A stretch of 61,447 nt of DNA, counting the filler, from Basidiobolus ranarum (Eukaryota), in NCBI GenBank assembly GCA_040143965.1. It is 12 parts of 12 records of this genome, joined end to end, with 100 filler letters (N's around TTAATTAATTAA, not from the genome) between each part and the next. Parts side by side here need not be neighbours in the genome. Positions count along the whole stretch, not along the records: positions 56,433 to 61,447 come from JASJQH010008618.1; 11 more parts are not named here. The stretch is one strand, 5' to 3'. Within the stretch, counting starts at the first letter, position 1. Each line of letters begins with the position of its first letter. Below the pieces are notes generated by a model. That model did no database searches. It was not told the origin of the DNA and worked only from the letters and a program-made list of their open reading frames with translations. Below, piece by piece: positions 1 through 61,447 of the stretch. Position numbers and translations under genes: made by a program.

Positions 1-115
1 CATTCATACAAATACTCCTGATCTCCATACATTAGTTAAGAAACTACAAAAGTAGTTATGGCTTCTTTGTTTTGTTTGAAATAAAGATTTCACCTGTTGG
101 TGACTGTCTCCCCCC
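1..115 (-). repeat. Terminus of a dispersed repeat (putative DNA-transposon end); reverse complement of 61169-61284
   Basis: 1-118 aligns almost base for base with the reverse complement of 61166-61284. Similarity stops at ...GTGACTGTCTCCCCCC|TAA. Confidence 0.8.
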
Positions 116-2007
116 TAAGCACATATTGAATATATATATTTTTCCTTATTTCGAAGGAGTGAATGCACTTGAATTAAGAAAAATCATTGATTCCGTTATA
201 CAGTTGGCGGTGGGAAAACCCCAATGCTTGCCTTAGTGTTACTAGGGTTAAATTCTATCCGAAGTTAAGGCGATGCTTCCAACTATGTCAGATTTTACAA
301 GCATGTACGTTACAGGAATACGCTACAAGAAGGAACTATAGGAAGTTGCTTAGATTATATGTATTCTTGAATTTTCCAAAGCATAAGTCACTTCGAATTA
401 CATAGCCATTGAACCAACAAGCATTGTCACTTTACTACTGCGCTTGTGTTTAATTTGTCGACTTATTACTGCTATGTTGCACACCCGCCACCACACCGTC
501 CAAATTTAGTTTTGTATGATAAAAGTGGCTAATTTTAGATAGTAGTGGTAACACATCGGTTAATAACTACATATTAACACTTTTATTGATGCATACCACC
601 AGATACATACCGCCAGATGGGATTTTAGTACATATCTTATATATCTGGCTATGTTATAGTCGAATTTACCCGGTCCATTGAAAACCATAAACCCTCTAAG
701 ACACTATGAAGAATACTGAAATCATAGCAGCACTTCGGCTAATTTGTGCATTAAATCATTGAAATTTTGGGCCTTTATCTTCTTTTATTCGCTTTTATGC
801 GTCGCACTAAGCTTGATATCAGCCACTTGTAAAACACTAAACATGATGTAAATAATTAATGACGAGCCAACTCTTCTCATCAATGGTAACAAGCAACTAA
901 CAAACTCCGCTATCTCTGCTAAGTACTTATTCATGGTACTCTCATCTATCATTTGCTTTGCTTCCTCAGTAACTACAAGAGTATGCGGTTATTCTGGGCC
1001 AGTGACTAGGTTCCCAAGTGTGAGATTGGTAATAATGAAAATGGTAGCGGTGGGAATAACGGCAATGGTGGATCCAGCAATGATCATATCAATTAGGCTG
1101 GATTTGGTTGGGAACTTCGAAAACTAGGTTCCCAATTTCTATATTGACCCAGTAGATATCAAAATAATCAGCTTTAGTCATACCTGCGATTCTGATCCTA
1201 CTGGATGTGCCAATATCCGTGCTCTAAGGCTATATATTGTTTATTTCCTATATCAAATCTCTCGATGTACAAGTCAACAGGTAAATCTGAGCCTCATCAA
1301 TTTGTGGAAACATTAGTAAGTTTGTACATGTCATTAGCATGTTAAGTTAGTGTCAAGATCAGAGTGAGTGAGCGCCTCCCTCACAAGCATATTGCTGCCA
1401 CTAGTGCCTGGGGAAGCTTACAACTGGCTTTCTCTCATCTGGAATATTACCATAGAATACCTTATCCCATTTGTTATATCCACCGGTAATCAGTGGAAGT
1501 AACGAGTAGAACAGCAGGGGTCGTTGGCAGAAAATCTCAGTTATATTTATACTCTCGGTAGTGTTAATTTCCTCACGGCTATTTGTGTGCTTTCGTGTAC
1601 ATTTTTTCATTGGCATTACTAAAATGGAGCATAGAAATGCTTCCTCGGATGCAACTATCCAGAAAAAGAGCCTGAGAACCTCAAAGATGGGTAACGATTT
1701 AGCATTAAAAGGATTACCTCCCTTGGTCTCCATGTCTTTGTTGATCGAAGTGCTACAACCGAATTTAACCGTGCAATCATTCTGAAACGTCTACCATAAT
1801 TAGCTACAATGAAGATTCGAAAGCTGGCGAAGCAAGCGAAAACGGAGAACCCAGCTATAATTTCCTTTTGTGAAACATGACAAAACATCTATTAAAGGAG
1901 CCTAAAACTCTCCTGAGAGCTAATACCACTAGTGCACAGCAGTATCCAAGGTGAGCATTGCATATGAATTTTGATGAAATGTTGTTCACTGATCGTTATT
2001 GTTAGAG

Positions 2008-2220
2008 ATGAGGTTTTCCGTCGCCAGCATTTTGATTGCCCTTAGCCTAATTGCCGTCATCCAAGCTGCTACTTGTAGATGCTACAATGATGACGCAGAT
2101 TACACCAAGAACTGTTGTGGACCTTCTGGTGGCAGTTATTCCAGATCAAAGTGCACCGTCAAGTCTTCTAGTAGATTTGATAAATGTTGTCAAGGATTTG
2201 GTGAACTCTCCGATTGTTAG
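2008..2220 (+). CDS. Small secreted cysteine-rich protein (70 aa, 8 Cys); candidate KP6-like effector/toxin fold
   Basis: ATG at 2008. Hydrophobic signal peptide MRFSVASILIALSLIAVIQA. Mature part has C-x-C-x10-CC-x11-C-x10-CC-x8-C and ends on Cys, then TAG. Confidence 0.8.
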   Translation: MRFSVASILIALSLIAVIQAATCRCYNDDADYTKNCCGPSGGSYSRSKCTVKSSSRFDKCCQGFGELSDC

Positions 2221-3489
2221 AGAAACCTTTTACAATACTGCGCTGAAGAAGATCTTCAATAAAAGATCCTTTAACTTACTAAATCGCTCAGTACAAACTT
2301 TTTAAATTAAAAATCGGAGGATTTGTTTCTAACTATGGGATGCATGCTGTATCAATATGACCAACTATGCTGACATTCCTGCACTTATTGGTATTTATTT
2401 CTTTTGTATTATCTCAAAAACAGAGAGAGAATCTCCACCGCAATTAACATCACCTATTCCCACTCACAAAGAATGTTTACCGATAGTAAACAAATAAAAC
2501 CTTGGACCTATCTGGAAGAGCTTAATCAATGGATAACACAGTATGTAAGTATTAGCTGTTCCATGGCACATTCTTGATATTAATGAAAGCCCACAATAAT
2601 GTTGTAGTACTAGATATATTCAAGCAATGAGGAGTTTGCGTATTATGAGCATGAAACATCATATGTGCCATAGTTAGGAAGTCATTAACTCAGTGCTGCC
2701 TATTTCACCTCACCATGAAATGTATAAGTGAAGTCTACCGAACTTTTTGATTTAGCATGTATTGCAATGAACATTGTTTTTTGGCACAATGTTTGTGTAT
2801 CGTAATATCAAAGCTCCTATCTTGTTTCTGCTTAATAATCTGGCTATTTAGCAATCCCAGAAACAATCCAGCACAAAGTTTCCGGCCAAAGTCTCCCAGC
2901 CTCAACATGGAACATTATTTCCAATACTAATATTAATTATGATTCACTCTGCTTACATATTCAACTCTCATATTATTCCATACGGCTCTTCATTCAGATT
3001 CTCTTTGTATTTTTAAACATTAGGAAACAAAGACCTCATCAAAACAGAATTCTCTCCAATATCTCTGGCGGCAGGATAGATTATAAGCAATGCCAGGAGA
3101 TAAATTGAGTCTGAATCCAAGATACCGACTCTGGATACGCACACATCTGAGATTCATGAAATTTGCCCAAAAGACTCTAGCATGTGTAATTCCGAATAAC
3201 TTCTTTTAACAGTGACTTACTATTAGGCAATACATGGAGGTAGTTATACACTAGAGCTCATAACTGATTCCTTTTTTTTTGCTTGCATTTTTCAAAGGAC
3301 AATATCTCTACATCGGCTTCATGATTCAACTTGATATTTGTCACATAGCCTACCCAATGGTCAAATCACAGTCTTTGATGTTAAGTAAGTGGTTTCAGTA
3401 CTCCTTATGATGCTATTAACATTTGTATTAGGTACTATCAATAAATCACTTTTGAGCTCACATTATCTTAAATTATGATTTGCCACTAG

Positions 3490-4144
3490 TTTGGGAATAA
3501 TACCATATTAATACTTGGTGACTGGTGGGCTGGTGGGCTGGAAATGAAAAGTATCATGAGCCCAATACAGGCGTCGGAATGGAAAAAATGTTAGCCAAAG
3601 AAGGCTTCCAGCTATACCTCCTTGACAAGTTTAAAACTTCAAGCCTGGGCCCTACGTGCCAGAACGGTGAACTGGAAAAGTTTCAAAAAGTCCAAAATCC
3701 TAGACCATACAAAATAGAAAAGTATTCTACTGTATGTCGTCACGGCCTTTTAAGGTAAACATAAGGTAACCGCTTTTTATATGCAAGTAAAAAATTCCAA
3801 CCTAATTTCTGTTCAGGTTCAAAAACCAACAGTGTTTAAAGGTCGTGGCCAATACTACTGAGGATTCTCCCCTTCGTCCTTGGAATTGCGACCTGGCTGC
3901 TACTTTGAACTTCAGACATATCCTTTTTAACTTGTGCTCAAATGGGGAAAGACCAGAGAGTTCTTGCAGATTGAAGGAACCTCTCTCCACTGGATATAAA
4001 AGAAAGGGTATCTCGTCATCTAGCTGCAGTCGACCAACGAAAAAAGCAAATAATCCTGTGTGGTTATCGCTACACCAAACTTTTGATACAGAGTAAGTCT
4101 TTGAACACTTTTTATTTTGCCATGTGTCTTCACTTATCTCCAAT
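3490..4144 (+). mobile_element. Fanzor (TnpB-derived RuvC nuclease) remnant, copy 1; C-terminal half, inactivated, with intron 3755-3816
   Basis: Spliced translation: FGNNTILILGDW(8-nt duplication frameshift)AGNEKYHEP..GMEKML.KEGF.LYLLDKFKTSSLGPTC..VQNPRP..HGLLR|FKNQQC..RPWNCDLAATLNFRHIL..GERP. Homologous to 56433-57735. Confidence 0.88.
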
Positions 4145-4247
4145 TTTTTGCGATCATTTATTTTATGAAATGTCTAATTGAATTTATTAATTCATCTCAT
4201 TTTAGATTAAACATTGTAGGTAACTAATCATCTTAGTGTAGATAATG

Positions 4248-5042
4248 TTATTGCTTTTCTGCAAGATATACCTCCATTTCTCTAGCATACCTTGCCTTAT
4301 CCTCTGCAGCTTTCTGGTCCCAAGGTGCTCTCTCCTCCGGCGCCATAAGATTCCACTGATGCGCTATGATTTTGCTAATCGGTCCCACCGTACTACCAGG
4401 ATATTGCTCGGCCACTTGCGGACGTATTGCAGAAAGATAGAACAGAAATCCGGACATTGGATGTTTAGGGGCAGCCGGATTCTTCTGTTTCTTCTTTTTA
4501 CGTCCTCTGGGATCTTTAGTGGCTGGCTCTTCATCACAATCCCGCTTTCTTTCCGCTTCGATTTCAGCCTTGGAGCGACGAGTATAAATGAAATCGGGGG
4601 TTGTCGCTAGGAAATCTTTCTTTAAACTTTGGGCTTCGGTGAAGTATTTGTTACGTTCTTCCTATGAAATGAGACGAAATGAATAGTTAGTGTCGTAAAT
4701 GAAATTCGACATATATCTTCCATCTCGATTAACTTACCTCTCCTAGGCTTTTCCAACGATCCCCGATTTCCTTACTGATTTCGGCGACGCTCATATTGGG
4801 ATTAGTTTCGAGTAGTTTGTGTCGCATCTCCTTATTGAAAAGTAAATACGCATTCATGGGTCTTGTGAGTTTAGACGCCCCATCATCGCCAGCGGAACGC
4901 CGACGGTACTTCTTTTTCGTATTATTCGGTCTACGGGGATAAAGGTAATAAGGTTTGGTCTATAAGAATTCAGTTTTCAGCGTACGAGCGCGTTCAACAT
5001 AATCTTATTTTCGTGATTCCTCCATCTTTGCCCACTCATCTC
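4248..5042 (-). CDS. Multi-HMG-box DNA-binding protein (at least 3 boxes); 5'-truncated by contig end; intron 4662-4737; two in-frame stops, so possibly a pseudogene
   Basis: Reads DEWAKMEESRK*DYVERARTLKTEFL*TKPYYLYPRR..RPMNAYLLFNKEMRHKL..EISKEIGDRWKSLGE|EERNKYFTEA..PDFIYTRR..PAAPKHPMSGFLFY..DKARYAREM. The GTAAGT..CTAAC..TAG intron preserves frame. Confidence 0.85.
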
Positions 5043-5142
5043 NNNNNNNNNNNNNNNNNNNNNNNNNNNNNNNNNNNNNNNNNNNNTTAATTAATTAANN
5101 NNNNNNNNNNNNNNNNNNNNNNNNNNNNNNNNNNNNNNNNNN
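5043..5142. other. Artificial 100-nt contig linker; also at 10185, 15323, 20458, 25591, 30723, 35854, 40978, 46100, 51217, 56333
   Basis: N44 + TTAATTAATTAA (stops in all six frames) + N44, identical 11 times. Confidence 0.99.
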
Positions 5143-5351
5143 TAAGAAAGGTCCCAGGAACATGTGTGCAAAGTTTGGGGCTTCTAGCACAAGTTTGAAA
5201 AATCTATATATCTGAGAACTTCTAAGTTGGTGTCAATATTCTAAGTAAATTCCAATTGAAAATAATTGATAATATCTTAGTGAGTTATAAGATAACTAAG
5301 TACTAACTTATATATGACTATATAGGTGTTTAGGCAAAGCTAATTTCAACA
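5143..5351 (-). repeat. Ty1/copia LTR family A, partial
   Basis: Reverse complement begins TGTTGAAATTAGC and matches 5664-5990, 46200-46453 and 52915-53260. Confidence 0.8.
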
Positions 5352-5391
5352 AATTTATGGTGGGGATTTGCTCAGAATATTTTTACCAAAA

Positions 5392-5606
5392 TGTTAGGTA
5401 TCCAGTATGTGGAAATTTCGAAGTTGTCCTAACGACCCCAAAATTAAAGAAAATGTTCCTGGGTCCTATCCAAACGCTTTCTGCATGTTGTTACTGCCAA
5501 TACATTGTAAAAGTATAAATTCTATTTTTTCTGTCAATAAATCATTGAGCAAAAACCAAATAACCTTCTCCAAATCACTTCAAATTCTTTGCAAGGTCGC
5601 ACAACA
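5392..5606 (+). repeat. Divergent LTR related to family A
   Basis: TGTTA...CAACA ends. Shares blocks (ATGTTCCTGG, TATAAAT, CTCCAAA.CACTT) with family A. No TSD seen. Confidence 0.45.
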
Positions 5607-5663
5607 GTAGGAATATGTGTGCCGAGCTCCTTAGGATAATTCTGATATATATCAGATACTAGA

Positions 5664-5990
5664 TGTTGAAATTAACATAGCCTGAACATCTTTATAGTCA
5701 TATACAGCTTAGTGCTTAGTTATTCCACATTTCACGAAGATATCACCCACTATTCTCAAACGAAATTTACTTAGAAGGTCTTGGATATATAAGTTTTTGA
5801 AGCTTGTCCTAGAAGCCCCAAACTTTGCACGCATGTTCCTGGAACCTTCCTTAACACATTCTACGCGTTTATTTGTTTACTTCTGAACAAAACTATAAAT
5901 GTCAACTTTCTACTCAATAATCAGTAAGTGCAAAGCATCAATTCTTCTAGTTCACCAAACCACTTCCAACAAACTCCCAAAATACTAACA
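5664..5990 (+). repeat. Ty1/copia LTR family A, full-length solo-like copy
   Basis: TGTTG...TAACA ends. Collinear with the 3' LTR at 52915-53260. No clear TSD. Confidence 0.78.
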
Positions 5991-6846
5991 GTTTCGCCAT
6001 TGGAGCCCTCAAATGTTGCCACATCAACAACAACCTGTGGTACAATACTATAGTGCAATAAAAAACTATTTGTCCACGCAGCCCTCTGTCAGCGCTCCAC
6101 CTACCAGCGCATACCTTGACTATTCCACAGGTCTAAAATTATATACTTGTAACATTAATGTTTAGTATTATACAATACTATGGTTAACTTCCGAGTTGGC
6201 TATCAGCTAGGATAAAGTAACTTCTTGCCATCCACACTGTAATGAGGATGTGCAGTACACTTTGCAAGTGTCAAGTAGACAAAGTGGTCTTATCTGGGTA
6301 AGGTTTAGATTAACAAATTGTTGATTTATCAATGATAATAATCACCGAGTAAATTAAGGGTTTATCCTGTTTGAACACGATTACTGTGGTATTCAACCTC
6401 AAGGGTGACAAAGAATTGACTGATTAGCAAGCAACTTCCGCAGACAACTGCTGATGAAATTCCTATATAAAGCTAGACCAACCCAAACCCATCATCTTGC
6501 ATGCAAAAAAACTAACCAGGTTGTGATGGATTCGTCAGTCATAGATATAAATGGAGACTCCTATATATGTTACTGAGGATTCATCTTCACCTGATAATTG
6601 AATCAGGTGAGCATCCTGGATTTCGACGAAGAGGTTGAATGTTTCTATCTAACCACAATCGGGGCAGCTTTCTATATTTTGATAATATTCACCACTAAGA
6701 TCATGGCCAGTAGTTTATAGAAAGTGTCTTATCTATGGTCAGCTGCTCGGGTTGCCATTTCTGGAATATGTTGACGATTAATCCAGTTTTTGATTTTTGA
6801 ACTTGAGTATTTATATGGCAGTGATGGTCCTTGGACTCGTCAAAAT

Positions 6847-8640
6847 ATGGCTTATACGGCACCTGCCGGCTTTTCTCTGGAAGGAGGCGACCCTCGCTTA
6901 CATCATGAAAGCCTACACCATCGCTTGCACGACGAAGCCTCGCACTCTGGTGACGCGAAGCACACCAAGAACTCTCTAACTCCAGTTGAGAGAGAGACCG
7001 TAGGATCGCCTTACAGCTCAATTGACGAGGTTCCACTAGAAGCATACCTGTACTGGGCGTCCGTGAAGCGACATCATGACAAGTTGGAGAAAAAGAAGGA
7101 AGGTAACGACATCAAACTAAAGGGATTGCGCTCGAGGCTTGGCAGAAGCTCAGGAAAAGAGGTCGAACAAGAAACCCAGGAGATAGAAGGCAATATCGCA
7201 GAGACCGGCGAATTGTCACAAATGCTTGGCTGGGACTTGGATGCCGAGAAACTACAGGCTCAGCGCGCCCTGCGCGCCGCTTCCTGGCAAGCGGTCTTCT
7301 ACCTGATTACCACGGATATTCTAGGGCCAAGTGCCGCACCATGGGCGTTTTCTCAGCTTGGATATGGCACAGGGGTGTTGTTGTTCTCCTTCATGGGAGT
7401 GGCAGCTGGATACACTGGCTGGCAGCTCTGGATCATGTATTTGAATCTTGATTCTGCACAGTACCCAGTCCACAACTACAGCGAGCTGAGCTACAGAATT
7501 TTTGGTCGATGGGCACGATACCTCGTCAATTCCCTCCAATCCCTGCAGTTTCTTTTCAATGTCGCGATTATCATTTTGGGCAATGGCCAAGGTCTAGCTC
7601 AAATATCCAAATACCGGGTTTGTTTCAGTGTGCTAACCTTGATCTGGGCCCTGGCGGGTATGTTCATTGGTCAGATTCGTTCGCTGAAAAATTTCGGTTG
7701 GCTAGCCAATTTTGCCGTGTGGTTGAATCTTCTGGTGATCATATTGACAATGGGCGTTGTTGCCCACACTGCACCCAACTACGCAGCAGCCGGTCGGGAA
7801 AGCGGTATCGGCGGAACCGCCATTATAACCAAAGCATTTGTCAACGGCTCGCTGAGCTCGCAAATTGTCGGCGTCATGCAAATCGTATATTCATACGGTG
7901 GGGCCATTATGTTTGTCGAGATCATGTCTGAAATGCGTCGTCCATGGGACTTTTGGAAGGGAATGGCATGTGCTCAGCTTCTCATCTTTGCCTGCTATAT
8001 GTTTTACGGTGTTTTTGTTTACCACTTCCAGGGGCAATTCGCGATCAATCCCGGAAACCAAGGAATTTCTAATTATGGCTGGCAAACCGCCACCAACATT
8101 ATCAATTTGGTGTCTGCTTTGATTTCTGCTGGCCTATACGGGAACATTGGAATCAAGGTACTCTATCAGAATATCATTACGGACATCATGAAAGGCCCGG
8201 ATATGTATTCTCGCACTGGGAAATACCTATGGTTCATCTTGGTCGTCGTCTATTGGATAGTAGCCTTTATCGTTGCAAGTTCTGTTCCTCAAATCAGCAA
8301 CGTAGCTGGCTTGGTAGCAGCAGTGTGTATTCTCCAATTCAGCTACACCTTCCCACCTATCCTGATGCTTGGCTATGAGATCCAAAAGGACGCCATGGAG
8401 GGCGAGACGCCGCTTGATGTTAAAACCGGGGCTATTCATCGCATTGATAGCTGGCGTAACTTCTCGCGCTGGCGTCGTGGCATAGCCAAGCGCTGGCATA
8501 TCAAGCTGTTCAATTTCCTTTTCTTTTTGGGCGCTTGTGTCGCTGCTGGACTAGGTATCTACTCCAGTATCCAAGGGATCATCGACGGATTTGCACACCA
8601 AGGGGCGGCTCCGTCATTTGGATGTCAAGCTCCAGTGTAA
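6847..8640 (+). CDS. AAAP-family (Aa_trans) neutral amino-acid permease, Mtr-like, intronless
   Basis: First ATG at 6847. About 11 hydrophobic segments. Motifs ASWQAVFYLITTDILGP, VYSYGGA.MF.E.MSEMRRPWDFWKG, LYGNIG.K, QFSYTFPP. Confidence 0.92.
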   Translation: MAYTAPAGFSLEGGDPRLHHESLHHRLHDEASHSGDAKHTKNSLTPVERETVGSPYSSIDEVPLEAYLYWASVKRHHDKLEKKKEGNDIKLKGLRSRLGRSSGKEVEQETQEIEGNIAETGELSQMLGWDLDAEKLQAQRALRAASWQAVFYLITTDILGPSAAPWAFSQLGYGTGVLLFSFMGVAAGYTGWQLWIMYLNLDSAQYPVHNYSELSYRIFGRWARYLVNSLQSLQFLFNVAIIILGNGQGLAQISKYRVCFSVLTLIWALAGMFIGQIRSLKNFGWLANFAVWLNLLVIILTMGVVAHTAPNYAAAGRESGIGGTAIITKAFVNGSLSSQIVGVMQIVYSYGGAIMFVEIMSEMRRPWDFWKGMACAQLLIFACYMFYGVFVYHFQGQFAINPGNQGISNYGWQTATNIINLVSALISAGLYGNIGIKVLYQNIITDIMKGPDMYSRTGKYLWFILVVVYWIVAFIVASSVPQISNVAGLVAAVCILQFSYTFPPILMLGYEIQKDAMEGETPLDVKTGAIHRIDSWRNFSRWRRGIAKRWHIKLFNFLFFLGACVAAGLGIYSSIQGIIDGFAHQGAAPSFGCQAPV

Positions 8641-11600
8641 TGTGCTTTGTCGGTAGACGAATAGAAAACACCAAATCATTATGAATCCATCTTTGTATGT
8701 TTTTCCAAGAAGAAGATCTTTCAAATAGGTCATTCAGGGGTAATCTTTCCATATGAAGGGTTCTGATTTTGTTTATATGTAAAAAACCGTAGAATATTCA
8801 TTTAAACCAAACTAGCTGCCCCCACCAGATTTGCCAACTGTACATTAACATGAGTTAAGAAATCAAGTATTGGCAGCTGGTGGTTGCTTTTTTCAGTGCA
8901 AAAATAAAAGCAGATAATCGTAACCAATTTGGCATCCGTTGAGAATTCACTCAGTATTACTCACAGATTTTCCTTGAAGGCCAGCTAGACTTCGGCAAAA
9001 GGTATATCCTGATCAGCATGACTTCCTGATGATAACAACTAGAATGTTCTGATTAAATAGTGGATATAACAGGGGTAAAGCGGTTAGGGAGAATTAAAAG
9101 GATGTTCCGTATCTTAGATAAGACGATGATACTAAATAGCCATTTATGGATTATTGACTATCCAGATCAGGTGATGTGTATGTTAGTAGCCATGTGGTAT
9201 AATGAATCACTGTCACTTTTTAAGAGTCTTACTGAGGCCCCCGGTCCATAATATCTGTAGTGGTCGAACAGCCTTTTTTCTTTTGTTAAAAGCATGGTGA
9301 TCTTTGGTAGTATTTCTGGAATCACTGTCAATTTCTGCTGCAAATCTCATACCAGCTCTCTGCTGATACTCTTCCTCCACCATGACTGAAGAGTTGATAA
9401 GTGACCACGGTGGGATGCTACCAGAGCCATGAAAAATCATCCGGCAGCGGATATTGAATATGCGGCTTTCTTCCATTCTACATCGTACAAAAGAGGTAAA
9501 TCGCATCAATTCGATAATATTTAATAAGAATTCCAAGTATACAAGATTCGAAACAACGTCACGCCCGGCTTTATCTTTCGATTCTGATACTGGTGTGATA
9601 TGATTAAATAGGAATATCCGGGATAGATTGAACATATATGGTCTCAGATTCCTCTTGTCAGGCAAATCATAAGTGATACATCCGGGTCTTGGTATATTGA
9701 TTTCTTTTTGATGATAGTGCGGGATAGTGGGGGAAGGTGAGGTGGACAATGCTGAGGGTTAGGGTTAGGGCAATCACAATCAAAGCATCTTATGTATGGC
9801 ATTAGGAATAGTTGGATTGTTGGTGCAAAGAAACAACAAGCCTGCACTGCACTCATACTCGTAACATTGATGTGAGTCCAGTTGTTCGTGTTGTACAGCC
9901 TATTAACCTGACAGGAACAGAATGAATGAGCATTTCGTTGAGTTCTGGTATGCCTCGAAAAGAGTAAGATATTTGGTAATGCACAGTAGTTGATAAACAA
10001 CAAGGATACATTGGGCTATAGATCGTATCACCATTCTTAATTGCATATATCAACGATAGACATCGCCCAAAGTGGAAAAGTTGGACTATTTTGAGCGGAC
10101 GAAAGTCTCTGTTGCCAGGAACACAGATACTACTTGGGATCATTAAGTGAGGGTTACTCAAGAGATTATTTGCTAGGTGTATTCNNNNNNNNNNNNNNNN
10201 NNNNNNNNNNNNNNNNNNNNNNNNNNNNTTAATTAATTAANNNNNNNNNNNNNNNNNNNNNNNNNNNNNNNNNNNNNNNNNNNNACAACATGTATGTGTA
10301 AACACTAGATCGTGGAAGCTGCTCATCGCCGGCGTCAATCGTCGATTCTAAATATTCAGTTTGAAACTCAGTTGATCATATATGGCAATATGTTGGAATG
10401 CTCTTTACTTTGAGCTAAAAGTAGACATGCGAGTAAATTGAATTAATCTTCCTAGAATTGAATCATTATGGTAATAACGAATCCCAAGAAGTCTATAAAG
10501 CAAGATAACCCGAGGTTGAAAGTATCTCACTCGCACTCATCAATGTAAATGGCCTACTTCTAACTAGATGAGGAACAGGTAGTATCAGTGGGTAGCCCTC
10601 AATTGAATCAAAGCCCTGTGAAATACGACGCAAACTCTGGCGTCTTTAATATACACCTCAGCTAACATAGTTTGTACTTCATGTAATGGTAGTTCAGTTG
10701 TGTAATATTACTGTTCATATTGGGGCAATAATTTAAATTCAATATAATTTAGTAAATAGACTCGATCTCCATTAGGGCAGCATGGCCCAAGTTGGATTCT
10801 GAATGGCATGGCTGTATCGATAGCTTCCTATATTATAGGCCGATCTATCGGGACGATTTGATGTGTGCTTGGGGCAACTCTTCATGATATCCGTAGGAAC
10901 AGTGGATCTGATGGGTGCACGCAGTAACAGGCCTCGTATCTACTATATTGCTGATGGTATTACTAATGGAAGCACAATGTTGATGGCAAAATAGTCCTGA
11001 ACACACGCGAACTGCAGATTGGTTTTCCACACTTACAGAGTAACATTAACAAGAGGGATACTTTTTACCCCTTTGTCTCTCTGAAAGTTCATCCCGGGGT
11101 CTTCTTTAGCAAGGGTACACTCTCTCACTGAACCAGTTTCAAGGGGCATAAGTAAACAGAGGTACTCCTTTAGGCTGATAGTTACAGCTCAGTCCTGATA
11201 ACCAGCAATTGATAATCGGAACTATCGTAGAGTTGACCATATAGTGGAATCGAGACTCGACTATTTGTAGAGGGCAAGGATCTGGTAAATGGGTTTATCA
11301 TGGATGATCGCTCAGTGGTGATCGAGGTAAGATGTGTCTGTGAAGGGGGTTGACTGATACAACATGAAGATGGATATGTGATTACCATCGTCGTTTGTCT
11401 AGGCCAAGTTCGATTAAAGTAAGCTCATGCACTTTAATTCGTTTCACTGGGCCAATGTTGCATTCAGGAATATGATTCTTCAAATCCAGAAAGCCACACA
11501 TCCATAGTCACCATAGTGGCTATGCATCGACAATCAAACAGATGTCAAGAATCATTTCCATAAATCACCCTACCTGTCCCATCCACTTGTCGAGCTGGCC

Positions 11601-12246
11601 ATAATATCGGTAAATTCCTCACATATCGATAGATAAATGCAATCACCATAGCTAGTTTAATCGGTTGTCAGTTACGATTTCGATTCCCAATCCATTTTAC
11701 AATGAGCATAATAGGCTAAATGAGGTGATTTGAGTCAACACCCGATGACACGAGACGTGACCTATGATCGAGTATTTACTAGGCAGTACGACGATTTCAA
11801 GCGCAATCAGTTTTTTCTCCTCGCTTGAATAAGGATTTGACTAAATGATGGGCAAGCAACTTGTTGTATCTGTTGAATCACTTGATAGGCTTATTTGGGA
11901 CCTAGTATTTATGGTTTATTCATTCATAAATTCTCACTCTTTTCCAAATCGAGATGAAGGGACTCTACCATACTTACATCGCTGGACTCACTCTTCCTTT
12001 ATAAGAATCCTCCCCGCCCCTCGGCTCATTCATCAAGCAGAGCTAAAATTATATACTATTCATCACTACGCACCTACCAAATCTCTCATTACAAGTTGTA
12101 TCTGTATAGCCCTTTAACATTTGTACTTCTGACTTTAGCAACGGACTGCATCTACCTATTTGTCGAGATACTTACCCTTGTCTCTAATCCAAGCAAATTC
12201 AGAAACTTTACGACACCATAGTTTTCATTGCAACGTCGAGCAAAAT

Positions 12247-13638
12247 ATGTTAGATCAAACCATGAAATCGACTTATTCCACTGATTACCCCATTACCCTA
12301 GACCACGCGTTAAAAATCCTGGCCTGTGCTAGTTGTGGCGAGCCGTTTAACCATCCAGTAACGTTAGACTGTGGAAATACTGTGTGTTTAGGATGCCTCT
12401 CGGAGGTCACAGACAACACAAAGAGTGTCTGCGCCATCGCTTCTTGCAACTCCAAGCATAACTACATAAAAGACGTTCACGTAGACGTAACCTTGGCTGA
12501 ACTGACGAAAATATGTTTAAAGGAAATCGAAAGCACTGTTCCCACTATCGAAGAGTGCGACTATAACCCAAGCTTCCCTGAGTTAACAAACAATCGGACT
12601 GAAGAAAACTACAACGAATGCGCTGGGGAAAGAGTGCCGGGTAGCCCTAATGCTAGTCCCCCTAATCTTACGGAACTACTGACACTAGAATTTGAATGCC
12701 AAATTTGTTACCAGGTTTTTCATGACCCAGTAACTACCGTATGTGGGCATACCTTTTGTCTCGGATGTTTACAACGCACGTATGATCATCGAGATAGCTG
12801 TCCAATGTGTAGACACCAGCTGACCTACAACGAGGTTAGTCATCCTTCGATCAACTACGCACTTAACAAGCTAGTCGGCTTGTGTCTACCTGAAGTGGTA
12901 CTGGAACGAAAGATCCAACTAGATCGAGAGATCCATAAAGCAAATGATGAAGTTCCTTTGTTCGTATGCTCGTTAGTGTTCCCTGGGATGCCATGTCACC
13001 TTCATATCTTTGAACCCAAATATCGCTTAATGATCAGGAGATGTATGGACACCAGACTTCGTCAGTTCGGGATGTTACTTCCAGGCAAGAATGGGAATCC
13101 ATTTGTAAATTATGGAACGATGTTAAAGATCAACTCAATCGATTCCTTGCCAGATGGTAGATCGCTAGTACAAACCGTCGGAGTTTATAGATTCAAGGTA
13201 AAAGAATACTCCAATAGCGATGGCTATTTTACAGGCAGAGTGGAACGCATTGAAGATGATCCATCCATGGAAAACACAATCTCTGAGCCACCATCTGTTG
13301 AATCCGAGAATTCTAATACGACCTCGCCACTAGTTGCAGAAGAGTCCCTTATTACACCTGAAGAAATGATGTCAACAGTGAAAGAGTTCATGAATTCGCT
13401 AAGGAATGGATCTGCACCATGGTTGTTGCAGAAACTGGACAGTACTTATGGAAGTATGCCAAACGAACCGGAGGAATTCTCATTTTGGGCGGCCAGCGTG
13501 ATACCCATTGACGAATACGAGAAGTATAAATTACTCACTACGACCAGTACTAAACTTCGACTAAGAATGATAGTACACTGGACTGAGTTATTTAGAGAAC
13601 AATGGTGGTTCTCCCGCGGAGGATGTGCGACCATGTAA
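12247..13638 (+). CDS. crgA: RING-finger / LON N-terminal domain protein (CrgA/LONRF family) with C-terminal CaaX
   Basis: Two RINGs (CASC..PVTLDCGNTVCLGC; CQIC..PVTTVCGHTFCLGC..CPMCR), LON substrate-binding domain (PLFVCSLVFPGMPCHLHIFEPKYRLMIRRC), and terminal CATM. This is the architecture of Mucor CrgA. Confidence 0.85.
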   Translation: MLDQTMKSTYSTDYPITLDHALKILACASCGEPFNHPVTLDCGNTVCLGCLSEVTDNTKSVCAIASCNSKHNYIKDVHVDVTLAELTKICLKEIESTVPTIEECDYNPSFPELTNNRTEENYNECAGERVPGSPNASPPNLTELLTLEFECQICYQVFHDPVTTVCGHTFCLGCLQRTYDHRDSCPMCRHQLTYNEVSHPSINYALNKLVGLCLPEVVLERKIQLDREIHKANDEVPLFVCSLVFPGMPCHLHIFEPKYRLMIRRCMDTRLRQFGMLLPGKNGNPFVNYGTMLKINSIDSLPDGRSLVQTVGVYRFKVKEYSNSDGYFTGRVERIEDDPSMENTISEPPSVESENSNTTSPLVAEESLITPEEMMSTVKEFMNSLRNGSAPWLLQKLDSTYGSMPNEPEEFSFWAASVIPIDEYEKYKLLTTTSTKLRLRMIVHWTELFREQWWFSRGGCATM

Positions 13639-14488
13639 ATCACCTACCACAGCAACATACTCGTTCCCATGATCTTGATTAATTTTTGGTTGTCTCCAAG
13701 CGATACAGGCCATATTTACTACGATCAATGACCTTCTTGACGACCGATAGTTTATTCATTCAGTCTCAAATATATATAATGTACATGTGTATATTTCACC
13801 ATGCTATAACACATTTCGTACCTCCTTTTAGCATGTATGAAACGTAAACCCATCAACATATTCGTTTCGGTTTTCTGCACCACCATTTTCATCTACTGTT
13901 AACACCCAACGCATTCAACCGCTATTATAAAATTTACAAAAGTATACTAAATATAAAGAGAAATCTACCACCATGTATTAAAAGTAACTTCTTATGCCAT
14001 ATACACTTCACCAGAGTGGTATTGAACTTCGTGCCATAAAGTCAAAGTGCACTCAAGTTACATTTTATATTGGGATATGAGAGAAGTATTTCAAAACTCT
14101 GCCCGTAGTGACGATGAATTACCGGATTGATAGTTTCTGATTAGACGTATCTAATACTTGACGTTCCATCTGATTCTGATTCTGAATCGAATAGCATAAG
14201 GGATTGATCCACAAATGATCTCCCAAATCCAATACTCTAGTTTAGGAATAAACTAGTTGTAAATTTACCAACACCAACCCCTGTTATCGCGTGAATTCAC
14301 TGCAATTATGGAAGGCGTATATTAGACGTCATTCTAAGGATCAGTGATATAAACATGGTAGAGATCAAATTGATTCAGCATCTGGTTTCAATTTGAAGTC
14401 ATGCACTTTATGGAACTTTTCTAACATGTGCTCTAACTGGTGTAATTAAATGTGATATTATTCAAGACAATACATAGCGTTTCTAAAC

Positions 14489-15322
14489 CTAAAATTCATC
14501 CAAATGTAACATTTCTAACGATTTGATAACCATCTCCATCTCCTCTCTAACCATTGCTCGGCTTTTATCACAGTGATATGGCTCCCACTCTAAGTCAGAT
14601 GTAGGTTCAGGAGAATATATCGGCGAATCCTGGGTCGGAACAACCTGTGAACTCGAATCAGACACATGTCCATACATAGAAGGCGCTATAATTGATTGGA
14701 GTTGTGGTTTACTTGACAAAATCTTATATAAAGTTGCTTCTGCTTCAAGTGGCCTTTGTTCTTTAGGGCTAAGCATCTTATGTAACCCCAAAATGATGTC
14801 TAGATGCTTCGAGAACTCATGTGATTTTTGTTGGATTTCTTGTGTGAGTCGCTGGTTCTCATACTGTGCTTGTGAAAATGCCGAACGAAGATCTTGCATC
14901 TCCTGAATAATCAGATAGTTCAAACCAGTCTCTTCAGTCGACACATGGAATTGAGAATATTCCTGAAACCTTTCCAGCTCCGAATATTGTGAAAATGTAT
15001 CGATCGAAGGTTTGTGGAAAGCGTTTGACGAGACACTCGACTTCATTGTATTAATACTTCGAGAAGTTATATCTAGTGTACTCTCATCGTTGGCATTGTC
15101 ATGATGTGATTCCTGCAAGTGGCTCATGTTTCTGCAACAACTTGCACAATGTGTTTGTGTTGGACTGACAACTATACTTTCAGTGTCAAGTGAAAGAAAT
15201 TGCTCTTCAGTATTGATCCTGGTCAGTTTAAACTTCTGGAGCTCTTCTTCTTTTCTTTGCAACTCTTCAATTAAGCTATTTCTTTGATCTGTCACTTCCT
15301 CTAATTCAAGTTGAAACATTAT
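14489..15322 (-). CDS. Uncharacterised coiled-coil protein, 5'-partial
   Basis: 276-aa open frame rich in E/Q/S with heptad-like segments, running to the contig edge. The 3' end is uncertain. Confidence 0.6.
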   Translation of the reverse strand: MMFQLELEEVTDQRNSLIEELQRKEEELQKFKLTRINTEEQFLSLDTESIVVSPTQTHCASCCRNMSHLQESHHDNANDESTLDITSRSINTMKSSVSSNAFHKPSIDTFSQYSELERFQEYSQFHVSTEETGLNYLIIQEMQDLRSAFSQAQYENQRLTQEIQQKSHEFSKHLDIILGLHKMLSPKEQRPLEAEATLYKILSSKPQLQSIIAPSMYGHVSDSSSQVVPTQDSPIYSPEPTSDLEWEPYHCDKSRAMVREEMEMVIKSLEMLHLDEF

Positions 15323-17415
15323 NNNNNNNNNNNNNNNNNNNNNNNNNNNNNNNNNNNNNNNNNNNNTTAATTAATTAANNNNNNNNNNNNNNNNNNNNNN
15401 NNNNNNNNNNNNNNNNNNNNNNATAAAATGCTGTCTTATGCCAATATGTATCATCCTTGATTGATGCTCAGGATTTTTCACAATCTGAATACAACTAAAA
15501 GTATCTTGATATATCAGCATAGGTTTAACTTGACTATTTTCTTATTCCTTAAGAAGACTCCTTAGCCATATAGCTTCTTGAACAGCTATGAAGCTTGCCA
15601 TATAATCTTCTTCAATAGCTGATATTGTGACAGTGTGCTAGCTCTTACTAATACAGCTTTATTGTCCATCAGCTAGCTTAAGCACATATCCAGTTCTGTA
15701 CTTATAGTTTTCTGTATTGTTATACCAGTCTGCATCAAAACATCCCTCCAAAATGAGTGACATCTTTTACTTGTTCCAATATTGAAATTTTGAAGTATCT
15801 ACATTCCAAGACACTGTACTAGTGATACAAGATCTTGTATTTTAAACTTGGCAGATTGCCAGGTCTTAGTTTGCATCATCAGAATTGATCGATTACAGAC
15901 TATTATGATATCATTAACATTGAGAGCAATTATGACTTTGGTGGCTTAGATGGCCTTAAATATATGTAGTAATTAGCTTTGCCACAATGGAAAAGATGTT
16001 TCAAGAAGATCTGATTGATTGTTGTATTTCATATGCAACAAGCCTGTTTCAGATCATACAGACTTCTCTGTAGCTTACTACTTGATGTTGTTATCCATTT
16101 CCAATATATCCCTCTGGTTGATCCATGTATTTATCTTCATCAATCTCTCCATTTACAAATGCTATCTAGCATCCATTTGTCAATTCAGCAATCCTTGGTG
16201 AGTGGAAATACCTAATATTACAGTGATTGAGGTAAACTTAGCAATGGGAGAAAATGTTTCATCATCAACAATGCCATGTTGCAGAGCATAGTCTTGTACT
16301 GCTAGTTTTGCTTTGTACAGGTTGATAGATCCATTTAAGTTAACTTTCAGTTGCAGTACCTATCTGCTATCAATAGTTTTTCTTCCAGTAGAGAAGTCCC
16401 CAAGGATCCATTTGTTATTCCTGATTAGAGAGTGGATTTCATTTTTAGTAGCTTTTCTCTACACCATTGCTTTGGCACATTTCAGAGCTTGTGTAAAGCT
16501 TTCTGGTTTGGAAATGGTTATATGTGCAGATATATTGCACACTTTTTCTGAATTGAATCTGTTGGTTTCATGCTCTTGTTTGAGATATCCAATGTCCTTG
16601 GTAGAAAGGTCAGATATTGCACTTACAGGTTGTTTCTGATTTCCATTTGGTAGGATATTGGAGGCCTGATTACCTAAATTTTGTAACTGATTGCATATTT
16701 GTTATGATTAATTGGATAATTCCAATAATTGATTAAACTCAAAATTGGCCATATTAAGAGTAAAGAATTTCTTAGGCACATGATTGGCCAGAATACTATC
16801 ACCTTGTTTTAAAGCATCATTTCCTGATTCCTGAGTGGCTGGAAAAATATCCTTTTCTTGATTTCCTTATTTTTCATTTTCAATAATAACAAGTTGATTT
16901 TCAGAAGCTGATACCAAGTTATCAATATCTTCTCAGCAATTATCAGGTTTCCTTGTGTAAATTAATGTATTTCCAGTATTGCTTGATGTTTCACTACTAG
17001 TATAGTAACTTGATTCTGAAATATCATACAATAGTGCATTCTTTTGGTTTCAGTACTGAAAGTGAACTTCAAATTAGGATTGTTTCTTGTTAGTTTCCTG
17101 ATATAATTATTCACCACAGGGATAGGTAATGATTTGAGCTTTATCATATATTTGTTGGTGGCCAATGTTTTAGACCTTGTCCCTGATATGACATTTTCAA
17201 AATTTGGAGAATGTTGATAGATAATTTCAGATTCCAAATTTGGCCTAATTCCAGTGTCTGTTTCTAAAATATCATTTTCAAGTTGGTTTCAGTTCTCATT
17301 AGCTTAGGATTGGTTTTAGAAATCATTGATTTTCAGCCAAAAAAAAAATTCATTGATTAAAGGATTTGAGATATAGCTCAATTTATATAGTGGTATCTCT
17401 GGAGTTGATGATATT

Positions 17416-17597
17416 GGACTTGTTCCATTGTGCCTGGATTTATCAAACCTTGGATCAATATATTAGAGTAAATGTGATTGAAATTATTCATGTCAGAGGG
17501 TGATGGATAGTTCCAAATTGTGCCACATAAATTTTAGAATACTTAATTCAATATGATATATACAGCACAATCTGGCACTATAACAGAGAACAAGTCC
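17416..17597. mobile_element. MITE (PIF/Harbinger, Tourist-like), 182 bp
   Basis: Terminal inverted repeat GGACTTGTTC...GAACAAGTCC, flanked by 3-bp ATT direct repeats (17413-17415, 17598-17600). Related copy at 17949. Confidence 0.75.
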
Positions 17598-17948
17598 ATT
17601 AATAGTGCCAGAATTTAGGAGTTGACAGCCTTGGTTCTAATATGCTAAGATATTTTTAATTGTCTTTTTGTCTGATTCTTATGCTTTGCTTAGGAATACA
17701 AACATATAGAGTTGATCTAAATATATTGGGATGATTCAAATTAGGTTTGTTCCAGTCCAAATTTCTTAAGGAGTTTAAGGGTTATGATTGCTATATGTTG
17801 GACTTCTCTGTTTGGAGATATGTAGTTGTTAAAGTAGCTTGACTACCATAGGTCTTCTGCGGATTTGAATAAAACAGCATTGTACATGCTTTCACCACTC
17901 TGGCACTATTCATCCTTTCTACAACTTCATTGTGTTCTGCACTATTTA

Positions 17949-18128
17949 GGACTTGTTCCATAGTGTCAACTTGTATTGGGCCTTGGATCATTAAATTAGA
18001 TTAAATGCATTGAAATTCATCATGCTAGAGGGTGCTGGATAGTACCAAGTTGTGCCACATCAATTTTAGATTAATTTATCCAATATTGTATATATAGCAC
18101 AATGTGCACTATCACAGGGAACAATTCT
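17949..18128. mobile_element. Second copy of the same MITE, interrupting the copia integrase
   Basis: Starts GGACTTGTTCCA and ends GAACAATTCT. Internally collinear with 17416-17597. Splits the integrase core between SDNGTEF and EHNEVVERMN. Confidence 0.7.
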
Positions 18129-18947
18129 ACCAAGTAGTAAATAGTTGTGACTTCCCATTTCCTGCCAAAAGCTGGTCATGATGTCATTACTAAATTCAGT
18201 GCCATTATCACTGTGTAGGTATTTGCTTTTTATTCCTGTTTTAGTCTTGACCATTGCTTCATTTAGCTTAAAATAATGAAACAGCTTTCCCAAGCTTGAC
18301 AGAAGACATGAAACTCTGTAGTGAGAATTATCATCAATTCAGATATGTAAATATCATTTCTAACTAGGTGCCAGAGGTTGCATGAGGCCACATAAGTCAG
18401 TATATATCACATCCAAAAAATATTTGGCTCTGCTAGCTCCTTCATTTGAAAATGGTTTTTGGTTGATTATCCTCAAATACTGCTCTCACACTTGGTAAAA
18501 TCTGAGGGCTTAAGATCCATTGCAATACATAACCTATTTTTGTTTAATAGTTTCATACTGCTATAGCTTAGATGACCAAAGCATTGATGCCAAGTCATCA
18601 AGCTTCCAGAAGTGAAGGCTTCAAAGTTAGAAATAGTTTCAGTATTGGTATAATATCCAGGTGATATAGATTCCCAATTCTTGTTCCAATTACCACCATC
18701 AAGTCCTTTCATTTGAATATGGATACTTTTCCTTGGCTGAATTGGACATCATAATGTTTCTTTTTAACTGCTCTAATTGAACATACGTTTGTTTAATATG
18801 ATAGAATATATTAGATATCTTCCAGTTTACCATTACACTTTTGGCTTTACGTATTTGTAAGTCAGGTGTCATGTTTCCCATTCCATATGGAACCAGTTTG
18901 TTTCTTACAGCTACAAAGATATCAAGAGATTCAACTTCTTTATAGTC

Positions 18948-19325
18948 TATTGGGAAAATATGGGCTGTTTGGAGGAACTTTAGAAAAGGGGAGTTGTGAA
19001 TAGCTCTGTGAGATAATTGTTTATTGTCCAGAAATAAAGCATTTATATATTTTGATAGAAATACAAAAAACTAACACTGGGGTTGTGTTCAGAACATCTG
19101 TGGGAATAAAATGAGCTATCTTTGGGGCAATTTGGACAAGTTTGAAATTTCCAATATGGAATTGCTAATTCTCACATTATTCACATATATATATAATATA
19201 TGTTCCAATTTTCAACTAAGTGATATTTGACTAAGTAATGTTAACTAACTTATATGTGATATATGAAATAGTTAGGTGTATAAAGATAGAGATAATAAAT
19301 ATGATAAAGAATATAAATTTCAACA
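18948..19325 (-). repeat. LTR family B (378 bp)
   Basis: TATTGGG...TTCAACA (decayed TG..CA). Near-identical to 52297-52673. Orientation is tentative. Confidence 0.85.
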
Positions 19326-20154
19326 AATTCTTCAACTTAAAGATGAAACCAGGAGAAGATATTAAACCACTAATTTTAGAGTCAATGTTTTGGTGGATGA
19401 AATGGAATGCATTGGAGTGCCTACTACTGATCAAGATATCATAGTTACAGTCCTGAATAGCATGTCTCATGAGTTTTAGAGCCTAGTAACATCTCTAGAA
19501 TCAAGAACTGAATATTTGACCTTTAATTATGTTTTTGGCAGACTTCAGGATGAAGAATTACACAAGTTAGGAACCAGCCAAAAGAATGAGGAAAATGCTT
19601 TAATAGGCTATGGGTAACCTTCCTATAAAGGTCAATAGCACTTTAAGAGGAAAAGTAACACAGTCTGTGATTACTGTAAAAGAACTGGCCATTCAAGCAA
19701 AGATTACTTTAAAAGAATTGCAAAATAAGAAAAACATACTGAGTGTGGAAATGTGGTTATAACAGAAGATCACTTGTTCATATCTGCTCCATTTATAGCT
19801 ACCAACAAGGATTCTCAGACATGGTATATTGATTCTGGAGCCTCCCAACATTTTACAAATGAAATCATTGGTTTGTGGATTATCAAGAAATCCCAATTAG
19901 AAAGGTTTCCATGGGAGATGACGGCACTTTGGATGCTATTGGAATGGGAACAGTTCCAGTTAACTTAACTGGAACTTCTGAAGAGAAAGTATACACTTTT
20001 AAGGATGTACTACATGCTCCAGATATTGCCAAGAATTTAATATCTGTATGAAGGGTCATCTCTGAGGGGCTAAAATTCAATTTTGATAATTCAGGATGCA
20101 CCATCACTGAGCAAAATGGGAAATATTTAGCTTTGTGAGAAATGGATCAAAAAT
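19326..20154 (+). mobile_element. Degenerate Ty1/copia gag-protease fragment
   Basis: FFNLKMKPGED..DQDIIVTVLNSMS..LVTSLESR (gag), CDYCKRTGH zinc knuckle, WYIDSGASQH aspartic protease, DVLHAPDIAKNLISV. Confidence 0.9.
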
Positions 20155-20348
20155 TGTTGGAGGATCTGCACATAATGGGGGTAGACTTTGAGTATTAGAA
20201 GTAACTTATGATAATGTGTTTTAGTTACTTTATTCTTAAGAGTATATGGTGACCTATATAGTAGAAAAGTAAATCAATTGTTTGAGATTTTCAGGAGTTT
20301 GTGTAATAAGATATAATAAATAAGTGGGGGCAATAAGACATACTTGTT
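20155..20348 (-). repeat. LTR family C, partial
   Basis: Reverse complement matches the 3' part of 51317-51590 and 53877-54193, ending CCAACA. Confidence 0.8.
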
Positions 20349-20570
20349 CCCTAACAAAAATAAAATCGATTTGATCCGGATCGGATCCACCCTCCAAAAT
20401 AGCAAAACCGTCAGAGAACCGTCACAATATCGTTGGCTTGCATTCTGCCAGGGATTTNNNNNNNNNNNNNNNNNNNNNNNNNNNNNNNNNNNNNNNNNNN
20501 NTTAATTAATTAANNNNNNNNNNNNNNNNNNNNNNNNNNNNNNNNNNNNNNNNNNNNTGATTGACACCTG

Positions 20571-20807
20571 CTTGCGAGCAGCATATTATTTACACTATAA
20601 TTATACATTCAACAAGAGCCAAAATTTTAACATATTGAACTTCTGCTATTTTGGTAAACTCTTACACAACATTTGTTGATTGTGAGAGACTTACTTGGTG
20701 CCAGTCAGCAAAGTCTAAATGGGACATGTAATGACCATGGCTAAATGTTAAAATTTTGGCTCTTGTATAATGAATAATTATAGTGTAAAAAATATGCTGC
20801 GCTCAAG
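20571..20807. repeat. Foldback element / MITE with ~60-bp inverted arms
   Basis: 20578-20633 (GCAGCATATT..TACACTATAATTAT..ACAAGAGCCAAAATTTTAACAT) is the near-exact reverse complement of 20745-20800. Confidence 0.75.
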
Positions 20808-22499
20808 ACTGATTCACTCACTGCACTGAGTATAAGTGTGTATAGTATTGCCAAGATGATGGAATCACCTTCATAACATGAAGAACTAGCATTTTGGCTC
20901 TGCTTAGGCAGTGTGACAAATATCACGTTAAAACATGGAGTAAATGACAAGATATTGTCATTTGAAAAAATGCATACAAAAAAATGAATCAGTTTTGAGT
21001 GATAGTGTACGTGAATTATCTATGAATAGGTGTTTTACTTTGTGGTCTTGTTTTAGGCTTAGGGTTAACTAAGGAGATATTCATATTTTTGAGGTAGGAG
21101 GTGAACTGAGTGCTATGGTGATCATATAAAAGCTTTGCATAAGCATGAATGTAGTTTGCATATTAGCAGTTTGCACTTAACCATTAGGTTTCCAGGCAGG
21201 TTATATACTTTCTAGGAGTTAAAATTCAGCCATCTGTTTAATAATATACTTTAAAAGTACGATAAGTGTAGACTAAGTCATTTGTAGTCTGCCTCGATAA
21301 AATAGTTTTAGGAACAGATTCATCTGAACCTATATCCATATACGTTCTTGCTAACCCCCAAATGAATGCTTTTATTGCTCGCGAAGGACATTAGAACCCA
21401 AGTCATAAGGAGTTAGAGATCTTAGAGTTAGCAACTTTTCTTAGAGTATTGTATGAAGCACCTAGATATTGTTAGAGTTAGTGGTTATATACCGAACTTT
21501 TCCCAAGCCGAAAATCCTAAATCAACAGTGTTGCCTCATAACTTCAGAACACTTAACCTGACCGAGGAGTAGAGAATTCTAACGATTTGGAATAACTCTA
21601 TTGAAATGGTAATCAGAATGATTGTTTAAGTTAAATCGATCTTCATTAACCAACCAACTTAATCTATCTCCATAACCAATCAGCGTAATCTATCTCGATT
21701 AACCACCCGACATATGAATCTGTAGTCTCCATAAAAGTGATATTTCATGGTGATAAAAAATAGCAGGGCAGCTGTTCTCCCGAGTCACTAACAGTAGGAA
21801 CATTGTGTAAGCTTATATGATTATATTCCCAATTTGGAGTTAAGATATAACCTTCCTAATCCGCTTGATGTGCATGAAAAGTCGATTGCCCAATATGAGG
21901 AGATGCCTCAGAACAAGCTAATCCCAACCCTGCGATCTGGGCTAAGGGCCATAAATGGTAGTTTATTCAATCTGCCTGCTTGGGATTTCAAGTGTGCCTA
22001 CGCTCATGTGTTGTTTTAATCACGTAGCAAGTGAGAGCTGAGCTATTTGTTAGTTCAAAGGAAGTCAATGGTTAAGCCTATCAAGAGTCACCTTGATAAA
22101 TAATTCGCTGAATGCCTAGATGGTAGTAAAACCTAGGCTTCAATCCCTATTGCAATATTTTTTAATCATTACTATTGTCATAGGTTGCGGGGACGCATAA
22201 GAAGTGTGTATTAGTGCTATGGATGAGTTTTAGGTAGCATACTAGAGATGGGAATTACAGTTATTCTATTCACAGCTGTCGCTCTCTAAGCTGTCTGTAC
22301 TGGCACCGTTGGTAATTGTACCTCCGGCTCTGATAAACCATATCCACATAATCGATTCTATTGCATTTCTATAACCACGTGACAATGTTACACATTGCTG
22401 AGAGAACGAGTTATTATCATCTTCTTTCTGAGGATGAGTTAAATAGAGGATGTATTGGAGGTGCTTTTATAGACGATTGTCTTGATGAATATTCCACTA

Positions 22500-23252
22500 C
22501 TAATCTAAATTGAAATCCTTCGTAACTTGTGCACCGAGGTTAACATTAACCTTACGGAGTATTTCCAACTGGCGCTTTGACTGGATAGGCACTACCCAAA
22601 GGACCAACTAAATTGCCCATCCGGGTCTCAGCATCCTCTGATTGTACTTGATATAGATTAGCTACTGGGACGTAGTCGTCATCCTCTATGGGTACTACAT
22701 ATCTATCTACAGCGCCGTGGACCTATTCCATACTTTTGGTTTGAGGGTACGATTGACCATGGATATGAAGTTGCTGAAAGGTTCCCTCAAACATGCTGTT
22801 AGGCTCAGAATTTGGTGCCCCACCGAAGTTGCCATTGACAATCATGAATCCATCTCACTAATGGTGGAAAACTGGGCACTGTGGTTGATTAATGAGAATT
22901 TGAGTGAAATTGGGACCTAGACGGCAGCGATGGGTGCCAGAATAGGCAAAAATTCGTCCTTGAAACATCTTATCAACAGAAGGTTCAATACCGGAAACCA
23001 TACTGGAGGGGAGAACGCTACTTGATCAGTCTCGGCAAAGTAATCTTCGGGATTTCTATTCAATACCATTTTTCCAATCTCTTGAAGGGGGAAGTCTTTA
23101 TGAGACCACACCTTGGTAATATCGAAAGGATCAAAGTAATGAAAATCTTGAAGTACTACTGGGCCCTTACGGCCTGCCGTCATGCTTTTCTGGTTGTCTT
23201 CTACGGGGTTACCGTTAGACGTGGTCATCGTTAGCGGTGGGTTGTAGGCCAT
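22500..23252 (-). pseudogene. Monofunctional catalase pseudogene with a large internal deletion and frameshifts
   Basis: [29 protein letters not shown] is joined directly to [41 protein letters not shown], then after a frameshift [26 protein letters not shown]. The 3' boundary is approximate. Confidence 0.9.
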
Positions 23253-25053
23253 GGTGATAGCGTGGACAGAATGATTTGTAACACAATCGAGGTACTTTAT
23301 AACTAACTGGAGTTTAGCTTTATATGAGTTGGAACCAGAGAGTATACATATATAAAGATGCAGTGACAGTAATGTAATCCATTGTTTTTGTGACTGTTGC
23401 TAACTGTAATGATACTAATGAAACCCTGAATTCAAGATGAAACCTTGTTTTACTAGGAAACGACATTTGTAAGTAGTGACGATGTTAATGATATCTACTA
23501 TGAAAGAATTGCAATAGAACTGAATGATTCGTTACTAAGATTACTTGACGCATGACATGGTCTAGTTGCGTTGAAAATGAATGGTATTTTGGGTAAATAC
23601 TGGATATTCACTTTGATAAAATACTAGACATTCATCCGGATAAGAAGCAGTAATTTGAAGGATCAATTGAGGATCAATCAACAGAGCATTATTATATTGC
23701 TGTATATACAAACCTATCTCTTCTTGGGCTTGTATCAGTGCTGAAGTCAATTCCAGTCCAGAACACCCCTCAAAGTATTAGGTTCGGTAAATAATAACCG
23801 AACATGAATAGTCAGTCTTCAAATTTCCATTTCCATTTTCAATCCATCAATCTATAACTAAAACGTACTGCACTCCTTCCATTCGCTACCTTCCATTCAC
23901 AAATTGGAGCCGATATTCCACGAAAGGTGGTTTGTTTTGCCATTGAAATGCCATGCAACCTCAAATTCCAATTAGGCATGCAATCAAAACCATCCTTTGA
24001 TTATTTAGGACGCTTGATAGAAAATCGCCTCATCCATATTATTTTTCTCGTGTTGTCGGGATAGTGCAAGAGTACTCCGATGGATTTCTAGCTCAGAATA
24101 ATGGTGATATAGAAACACTAACGCCAAGCTGATTTAGGTTTTATCGTGTTGCTTGGGGTTAGTATATAACTATTTCAAGGCAGATTTGATTATATTGAAA
24201 ATTTTTGCAAGGTTTTTTTTGCATTCAGATAACTATTTCCAAAAGTATGGTATTATTTGTATTGCCTGTATGTATTGCCAGTATGTATTGCCAGTGACTG
24301 TCCTTTTGTAGTTCTAGATTTTACTAAATCTGCTGTACGCTAGTTAATTTGGGAAACTCTTTTTATGCTTAATCTTTTCTTAATCATTCCTACTGCATTC
24401 TATCAATGCTTGCGCTAGTACGAAACATTTATCCTGTCACCTTTATTTGTTACCTAATCTCCCAGTCTTATTAGCCAACTCTAACGCCAAGTACAGTCTA
24501 GAATCAACAATTCCTTCAATTAGTCAATGATTGAATGTCTCCTTTTCTGCAGCATGATTATGCCTACCCAGCAACATAAAAATATAAGACAGAGAGATCA
24601 GAGTGCCTACACAGATTGAACCATATAGTAACTAGAATCTCTTGCCTAACAAACTTATCCCTGACTACGTTATAGATGGTGATGGTATTCTATGCACTCA
24701 CCTTTAAAATATTCAACCGGCAACCTCTCGGTTGCCAAGATGAATACTTGTCTAGACTTTATAGTATTAATGGTGGATGGTGCATATTCTTCATAGACAA
24801 TGGCTTACCAATCTCTAGGTTCTAAGCTTTTATCCCACCTGAGTAAACCTGAATGCTCTAACTACGTTTACTAAAGCTGGAATGGGTTCTAATAAGATGT
24901 GAACGGGTGGAATTAATTATGGTAGTGATTCCAACTGTTCCGGATCTAGTTGTACTTTTACCAGTAAGAGAGCTGATAAACCATTGACCAACCATCGCTT
25001 GATCTTCGTTAACCAACCAACTGGTGGATCGTTGAAATAGCATTGATTGCTTG

Positions 25054-25186
25054 AATCTGTCTCCTTTAATCTAATCCGCTTATATTAGCCAAATCCGTCT
25101 CCGTTTACCTGATCCGCTTATATATACTAAATCCGTCTCCATTGCACTGATCCGCTTATATTAACCAAATCCGTCTATATTAACCT
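25054..25186 (+). repeat. Minisatellite: seven 19-bp units alternating A/B (38-bp higher-order period)
   Basis: AATCCGTCTCC.TT.ACCT alternates with GATCCGCTTATATTAACCA; units start at 25054, 25073, 25092, 25111, 25130, 25149, 25168. Confidence 0.85.
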
Positions 25187-25370
25187 AACAACTTATGGAT
25201 CAATTGTGTCCATAAAAGGTATGTTTAGTGGAAATATGCTGAAATAAGACGGTATACCAATTCCTTGACAAACATAAAGGGATGTCCGATTTAATAATGG
25301 GGCATTCAAATCCGTTGAACTGGTTATTGATTAGTTAATTGACTTACCAAGCCGTGGCATTAGTAATTTA

Positions 25371-25590
25371 GGGGGGGATGAAAAGCACCAGATGATGTGG
25401 ACTTTATTTAGCTTAAATACTAATCTAAACAAAGTGACAATCAAGACAACAATCTTTTAAGATGTTGTGACAATACTGGATCATATCCATACTTAACCTG
25501 ATGACCAATGTAATCAAGCTCAGAGGAGGTAAATATAGTGTTAAGGGGCAAATGTGGTAAGCAGAAAGGAAGGTACTCAGTGCAAACCAG
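25371..25590 (+). repeat. Putative transposon end (TTA|G7-ATGAAAAGCACCAGA), related to 60986
   Basis: Shares GGGGGATGA.AAGCACCAGA.G.TGT..TTTATTTA..TAAACAAAGT with 60986 onward. Confidence 0.55.
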
Positions 25591-25769
25591 NNNNNNNNNN
25601 NNNNNNNNNNNNNNNNNNNNNNNNNNNNNNNNNNTTAATTAATTAANNNNNNNNNNNNNNNNNNNNNNNNNNNNNNNNNNNNNNNNNNNNCTAGAAGAAA
25701 CAAATATGCAAAAGATACTTGATTCATGAAATAAAATGGTATTAATTGAGGCATAAGTTAGTTGGCTTA

Positions 25770-26921
25770 CCAATGAACCGCTACCGGTTTTCCTCAATCA
25801 ATAATTCGGAAATTTTCACCAAGATACTCTGGAATTTACGCTCCTGTACATTCTTGATGATTACTAGCTTGGATCCCCCACGTTTGATAGCCTGTTCGTC
25901 ATTAGGTAAGTTGTAGGCTGCTGTCATGGGTACTGTAGCGTCTCCACCACTATACAATTCGTTAACGACTACAATTGGTGTTGATCGCAAGTGTTTGTTC
26001 TTGTATTTTTCGTCAATCGGGAGATGAGCCTCAACTTCAGGCAAAGACTCCTCAAACACTTTAAGTACAGCTGAAGATTTGAAGTCTCTAGCATGTATAA
26101 ACATTTCAAAAGAGGCTTTGTATGAGTTCATCTTATCATCATAAGTTTCGTAAGGACCAACGGTAACTAAATTAGGACCGTATTAGAAATAGTAAATCAA
26201 AGCGAATATCAAGTATCAAACACTCACTCTCTAAAGGACTCTTCTCGCTTATGTTAATCCAGTCAAGCTCACTTTCCAAATATTCATTACTCAAGAAACT
26301 CTCTCCTCTAGAGCTTAGAAATTTACTCAAGCTCTTATCGGATACCAATTTGGCAGCTTCCTGAAGTAATTTAGACGCAGGTTCAAGGAGATCTTTGTAT
26401 TCTTCCGAATATGGTACCAAATAAAGATTACCACTGTTATCACGTTTAACTACATGATAGAATCCTTTTGCTTGCTCTTTTTTTTCTTGACTCAATGTCT
26501 CCAACCAGGCTTCATACTCAGTTTTAGTCATATCGGTCGGATAGAAATTAGCCGTATCAGGACGAGGTTTGACTCCCTCAATGAAGGGTTTATCTTCTTC
26601 GATCAAGTCCCAGGGGCCTTTAAACAATTTGAATAATTCCAAAAGTTTAGGTTCTTCCTTTGAACAGTTGTTCAATTTTTCGAAAAGTTCTTCATTTCCA
26701 GGTGCAAGCTGTCTGATATAGACTTGATCCAACAAGTGTGCTGCTTCCACTAATTTTTTTACCGCCTCTTTATCGCCTTCAGTTAATTTACTCAAATCAC
26801 CTGATAGCTTCACTTTTTCGAAACGAGATAGACGATCTTTTAAAGTCAATGAACCATCTTTCGAAGGTACAGGACATCCATCCTGAAGTTGTGAAGTAGA
26901 TAAAATAGAAGATAAAGTCAT
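25770..26921 (-). CDS. Peptidase family M49 (dipeptidyl-peptidase III; bacterial / plant NUDT3 C-terminal type); 3'-partial; intron 26167-26227; in-frame TAG at 25781-25783
   Basis: KGPWD, ANFYP.DMTK.EYEAW, VPYSEEYK..LE.AS.LL.EAA, FLSNEY.ESE.DW, E|ITVGPYETYDD..YKASFE, TAAYNLPNDE..GSKLV..KNVQE.KF. The next intron (GTAAGC..TTCTAG) runs to the contig end. Confidence 0.85.
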
Positions 26922-29900
26922 TGTATAGCGAATGCACAAACGTTGGACAAGTTCCTCTGTTTGTTTATTCTATATACCTCATCACGTGTTTTGGCTTATA
27001 TATTTGCGTAATCTGGTGGCTGATGTTGGCCGTGAAATAAACACATACTTTGAAGTTTGATTAATCTCCGGCTATGATTTTGATTAAGTTAGCTAGGCTC
27101 ATTAACAAACCTACACTCGGTGATTGAAAAGGTCACTTAAGGTATTGTCTAAATGTTAGAGTTGAGCACTTTGATATTCAAAATGACATGTATAGCTTAC
27201 ATTGTAGATATTTCTAAACAATATTTCAAAGATAAAGTTTGAAAACGGTTCAAAACTTCTTGATATTCTTAATACATTTGTGAAAAGATGGAGGCTTATG
27301 GATAAATAGAGTAAATGTGGATTGAAAAGGGCTTATTTATTGAAAAGAAATGAAGTAATCATAGTAGAAGATGAATACAAACAAATAATTTAGTTGTGTT
27401 CGGTGCAGCAACAGGAGTAATATGAACTATATAATTTGGAAACTTCTGTTGCATTCAGTATTTTAGATTAAACTATACATATACTTTGAGATAAGGAATG
27501 TCGACCAGCTTGCTAAAATACAGCAAATGCCATACAAATGTAGTCCCATAAATATAACCACCTAAGTTTTGACACTTGACTCTATATAATGAAACATCCG
27601 GTGCAAGCCATATTTCTTCTTATTATCTTAAATATTGACAACTAGTGTCATTAGTACTAAGCTGAAAATGTTTTTCAATCTAACTTCAGCAGAGAGTGTG
27701 ATATACAAACAAATTGATTCTAGAGAGATATCAGTCTCAAATTATACTTACAACTCACCGACAGAGCCATTTATTACATTTAGGATGGAAAATATAGAGA
27801 ATACTAAGTCAATCCGCTTTGAGTAATGGCTAGCCTAAGTGAAAAGCCAACCGAAATTACTAGTTGAATCGAAATGCCATACATACCCCAGTTAAAAACG
27901 AAGACTTGAATTTACCACTAGAAAACCAGCAGAACATTGTCAAGATACCAGTTAAAGCAATGAAAACAGCAGGAATGAAAAAAGTTTACCATTTCCTCTA
28001 GGAATATTGTCCTACAATATGAACCACCAGATACCACTATAACAATTCCCAGGTATGAATACTCATAAGCTCTGATTAATCCACAATACCCAGGTGAGAG
28101 ATGAAAGAGAAAAATCAGGTGAGCGACTAATCCACACTCTGTTCAAAAAACAAATATGACTAAATATTGCACTGGTAAAGTCGATATTGAACTGAATCTA
28201 TTTTTTGGTTTCGTCATACATTTTGGAGCGAAAACCGTTGGTATCTACTTGCAACTTGACAATGAAATACGAAACATTAAATTTTATAGGCTAAAGCAGT
28301 GAGTCACAATCAATATCGTATGACCCATAGTGGGTAAGCCTACTTTCAGATAACACTAACATGATAATAATGTAAATTCTTAATTGGTCATGTCGGTCGA
28401 ACTCTACGAGTCTGCATGAAATGGCTAACAATAAACCTAACTGCGATATCAGACACTTGGAATGGTAACAAAGTAATCAGCAAACTGTTTCAAATTAACT
28501 GGAGCTCAAACCGCCCTTCAACTGGATTAACTCATTTGCCATGTTTCTATTGCGATACAGTCAAGGAGGAGGTACTGCATGTAGCTATACTATTTTCATC
28601 TTAGATTATTTGGCAAAAGATTCAATGTCAAATCAGAGGATATATCGTTCGAGATTTACCGTGTGGTACTGCTCGATAAATACAGCGGGCTAACGTTACT
28701 TCGAACGGATGGAATCATAGCATAAGATCGATTATCGATCTAGTGATACTGGGCACTGTTATCCCAGGAGCTTCCTGCCCAACCAATATATATGATGCGT
28801 TCTCGTATCCTAGAAAGCAACTGTAGCGAGAATAAATGATACAGTTGAAATTGTATGGCGGCTAAATCTGAAAACGGGATGCTTTCAGCTGTATAAAACA
28901 TGACAAACCATATCGACCATTCACCCTGTGATGCCAACTGTTCATGTGGGCTATGCCAATTTTAGATATGGCCAATGAATCCGCTTTCCTGTGTAACAAT
29001 TAGGTGTCAGCAAAATGATAATCACCTTGGACTAAGCCATTGGCTTTCCCTCTACATCATTGATTACGCGTCTCTTTACAAACCAAGTGCCCATGCTCCA
29101 AAACGATCCTTTTAAGCAAGGAGTGGTGAGCGCTTGGTAACATCTGAAGATATGAGTGAAGAAAAACTGTGGAGTCCAGATAGAAGAATATTGTAATATA
29201 CTCTGATTGTCTCCTTAGGATCGACTTTCGAGATATTGCTCGCAAATTTACCAAATCTGCCAGAATATACAAAATTCTCCCTTTCCACACTCCTTCCAAT
29301 AACTCTTAATATCCACTTGAACATTTACAGATCTACTTCGGCCATGCCGATTGGCCCTCTGGCTAGGTGTACTACCCAGGAGATTGCCCGCCGATAATCA
29401 GGAGGAATATCCCTCGTATCACGCATTGTACAAGTGCCAACCTGTGGGACTCTATGCAATCTCTATGCATTCAAATTCTAATCCCCAACTTCGGTCGATA
29501 ACGAATCCTAAGGCGATCCAACCATTGGCTGAGTTCTCCAGCAGAATCTACTGCTTACATGTGAATCATTCATGTTGTCAATAACTGACCCATGTATACT
29601 GGATCAGCAACTCTAAGTTCCATGGCAGCATTCAGCAGCAACTGAGCTAACGAAGCGTCCATGTGGCTTGACTTCCACCTTAGATAACTAGCTGTCTGTA
29701 TTCGAATACATGGATAAGAATCTTGCATGGCTAAAACCTGTTGCGTTAACTTGTGGGAGCTTCGAAACCAGTAACTCCTTCGCTTAAACCGTATGGAATT
29801 CATAAATGGGTGGAGAAATGCAACTCGGCATCCATAGCGGTGAATACAATTGGTGGTGTTTGTTGTACTTGTCAAGGCCTATCTATGTTTGGATACAGAT

Positions 29901-30822
29901 AACCTTTACCGGTAGTAGATGATTCATGTGTTTGCGGTGTTGATTATCAAGAGAAGCAAGAGTCGCCACTTACACTTTCCCTTCATTTTCCTTTATTAGG
30001 ATAAATTAGGAATGTATTAGGCTTGTTGAACAGTACAGGATGCGAGTAGGAGTGGTGTTAAGCCAATAAACTGCAGATATCTCCATTGTCCCTTGTATAA
30101 TTCTATGAATGTTAGTGTAATTATGAGGACATGTAGCAACCGCTATTACCAAATCTTACAAAAGTGAAAGATTTGCTTGTCGTAATCCGCTCAAGTACGT
30201 GACCAATACATTGGTTCTATTGTAGATATCCTTAAAAAGAATAACAAACATATGGTTGATTCTACAATCCAAGGTGAAGGAATTCGATATTTGGCCAATG
30301 ATAAAGCTCGTAGAGAGATTCCATTGCAGCATTCTATTCTCACATCTATCTAGATTTCACGTGCATTATCACGTGGTTTTCCATCTACACCACACTCCGT
30401 AGCAAAGGTAATATAGTCCATATTAGGAATCTGGGCGGTATAAAAATAGATCCATACCAGGGACAACGGATCTCAGAGATGGGGATGTTAGGGCCATTGA
30501 TTTGCAGTAGGATTGGATATGGTCATTATATTGGAGGTTGAGTTACGAAGACCCATTTTCTGAATTCAAGTTTGTTCTGTTCTCGATATAGGTAACATCC
30601 CAATTCAGCAAATCCGAGTATTGTGCTGGATTACACATCTAGCATCATAAACTGGTACACTAGGATGAAGCATAAGATAAAATTAAATAAAATTTAAAAA
30701 AACCTAGCGTAGATGATATACANNNNNNNNNNNNNNNNNNNNNNNNNNNNNNNNNNNNNNNNNNNNTTAATTAATTAANNNNNNNNNNNNNNNNNNNNNN
30801 NNNNNNNNNNNNNNNNNNNNNN

Positions 30823-30891
30823 TACGTTGTTGAAGATGGTGATATCATTTTCTTCAAGTTCAATACCACCACCCAACCAAAGAAGAAATAA
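30823..30891 (+). CDS. OLA1: C-terminus of Obg-like ATPase OLA1/YchF (5'-partial)
   Basis: YVVEDGDIIFFKFNTTTQPKKK* at the contig start; this is the signature C-terminal motif of YchF/OLA1. Confidence 0.85.
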   Translation, partial: YVVEDGDIIFFKFNTTTQPKKK

Positions 30892-31942
30892 ACATTCTCT
30901 AGATATTTTATTATTCTAGACGTATACAAATCAAACCTATCTATAGTTCGCGCATTTTCTTGATTTTCTTGGGAGAAATATAACCAGTATAGCTAGACAT
31001 GCATACACACCGATGTCTTATCATATCACTCTCAAGTAACTTACGTGGGAAATCCTCTGCAATACGATTATGATGAAGTTTAACTTTTATAATATGCCTT
31101 AAAACTGAAATTAAGTGTTTAGAAGGTTGATAAATCACAATGAAATACAGTGAGAATTTTTTTAACATTTTGATGACGTTGAATCATCATTGATACACGT
31201 CTGAGAAAAGTGGATCTTATGTTTTAGTACAATGATACATAGGATTTGAGTGGCATTTTGGGGAGAGATGTAGTATATAAATGAATCAATCTAACTAATG
31301 TAGCACCAACTGTTGATTCACCAACTTGGTACTACAAATTGAATTCTGGACTGCTAATGACCTAAATAGATTAGTAACGACACTCCATCTAATCTGGCCA
31401 CGCATAATTGCAATCTTGAAATGGTATTTTTATTTATTTACTTTCTAAAACTTTAGTATGTTAAAAATGACTTCATTCAAACACATACAACAAGAGGGAT
31501 AAAGGGTCAAACATCGTTATATCTAAGAATTGAACTAACTAGTAAAAAAAGAAAAGTAAAAAGAAACTGAGCATATAACTTTCTGATTCAACCTACAGCT
31601 TTCTACATATTGAACTAAGCAATGCAAGCCTATTTATAAAATGCTGCAATAATCGGTCTGCAAGTGTGAAGCTTGACTAGAAATAATACATGAGGTTTAA
31701 GGGATAAAGGAATATTACAGGAAATCATGTTGAAGCGAGAATGAGGCCGTGTATTAAAGAGATCTTTAGGAGGAATCATTAGTCTAGAGCGACCTGACAT
31801 GGATTTGAAGATTTAAACCCATGAACAAATTCAAGCTTGGTGTATTACAGGATGTATCAGTAGCATCTCATCGGAGCATGTTACTAATACTCGATTCTGA
31901 AGAGCTCTAATGAAAACAAAACATCAGAAAGCAATTATACAG

Positions 31943-33457
31943 CTATAGTTTCAATAAATGACTTACTCTAGAATGAAATATCCCTTTGATCCTTTCTACT
32001 CGGTCATCAGCAGTATCTGAGCTCGATGCCAGAGAGTTGAGCATTTGTTCAAGCTCAACAACATCAAAACTGGCGTCAGACCTACTATCCGTGGAGATTG
32101 GGGTAGATGCACAGGAAACTTGAGAAAATGAGTATTCTGATTCGAAAGAAAACGAAGATTGAAAAGATAATCCAGTATTCAATTCCCAAAGATCATGGTT
32201 AGTAAAGCGACGGACATATTGTCTAAAGAAATATCCCAGAGTAGATAGACGGGTTTCAATTTCTCCCCCTGTCTCTGGAAAACGCATCTTAAAGTCTCTC
32301 AGACGACTCACTCCTTCACGAATAGATCCTGGGACTCGAATTAGGTCAAAGATTTGATCCAAGTCAGAAATACAATCTATTTGAATTCTAAGACTGTCTC
32401 CCTGACGATATCCAGAAATTTGCGGAGAGGCTTCAGCTATATCTTGGTTAATGGACAAATCAGAGATGAACTCTTCTGGAGGCTCATCGTTCTCACTTAG
32501 AGTCAGGGTTTTGACTTGGTTCAAAAGTGAAATCATATTGCGATAGACTATACTCTTCTCCGCGTTTGAAAGTGGAATTGTTGTCGCCAGTTCTTGATCT
32601 GACATGATGTTATGAAGTGCTCTTGGAATGGTCATTACTACTCGTATAGGATCGATACCTAACGACGTTTTTACTCTTCGATCTGTCGCAAGTCCTTCGC
32701 CGTAGCTTTCAAAGAAACATCGTACGTCTGAAAGTAATTCATTAAAGTTTACTTGACTGAAAGCAATATCAGCTTGGAGTGATTTCTTGGCTCGAATGAT
32801 CAACTTGCGGATTAGCCCACAAGCACGATATGGCCCAGATATAAACTCACGAGTTAAGAAATGCCGCTCAGTGATACTTTTACCATACAAATGAATCAAC
32901 ACTCTATAAATACCATGAGATTAATAACAAGCGTGCTAACCAAAGTACAATGATATTACCTACCTATATATGGTATTGGGATTGGCATGTCTAGTAATTT
33001 TTTGAAACAAAAAATCAATGGAATCCCCCAATGAATACTTATCGCTAGTGGGAAGATCTTTAGCTAATATATCCAGATTGAAAGGTATGAGGCGTTCGAA
33101 AATGGATCTCAAGGTTTCATATTGGAGTCCTAAGACTAAAGTCTTACATGAGCAAATCTTCAATAGACTTAGTAATAGATGTTTTATCTGTGAAGGCGTC
33201 AAGCTATCTTGCTCCAGTTGCTCCAGCACTATAGTTAACTTCAGGGTGATCGAATTGGTAAGGTTATTTACGAAGGGGACTAGAGTATTGGCATTTTTAT
33301 CTGCCAAGTTGAATATAAGTTTCGACGCTCGTATAGTCTCTTTAGTATCTCCTCTCAGTATCACTCCAGCTAAAAGCTCCTTTCGCAGAGGTAAAGGCCC
33401 AAGGACCTCACGCTGGTTACCAAAGGATACAACTCTACTGAAGTGTGATACCAACAT
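31943..33457 (-). CDS. Divergent protein resembling only the C-terminal region of XMAP215/ch-TOG (Stu2/Alp14 family); 484 aa; intron 32904-32963
   Basis: Two ORFs are joined in frame by a GTAGGT..TATAG intron. HEAT-like helices (IKHLLLSL, NELLSDVRCFF, DPIRVVMTI..L) and LDQIFDLI...IREGVSRL.DFK.RFPE...IE..L......FRQYVRR match the XMAP215 C-terminal domain. Confidence 0.72.
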
Positions 33458-35160
33458 ATATGGACTCTGCTTATACTCTGCTGGAAAATTAAGTCAAGTT
33501 TGGGTGGCAAAAGGTAGTTGCGTTTATAGAATAAGAGGTATATCAGAGAAATCTGACAAACTGAAGAGTTAAGTTTAACTATCAAAAAGGTGCTTGGGTA
33601 GTGGAGAAAGGGAAGAAGGAGGATTTTGGAGACAGAAGTTCCAGGAGCGATTGAGAAGGTTAGAAAGGGATGAAGTTTTAAAGGTTGTTAAGTTAAGTTT
33701 TACCCGATGCAAACGTACCAGGATTTTGATTAAAGTGGAGCATTAAACAAGGACCCCGCGGTCCAATATATATGAGCTGCAAGAGAGTGTAGAGTTGTAC
33801 CTATGCATGTATGCATCTTTTGTGTATCAACAAGAATGAGAGGTAATATATGATGCACACATAATTGCCGACAGTTTTACCATTTTCGGTTATTTTGTCA
33901 AAATTTGAACAGTCAACCAGACGAGGGACAATATAGATCCTTATTATTGACATGGCTGGGCTTATGTTAGATAATGAAACACCATCGTGCACCTTGATTT
34001 TGATGCAACGCAACTGTCAGTTTGTATGTTGCAAGGCAACATCGATTAGGATAATCCAAATCACAATTGACCCTAGAGATTGATTGTATGCTCACTTGGA
34101 TCCATACAGGTAACTTTCCTGCATTTGATTTCATGTTTCCGCCATCCAGGGCTCTGAACTTTTCAAGAGAATTCCATGCAAGATGACTCACCCCGATAAT
34201 AGCTATACAATTTTCAAGTCTCAGTCTGTTGGCTGAACCAAATGATGTCTCAGGTAGTCAATAGCCAGAGGAGTGATACGAAGTTGGCACTAATGAAGAA
34301 TGGGATCGAGTGATCAATTGAAGCTGACAAGAATGCATCTCATTGCCTTACCGCACCGCACCATCTCATCCAACTCAGGAGCACCGGTGGATAAGCCATT
34401 GCACGCAGGCATACGGTGTTGCGAGAACGACATCGTGGAGCCAGAGGAACAACTTGGCCTTTCTTATCGCTAGATCCATGATTTGAAGGATCGCATAAAT
34501 AGCATCATCTATAAACCTGCACTATCCAGAAGCTGTTAGGGATGCAGTCTTCACCTGACATAGGGCTCAGAGAGCTGACGGAGCTTTTCATAATTTTCCA
34601 AATGTGCACAAAACCACAATTCAAGACATCTAGCTGATAAGCATTATTGCCGAGATGAAGGCTTGTCCAATCATGGGCCTCCCCACACCCGTCCAAAGTG
34701 GCAAACAAAGATCCATGAATCAAAATGATTAACGTGTGGTAGAGGTAGAAAAAGGAAATAATTACCCTATTTGGAATGATTCATTATCTATATATTCCTA
34801 CGACCTTTTATTTTTGTCAGGCTCTCATGATGGTAGCCCCCGAATACAGGATGCATGCTGCGACTTGCAAACATGCCGATGTTGTCCCATATAGAATTAA
34901 GCTTTCAATTTCAAATATTACTGGGAAGATTGGTGGATAGCAGTCTCAATTAATTAATTGTCGTATTTTAATAATGTAAACCATGGATCTATACATTCAT
35001 GAAATTGTTACTTTCTGTCACTAGTACTTCAGTAAATCAGAGGGGAAATATCAGTGGAGCGATTTTTAATACTTGGGGTAAAGTAGGACATATTGTAGGA
35101 GTGCCAGATTCAAACAGAAGTGCGACGGGTGACACCGAAGTAAATTTCCGGTGAAGGGCC

Positions 35161-35853
35161 CTAGTTTTTGAAAAAGAGAACATCTCCATCATCTTCCACG
35201 AAACGGCACTTAGTCCAACTGTGCCACACTGCTTCGACCAAAGGTCTGTTGTCGAAATAGTAGTATTCACCTAAAACTTTCTTAATGGCCTCAGTAGCTT
35301 CTTCAGCATGATAATGAGGCATTTGCGAAAAGAGATGATGAGCGATATGTGTATCGGCGATATGATGGAAAGCAGCATTCAGAATGAATCCATAGTCACG
35401 GTCAATGGTAGCCAACGCTCCGCGTACAAAGTTCCACTCATTGTTACGATAGTGAGGAAGTTGTGGATCGGTGTGTTGTAAATAGGTAATTAACACCAAC
35501 CAAAAGTTCACCCATAAATAAGGGATAACATAAAACTTCACAACGGTCATACTACCATATACTTGTCCGGCATAAGTCAAAGAACCAATTGTGGTGCAAA
35601 TACCCAAAACAGAGGCCACAATTTGCCACTTGTCTTTATCATCAAAGATAGGTGACCAATGATGGAAATGGGAAGTCCATTTTCCATAATCTTGTCCAGA
35701 GGCATTCCACAAAAGATAAGCTGGCCATCCAAAAGTCAGCATAACGAAAATCCATCCCAAATCCATTAAAGGAGCGGCCATGATAGCAGAATCATCGTGG
35801 TCTTCTTCATCATCCTTCTTAGGAGCTAAACCATACTCAGTACGAGTGGCTGG
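35161..35853 (-). CDS. FAD2: Delta-12 (omega-6) fatty acid desaturase, 5'-partial
   Basis: GWPAYL..NASGQ, YVIPYLWVNFWLVLITYLQHTDP, WNFVRGALATIDRDYG, third His box HIAHH, PHYHAEEAT. An omega-3/bifunctional paralog cannot be excluded. Confidence 0.88.
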   Translation of the reverse strand, partial: PATRTEYGLAPKKDDEEDHDDSAIMAAPLMDLGWIFVMLTFGWPAYLLWNASGQDYGKWTSHFHHWSPIFDDKDKWQIVASVLGICTTIGSLTYAGQVYGSMTVVKFYVIPYLWVNFWLVLITYLQHTDPQLPHYRNNEWNFVRGALATIDRDYGFILNAAFHHIADTHIAHHLFSQMPHYHAEEATEAIKKVLGEYYYFDNRPLVEAVWHSWTKCRFVEDDGDVLFFKN

Positions 35854-35953
35854 NNNNNNNNNNNNNNNNNNNNNNNNNNNNNNNNNNNNNNNNNNNNTTA
35901 ATTAATTAANNNNNNNNNNNNNNNNNNNNNNNNNNNNNNNNNNNNNNNNNNNN

Positions 35954-36463
35954 CCCATCAAGAAGACCTTCATTCAGATACCAACAAGTGCGCTCCCATT
36001 CTAGCCATCCATACATACCAGCTAGAGCAGGCGCAGTTGCAGGGATAATTGATGCAAAAATAGCTCCAACAATATACCATGCTTCGTAACGTTTTGTATC
36101 TTTTACTTGATGGATAAACATCAATTGTAAGCTAAAGGCAATTAATCCTTTAAGATAGACTGAGAGTAAGGAGAAGTTGACATATCCCCATACAGAAAAA
36201 GAACACCAGAAACCCGGTTTTTCAATAACGTAGCTCAACACTTGAAATATCGAATAAATTAAATCGGCGATACTAACGTAAAAGGTCAACCTCAGAGAAA
36301 CTCGGTCAGCTAACTTGGGGTCGTAGATGTAAATTAGTGTAATGACTGCTATGATTCCAAGAGAGCATGCGATTGACGGGATACTCAACACAATATCCAG
36401 TTTTTTGAAGAATATTGTATCATCTAGATTCAATGGGATGAAGAATATCTCGCCGTGGGACAT
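35954..36463 (-). CDS. cAMP-receptor-like / Git3-like 7TM GPCR, 3'-partial
   Basis: Four TM helices visible, with DRVSLRL..YVSIAD, a Cys at the start of TM3, RYEAWY and the ECL2 CWY motif. Confidence 0.75.
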
Positions 36464-37344
36464 ATTTTGCAAGTACTTTTACGGATAGTTGAGAAGGATG
36501 GCATCCGCTTTATCTGATCTTATATAGTACATTGAATTCTGAAATCCGAACGTTTCATGATGCTGTTTTTCTAGAGACAAAAGAGTATTTCGGACTGTTT
36601 ACTCAATATTAAGCATTACTAATGTTCAGAATAAATGGTGTTGAGATTGTCTTTCTATGGCTGGCTACTATCGATATATTTTATTCATTAGCACAAGTCA
36701 AGTGTCCACTAGTTTCTAGTGTTTATGAGAAGTTTATAGTTTACAGATATTTACGAGGCCCTCTCGATTATTTCAACTGATGTTTGTATATATACATGCA
36801 GCAAATAGACCGCAATATCATTGTGCATCAATATGCACATCTTTCTTCAAATCTTCATCGTACATTAATTGTTACAGAAGCTGATGAATAAACACATCTG
36901 CATTTTTCATGATCAAAGGAAACCCGAAACAGATGTGACCCTAACCCTTAACGTTGTGGCTTACTAATGTTAATACCTAATATATAGCCCATGAGTCTTG
37001 GATCTAGTCTCGGGTTCAAGAATCCAATCAGTTCAAGAAAAAGGTTGGTCGATTACAATGGAGCTCCGTCTCTTCATTCAGTCATGTTATATCTTGAAAC
37101 CTTGTGAAATATAGGAGGGAATTTAAAGTTTTATATGATTTCATAGAGACGAATAGTCACTACAGTATTTCAAAGTTTCTACAGTATACAAATGCATTCG
37201 CAGGTAACTTATGTCTTAATAATGCACTTCTTCATTGTTCAAGTCATTCTATCTTATAAAATACCTCCTTTCATAACAAAGTTTTCTAGTACTATCATTT
37301 TAATTAAGTGAATGGTTTTAAACTAATAAAGCCTAGTCTCATAC

Positions 37345-38824
37345 TTACTGATCATTTTCTAAAGTGGAATTAGGGGTGCTAGATACTCGTATTTCAGAAT
37401 TTAGTGAGGTGGTAGTTGCTACTTCAGTGTCATCGGAGATCGAGTGTGATTGAGTAATATCACGTTTACACAATGGACACGTTCTATTAAGTTTTAACCA
37501 TTCATCAACACAATCTACGTGGAAATGGTGTGAACAGTGTAGCTGCCTTAGTTTATCTCCATCCTCGTATTGAGATAAGCAAATGCAACATATAGCGTCC
37601 TCTTCTCTGATTTTGGCCACGGCTCCTACACTGTTCTCTATACAAGTAGGCTCATGCGGACTGTTTTTCAGTGCTTCTTTATAGAAAAGCTTTTTTCTCA
37701 TTCGTTGAATGACTGTCTGGGGTTGAGTAGGACTTATGAGCTCTTTCTCACCTTGAGGAAGCAGATGAGTGCTATTGTTATTATCGTCTAGTCGAGTAGC
37801 TTGAGGACGAGATACAGTTCCTTCTCCCAAGGAGACCTCGCTCAAAGGAGATTTTCGATAAATTAAAATCGGAATTTTGGCTATTATATCTTCTGTGGCT
37901 CCGGCTCCTGTTGTCTCACCAATTCTCAAAGTACGCATTATAACTAATACACAAGGAAGGCAAAATATCACCGCACCACATAGAAAAACTGGAATGGTAA
38001 TGACAAAGTATCCAAAGATGACAAGTGCCATAGACAACCCAAATAATCCTGGTGAAGTTTTTTGACATGTTGTTGTTGTGAACAGTAAGTAATTACCAAC
38101 TAGAAAAACGAAGGTCCCTATTAAATCCAGCAGTGATTTACCTCTAATTAAGAAGAAATTATTTAGTCGTCTACAACCTATATTACAACAGTTGGATGAT
38201 GCTAAGCTTGAGCAAGTACCTGTCGATCCAATTGAGTAAGATATCAGAGTGATCATTTGCATTATGCCTTCCAGGGTGTAGATGATAAGCTACTAGTATT
38301 GGGGTCGAAAGAAATATTCTTGCACCATAGAAGATAAGATACAATCGCAAAGGTTTGTCGCACTCTTCATTTTGTGTTACCAAAAGTACTGCTAAAATCG
38401 AGGTAATCTATTTTCGAAATCAATTTTAGCTTGTTTCTAGAGAGTGTAATTAAGATTTGTATACCTGGATGATGAAAGATATGAGAGACAACAGAAGCAT
38501 GAGTTTTGAAGTACGGGAAGCATTGCGATAATATTCAAACAGATAGCTTAACCAGTTACGCCTGGCTAGAGTCACTGTGCGAATTGAGACGGTTCCAGCT
38601 GAGCCAGACTGTGCAGTAGAGAGGTATATTGGTTGGGGGGTATAAGTGTTTGAGTGCTGTATATTGGTTGCTATAGAGGAGCTGGAGTGATTTGGAGTAC
38701 GAGTTGAAGGCGAGGTTGCGCCTAAATTTGAAGTAGTATTCATATCGATAGTCACTTCAGTTGGGGTGGTCTCTAAGGGAAACGGCGAGGGTGACTTTTC
38801 TGAGCAAGTATCGTGTGGGCTCAT
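37345..38824 (-). CDS. Transmembrane RING-H2 E3 ubiquitin ligase, 448 aa; introns 38408-38464 and 38144-38219
   Basis: Three exons join in frame via GT-AG introns. [24 protein letters not shown], and RING-H2 [39 protein letters not shown]. Confidence 0.9.
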
Positions 38825-40450
38825 CAAAACCACAATTCGGTTCTTTAGAGAAAAGTCAAATTAAGTATTGATAGAGTAAAAAATCTAATCTACAAAAGTT
38901 ACAGAGAAGGTGCACAGGGGAAAGAGATTTCTGTTGAAGTAACGGATAAGATGGAGAAAGGGTTGTTGAAGAGATCTTTCGAAAACCAACTCACTTGATT
39001 AATGAAAGTACATATGTAGGGGGCAATGCTGAAAGGTCAGTTTGATAAAATGCCTGAGGTGTTTTTTACGTAGAAGAAAATACGAAATTACAGCAATTTA
39101 TAAACCAAACTTACACATCAACAACAAATGGAAAGAGTTAGGGATAAATATATTTATTCGCTAAATGTTGAGCTATGTTGCAGGGTGTGTAGATCTTGCG
39201 GATCTTTGGTTTGTGATGTTTACGTCAATAGTCTGCATTTAATAAGTAATACGCAACAAGTAGATACTGAATCATCTATTGAATGCGTTGCGGTTTATAT
39301 TCGGTTACTGTATCTTCATTGGAGTCAGAGTGTATGATCCATCTGGTAACATTTAATCTAAAATGTCTCAGTAATCATCCAAGAAGCCTATCTCTTGGTT
39401 CTGGAGGAGAGGCGCTAAATATCTGTGAATCGAATGAATCCATCCACATCTAGAAAGATTGAGATTGTAAACAATCGGTGGCGACGAAGTTTCAGGTTTT
39501 CTTGGATAATGGTCCACAGTTATGAAGCTGGCATAAGATTTAACCCTTAAAAAGTCCAAGGATGGGCATGCACATGTAGGGACTGTTTCATGCAGCTAGC
39601 CTTATCTTTGTAAACAGCCTAAGCTTAGGATGGAATTTCTAGTGAATGAGTTTCTAGCTCGCCAACGGATTCAGTGGAGTTCGCTCTGAACCGGCGAAGT
39701 TCTAACATCTCATGTAAATCAGTGACTGGATCTTCCGCTCATTGAAACAATAAGCCACTTTGAAACCAAGTAGGTTACAGCTAATTCAGATGAAGAACAA
39801 ACCGTCAGTGAAAGCCCATCTTCCGAGTTCGCGCGTATTCGGGTCAATGCATATAAGCATGATATCTACTCCATCTAAGGAGAATGCTTGATATGCTTCT
39901 GACTCCTAAGTAGCCAGGAATAGGTGCATTTAGCAAGTGATGAAATTCCGCATTTAAGGTCTCAAACGATTCATGCGCTCTGAGATTCTCAGGCACGCTG
40001 CTGTGTTCAGATCAGTGAATGAGTGCCGTAATCAGATTGATTACTCATAATCTTTTGTTAAAGCTCCTTATGACTAGAATTTTTTTAAAATTTGCTGGAA
40101 TTGCTCATTATTTACGAATACTTCACTGTGCTTAAACCCAATGTTTGTCACTCATAGTACTAATATAGGAAATGTCCAGCCTGGTTACAAGTTTCATTGA
40201 GTTACAAGCGGCGGTGAGCAGCTATTAACCCTAATACGCTTATGTCATAAACTTTGTAGTTTCAGTTTGAAATTCACATTCTGAGTGACTTACATACCAT
40301 GTACTACTCATGATGAAAGGTACAATATTTACTACTACTGCTACATACACCATCGAAGCTTACTTCACTACTTGGTATCGCAATTCACCCTTTCGTTGGG
40401 GATAATATATATAATGTACCTGTCATTGTATTATATAGACAGAACTTAAT

Positions 40451-40850
40451 AGACCTGTTCCATTTTATTAAGCCAGATCAGGCCAGCTAAAAAGTGTGCC
40501 AGCACAATTTGGCATGATTGGGCACTATCTGGCACAATGCTATTTACCATATCAAAAGTAGTTGTTTTACTTATGTGGTATATTTAGAAAAAGTGCTTTT
40601 GGCCATTATTGCACATTCAAAAGATGTTGAAAGCTTTATTCATAGTGACTCAAGTCTAGAGGTCTTAATGGCTATCATTGAGTATGAATGTATAGAGAAT
40701 TAATCAAGATTTTGACTACTTTCCCTAACTTTGATTGAGGCCCACAAAATGATTTTCCTCCATACTTTCCTGCCACAATGCTATATCTCTTTAGGAAGCT
40801 AAAGCTATGTTCTACTCTTGCTCTAAAATGAGAAAAAATATTATTAATAG
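40451..40850 (-). mobile_element. PIF/Harbinger-ISL2EU-like transposon 3' end with DDE_Tnp_4 C-terminal fragment
   Basis: NNIFSHFRARVEHSFSFLKRYSIV (40675-40850) fits the N..S..R..VE..F..LK motif. Terminus AAT|AGACCTGTTCCATT has subterminal GGCAC/GTGCC repeats resembling the MITE ends. Confidence 0.65.
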
Positions 40851-41135
40851 AAAGCTTAGTCAACAGTTAGAGAGTCACTCAACAATGATACAAGACCTTC
40901 AGATTGCTGTACTTGAGCTACAGCAACATGCTGCCCCCTCTGTCCATTCTCATATGGGACTTCAATCAATCCCACAANNNNNNNNNNNNNNNNNNNNNNN
41001 NNNNNNNNNNNNNNNNNNNNNTTAATTAATTAANNNNNNNNNNNNNNNNNNNNNNNNNNNNNNNNNNNNNNNNNNNNAAGCAAGTAATGGTCAGTAACTT
41101 GTGTACAGTAAACATTCTTGATGCTACCAACTAAC

Positions 41136-44100
41136 CTCATCTTGGTTTGGACAGTCGTCAGTCCAATGATCACCAAACTCTTCACAATTCTCGCAAAACT
41201 AAAAAATCCCGAATAAGATGAATGGCTTCAAAATGGTGTTACAAAAAAACTACTTACCATAGCATCGCTAGGTCCTTCATTGTCGTAACTATGGCTAGTA
41301 AGAGAGTACTCAGTACAAGAAAGAATATCATGTCCTTTGCTGTCACACAGTTCACAGAAGAGCTCTTCTTCGTCATCTGTTGGTAGGAATGAAGTCTGGC
41401 TCTTTAAACGGTCTAAGTTACCATCTTCAAAGTCTTGAATGTTCATGGTATCGTTAAAATGGCTGGGAGAGTCACTACTCTTGGCATTCTCCAATTTCTT
41501 TTCCAATTGAGCAATTTTTTGCTTTAGCTCAGCAATTTGCTCTTCCAGTTCAGTTTCTCTGAAGATCTTGTTTTCAACTAGAGACTCTAACTCGGCCATA
41601 TCTTTGGCTTGAATGTCAAGCTCATACTGCTTTGACAACTCCAAGTCAGTAATCTTCTTCTGCATCTCACGAATTTCTGTTTTGTACTGTTGCTTTAACT
41701 GAGCCAAAATTCTATCTTTTTCGTACAGACTAGACTGAAGGTCACCAGACTCTGAAGATTCATGCTCGTTATTTGTATCTGCTGGCAAAGAGGCAACAGA
41801 ATCTACTGCTGATAGATTTGAATTCTCTAAAGATTCACTATGAAGCCTTTCAACTTCTTCCATGAGCTTCAGGCATTCGGTCTCCATGTGGGTGTGCATC
41901 TCTAAAAGATTTTCTTGCGCTTCTGTTAGCTCAGCATGTTCGTCTTGAAGCTTTCTATTCTCTTCAAGAGTGGCGGAATGCTCTTTCTGCAAGCATGCTA
42001 GTTTTTCTTTCAGCTGAGAAATTTCCATTCCATGATCCGCTTCTCTGGTGTTGTCCGTTAGAGTATCTACATTGGTACGTTCTAAAGATTCTAATTCTTG
42101 AATCTTGAATTTCAGAGCATCAATTTCTCGATTCCTTTCTTCTAAGAATTCGTTTAGTTTGGTAAGCTCCTCCTGTTATAAAAACAATAAAAATAAATGT
42201 AAGTACAGTTAGCGGTCTAGTTGGAAACCAGCAACTGGACAAATACCTTGCTATCTTGCAATTCACGATCCTTCAATTCGATCATCTCTCTAAAAGCATC
42301 CAATTGTTGTTGAAGATTGCTCTGCTGCTCTACCCAGCTATGTCGCTCTGTATCAAATTGCTCAAAAAGAGCGCGTATTTTAGCCATTTCTGATTTCGTT
42401 TTGTCGTGACTCTCTAAGAGCTCCTCATGAGCTCTGACAATATCTGATTTCTCTGCCTCCAGGGAGCTAATGGAAGATAAAAGCTCCTCAATCTGAGACA
42501 GCAGCTTGACTTTTTCCTCGTTGAAATTAATGTCCGTCATTCCAGACATTTGTTTTTCTGTCAAACTGAGAATCTCACTGCTTTGCCTTTGGAGCTCAAG
42601 CTTGAGTTTTTGGATTTCTTCTTTTCGCTTAGAGTTACTCAGTTGATAATTATCGACTGCCTCTTGAAGAGAAGTGGATTCTTTCGTGAGCTCTTCTTCT
42701 CTTGCCTTGGCTTTCTCCAGCTCGAAGCGTAAACTTTCGGCATCGGACTCAAGTTGCCTGCAAACATTTACAACATTCTCCGCCTGCTCCTTAAGCGAGA
42801 AATTCTCCTTCTTCATCGACTGTAAAGTTCTCTCATAATGGTCAAATGCTTCAGCTCCGGCTGCTTTAAAATCACGAAGTAGCTTTTCTTGAGATTTGAT
42901 AGTAATCTCTTGCTGTTGAAGTTTCTTCAGCAAACCATTGACATCTTCTTTGTCATCATTTACACTGCGATACTTGGAAGAATCTCCTTTTTCAGCATTG
43001 CTTAGATTTTCAATCAACTGAGCTTTTTCTTTCTCAAAATCGGATTTTGTGCGGTCCAATCGAGCTGTCAATTTTCCCACTTCAATACTTCTTTCCTCAA
43101 GCTCAGACTGCAATGATTCAATTAATCCACTATCCTTAACATCACCATTATCAGAGGTTTCAAGACGAGCGATACGATCTCGAAGCTCTTTCTCTATAGC
43201 AGTCCGGATTTTCAGCACCTCTTTAACATCTCTGACTGTTGAGAGCAGTCTATTCATTTCAGCATCCTTAAGGGGTGACTGATATTCCGTAGCCGAGTCA
43301 ATGCTGGAATGTTGGTCAATCACGTTAGTATCACTAAGCTGATGCCTTAGATCCTTCATCTCAGTTTCGAGTAACTCCACTAGTTGAAATTTCGCCGCCT
43401 TCTCTCTCTCCCACTCCTGTTTCTGTCGGCGTAAAGACTCGATCTCTGTTCTCAAGATCCCTATTTCTGAGTTGGATTTAGTCTGTTTGACCTCAAGTTT
43501 TAGAAACTCATTTTCAGCCTCTAAGATTTCAAGCTTGAGCCCTAACTGGTGAGGATCGTCGGCTTCAGTGTCTGCATCGTTATCTACGTGAAGACCTTTG
43601 AGATCATTTTGAACGATGTCTGTAGATTTGGGTATAAATGAATTAATATTTAGATCTTCTATCTGCATCCCTTTTATGGGAGTGCTCGATCTAGAGGGGG
43701 TAGGTGGAGCTTTTATAGGCATAGTGGGAGAGGGTGAAGATGAGGGAGAAATTGAGTGAGAAGGAGAAGCTCCATATGTATGAAAAGAACGTTGACCTTT
43801 AAATCCGAAGGAGGCACGCTTGGGTGCATTATCAGTAAAAGTAGAGTTGGATTTATACAGAGAAGCTGGAACGCTTGCTCGCTTAATGGTTTTGGTAGAA
43901 GTAAAACACTCTTCCGACAACTCAGATGCCGACTCACTAATAGGAGTGCAGTGACTATAAGTATTGGAGTATGCAATCTTCGATACTTTGTGAGCCAAAA
44001 TGAATAGGCCTGACTTTGGAGCACAAGAGAAATATTTTATTCTATACAAATGGAGTGAAAAAAGTTAATCATCTTAAAGGCAAGAACTCTTAGTGATAAT

Positions 44101-44644
44101 ACTTAGTATCTTACCCATCCACAATACCGTCATTTTTTCCTGTACCTTCTTGATCAAGTTCAATTCCTGCCCAAATACCTGGCTTAAACTTGGTACTTCC
44201 GATAAAGCGTAGAGTACCCAATATTCCCATAGATTCTACTTGAACTTTATCCCCAATCTGTAAATGAGAAGGAGACGATGGTCTTGGAGGTGGCTTGAAC
44301 ATAGAGCCTCCTTTCGAAGAAAGATAAGAAGCAGTGGAACTTGTTGAAATGTCTGAAGCTGAGCTGCTTAGTGGTGGGGAGCTAATTCTAGGAAGAGGTA
44401 AAGGCCTAGTAGTAGTTTTTGAGGCAGGCAGAGAGTGCCGATTGTTGGTAGATTTGGAACGCATTAATCCATTGGATACCTTAGTATGATTAGAAAGAGG
44501 TGTTGGTGAGAAACGGCGAGTGTCTACTGCGGTATCAGAGGTATTTATCTCCCGCTCGGAAGAGTTATGTGTAGGCGGAAAGGCAAAAGACTTCCGTTTA
44601 GAGGCAGCTGTTATATTGGTTGGGTTTTTTGGAGGTTTGAACAT
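41136..44644 (-). CDS. CLIP-170/Bik1/Tip1-like microtubule plus-end protein (CAP-Gly, coiled coil, two CCHC zinc knuckles); introns 44042-44114, 42173-42246, 41199-41257; last exon beyond contig
   Basis: GTLRFIGSTKFKPGIWAGIELD..GKNDGIVDG|IKYFSC..SGLF, long coiled coil, ELESLVENKIFRETELE, FCELCDSKGHDILSC and FCENCEEFGDHWTDDCPNQDE. Confidence 0.92.
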
Positions 44645-46199
44645 AGTTCAATAAGTCAAGTGTTGTGAGCTCGAGTTATTCAAGTAAATTAAACTCAAAG
44701 GACAAAATTACTAAAAGTATAGTACTAGATAATTACTCAGATTACTGTAAGGTGAAAAAGGGCAATGCAGAAACCTTAGAGACCTGTAAATAATTCAGAA
44801 AACTGGAATAAGAAGGACGCAAAGTATTATCGGGTGGATAAAAGAATCAGAAGCAACTTAAGCATGAAAAGGGGATGAAATATGTCCTGACTGAGTAGAT
44901 ACTATTTAGATAAGAGAGCAATATAATAGATAGAGTAAAGATAGCCAATCGATTAACATTGAATTGAGATATAAACACAATACATGACTGGTGAATGAGA
45001 TTCTTTGTACAATGCTTATTTAATATCATTTATTGTAATTATATTTTTATGATCAGATTTCATCAAGAACCTCAAAACCTAGGGAGTTTAAGCTTGAACA
45101 AGAGGTGCATGTAATAATAAACATGGCCAATGTATCGAGGTGGAGGCCACAATCACATTTTGTGGAGTAGGTACACTGCATCAATCACGTTGAAGGTATC
45201 TTTCATGGTAGACACCGCTTGTTCGTTCCAACCACTGGCCTAGGTGATTGGCTATGATCTGGAAATCACCTTAACATTAATTTCCTTTAATTTATGCCTA
45301 ACTGGCCATTATCTATGCTTATTGGAGTTATCTATTGATCAATAACTAAGGATGACAGCATCTTCCAGGGTTGATACAAAGATGTACAGTATCTGAGAAA
45401 CACTTGGAAACACCCTGACATTCATGGGTAGAGATAATCAATGTTCTGCTCCGGAAGATCCGATTTTAACAGTGCTCCACAATGTCGTGCATCGTGGTAG
45501 TGTTATTTCGGGGCATTTTGAGTGCAAGTGGCTATTGAAACCCCCCAGATTTAGACATGTGGTCCGATTGATCTTCACAGGCTAAGCCAACCTGAAATTG
45601 CTCATTTACATCGTAGTCCATTTGTCCATTCAAAACAATGCTCAATAGAGATACATTGCTACACTTTACCGGAAGTTCATGTCAGATGTGGGTTAAGATA
45701 TTCTACGTGCGTCACGAGATTCGAACCTCCATTGTGATTCCAGAATTATCATACATTTATTGATATTAATAGGGCTCCAGGTCTGTCATTCTGAGTTACG
45801 AACCAATTGGAGTCATCATATGGTGATGTTCTTGGAATCTTAATAATTCAGCAAGAAGTGGACTTATACGGAGAACACCACGAAAGATATGGCTCCTCAG
45901 TATTGGTTTTAACACTGTCTTAAATAATGAAACCACCACATCAGGCTATAGCTCGACATACAGGTTCTGTATCTCTCTAATTCTTTCTTAATGATAGCAA
46001 TTTATCGGCTAAAGTAACGGTGATCCTCAGCTACAGGTGAAAATCCTGAGGTGACAAACAGCAGCTCTAGACTTGGTGCCAAAACCAGATTCAATATTCN
46101 NNNNNNNNNNNNNNNNNNNNNNNNNNNNNNNNNNNNNNNNNNNTTAATTAATTAANNNNNNNNNNNNNNNNNNNNNNNNNNNNNNNNNNNNNNNNNNNN

Positions 46200-46453
46200 A
46201 ATAGAGAAATCGGTGGTTTTCACGTATTGAGTTGACATTTATAGTTTTGTCAAGATGTAAACAAACTAATGTGTAGAATGTGTTAAGGAAGGTCCCAGGA
46301 ACATGCGTGCAAAGTTTGGGGCTTCTTTGGAAAATCTATATATCTGAGAACCTCTAAGTAAATTACTCATGTGATATCTTAGTTCAATATAGGATAACTA
46401 AATACTAAGCTATATATGACTATATAGGTGTTTAGGCAATGCTAATTTCAACA
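46200..46453 (-). repeat. LTR family A, partial
   Basis: Matches 5143-5351 in the same orientation and ends ATTTCAACA. Confidence 0.8.
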
Positions 46454-46869
46454 TTTAAACAGATTACGTATCTTACAGTACTAAAGTTGGCATAGTGACC
46501 ACACCGTCGGTTTGCTCAACGGATGTAATCTTTAATAATTACTGGAGTGAATGTGACATTGGTATTAAATTTGTCCATGATCAGTGAGTGGGAAATTCTT
46601 GATTGTTTACATAGATTCATGTGGTGAGTAGTACTTGTCATCTCAAATTTGGCGTCGATTTGTGCGACTCAAACTCTTGAATATTTAGTTAATTAACACG
46701 ATCGAGTCATTAAAAGCAGCTATTAACAAGTTATCCACCAAATGATATCATCGAACCAACATTTATAATTTAGTTTATTTTCAAGTCAATCACTTCATTT
46801 TAATTAAAGTTTAAATCTAAATCTATATTATGGATAAACTTACACTAACCTCAAGCTTACCCCTGGTCC

Positions 46870-46994
46870 ATTGAGGAAAATATTGGTAGTGCTATCGGTA
46901 ACGAACAAATGTAAGCGAAAGGAAAGATGAGAAGAACTATGAGTATAGTAACACCCAAGCTGAAGGTTGAACTCAGGGAACCGAAGAGAAATTG
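46870..46994 (+). pseudogene. CsbD/Hmp1-like small stress protein fragment
   Basis: IEENIGSAIGNEQM*AKGK..(frameshift)YEYSNTQAEG*TQGTEEK. Confidence 0.5.
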
Positions 46995-47244
46995 CTACAA
47001 AGCCCAGTAATTCAAAAAGAGTAGCAAATATTTTTATCCGAATAGAATCTAGTTAACGAAGCTTTAGTTGATACCAGCAATCAGACCCTCGACTTTGGTA
47101 ATATTGGTATAGAAATGTTCAGTAGTTCTTTTTGCGAATTAATATTAGTAACATTCATTAGTTTCACTTTACTGTCATACAAGCTGCACGTTAGGTACGA
47201 CCAGTTTTACGCACAACTTTCATCAGTTCTTTTTTGAATGCACT

Positions 47245-47426
47245 GTCCTTGATATTTCCTTTTATTGACTTATCAGTACCTTGTTTATAGTATTCAACAG
47301 GCCTTCTTGTACTCAACATTATCCTCGGTTTTTCTGACTTTTTCGTCAAACTGGAATTGAATCTTTGCCAATAGTATGACCCACATTCTCCTTGATAGTA
47401 CCTGAGATTTATTTGACGTTCGCGTT
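47245..47426 (-). pseudogene. Second CsbD/Hmp1-like fragment, inverted
   Basis: NANVK*ISGTIKENVGHTIGKDS..(fs)KTEDNVEYKKA..(fs)YKQGTDKSIKGNIKD. Confidence 0.5.
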
Positions 47427-48668
47427 AAATCAGCATGTGATTTAGACTCTTGGGAGCTTCAAGTGTTGGGTGATAGTTCACTGCGGTAATATATAGAATT
47501 CGCTTATTGCAGTTGAGAATTGAAACAAGTTTGAGATATCTCTTGATCAAGTAACTGATGAGGGGAATGTTGCACAAAACGACCGTATATATTTAGTATA
47601 TTATATTAATTGATCACAAATATACAAATATATTTTAGATTGAAATTTGTCTAAAAGAAAATAATTCCGATATCAAGTAATCAACATCCCTTTACTTTGA
47701 GCTTATTTACACCCATCAACTAATCAAACAGTACTTCATATGGGACATTTTAATATTAATATCTGGTTGACCTCAGGAGAATATTGGTAATGTATTTACT
47801 TGCCATTCTCGATACGTTTCTAATGCCTCAGCTATATTCTATTATATTTAGCATTATCTTCAGCTTGTATTTGATAACAAGAGTTCAGTACGAGCAAATA
47901 GGAACTGAAGCCGTGTTTAAGAAGTGAATTCTAATTGACAACCTTAAATTCATAATAATAATAATGTTCATTTGTAAATAGATCGATTGGTGAGATAATT
48001 TGTAGCCTCTAATTAGAATTGGCATTGAGTATTTATGGGGTAGTGTGCATCTCATTAGATCTATGATCACCTTGCTAATCAAGATCCAAGTGAAATGGCA
48101 GTGTTTACTCACACTTTAAAATATGCAAGTAAATCTACTTGGCTTAAAATTACTATAGTATTTATGCTTAAATTGAATGTGAAAAGGATCACGTATATGC
48201 TCCAAATGACTACTGCCAATCGCTCTACCTATTAAAGTTAAATGGGTAGTTTTGATAGTATGTATAAAGCTCAGTGCATACGTATTAGGTCTCTTTTATT
48301 GGCCATATGACAACTAACTCTTATCAAGAATTAAGGTAACATTTGTGAATCAAAAGGAAAAACTAATTCCGAGGTCTCCATATTATTATATTGCTTGATC
48401 TAAGATTAATCGAGTTACCAAACTCCTAGTTATCTACATTTGATTGGTCAATTTCTCATCTAAGATTAAGCTTTATCTTTGGGGAATTTAGGGTTTCGGA
48501 ATCCGTTTTTGCGTACTCTTGAATTTATTCGGTATAATATAGGAAATGAAAGAATTCGGAATATTAGCTATTTCATCCTGAACTAGAGTTTCTCCGGAAT
48601 CAAATCAACTCATATATAAGGCTCAACTATTTCATCGAAAGAAGATATATTTATTTACACACCTAATC

Positions 48669-51216
48669 ATGGCTACTAATAGACGAAGTAGTGGAACAGA
48701 ATCCACACTGAATGAAAAAGTCGATATTCCCCCTAATTCCAAATCCGATTCCAAAGATGTCAAAGAAAAGAAAGTTTCAATGGCAGAGCTGTTTAACTTT
48801 GCCACTTCTTTCGATTGGACTCTCATGGGAGTAGGAATTTTCTGTGCTCTTATTTCAGGTGCTGGTATGCCTGTTATGACGTACGTATTCGATGGTTAAT
48901 CACTCTTCACTCTTACTTTAACTAACCAATTACTTAGGATCATTTTTGGTGAAATGGCTACCATCTTTACCGCATGGATGAAGCAAGAATTAACACCCGA
49001 CCAATTTCAAGACAAAATCAACACTTATTCTTTGTACTTTGTATATCTTGCCATTGCTATCCTCATAACCACATATGGTTATATGTGCACATGGACATAT
49101 GCAGGTGAACGCCAAACACGAAAGATTCGAGAATCTTACTTGGCAGCCGTCCTTCGTCAGGATATTGCTTGGTTCGATCACTTAGGAGCTGGTGAAGTCA
49201 CCACTAGAATTACCAGTGACACTCATTTGGTTCAAGATGGTATATCGGAAAAATTCCCTCAAAGTGTCAATTATGTTGCTACATTTGTGTCTGCTTTCAT
49301 TATCGCCTTCACAAGAAATTGGAAACTCACTTTGGTACTTAGTTGTATCATACCACTGATCGCTATGTCAGTAGGTGTATTGAACTTCTTTAACACCAAG
49401 TATGTCAAAAAGGCTCTCGATTATTACTCTATCTCTGGTACTTTGGCTGAAGAGGTTTTTTCATCCATTCGAACTGCAGTTGCTTTTGGTCAACAAAAGA
49501 AATTGTCGGAAATGTACGATGTGAACATCACCAACGCTAAAAAACAAGGAATGAGAAAATCTCTGCTAACTGGATTGGGTATTGGTGTGATCTTCCTTAT
49601 CATCTATGCCGCCTATTCACTTGCTTTCTGGTTTGGTGGTAAACTTTTACTCAAGAATGAGCTTGAAGCTGGACAAGTCATCAATGTCTTTTTTGCTGTC
49701 ATGATTGGTGCCTTCTCCCTTGGTCATATCGCCCCTAATCTTCAAGCCTTCTCTTTTGCTCAAGGTGCCGCTTCCAAGCTCTATGAAGCCATCTACAGAG
49801 TTCCTACAATTGACTCTGCTTCTGACAAAGGTGTTAAGCCATCTGGTGTCACTCAAGGCTCCATAGAAGCTCGTAACCTTTTCTTCCATTATCCCTCTCG
49901 CCCTGATGTTCCCATCTTGAAGGGAATTAATTTGACTGTTGAGCCTGGACATACCGTTGCTTTAGTTGGAGCTAGTGGTTCTGGAAAATCCACCATCATT
50001 CAATTATTGGAAAGATTTTACGATCCAATTCAAGGAGAGATTTTCTTGGATGGTGTACCAATCAACACATTAAACGTTCACTGGCTTAGAAGACAAATTG
50101 GGTTAGTCTCACAAGAACCCACTCTGTTCAGATGTACCATCGCAGAAAATGTGGCTCATGGATTGATTGGAACCCCTCATGAAAATGCTAATGAAGAAAA
50201 GAAGTTGGAACTTATCAAAGAAGCATGTAAAATGGCGAATGCTCATGATTTCATCATGTTGTTACCGGAACAATATAACACTCATGTAGGTGAGAGAGGA
50301 TTCCTTCTTTCTGGTGGACAAAAACAACGTATCGCTATTGCTAGAGCTATTGTAAAGGATCCACGTATCCTTCTTTTGGATGAAGCTACTTCCGCCTTGG
50401 ATACTCAATCTGAAGGAATTGTTCAACAGGCTTTGGATCGTGCTAGCTCCGGAAGAACTACTATTGTCATCGCTCATCGTCTCTCCACTATTCGTAATGC
50501 TGATCAGATCATTGTGATGGAACATGGAAACATCATTGAACAAGGAACTCATAAATCGTTGATTGAAGCACAGGGTGCGTACTACAAGTTAGTGGAACTT
50601 CAAAAGATTTCCAAGAAATCAGACGAACCAAGAGCTACACCACCACCTGAAGATACTGATATTAACGCCATGAAATCTATCGACTCCGAATTAAGACGTA
50701 AAACAACCATTCAATCCATTCGTTCTGCCAAAAATCAAGCCAACGTAGAGAATGGTGATGAGGATAAGGTGCATTCTTTACCATATGTTATTTACCGAGT
50801 GTTCAAGCTTAGCAAACCCGAACTTCCTTACATGTTGGTTGGTTTTATTGGAGCTATCGTTACTGGTGCTATATCACCCATCTTCTCCATCCTATTTTCC
50901 AAAATTATGGCTGCAATGGCATTACAAGGGGATGCTTTAATTAAAGAGCTCAATTTTTGGGCCTCTATGTTCTTGGTGGTCGCTATAGTTGCCTTTATCG
51001 CTAATACAGCTCAAGGTACTTTCTTCGGTATTGCCGGTGAAAGATTAACTGAACGTATTCGCTCTCAAACTTTCAGTGCTATCCTTCATCAGGAGATTGG
51101 CTGGTTTGATCGGGATAGTAATAATACTGGTGCACTGGTTTCAGCCCTTTCAACCGATGCTACTCATGTTCAGGGAGTCAGTGGTGTAACTCTCGGTACG
51201 ATACTTCAAGTACTTG
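48669..51216 (+). CDS. ABCB/MDR (P-glycoprotein-like) full transporter, 3'-partial; intron 48881-48937
   Basis: TMD1, Walker A GASGSGKST, Q-loop SQEP, signature LSGGQKQRIAIARA, Walker B LLLDEATSALD, start of TMD2. The GTACGT..CTAAC..TTAG intron restores frame. Confidence 0.95.
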
Positions 51217-51316
51217 NNNNNNNNNNNNNNNNNNNNNNNNNNNNNNNNNNNNNNNNNNNNTTAATTAATTAANNNNNNNNNNNNNNNNNNNNNNNNNNNN
51301 NNNNNNNNNNNNNNNN

Positions 51317-51590
51317 TTATGATACATATATCAGAAACAGAAAGCAATGTATCTATAGCCCCTATATTCTAAATAGGAATATCTCTATATCTATACAACA
51401 AGTATGTCTTATTACCCCCACTTATCTCTTATATCTTATTACACAAACTCCTGAATATCTCAAACAATTGATTTACTTTTCTACTATATAAGTCACCATT
51501 TACTCTTAAGAATAAAGTAACTAAAACACACTATCATAAGTTGCTTCTAATACTCAAAGTCTACCCCCATTATGTCAAGATCCCCCAACA
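51317..51590 (+). repeat. LTR family C, 5'-truncated by contig start
   Basis: Collinear with 53877-54193; ends CCCCAACA. Confidence 0.82.
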
Positions 51591-53260
51591 AAACCAAGTC
51601 CAGCTTAGCTACTGAATTTAAAATGACTGACCCTGGTGAACTGAGGTACTATCTTGGAATCCAAATTGAGATGGATAGAGCTACTAAAACTGTGACTTTA
51701 AACCAGTCTAAGAATATCCTAGATGTATCAAAGAAGTTTAAGATGGAAGAATGTAATCCAGTATTTATCCCAATGGAGACACATCTTAACTTGACCAACA
51801 ATGGCTCAAATTAGAAGTTCTTGGACTCAAATAAAAGCCAGAAATTTCCTTATCAATCTATGGTTGGTAGTTAGATGTATAGCATGGTTGGAACATGGCC
51901 AGATACTGCATATTCTTTGGGAGCTATGTACCAATATCTTCAAAATTATGGATCTGATCAAATCCTAGCAGTTTAGTGGATTTTCAAATATTGGAAAGGT
52001 ACTGTGGATCTCTGCTTAAGATACACATATTATGGATCATGTTTTGATCTGATAGGATATTCAGATGCAAATTAGGGAAGATATATTGAAGACCAGAGAT
52101 CTGTAATGGGATACTCATTTCTTTGCTATATCTGAGCTATTTCTTGGAATTCAAAGAAACACCTACCAGACCATTTTAAACAACAGAAGCAGAAAAAATG
52201 GCTGCCTGTGAAGCAACAAAAGGTGCAGTATGGCTAGGATAGCTCTTAACAGATGTAGGTTATTCTCAAAATTCATCAATTACAATATTTCAAGATTATT
52301 GGGAAAATATGGGCTGTTTGGAGGAACTTTAGAAAAGTGGAGTTGTGAATAGCTCTGTGAGATAATTGTTTATTGTCCAGAAATAAAGCATTTATACATT
52401 TTGAGGGAAATACAGAAAACTAACACTGGGGTTGTGTTCAGAACATCTGTGGGAGTAAATTGAGCTATCTTTGGGGCAATTTGGACAAGTTCAAAATTTC
52501 CAATATGGAATTGCTAATTCACACATTATTTACATATATATATAATAGATGTTCCAATTTTCAGCTAAGTGATATTTGACCAAGTAATTTTGACTAACTT
52601 ATATGTGATATATGAAATAGTTAGGTGTATCAAGATAGAGATAACAAATATGATAAAGACAATAAACTTCAAAAAGATAACCACAGGTGTATTGAATTAG
52701 CAACAGATTGCACATATGATAATAGAAGCAAAGATACAGATATTAGAGATCACTTCATTAGAGAGACTATGGAGAATAAGTTTATTGACTAAACTTATTG
52801 TTCTACAGAAGATATGATCGTTGATATATTTAACAAACCATGAGCTAGACAGAAATTTGACAAATTTCATCCTTCCTTTGGATCAGTTTATATGACTATT
52901 TAGTTGAGAGAGAGTATTGTTATTAGCAATGCCTAAACATCTATATAGTCATATATAGCTTAGTACTTAGTTATCTTATACTTCACCAAGATATTACCCA
53001 TTATTCTTAATGGGAATTTACTTGGAACATTTTTACCAACTTAGAAGTTTTCAGATATATAGATTTTTCAAACTGGTGCTAGAAGCACCAAACTTTGCAC
53101 ACATGTTCTTGGGACCTTTCTTGACACTCTACATGTTGGTCTGCTTACATCTTGACAAAACTATAAATGTCAACTCTTTACTTGATGAACCAATAAGTGA
53201 AAACCACCAATTTTTCTAATTCTCCAAACCACTTCCTGCAGGCTCCCAAATAGTGTAAAA
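51591..53260 (+). mobile_element. Degenerate copia 3' half (RT end, RNase H, PPT, family A 3' LTR 52915-53260)
   Basis: FKMTDPGELRYYLGIQI, PYQSMVGS*MY, IGYSDAN, IFQDNHRCIELA (split by the solo LTR), STEDMIVDIFNKP. Purine tract TTGAGAGAGAG precedes the LTR. Confidence 0.9.
52297..52673 (-). repeat. Solo LTR family B with 5-bp TSD AAGAT, inserted in RNase H
   Basis: AAGAT at 52292-52296 and 52674-52678. Removing the insert and one TSD restores ATA TTT CAA GAT AAC CAC AGG TGT ATT. Confidence 0.88.
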
Positions 53261-54193
53261 GTAATAGGCCTGATATTACTACAGTTGTAAGCATAGTAAG
53301 CAAATATATGGAAAGTTCTGCAAACAAACATTGGATAGCTGCAAAACAGATGATATGCTATCTGAAAGGAACAAGACATCACAGAGTTCAATTTAGTAAA
53401 TAATATAACATGGGACTCATTTTGGGAGGATATGCTGATGCACACTGGGCTTGCAAGCTGGTGGACCAATAAGCTGGATTAGTAAGAAACAACAAACTGT
53501 TGCATTATCAACTACAGAAGCAGAATATATGGCAAGCTCTATGGCTGTTCAAGAAGTTATATGGTTAAGGAGTCTTCTCAAGGAATTAGAATATGCTCAA
53601 GTTAATCCTATCCCTATTTATCAAACTAATATTAGTTGTATTCAGATCACCAAAAATCCAGTGAAACACTCAAGGATCAAACCTATAGTGACATAAGCAT
53701 CATTTCATACAAGAGAAAGTTCAAGACAAAGAAGTGAACTTAACTTATTGTAATACTGAAAACAAGCTTGCAGATATACCAACAAAATCACTCAAAACTT
53801 CAAGCTTTGAAAAGCTAAGAGCAGGCATAGGTATTAGTGAATATAAGCAAAATGCTGAATAAGAACTAAGGGAAGGTGTTAAAGAATTAAGCTGTATTCA
53901 ACATCTTAGTTAAATTTAGTCATGTCATATATATAAGAAACAGAAAGCAATGTATCTATGGCCCCTATATTATAAATAGGAATATCTCTATTTCTATATA
54001 ACAAGTATGTCTTATCATCCCCACTTTTCTATTGTATGTTAATATACTAACTCTGGAATATCTCAAACAATAGATTTACTTCTTTACTCTATAAGTCACC
54101 ATATTCTCTTGAGAATAAAGTAACCAAAAACACTATCATGAGTTTCCTCTAATAAATAGAGTCTACCCCCCATTATGTCAGAATCCTCCAACC
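53261..54193 (+). mobile_element. Second degenerate copia 3' end (RT end/RNase H, PPT, family C 3' LTR 53877-54193)
   Basis: RPDITTVVS, GYADAHW, ISWISKKQQTVALSTTEAEYMA, TENKLADIPTKSL; then TAAGGGAAGG followed by TGTTA. Confidence 0.9.
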
Positions 54194-56432
54194 CATTTCA
54201 ACACCATTAACCATGAAGATGTGCTTAGACATGGATAATAAAAGCAAACAAACATCAATCCACAAAGTAGATATAAATACTTCTTGAAAGATAAGAAAAA
54301 ATGCAAAGATGGATAGGTAACCAGCCACAATATGTTGCTGTCAAAATGCCAAGTAAAACAAGGAATTAGTGATATGAGTACTAGTGAGGTTGACTAATAA
54401 CTATTGATTATCACCAAGCGTAAGTTAGGCAACCTGAAATTTTCATGCATCTTAAGGCTACTTGTGTACCTTCCATACTAGATGTTGCTGCCAAGTACCC
54501 ATCTATCATTCCTAGTTTGACTCTTGGACAAAGACAAGTATATTTTGCTTCCCATCAAAACAATTATAGAAGTATATTATATCATGAACAAATATTTGTG
54601 ATTTCTATGCCACACTTTTCTGAAGGATATGGTATTAAATAAATTTGATCCGCTAATATATCTACAGGATAAATTAAATCTACTAGGTAAAGCAGTAGAT
54701 TAATCATGGGAAGGATACTGCTTTTGACATGAAGAAAATTGAGCAACATGTATGTATGAATATGCATTTAGTAGCATTCCGACATATTGCCAAGACGAAA
54801 AGGATTGTACTATAGTGCCAAAAGTCAAGTTGACAGTGATACAAGTGAGATATGCAAGTAACTCTCTAATCATAGAGGCTCACAAACAAGGATATACTGG
54901 TCTGCAAGTAGCATGCCAATGTAATCAATATCACTGAGATATTGTGTTAAATGTACTTCACTAGTAATGGTACATGAGGTGTTGATTCGTCTTTGCGCTA
55001 ATAAATTTGACAAGGACAGAGCTCGAATGATGTATCATCAATTTGAGCACCCAATTACTTGTTTAGCCAAACAAGCAGTTGAAATAGTGCATTAGTAACA
55101 ATGAAGGATCCTGTTGCATGCTCACTTTCGTACAGTAATCATATCCGCTTCAAGATACCAGACATTACACAACAATTCTTGTAAATTAAGTGTGACTCTC
55201 TTCACCGGTCCATGACCTGACAAAAGAGTTGGTAGCAAGCCCATTGCTGCTATTTAGCCAGAAGCCATGGCACTTATCAATGCTAATTTTTTTTGACTAG
55301 ACTTGGTGTGTTGACACTCCACTCTATGGGGTGAAGATGGTTGAGTTTCTTAGATGAACCATTATTAAGATTAATTAATCTCCATAATTGATAATGCTAA
55401 CACTGACTGGTTAAGTTAGATTTCAACATCAACTTGTTTGCTTGTTTCACTAATAGAGTGGTAGTATATTGTGTAGCCTTGAAGGTTCAACAGGCATGAC
55501 ACAGAGTTCTTGGCTGGACACATGTGAGCCTCTTTCTGTACATCCTCAATCGAGCAGTCAAAACAGCATTGAATATCAAACCAGGTGATATTAGCGTACT
55601 TGCGTAATTTTCATACCGCCCATTATGGCCATATGAATCAGCCAATTTTTCAATTAGCCTACCCACTGAACCTAACCCTAGCTCTCATATTCCGCAAAAG
55701 ATAGAACTAGTAATATAGAATGGTTCAGAAATGAGGTGTCCACGTTTTAGTGTATCTCGTAAACTGGGTCCTTCGCACAAATTGATACAACGGGAATGGT
55801 GAGTACATTGTGCTTATCTATGTATAACCATCTGCACATGTCCGAGTTAGATCAGATACGCCATATCCAGAATTTCTTGTAAGTGCCTTTTCGTAATATT
55901 GTGAATGTGTAGCAAATAAGTAAGCCAACCTGATTGACTAAGCACTTGAGTAACACCAACAAGTTCTCTAGATCCCAAAATAATTCCCTTCAATCTCTGG
56001 ACAATAATGGTGGATCACGATCATAATGCAACTAACACTGAAAAGAGTTCATGTAGCTGCCACATAAGGATATCAACGTAGGCTTCATATTACTAGGTGA
56101 TCGGAAATGAATCACAAACTCACTTCGGTTACGCTTGTGGATAGGACAAACTTTAATTAAATGAAGTACCGATTTCATGAAATTGCTCATTTCATGTGAT
56201 CTGATTTCAGTGCTACTTATGCTTGTTCGCTAGTCACAGAAATCTGATTCGAAAATACAGCATTTATTAGGTTGACACTTGTGTACAGGTTTGGTCATTC
56301 TTATTTAGTAGAGAAAACGTCAGGGAAGTGTTNNNNNNNNNNNNNNNNNNNNNNNNNNNNNNNNNNNNNNNNNNNNTTAATTAATTAANNNNNNNNNNNN
56401 NNNNNNNNNNNNNNNNNNNNNNNNNNNNNNNN

Positions 56433-57735
56433 ATTGGAAATAAGTGAAGACACATGGCAAAAGAAACTTACTCAAATATTTAGTGTGGCGATTGTGTTTA
56501 GTGTAGCGATAACCACACAGGATTTGATAACCACACAGGAATATTTGCTTTTTGAGTTGGTCGCCTGCTGCTAGCCGACGAAGTACCCTTTCTTTTATAC
56601 CCGGTGGAGAGAGGTTCCTTCAATCTGCAAAAACGTTATGGTGTTTCCCCATTTGAGCGCAAGTTAAAAAAGGATATGTCAAAGTAGCGACCAGGTCACG
56701 ATTCCAAAGTCGAAAGGGGAAATCTTCAGTAGTTGCCTCAGTAGTATTGGCCACGACCTTTTAACACTGTTGGTTTTTCCACCTGAACAGAAATTAGGTT
56801 GGAATTTTTACTTGCATATAAAAAGCGTTTACCTTAAAAGGCCACAATAGGATATTTTTCTCTTTTGTATGGTCTAGGATTTTGGACTTTTTTGAAACTT
56901 TTCAAGTTCACCGTTCTGGCAAGTAGGGCACAGACTTGAAGTTTTAAACTCATCAAGAAGGTATGGCTGGAAGCCTTCTTTGGCTATCATTTTTCTCATT
57001 CCGATACCTCTATTGGGTTCATGATACTTTACATTTCCAGCCAACCAGTCACCAAGTATTAATATAGTATCATTCCCAAACTACCGTTAGTCAGATTGTA
57101 GTTGGTTAATAAAACTTGAGAGCTTCATTTTTCTAAAAAGTAACAAACCGCTGGTACACCGGTCTTCTCCTGCAGGGTGATCTTCATTTGAGTAATATGT
57201 TCTCATGACCGGAGTGACTTTGGCTTTTTCTTGAAGATACTTAGCAAGCTTGTCTTTGTCGGCAGTGGAAGATTTCAAATGTGATAGGGAACGCTCAGCT
57301 GTGATGACTTGGTCTGTCTTTAGGTTCTCTCTGAGCTTCCTGAATTTTCTGTACTTTGTTTTAATTGCTTTTTGGGTGCGTGTATATTGGTAAACCAGTT
57401 TGTTTTCAGCGGTACTTTCTTCGTGCATACAGTACAGTAAATCGCGATGTCCAGGATCAATTAGCACGTATTTGCCAGCACCAGCCTTCAACTCTTCTCT
57501 TCCCAACTTCTTCACATACTGAAACTCCTCTTGTGAAGCAAGAGACTTTGATTTTGCGCCACTACCACCCTTCTTCTTCGTATCATGGTTTTGCTTTAAC
57601 ACCGACGCACCTACACCATCTGTTTACATCATACCTCTGAACTTTATTGACTGGCCTTTTCCTTGCGGCTTCATTACCTTTGAGGTGAGGTCAAGAACGG
57701 TTCCCCATACTGCTTCTTTATCCAAGTTGACTTCC
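56433..57735 (-). mobile_element. Fanzor remnant, copy 2 (WED end through RuvC-I/II/III and zinc finger); 5'-truncated, inactivated, intron 56783-56832
   Basis: VWGTVLDL..KFRGMM*TDGVGASVL, FQYV, VLIDPGHRDLLYCMHE (RuvC-I), FRKMKLSSFINQ, FGND.ILILGDW.AGNVKYHEP.RGIGMRKM, LDEFKTSSLCPTC, NPRP, GLLR|WKNQQC, RLWNRDLVAT (RuvC-III). Contains several stops and indels. Confidence 0.92.
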
Positions 57736-58447
57736 AAACGTAATCATCACAGTAAATAGACACTCGAACTATATCTCACCTCTTTCTAGGGAAAATATGT
57801 AAATTTTAGGATTTAAGAATGAAATAAACATTTACCATCAATAAATCTATCCCAGTAAATTCGAACATATTTAGGTCAATGGATATGTTTGGTAAAAGTG
57901 CTCATATTAATAGTGGCTCACGTGCAGTTAATTCCTTAACAGGCCAATATCGTCCTCTTTTAGGAACATGTAGATCGTATTTCCAGTGACTTTTTTACGA
58001 ACTATGGGTTGAATGTGATTGGTAATCCTCTGTTGGTATCCAGTTGTAAATACAAACTAGCGTATTAGGGCAACGAGTAAACTGAGAGTACAAACTAGAC
58101 AACATTTTGTCTTAAGCAGCACACAGATGTTTCAAATAAGTAAGATAAATTCATATTTCACAAAAAGGAAATCATCACGCTTCCAATCAGGGTTATAACT
58201 AACAAATACTAAGATATGGAGAAAAAAGATCTTGGTACATCCCCCGTAGAATTGCTAGGATGTTTTCTAGAAAGAAAACGTCGTGTACTTGATGTGGATT
58301 TATTAAAGTTGTGGTAAATGAAAGTGTTATGGGATGGAGTTGAGATAAATAGTGGCTTTTCAATTTAACAAGACGAAACAATATGATATACGATCAACGC
58401 AGGGAAATAAGTTAAACTCGTCAGATATCCCCAATCAGTTCAGGTTC

Positions 58448-59821
58448 TCACGTGATTGTCAACTTCCTTTTCTCATGAGCTTCGTGAGAAGCCACTTCCA
58501 TAATGAATGACAGTTGATTAGCAACATCACGAAGCACTTTGAGAACAATTCCGTTACTTTTAACGAATCCATGAATGTGGTATTTAAGGCCAACTTGGTC
58601 ACAAAATTCTTTTACAAAAGGCTGAACCGCCCGAAAATTATGTCTAGGAAGTCGTGGAAAGAGATGGTGAATTGCCTGGAACTGAAGGCCTCCATGGAAC
58701 CAGTCCATCCACGGGGGACAGTCAATATCCATGGTAGTGCGAAGCTGCCAACCTGCAAAACTCTCATCGGGCCCGCCGTCATCTGTAGACATACCAAAGT
58801 GAGATAGTGTGATCTGAGTAAAGGTCACCATGGTTAAAGCGTGTGAAAGAACGATGAACATGAGTGCCATTCCCCAGCTTGAGATGAATGAAACAAGATA
58901 CGAATACCAAGAAAGAAAGAAGGCCATTCCTAAAAACTCCAATTTACGTAGTGGTACATGATCATCAGTCAGCAAGTAGACAACTCCTTGGGCATAAAAA
59001 TCCAATCTGGCGATGCAAAGGACGAAGTAGAAGAGATAGTGCTGGATAGGGACGAAGATTTTAGCGACCCGATCGAATCGCATCACTTTGTTGTGATAAC
59101 TCGAAAACAAATTGTGGAAAAACTTGGATGTGACTGCTAGAAAAGGTAATTTCTGGATATCGGGGTCATGCTCAGGATTCTTAGTTATGATGTGATGAAT
59201 ATTGTGATTCTTTTTCCACCATCCGATAGACAATCCACCAGTAAAGTTATGCAAGAAGATACCAATGATGCTGTCATAGGTACTGTTGTGGGTGATTTCA
59301 TTATGGCAAGCATCGTGCGCACAAAAGATACTTTGGTGCCAGAAAAATGCATTTGCAAATGCGGCAGTGACATAGCTCCATGTAGTTTGTGGTCCCCAAA
59401 CAATCAGACCCACCATAATAATGAAGGCAACGATACATCGCGCGGCCTCCCAAGAGTAGCACCAGTAATTTGTTTCGTAAAGACCGTGAGAACGAATTTT
59501 GATATCAAGACGCTTGTAGGCTTCGGATATTTGCTTCTGTATCTTCAGCTCAGAGTTAGCGGTAAGTGGATCCTCAATTAAGTTGCCAACATAAAAGTGG
59601 GCCATTTTTGTAGATAATACCCATTCTGGATGCATCGCTCGGATTACATCAGTGGCATCTTTACCTAGCATATGTTCAACTGCAAGCCTACCACCAGGGT
59701 GCTGTTTGATCCAATTGTTCAGCCTATAAACACGACAGTCATAAACAATTAGTATCTCCCCCTTTTCTATACGACTTCTTACTTCTTCCATAGTAAACAA
59801 TGCCATTGTGTGGGTTTCCAT
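58448..59821 (-). CDS. SLD1: Cytochrome-b5-fused front-end-type desaturase, most like delta-8 sphingolipid desaturase; intronless
   Basis: WIKQHPGG heme motif; His boxes HDACH, HNIHH, QAIHH; PEHDPDIQ, QITLSHFGM, QLRTTMDIDCP.W.DWFHGGLQFQ. First ATG at 59821. Confidence 0.85.
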   Translation of the reverse strand: METHTMALFTMEEVRSRIEKGEILIVYDCRVYRLNNWIKQHPGGRLAVEHMLGKDATDVIRAMHPEWVLSTKMAHFYVGNLIEDPLTANSELKIQKQISEAYKRLDIKIRSHGLYETNYWCYSWEAARCIVAFIIMVGLIVWGPQTTWSYVTAAFANAFFWHQSIFCAHDACHNEITHNSTYDSIIGIFLHNFTGGLSIGWWKKNHNIHHIITKNPEHDPDIQKLPFLAVTSKFFHNLFSSYHNKVMRFDRVAKIFVPIQHYLFYFVLCIARLDFYAQGVVYLLTDDHVPLRKLEFLGMAFFLSWYSYLVSFISSWGMALMFIVLSHALTMVTFTQITLSHFGMSTDDGGPDESFAGWQLRTTMDIDCPPWMDWFHGGLQFQAIHHLFPRLPRHNFRAVQPFVKEFCDQVGLKYHIHGFVKSNGIVLKVLRDVANQLSFIMEVASHEAHEKRKLTIT

Positions 59822-60985
59822 TAGGGACTGTGCAAATATGATAGTACAAGAGAGAAATTGCTGAAGCGCAACCTGATTTTTATTAGCAGCATCCACCCGC
59901 AATCATATTTATCTCAGTACCGTATAGCATTTGCGTCACAGTTGCAGTAAATTACCTCTTCGTCTAGGAATTGTTCTTTCTTCTACCAATGGAGTTATCG
60001 ATGACATGTTTTCAGCTTCTAGCATATGTTTCATCATCAATCGGCCACTATTTGTGATGATTTATATTGTATATATAAAACATACATATTAATCGTACCT
60101 GATCAGATTAGTGCAAGATATGAATAATGTTAAGGGTTTAGTCCCTGCTCCTTACTAAGACATTGCATTTCCTAGCCCTAAGAGGTGATAGCTTTAGCAA
60201 TAATAAATATTTGCAATGCTGGTTGGTTGAAGTGAATTCCCAAGTAAAACTGTAGTTGCCTTCTGTAGAAATCGCAAATGTTAATCAGGTATCAGTTCTG
60301 AATCAAAGACACGTATTCTTTCAACTCCCCTGAGAAGAAAAGTCACATCGAATTGTTCTGTAAAAATATGCGACGCTCACATTACTCGAGTAACCTTACT
60401 CTTCGCATATCTCAGTCGTCAGAATCTATTAAAATGCTACAGATTGGAGGATAATTTTCCCAGTGTTATGGTTCTTGTTACTTGAATATATAGGTTGAGA
60501 TTACTCGACAGCGGGAGAAATTATGCTTGAAGTAGGAGAGGTGTTCATAATTGATACTTTGGCGAATCACAAATGTAGCAGTCTTATCCCTGAGATGGAT
60601 ATTCATCTGGAGACAGAGTAAGCGTATATGAATATTTATTTAATTATCGAGATACGCATTGTGATCAGCCTGACTGCTTAAAAATATTGACTCAGAGTAA
60701 TCCAGAACATCAATACACATCTCGTAATAGGCGTAATACACAATGCAGATAATTAGCTGATAATTAGCAGATATTTAGCCCTGACTTGATCGATGTAAAT
60801 GTAAGCTAATTTAACGTAATAATACTCTGCTATTAATGCCACTAATTTCGTATACCTTAGATCCACCACACAAATATGAAACAAAGAACCTGGCAAAATA
60901 TGTTAGTCCTAAACATTGAGAGAGATGTTGGATAACGCATTAAAGTCATAATGGAATAGTTAAGACTGTTCGGAGGAAAGGGTTA

Positions 60986-61100
60986 GGGGGATGATAAGCA
61001 CCAGAAGGTGTAATATTTATTTATCAATTTAAACAAAGTCAATAAATAAATAAGCCAGGTTAGAATGTAATATTCAAACATAAAGTCAAGATGTTGACAG
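60986..61100 (+). repeat. Putative transposon end related to 25371
   Basis: TTA|GGGGGATGATAAGCACCAGA. The right boundary is approximate. Confidence 0.5.
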
Positions 61101-61168
61101 AACTAAATTTCCTAGTAAGCTAGGCCTAAGAGTATTCCACATAGGATGGATGGTTAGGGTATAGATTA

Positions 61169-61447
61169 GGGGGGGAGACAGTCACCAACAGGTGAAATCT
61201 TTGTTTCAAACAAAACAAAGAAGCCATAACTACTTTTGTAGTTTCTTAACTAATATATGGAGATCAGGAGTATTGGTATCAATGTTGCAAAGCAGAAAAG
61301 TTAAGTAGGTAGAATCTAAGACACTATTAAGTGGATAGGGAGGGAGTAACAAAGGTAAAAATGGTTTGTCAACAATGGAAATTAGTGGAATGAGACTAGG
61401 ATTAACATAAAGCATAAAGGGAGTATGTTTCTGAAGATATTGCTGCC
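61169..61447 (+). repeat. Putative transposon end related to 1-115
   Basis: TTA|GGGGGGGAGACAGTCACCAACAGGTGAAATC...; no CpG seen from here to the window end. Confidence 0.7.

What the first reader, a model, noticed from the sequence alone, without database searches (positions are those of the whole stretch)
56433..57735. A multicopy Fanzor (eukaryotic RNA-guided TnpB-like nuclease) family, two copies on separate contigs
Seen: this copy and 3490-4144 are clearly homologous. They carry TDGV.xS, IDPGxRDL, ILGDW, KYHEP, DEFKTS, CPxC, NPRP, HGLLR and WNRD.AA.LN motifs. Established: this motif order is that of fungal Fanzor1 proteins, with RuvC-I Asp (IDPG), the rearranged RuvC-II Glu (DE.xTS) and RuvC-III Asp (NRD). 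Copy 2 keeps all three acidic residues but has stops and frameshifts; copy 1 has E>K. Inference: two copies within 12 unrelated 5-kb contigs suggests a numerous mobile family, so intact copies may exist elsewhere. The copies have largely different lesions, so a consensus of the C-terminal half can be rebuilt. Fanzors are a known class; what may be new is this family and host lineage.
Basis: partly seen in the sequence, partly recalled or inferred. Interest (0 to 1): 0.8.

Follow-up and report, generated by a model that had tools for sequence, protein, structure and literature searches.

The report
Dead Fanzor1 transposon relics, Basidiobolus-like fungus
These are two broken, front-truncated leftovers of an already described fungal Fanzor1 (RNA-guided nuclease) transposon family; the only unusual point is that they sit in a Basidiobolus-like fungus although their nearest relatives are in Rhizopus, which suggests the element once jumped between distant fungi.

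Summary
Window 56434-57731 (minus) and 3487-4216 (plus) are homologous (79.5% DNA identity). They match solved Fanzor1 nucleases: PpFz1 E=2.3e-55, SpuFz1 5.1e-23. Both are dead, 5'-truncated relics. Copy 2 keeps about the last 395 codons, with 5 in-frame stops and 3 frameshifting indels. Copy 1 keeps the last ~175 codons, with one frameshift, E>K at RuvC-II and two lost zinc-ribbon cysteines.

The family is not new. It is the ROr-3 Fanzor1 element of Rhizopus (Bao & Jurka 2013). An intact ROr-3-type element (L001) is 76% identical in DNA. It shares the intron site, the omega-RNA SL1 hairpin and the TIR end followed by TA.

The new point is the host. The desaturase gene on copy 2's contig is 72% identical to Basidiobolus ranarum and only 42-43% to Rhizopus. 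B. ranarum has five decayed gene-model fragments of the family. In the tree the Basidiobolus copies are sister to R. arrhizus/delemar ROr-3 (99/96), and dS to L001 is about 0.65. This suggests cross-phylum horizontal transfer, about 0.65 likely. AU tests do not reject vertical topologies (p=0.098, 0.32).

Copy number and intact copies in this genome could not be tested. Interest is low to moderate.

The parts
56434..57731 (-). Copy 2: 5'-truncated Fanzor1 pseudogene. It corresponds to residues 182-577 of the 577-aa Rhizopus protein P0002. Its 3' side is cut by the contig start.
   Evidence: tblastn with P0002 gives 57728-56832 (66% identity, E=8e-127) and 56905-56534. blastn to L001 gives 76.3% over 1260 columns. 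There is no similarity in 57732-58447.
57456..57458 (-). Copy 2: RuvC-I Asp codon (D of IDPG).
   Evidence: It aligns with the DPG of PpFz1 and SpuFz1.
56949..56951 (-). Copy 2: RuvC-II Glu codon (E of DEFKTS), just before the zinc-ribbon CPTC at 56919-56930.
   Evidence: It aligns with DEFRTS of PpFz1 and DEYKTS of SpuFz1.
56695..56697 (-). Copy 2: RuvC-III Asp codon (D of WNRD), in a different frame from exon 1.
   Evidence: The copy 1 equivalent aligns with WNRD of PpFz1.
57081..57089 (-). Copy 2: two in-frame stops (TAA 57087-57089, TAG 57081-57083) at a 21-bp deletion. Further stops lie at 57624-57626, 56761-56763 and 56636-56638. Frameshifting indels relative to L001: +1 near 56894, -10 near 56844, -7 near 56674.
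56783..56832 (-). Copy 2: retained intron (GTAAAC...TTCAG, 50 nt) at the HGLLR|C site.
   Evidence: The site is the same as the L001 intron at 4038-4096.
56501..56518 (-). Copy 2: omega-RNA SL1-like hairpin (6-bp stem, loop TTATCG). An 18-bp duplication of its 5' half lies at 56525-56542.
3487..4216 (+). Copy 1: 5'-truncated Fanzor1 pseudogene (residues 405-577 of P0002) plus the 3' non-coding part, up to the element's end.
   Evidence: tblastn. blastn to L001 gives 75.5% over 645 columns plus the TIR.
3525..3532 (+). Copy 1: 8-bp insertion (frameshift) after ILGDW.
3627..3629 (+). Copy 1: Lys codon at the RuvC-II Glu position (DKFKTS). GPTC at 3648-3659 has lost the first zinc-ribbon Cys. WNCD lies at 3881-3892.
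3755..3816 (+). Copy 1: retained intron (62 nt).
   Evidence: Removing it restores the reading HGLLR-FKNQQC.
4058..4075 (+). Copy 1: omega-RNA SL1-like hairpin, GTGTGG-TTATCG-CTACAC.
4154..4216 (+). Copy 1: remnant of the 3' terminal inverted repeat. It ends ...TTTTAGATTAAACATTG and is followed by TA at 4217-4218.
   Evidence: 79% identity over 58 bp to both TIR arms of L001. The L001 TIR is 135 nt and 89% complementary.
58451..59821 (-). Host gene on copy 2's contig: a cytochrome-b5-fused fatty-acid desaturase. It is used only to place the host.
   Evidence: 72% identity to B. ranarum, 69% to B. meristosporus, 42-43% to Rhizopus delemar.

Best explanation
Both loci are dead relics of a ROr-3-type Fanzor1 DNA transposon.

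In its intact form (L001, 2.86 kb) the element has:
- 135-nt terminal inverted repeats;
- insertion at TA;
- one two-exon gene for a Fanzor1, which is a TnpB-derived, omega-RNA-guided RuvC DNA endonuclease with a zinc-ribbon TNB domain;
- an omega-RNA that starts with the stem-loop SL1 at the 3' end of the reading frame.

The element has no transposase gene of its own. It presumably relies on a Tc1/mariner-type transposase supplied in trans (inferred from the TA duplication and the TIRs).

In the window nothing can be made:
- Copy 2 lacks the N-terminal ~45% of the protein (relative to the 720-aa ROr-3 protein). It has 5 in-frame stops and 3 frameshifting indels.
- Copy 1 keeps only the last quarter. 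It has a frameshift, E>K at the catalytic Glu, and two lost zinc-ribbon cysteines.

The host is a Basidiobolus-like fungus. The element most likely entered that lineage by horizontal transfer from, or shared with, the Rhizopus arrhizus/delemar lineage of Mucorales, and then decayed. I put that sub-claim at about 0.65. The identity as Fanzor1 relics is shown. The mode of mobilisation and the transfer are inferred.
For: Identity:
- phmmer against the PDB finds PpFz1 at 2.3e-55, SpuFz1 at 5.1e-23 and GtFz1 at 9.3e-4. Those are 3 of the 3 distinct sequences matched at E<=10.
- The best database proteins are Rhizopus at 63-69% identity (76 hits at E<=1e-3 among 1561 candidates).
- Short motifs taken from P0002 occur in the ROr-3 protein of PMC3627910, Additional file 3.

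Match to the intact element L001 (its product is 100% identical to P0002):
- 76.3% DNA identity with copy 2 and 75.5% with copy 1.
- Same intron site.
- TIR end 79% identical over 58 bp, then TA.

SL1 hairpin:
- It is found in 6 of 11 sequences scanned.
- 5 of 7 pairs change on both sides. 88.6% of cells pair, against 61.8% in shuffles; 0 of 500 shuffles reach the observed value.
- The same loop occurs in the PpFz1 omega-RNA row of a supplementary table of PMC11423790.

Decay: stops and indels are listed.

Host: desaturase identities are.

Transfer:
- In the tree, window copy 2 plus 3 B. ranarum rows form a clade (97/94). It is sister to the R. arrhizus/delemar clade (joint support 99/96) and excludes R. 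microsporus.
- dS to L001 is 0.64 (bootstrap 0.49-0.83) for copy 2 and 0.67 (0.44-1.04) for copy 1, with dN/dS 0.26-0.27.
- Fanzor identity falls from 65-69% (R. arrhizus/delemar) to 38-52% (other Mucoromycota). The host desaturase is a uniform 41-45% to Mucoromycotina.
- Among named relatives, only Mucoromycota (all but one Umbelopsis hit are Mucorales) and B. ranarum appear.
Against: Against the transfer sub-claim:
- AU tests do not reject trees that keep all Rhizopus rows together (p=0.32).
- They also do not reject trees that keep all 29 named Mucoromycota rows together against the Basidiobolus rows and the outgroup (p=0.098, lnL difference 13.5).
- Only one host gene was compared, and no host dS could be computed.
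- Transposon families have paralogous lineages within a genome. The R. microsporus rows therefore need not be orthologues of ROr-3.
- Contig 1 (copy 1) carries no gene that places its organism.

Against simple neutral decay:
- dN/dS between the two window copies is 0.48 (bootstrap 0.29-0.85).
- Their intron is identical at 50 of 50 aligned positions. Part of their divergence therefore predates inactivation.

Database limits:
- The local Pfam copy gives no hit, even for intact relatives.
- The precomputed family PF26935 that the databases attach to the relatives is not in the local copy.
Confidence: 0.92

Rival explanations
1. Vertical inheritance. A ROr-3-like Fanzor1 family was already present in the common ancestor of Basidiobolus and Mucorales. 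It was kept in a few lineages, and the tree reflects sorting of old paralogues rather than transfer.
For: AU tests do not reject the constrained trees (p=0.098 and 0.32). Mucorales genomes hold several Fanzor1 families each: 4 in R. oryzae and 10 in Mucor circinelloides (PMC3627910, Table 1).
Against: dS to the Rhizopus-type element is only about 0.65, and DNA identity is 76%. That includes the intron (84%, 42 of 50) and the TIR (79%).

The linked host protein is only 42-43% identical to Rhizopus.

The window copy is nearer to R. arrhizus (path 0.44) than my sum of branch lengths from R. microsporus to R. arrhizus (about 0.5).

No relative from any other named phylum was seen.
Confidence: 0.25
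2. Assembly artefact. The Fanzor sequences are contaminating Mucorales DNA, or a chimeric join, and are not part of the Basidiobolus-like genome.
For: Contig 1 has no gene that places its organism. The contigs are short (about 5 kb), and copy 2 lies at a contig edge.
Against: Copy 2 lies 720 bp from a Basidiobolus-like desaturase on one contig.

The copies are only 76% identical to the Rhizopus-type element and are decayed.

An independently annotated B. ranarum assembly has five fragments on five contigs. The three of them placed in the tree cluster with the window copy.
Confidence: 0.03
3. A partly functional RNA or DNA module. The proteins are dead, but copy 1's 3' part (SL1, downstream block, TIR end) could still give an omega-RNA or be recognised in trans, if intact Fanzor1 or transposase copies exist elsewhere in the genome.
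For: SL1 is intact in both copies. The element end plus TA is kept in copy 1. Both copies kept the 3' side and lost the 5' side.
Against: No intact copy is known in any Basidiobolus: 0 of the 76 hits of 509-2000 aa are from Basidiobolus.

The 5' TIR is missing, and the internal TIR part carries deletions.

The fold of 4050-4216 is not unusual (z=-1.64; 13 of 200 shuffles fold as well).
Confidence: 0.08

Closest known systems
ROr-3 Fanzor1 element of Rhizopus oryzae/delemar RA 99-880 (Bao & Jurka 2013, PMC3627910); an intact example here is L001 with product P0002
   Same: Highest protein identity (63-69%) and 76% DNA identity. Same intron site, with a similar intron sequence. The SL1 hairpin lies at the end of the reading frame. 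The terminal sequence is ...TTTTAGATTAAA(A)CA(C/T)TG followed by TA. There is no FRI insertion.
   Different: The host is Basidiobolus-like (a different phylum). Both copies are 5'-truncated and mutationally dead. In the window copies the reading frame runs about 11 codons past the ROr-3 stop position.
PpFz1, Parasitella parasitica Fanzor1 (PDB 9cf0-9cf3; Xu et al. 2024, PMC11423790)
   Same: E=2.3e-55 over WED, RuvC and TNB. DPG, DEF(K/R)TS, CPxC and WNRD are aligned. The omega-RNA SL1 has the same TTATCG loop.
   Different: PpFz1 carries the ~100-aa Fanzor RuvC Insertion (FRI) that binds cyclophilin. The window copy and ROr-3 lack it: chain residues 986-1092 have no counterpart. PpFz1 is an active enzyme; these copies are relics.
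SpuFz1, Spizellomyces punctatus Fanzor1 (PDB 8gkh)
   Same: E=5.1e-23 over 281 residues. Same catalytic motif order. Its element (SPu-1) also has TIRs and a TA duplication (PMC3627910, Additional file 1).
   Different: Much more distant. It has a single exon. It comes from a chytrid host.
Bacterial TnpB of IS200/IS605 and IS607
   Same: RuvC D/E/D with a zinc ribbon, and a guide RNA encoded at the 3' end of the gene. This rests on established knowledge and on PMC3627910 and PMC10711439, of which I read passages only.
   Different: The window element is eukaryotic, contains an intron, and sits in a TIR/TA cut-and-paste element rather than an IS with TnpA. No Pfam TnpB model reaches threshold.

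Membership tests
Fanzor1 | Significant sequence similarity to experimentally characterised Fanzor1 nucleases | tested here: met
   PpFz1 2.3e-55, SpuFz1 5.1e-23, GtFz1 9.3e-4. The C-terminal piece of copy 1 matches PpFz1 at E=0.017.
Fanzor1 | RuvC catalytic triad D...E...D in the Bao-Jurka motif D-X(125,275)-[TS][TS]-X-X-C4-X(5,50)-RD | tested here: inconclusive
   Copy 2 keeps all three acidic codons (57456-8, 56949-51, 56695-7), but they lie in different frames, separated by stops. Copy 1 lacks the first Asp (truncated), has K for E, and keeps the last D in WNCD.
Fanzor1 | C4 zinc ribbon (TNB domain) | tested here: not met
   Copy 2 has CPTC, but the first Cys of the second pair is W. Copy 1 has GPTC and F at those places. 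Intact relatives have CPSC...C-KNQQ-C. The failure is due to decay, not to a different fold.
Fanzor1 | Complete open reading frame including N-terminal WED/REC | tested here: not met
   Copy 2 starts at residue 182 of P0002 and copy 1 at residue 405. Stops and frameshifts are listed.
Fanzor1 | Omega-RNA with a conserved first stem-loop (SL1) encoded at the 3' end of the gene | tested here: met
   Hairpin with TTATCG loop at 4058-4075 and 56501-56518. Covariation across L001, L003-L005 and the window copies. The PpFz1 omega-RNA row shows the same loop. SL1 is described as 7 bp in PMC11423790, section 5; here it is 6 bp.
Fanzor1 | RNA-guided double-strand DNA cleavage next to a TAM | not testable with these tools
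   This needs biochemistry. The relics could not encode an active enzyme anyway.
ROr-3 element family | TIR transposon with TA duplication and ROr-3-like termini | tested here: inconclusive
   Copy 1 keeps a 3' TIR remnant (79% over 58 bp) that ends at 4216 and is followed by TA. No 5' end is present in either copy, so the duplication cannot be confirmed. Copy 2's end lies beyond the contig.
ROr-3 element family | Closest relationship to ROr-3 among Fanzor1 families, with the shared intron site | tested here: met
   Tree. DNA identity and intron. Motif look-up in the ROr-3 sequences of PMC3627910. The distant loci L003-L007 have no intron at that site.

The most novel reading that the evidence does not exclude
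A Fanzor1-carrying TIR transposon crossed between fungal phyla. It moved from the Rhizopus arrhizus/delemar lineage (Mucorales), or from a shared donor, into the Basidiobolus lineage. There it multiplied and then died out. In addition, the element's single intron carries a constrained sequence block of unknown function, such as an internal regulatory element for the downstream omega-RNA. The intron is 84% conserved between Rhizopus-type and Basidiobolus-like copies, against about 57% identity at synonymous sites.
Probability: 0.55. Interest if true: 0.5.

Novelty: new member of a known kind. Interest (0 to 1): 0.3.

Why it matters
As a nuclease the find adds nothing. The family, its structure class and its activity are already known, and these copies are dead.

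Its value is evolutionary. It would be a documented case of a Fanzor1 element shared between Mucorales and Basidiobolus. That bears on how Fanzor-carrying transposons spread among eukaryotes. Xu et al. 2024 raised this idea for the mycoparasite Parasitella in their discussion (passage read).

No paper in the searched library mentions Fanzor together with Basidiobolus (supplements were not searched).

The conserved intron block and the covarying SL1 are small leads for how the guide RNA of this lineage is made.

Tried and rejected
- Pfam: no family at threshold. This holds for the pieces (best was PF07282 at E=0.23), for the read-through P0001, and for five intact or near-intact close relatives. 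One distant relative, P0024, reaches PF07282 at 24.6 bits, below the cut-off of 26.3.
- Rfam on 3700-4300: only a chance-level hit, 18.9 bits against a gathering score of 60.
- Own genome: not held. Copy number, junction reads and expression were therefore not examined.
- Earlier findings of the scan: nothing.
- A third copy, a solo TIR or the missing 5' halves in the window: none. There are only two 14-mers at E=0.07.
- Ungapped search with the ROr-3 terminal 22-mer: 0 matches, because of a 1-nt indel.
- AU tests: not significant.
- First Ka/Ks attempt: discarded, because tblastn read through shifted frames. It was redone on DNA alignments.
- Intron folding: no stable structure (z from -0.47 to +0.80).
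- A second intron that might remove the two stops at 57081-57089: considered and rejected. The coding similarity runs right up to the stops, and only 9 nt lie between the flanks.
- A lesion shared by both copies (TAG directly before TTTGGG): the alignment is ambiguous and chance is about 1 in 16, so it is left open.
- Protein Atlas on the HMG-box ORF next to copy 1: it does not place the host.
- Structure prediction and complex prediction: not run, because the sequence match to solved Fanzor1 structures already answers the fold question.
Full report
**1. What is in the sequence**

The window is a chain of 12 contigs of 5015-5042 bp, separated by N/TTAATTAATTAA/N spacers. The finding's region lies on the last contig (56433-61447). 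Its proposed partner lies on the first (1-5042).

BLASTN of 56434-58447 against the whole window finds only itself and 3487-4143, at 79.5% identity over 689 aligned columns. No further copy or fragment was found. I checked with tblastn using four intact relatives, and with blastn using a whole intact element and its terminal repeat. The latter gave only two 14-mers at E=0.07.

**2. What it is**

I read copy 2 through with X at its stops (P0001, 290 residues). It matches three distinct sequences in the PDB:
- Parasitella parasitica Fanzor1 (9cf0), E=2.3e-55;
- Spizellomyces punctatus Fanzor1 (8gkh), E=5.1e-23;
- Guillardia theta Fanzor1 (9cer), E=9.3e-4.

The alignments place IDPG on the DPG of the solved enzymes. 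They place DEFKTS-x-CPTC on DEFRTS-x-CPKC of PpFz1. Copy 1's WNCD aligns with WNRD of PpFz1.

The local Pfam copy finds nothing at threshold, even for intact relatives. The databases attach a precomputed family, PF26935, to the relatives, but that family is absent from the local copy.

**3. Which family**

Among proteins of 509-2000 aa, 76 of 1561 candidates score E<=1e-3. The best six are Rhizopus arrhizus/delemar proteins, 63-69% identical.

Short motifs from the best hit, P0002, occur in the ROr-3 protein in Additional file 3 of Bao & Jurka 2013 (PMC3627910). Their Additional file 1 describes ROr-3 as 2862 bp, 16 copies, both ends known, 133-bp TIR, 2-bp TA duplication, and a 720-aa protein in 2 exons. 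Of that paper I read passages and parts of three supplementary files.

A scan of metagenome contigs returned L001, a 4815-bp contig. Its product is 100% identical to P0002. L001 holds a whole element:
- inverted repeats at 1721-1855 and 4446-4580 (135 nt, 89% complementary);
- TA on both sides;
- an intron at 4038-4096.

Against L001, copy 2 is 76.3% identical over 1260 columns. Copy 1 is 75.5% identical over 645 columns. Copy 1's 3' end (4154-4211) matches both repeat arms at 79%. Copy 1 ends ...TTTTAGATTAAACATTG at 4216, followed by TA. L001 ends ...TTTTAGATTAAAACACTA followed by TA. The printed ROr-3 consensus ends ...AAAACACTG.

Both window copies keep the intron at the same codon (HGLLR|C). 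Distant Fanzor1 loci L003-L007 have no intron there. By eye, ROr-1, ROr-2 and PBl-2 in the paper's file do.

The roughly 100-residue FRI insertion of PpFz1 (chain 986-1092) has no counterpart in the window copy. The P0002 sequence has no such insert either. Xu et al. 2024 report FRI only in Parasitella and Rhizopus (PMC11423790, discussion passage). By eye, the ROr-1 protein sequence printed carries such an insert.

**4. State of the two copies**

*Copy 2* (56434-57731, minus strand) starts at residue 182 of the 577-aa P0002, which is about residue 325 of the 720-aa ROr-3 protein. Nothing upstream, as far as the stop of the neighbouring desaturase gene at 58448, resembles the N-terminal part.

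Its lesions are:
- in-frame stops at 57624-57626, 57087-57089, 57081-57083, 56761-56763 and 56636-56638;
- a 21-bp in-frame deletion at the second and third stops;
- frameshifting indels of +1 (near 56894), -10 (near 56844) and -7 (near 56674);
- an 18-bp duplication at 56525-56542;
- W in place of the third zinc-ribbon Cys.

All three acidic codons survive (57456-8, 56949-51, 56695-7). The contig begins inside the element's 3' non-coding part, so its end is not seen.

*Copy 1* (3487-4216, plus strand) starts at residue 405 of P0002. Its lesions are:
- an 8-bp insertion at 3525-3532;
- K for the catalytic E (3627-3629);
- GPTC for CPTC;
- F for the third Cys;
- WNCD for WNRD.

Neither copy can give a nuclease.

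**5. The RNA part**

In TnpB and Fanzor systems the guide RNA is encoded at the 3' end of the gene. Xu et al. describe a first stem-loop (SL1) of seven base pairs, common to three Fanzor1 omega-RNAs, which binds RuvC and TNB (PMC11423790, section 5).

I scanned 11 sequences (9 loci and the two window copies) for a hairpin of at least 4 bp around a TTA[TCA]CG loop. Six have one, at or just after the end of the reading frame:
- both window copies, GTGTGG-TTATCG-CTACAC;
- L001, a 5-bp stem with loop TTAACG;
- L003-L005, a 7-bp GC-rich stem with loop TTATCG.

The misses are L002, L008 and L009, whose matched parts do not reach the gene's 3' end, and L006 and L007, which lack this loop.

On the six-row alignment (5 distinct rows), 5 of 7 pairs change on both sides. 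88.6% of cells pair, against 61.8% in shuffles; 0 of 500 shuffles reach the observed value. All slid registers score lower. The rows represent only three independent lineages, so this is modest evidence.

The PpFz1 omega-RNA row in a supplementary table of PMC11423790 shows the same loop between CCAAAG and CTTTGG.

Where the guide would begin in this lineage is not settled. It could be about 75 nt after SL1, as in PpFz1, or at the element end, which here lies about 155 nt after SL1. The fold of 4050-4216 as a whole is not unusual (z=-1.64).

**6. The host**

The complete desaturase ORF on copy 2's contig (58451-59821, minus strand) is 72% identical to a Basidiobolus ranarum protein and 69% to B. 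meristosporus. It is 50-52% identical to Glomeromycotina and 41-45% to Mucoromycotina, including 42-43% to Rhizopus delemar (best 120 of 3915 hits listed). The two Basidiobolus proteins are 80% identical to each other.

The host is therefore Basidiobolus-like, but neither of those two species, or else the gene is a paralogue. Contig 1 has no gene that places it.

**7. Relatives in Basidiobolus, and the case for transfer**

Among proteins of 159-508 aa, 48 of 704 candidates score E<=1e-10. Four of them are short B. ranarum gene models, 72-84% identical over 22-61% of the query. An exhaustive profile-free search gave 1444 hits at E<=1e-3 and 83 at E<=1e-30.

I looked up ten of its high-identity representatives by name:
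- one is a fifth B. ranarum fragment;
- seven are Mucorales;
- two are unnamed.

By their contig lengths, the five B. ranarum fragments lie on five different contigs. At least one, P0239, is visibly decayed. None of the 76 hits of 509-2000 aa is from Basidiobolus.

For the tree I used 42 rows over the 289 columns of P0001: P0001 itself plus 41 of the 124 listed hits. I included every named genus except Basidiobolus P0239, which overlaps only 22% of the query. I also included the best unnamed rows and three distant metagenome rows as outgroup. Copy 1 was left out for short overlap.

In this tree:
- the window copy groups with three B. ranarum rows (97/94);
- that clade is sister to the R. arrhizus/delemar ROr-3 clade (95/96);
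- the two together have support 99/96 and exclude R. microsporus (100/99), Helicostylum, Thamnidium and the rest.

AU tests do not reject the best trees that hold all 14 Rhizopus rows together (p=0.32). They also do not reject trees that hold all 29 named Mucoromycota rows together against the Basidiobolus rows and the outgroup (p=0.098, lnL difference 13.5). The topology alone is therefore suggestive, not decisive.

Distances add to the case:
- dS to L001 is 0.64 (bootstrap 0.49-0.83; 378 codons) for copy 2 and 0.67 (0.44-1.04; 169 codons) for copy 1, with dN/dS 0.26-0.27.
- The intron is 84% identical to L001 (42 of 50), and the repeat end is 79% identical.
- Fanzor protein identity falls from 65-69% (R. 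arrhizus/delemar) to 59-62% (R. microsporus), 48-52% (Helicostylum, Thamnidium) and 38-43% (Phycomyces, Rhizomucor, Gilbertella, Umbelopsis).
- The host desaturase is about equally distant from all of these.

An outgroup gene inherited vertically should be about equidistant from all ingroup members. I therefore put horizontal transfer between the Rhizopus arrhizus/delemar lineage (or a shared donor) and the Basidiobolus lineage at about 0.65.

The direction is probably into Basidiobolus, for two reasons. The clade nests among Mucorales copies, and it shares their lineage-specific intron.

I could not compute host dS, and only one host gene was compared.

**8. History within this genome**

Between the two window copies, dS is 0.236 and dN/dS is 0.48 (bootstrap 0.29-0.85; 166 codons). 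Part of their divergence therefore arose while the sequences were still under protein-level selection. They are not simply two decaying duplicates of one dead copy.

Their intron is identical at 50 of 50 aligned positions, apart from indels of 11 and 1 bp. Flanking coding DNA is 83-91% identical, and the 3' non-coding part is 84% identical. The intron is also better conserved towards L001 (84%) than synonymous sites are (pS 0.43, that is, about 57% identity).

I found no stable fold in it and have no tested explanation. The 3' block fits a branch point plus 3' splice site. The 5' block (GCTTTTTATATGCAAGTAAAA) is unexplained.

**9. Literature and novelty**

Fanzor1 as a class, its RNA-guided activity and three structures are published. 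ROr-3 itself was described in 2013.

A full-text search for Fanzor together with Basidiobolus found 0 papers. Supplements are not covered by that search.

A survey of fungal cut-and-paste transposons calls Basidiobolus genomes very TE-rich. The passages I read do not mention Fanzor (PMC5751038).

The finding is a new (dead) member of a known family in a host lineage not yet reported in the searched texts, with a plausible cross-phylum transfer. As a nuclease resource it is of no use, because intact natural relatives are available.

**10. What remains open**

Three things could not be examined for this genome: copy number, the existence of intact copies, and expression.

Noticed in passing
window 3755-3816 and 56783-56832; L001 4038-4096: The element's single intron is unusually conserved. 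The two window copies are identical at 50 of 50 aligned positions, and 84% identical to the Rhizopus-type element, against about 57% identity at synonymous sites. By eye, a block GCTTTTTATATGCAAGT is also seen in ROr-3, and a similar one in PBl-2, in the 2013 paper's file. No stable fold was found, and the function is unknown.
   Followed up: partly
window 58451-59821 (-): A complete, intron-free ORF for a cytochrome-b5-fused front-end fatty-acid desaturase (PF00173+PF00487). It is 72% identical to Basidiobolus ranarum. It lies 720 bp upstream of the Fanzor relic, on the same strand.
   Followed up: partly
window 4248-4961 (-): An HMG-box gene, apparently with introns, lies immediately after the end of copy 1. 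The Atlas places it only as an HMG-box protein (score 0.90).
   Followed up: partly
window 56525-56542 (-): An 18-bp tandem duplication in copy 2 repeats the 5' half of the SL1 hairpin and the codons before it.
   Followed up: no
window 3487-3495 and 57075-57083: Both copies read TAG directly before TTTGGG, where the intact element has AGG. In copy 2 this is the junction of a 21-bp deletion. In copy 1 homology ends there. It is either a shared lesion or a coincidence (about 1 in 16).
   Followed up: partly
L003 5126-5145, L004 3653-3672, L005 1092-1111: Distant metagenomic Fanzor1 loci (30-32% identity) carry a 7-bp GC-rich hairpin with the same TTATCG loop, about 70 nt after the gene match. 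L006 and L007 lack it.
   Followed up: partly
L002 600-1002: This short metagenome contig encodes a ROr-1/PpFz1-like Fanzor1 piece that, by eye, includes the FRI-type insertion. That is a different family from the window copies.
   Followed up: no
whole window: The window is not one locus. It is twelve ~5-kb contigs in descending length order (5042 down to 5015 bp), with GC of 33.5-41.8%.
   Followed up: yes
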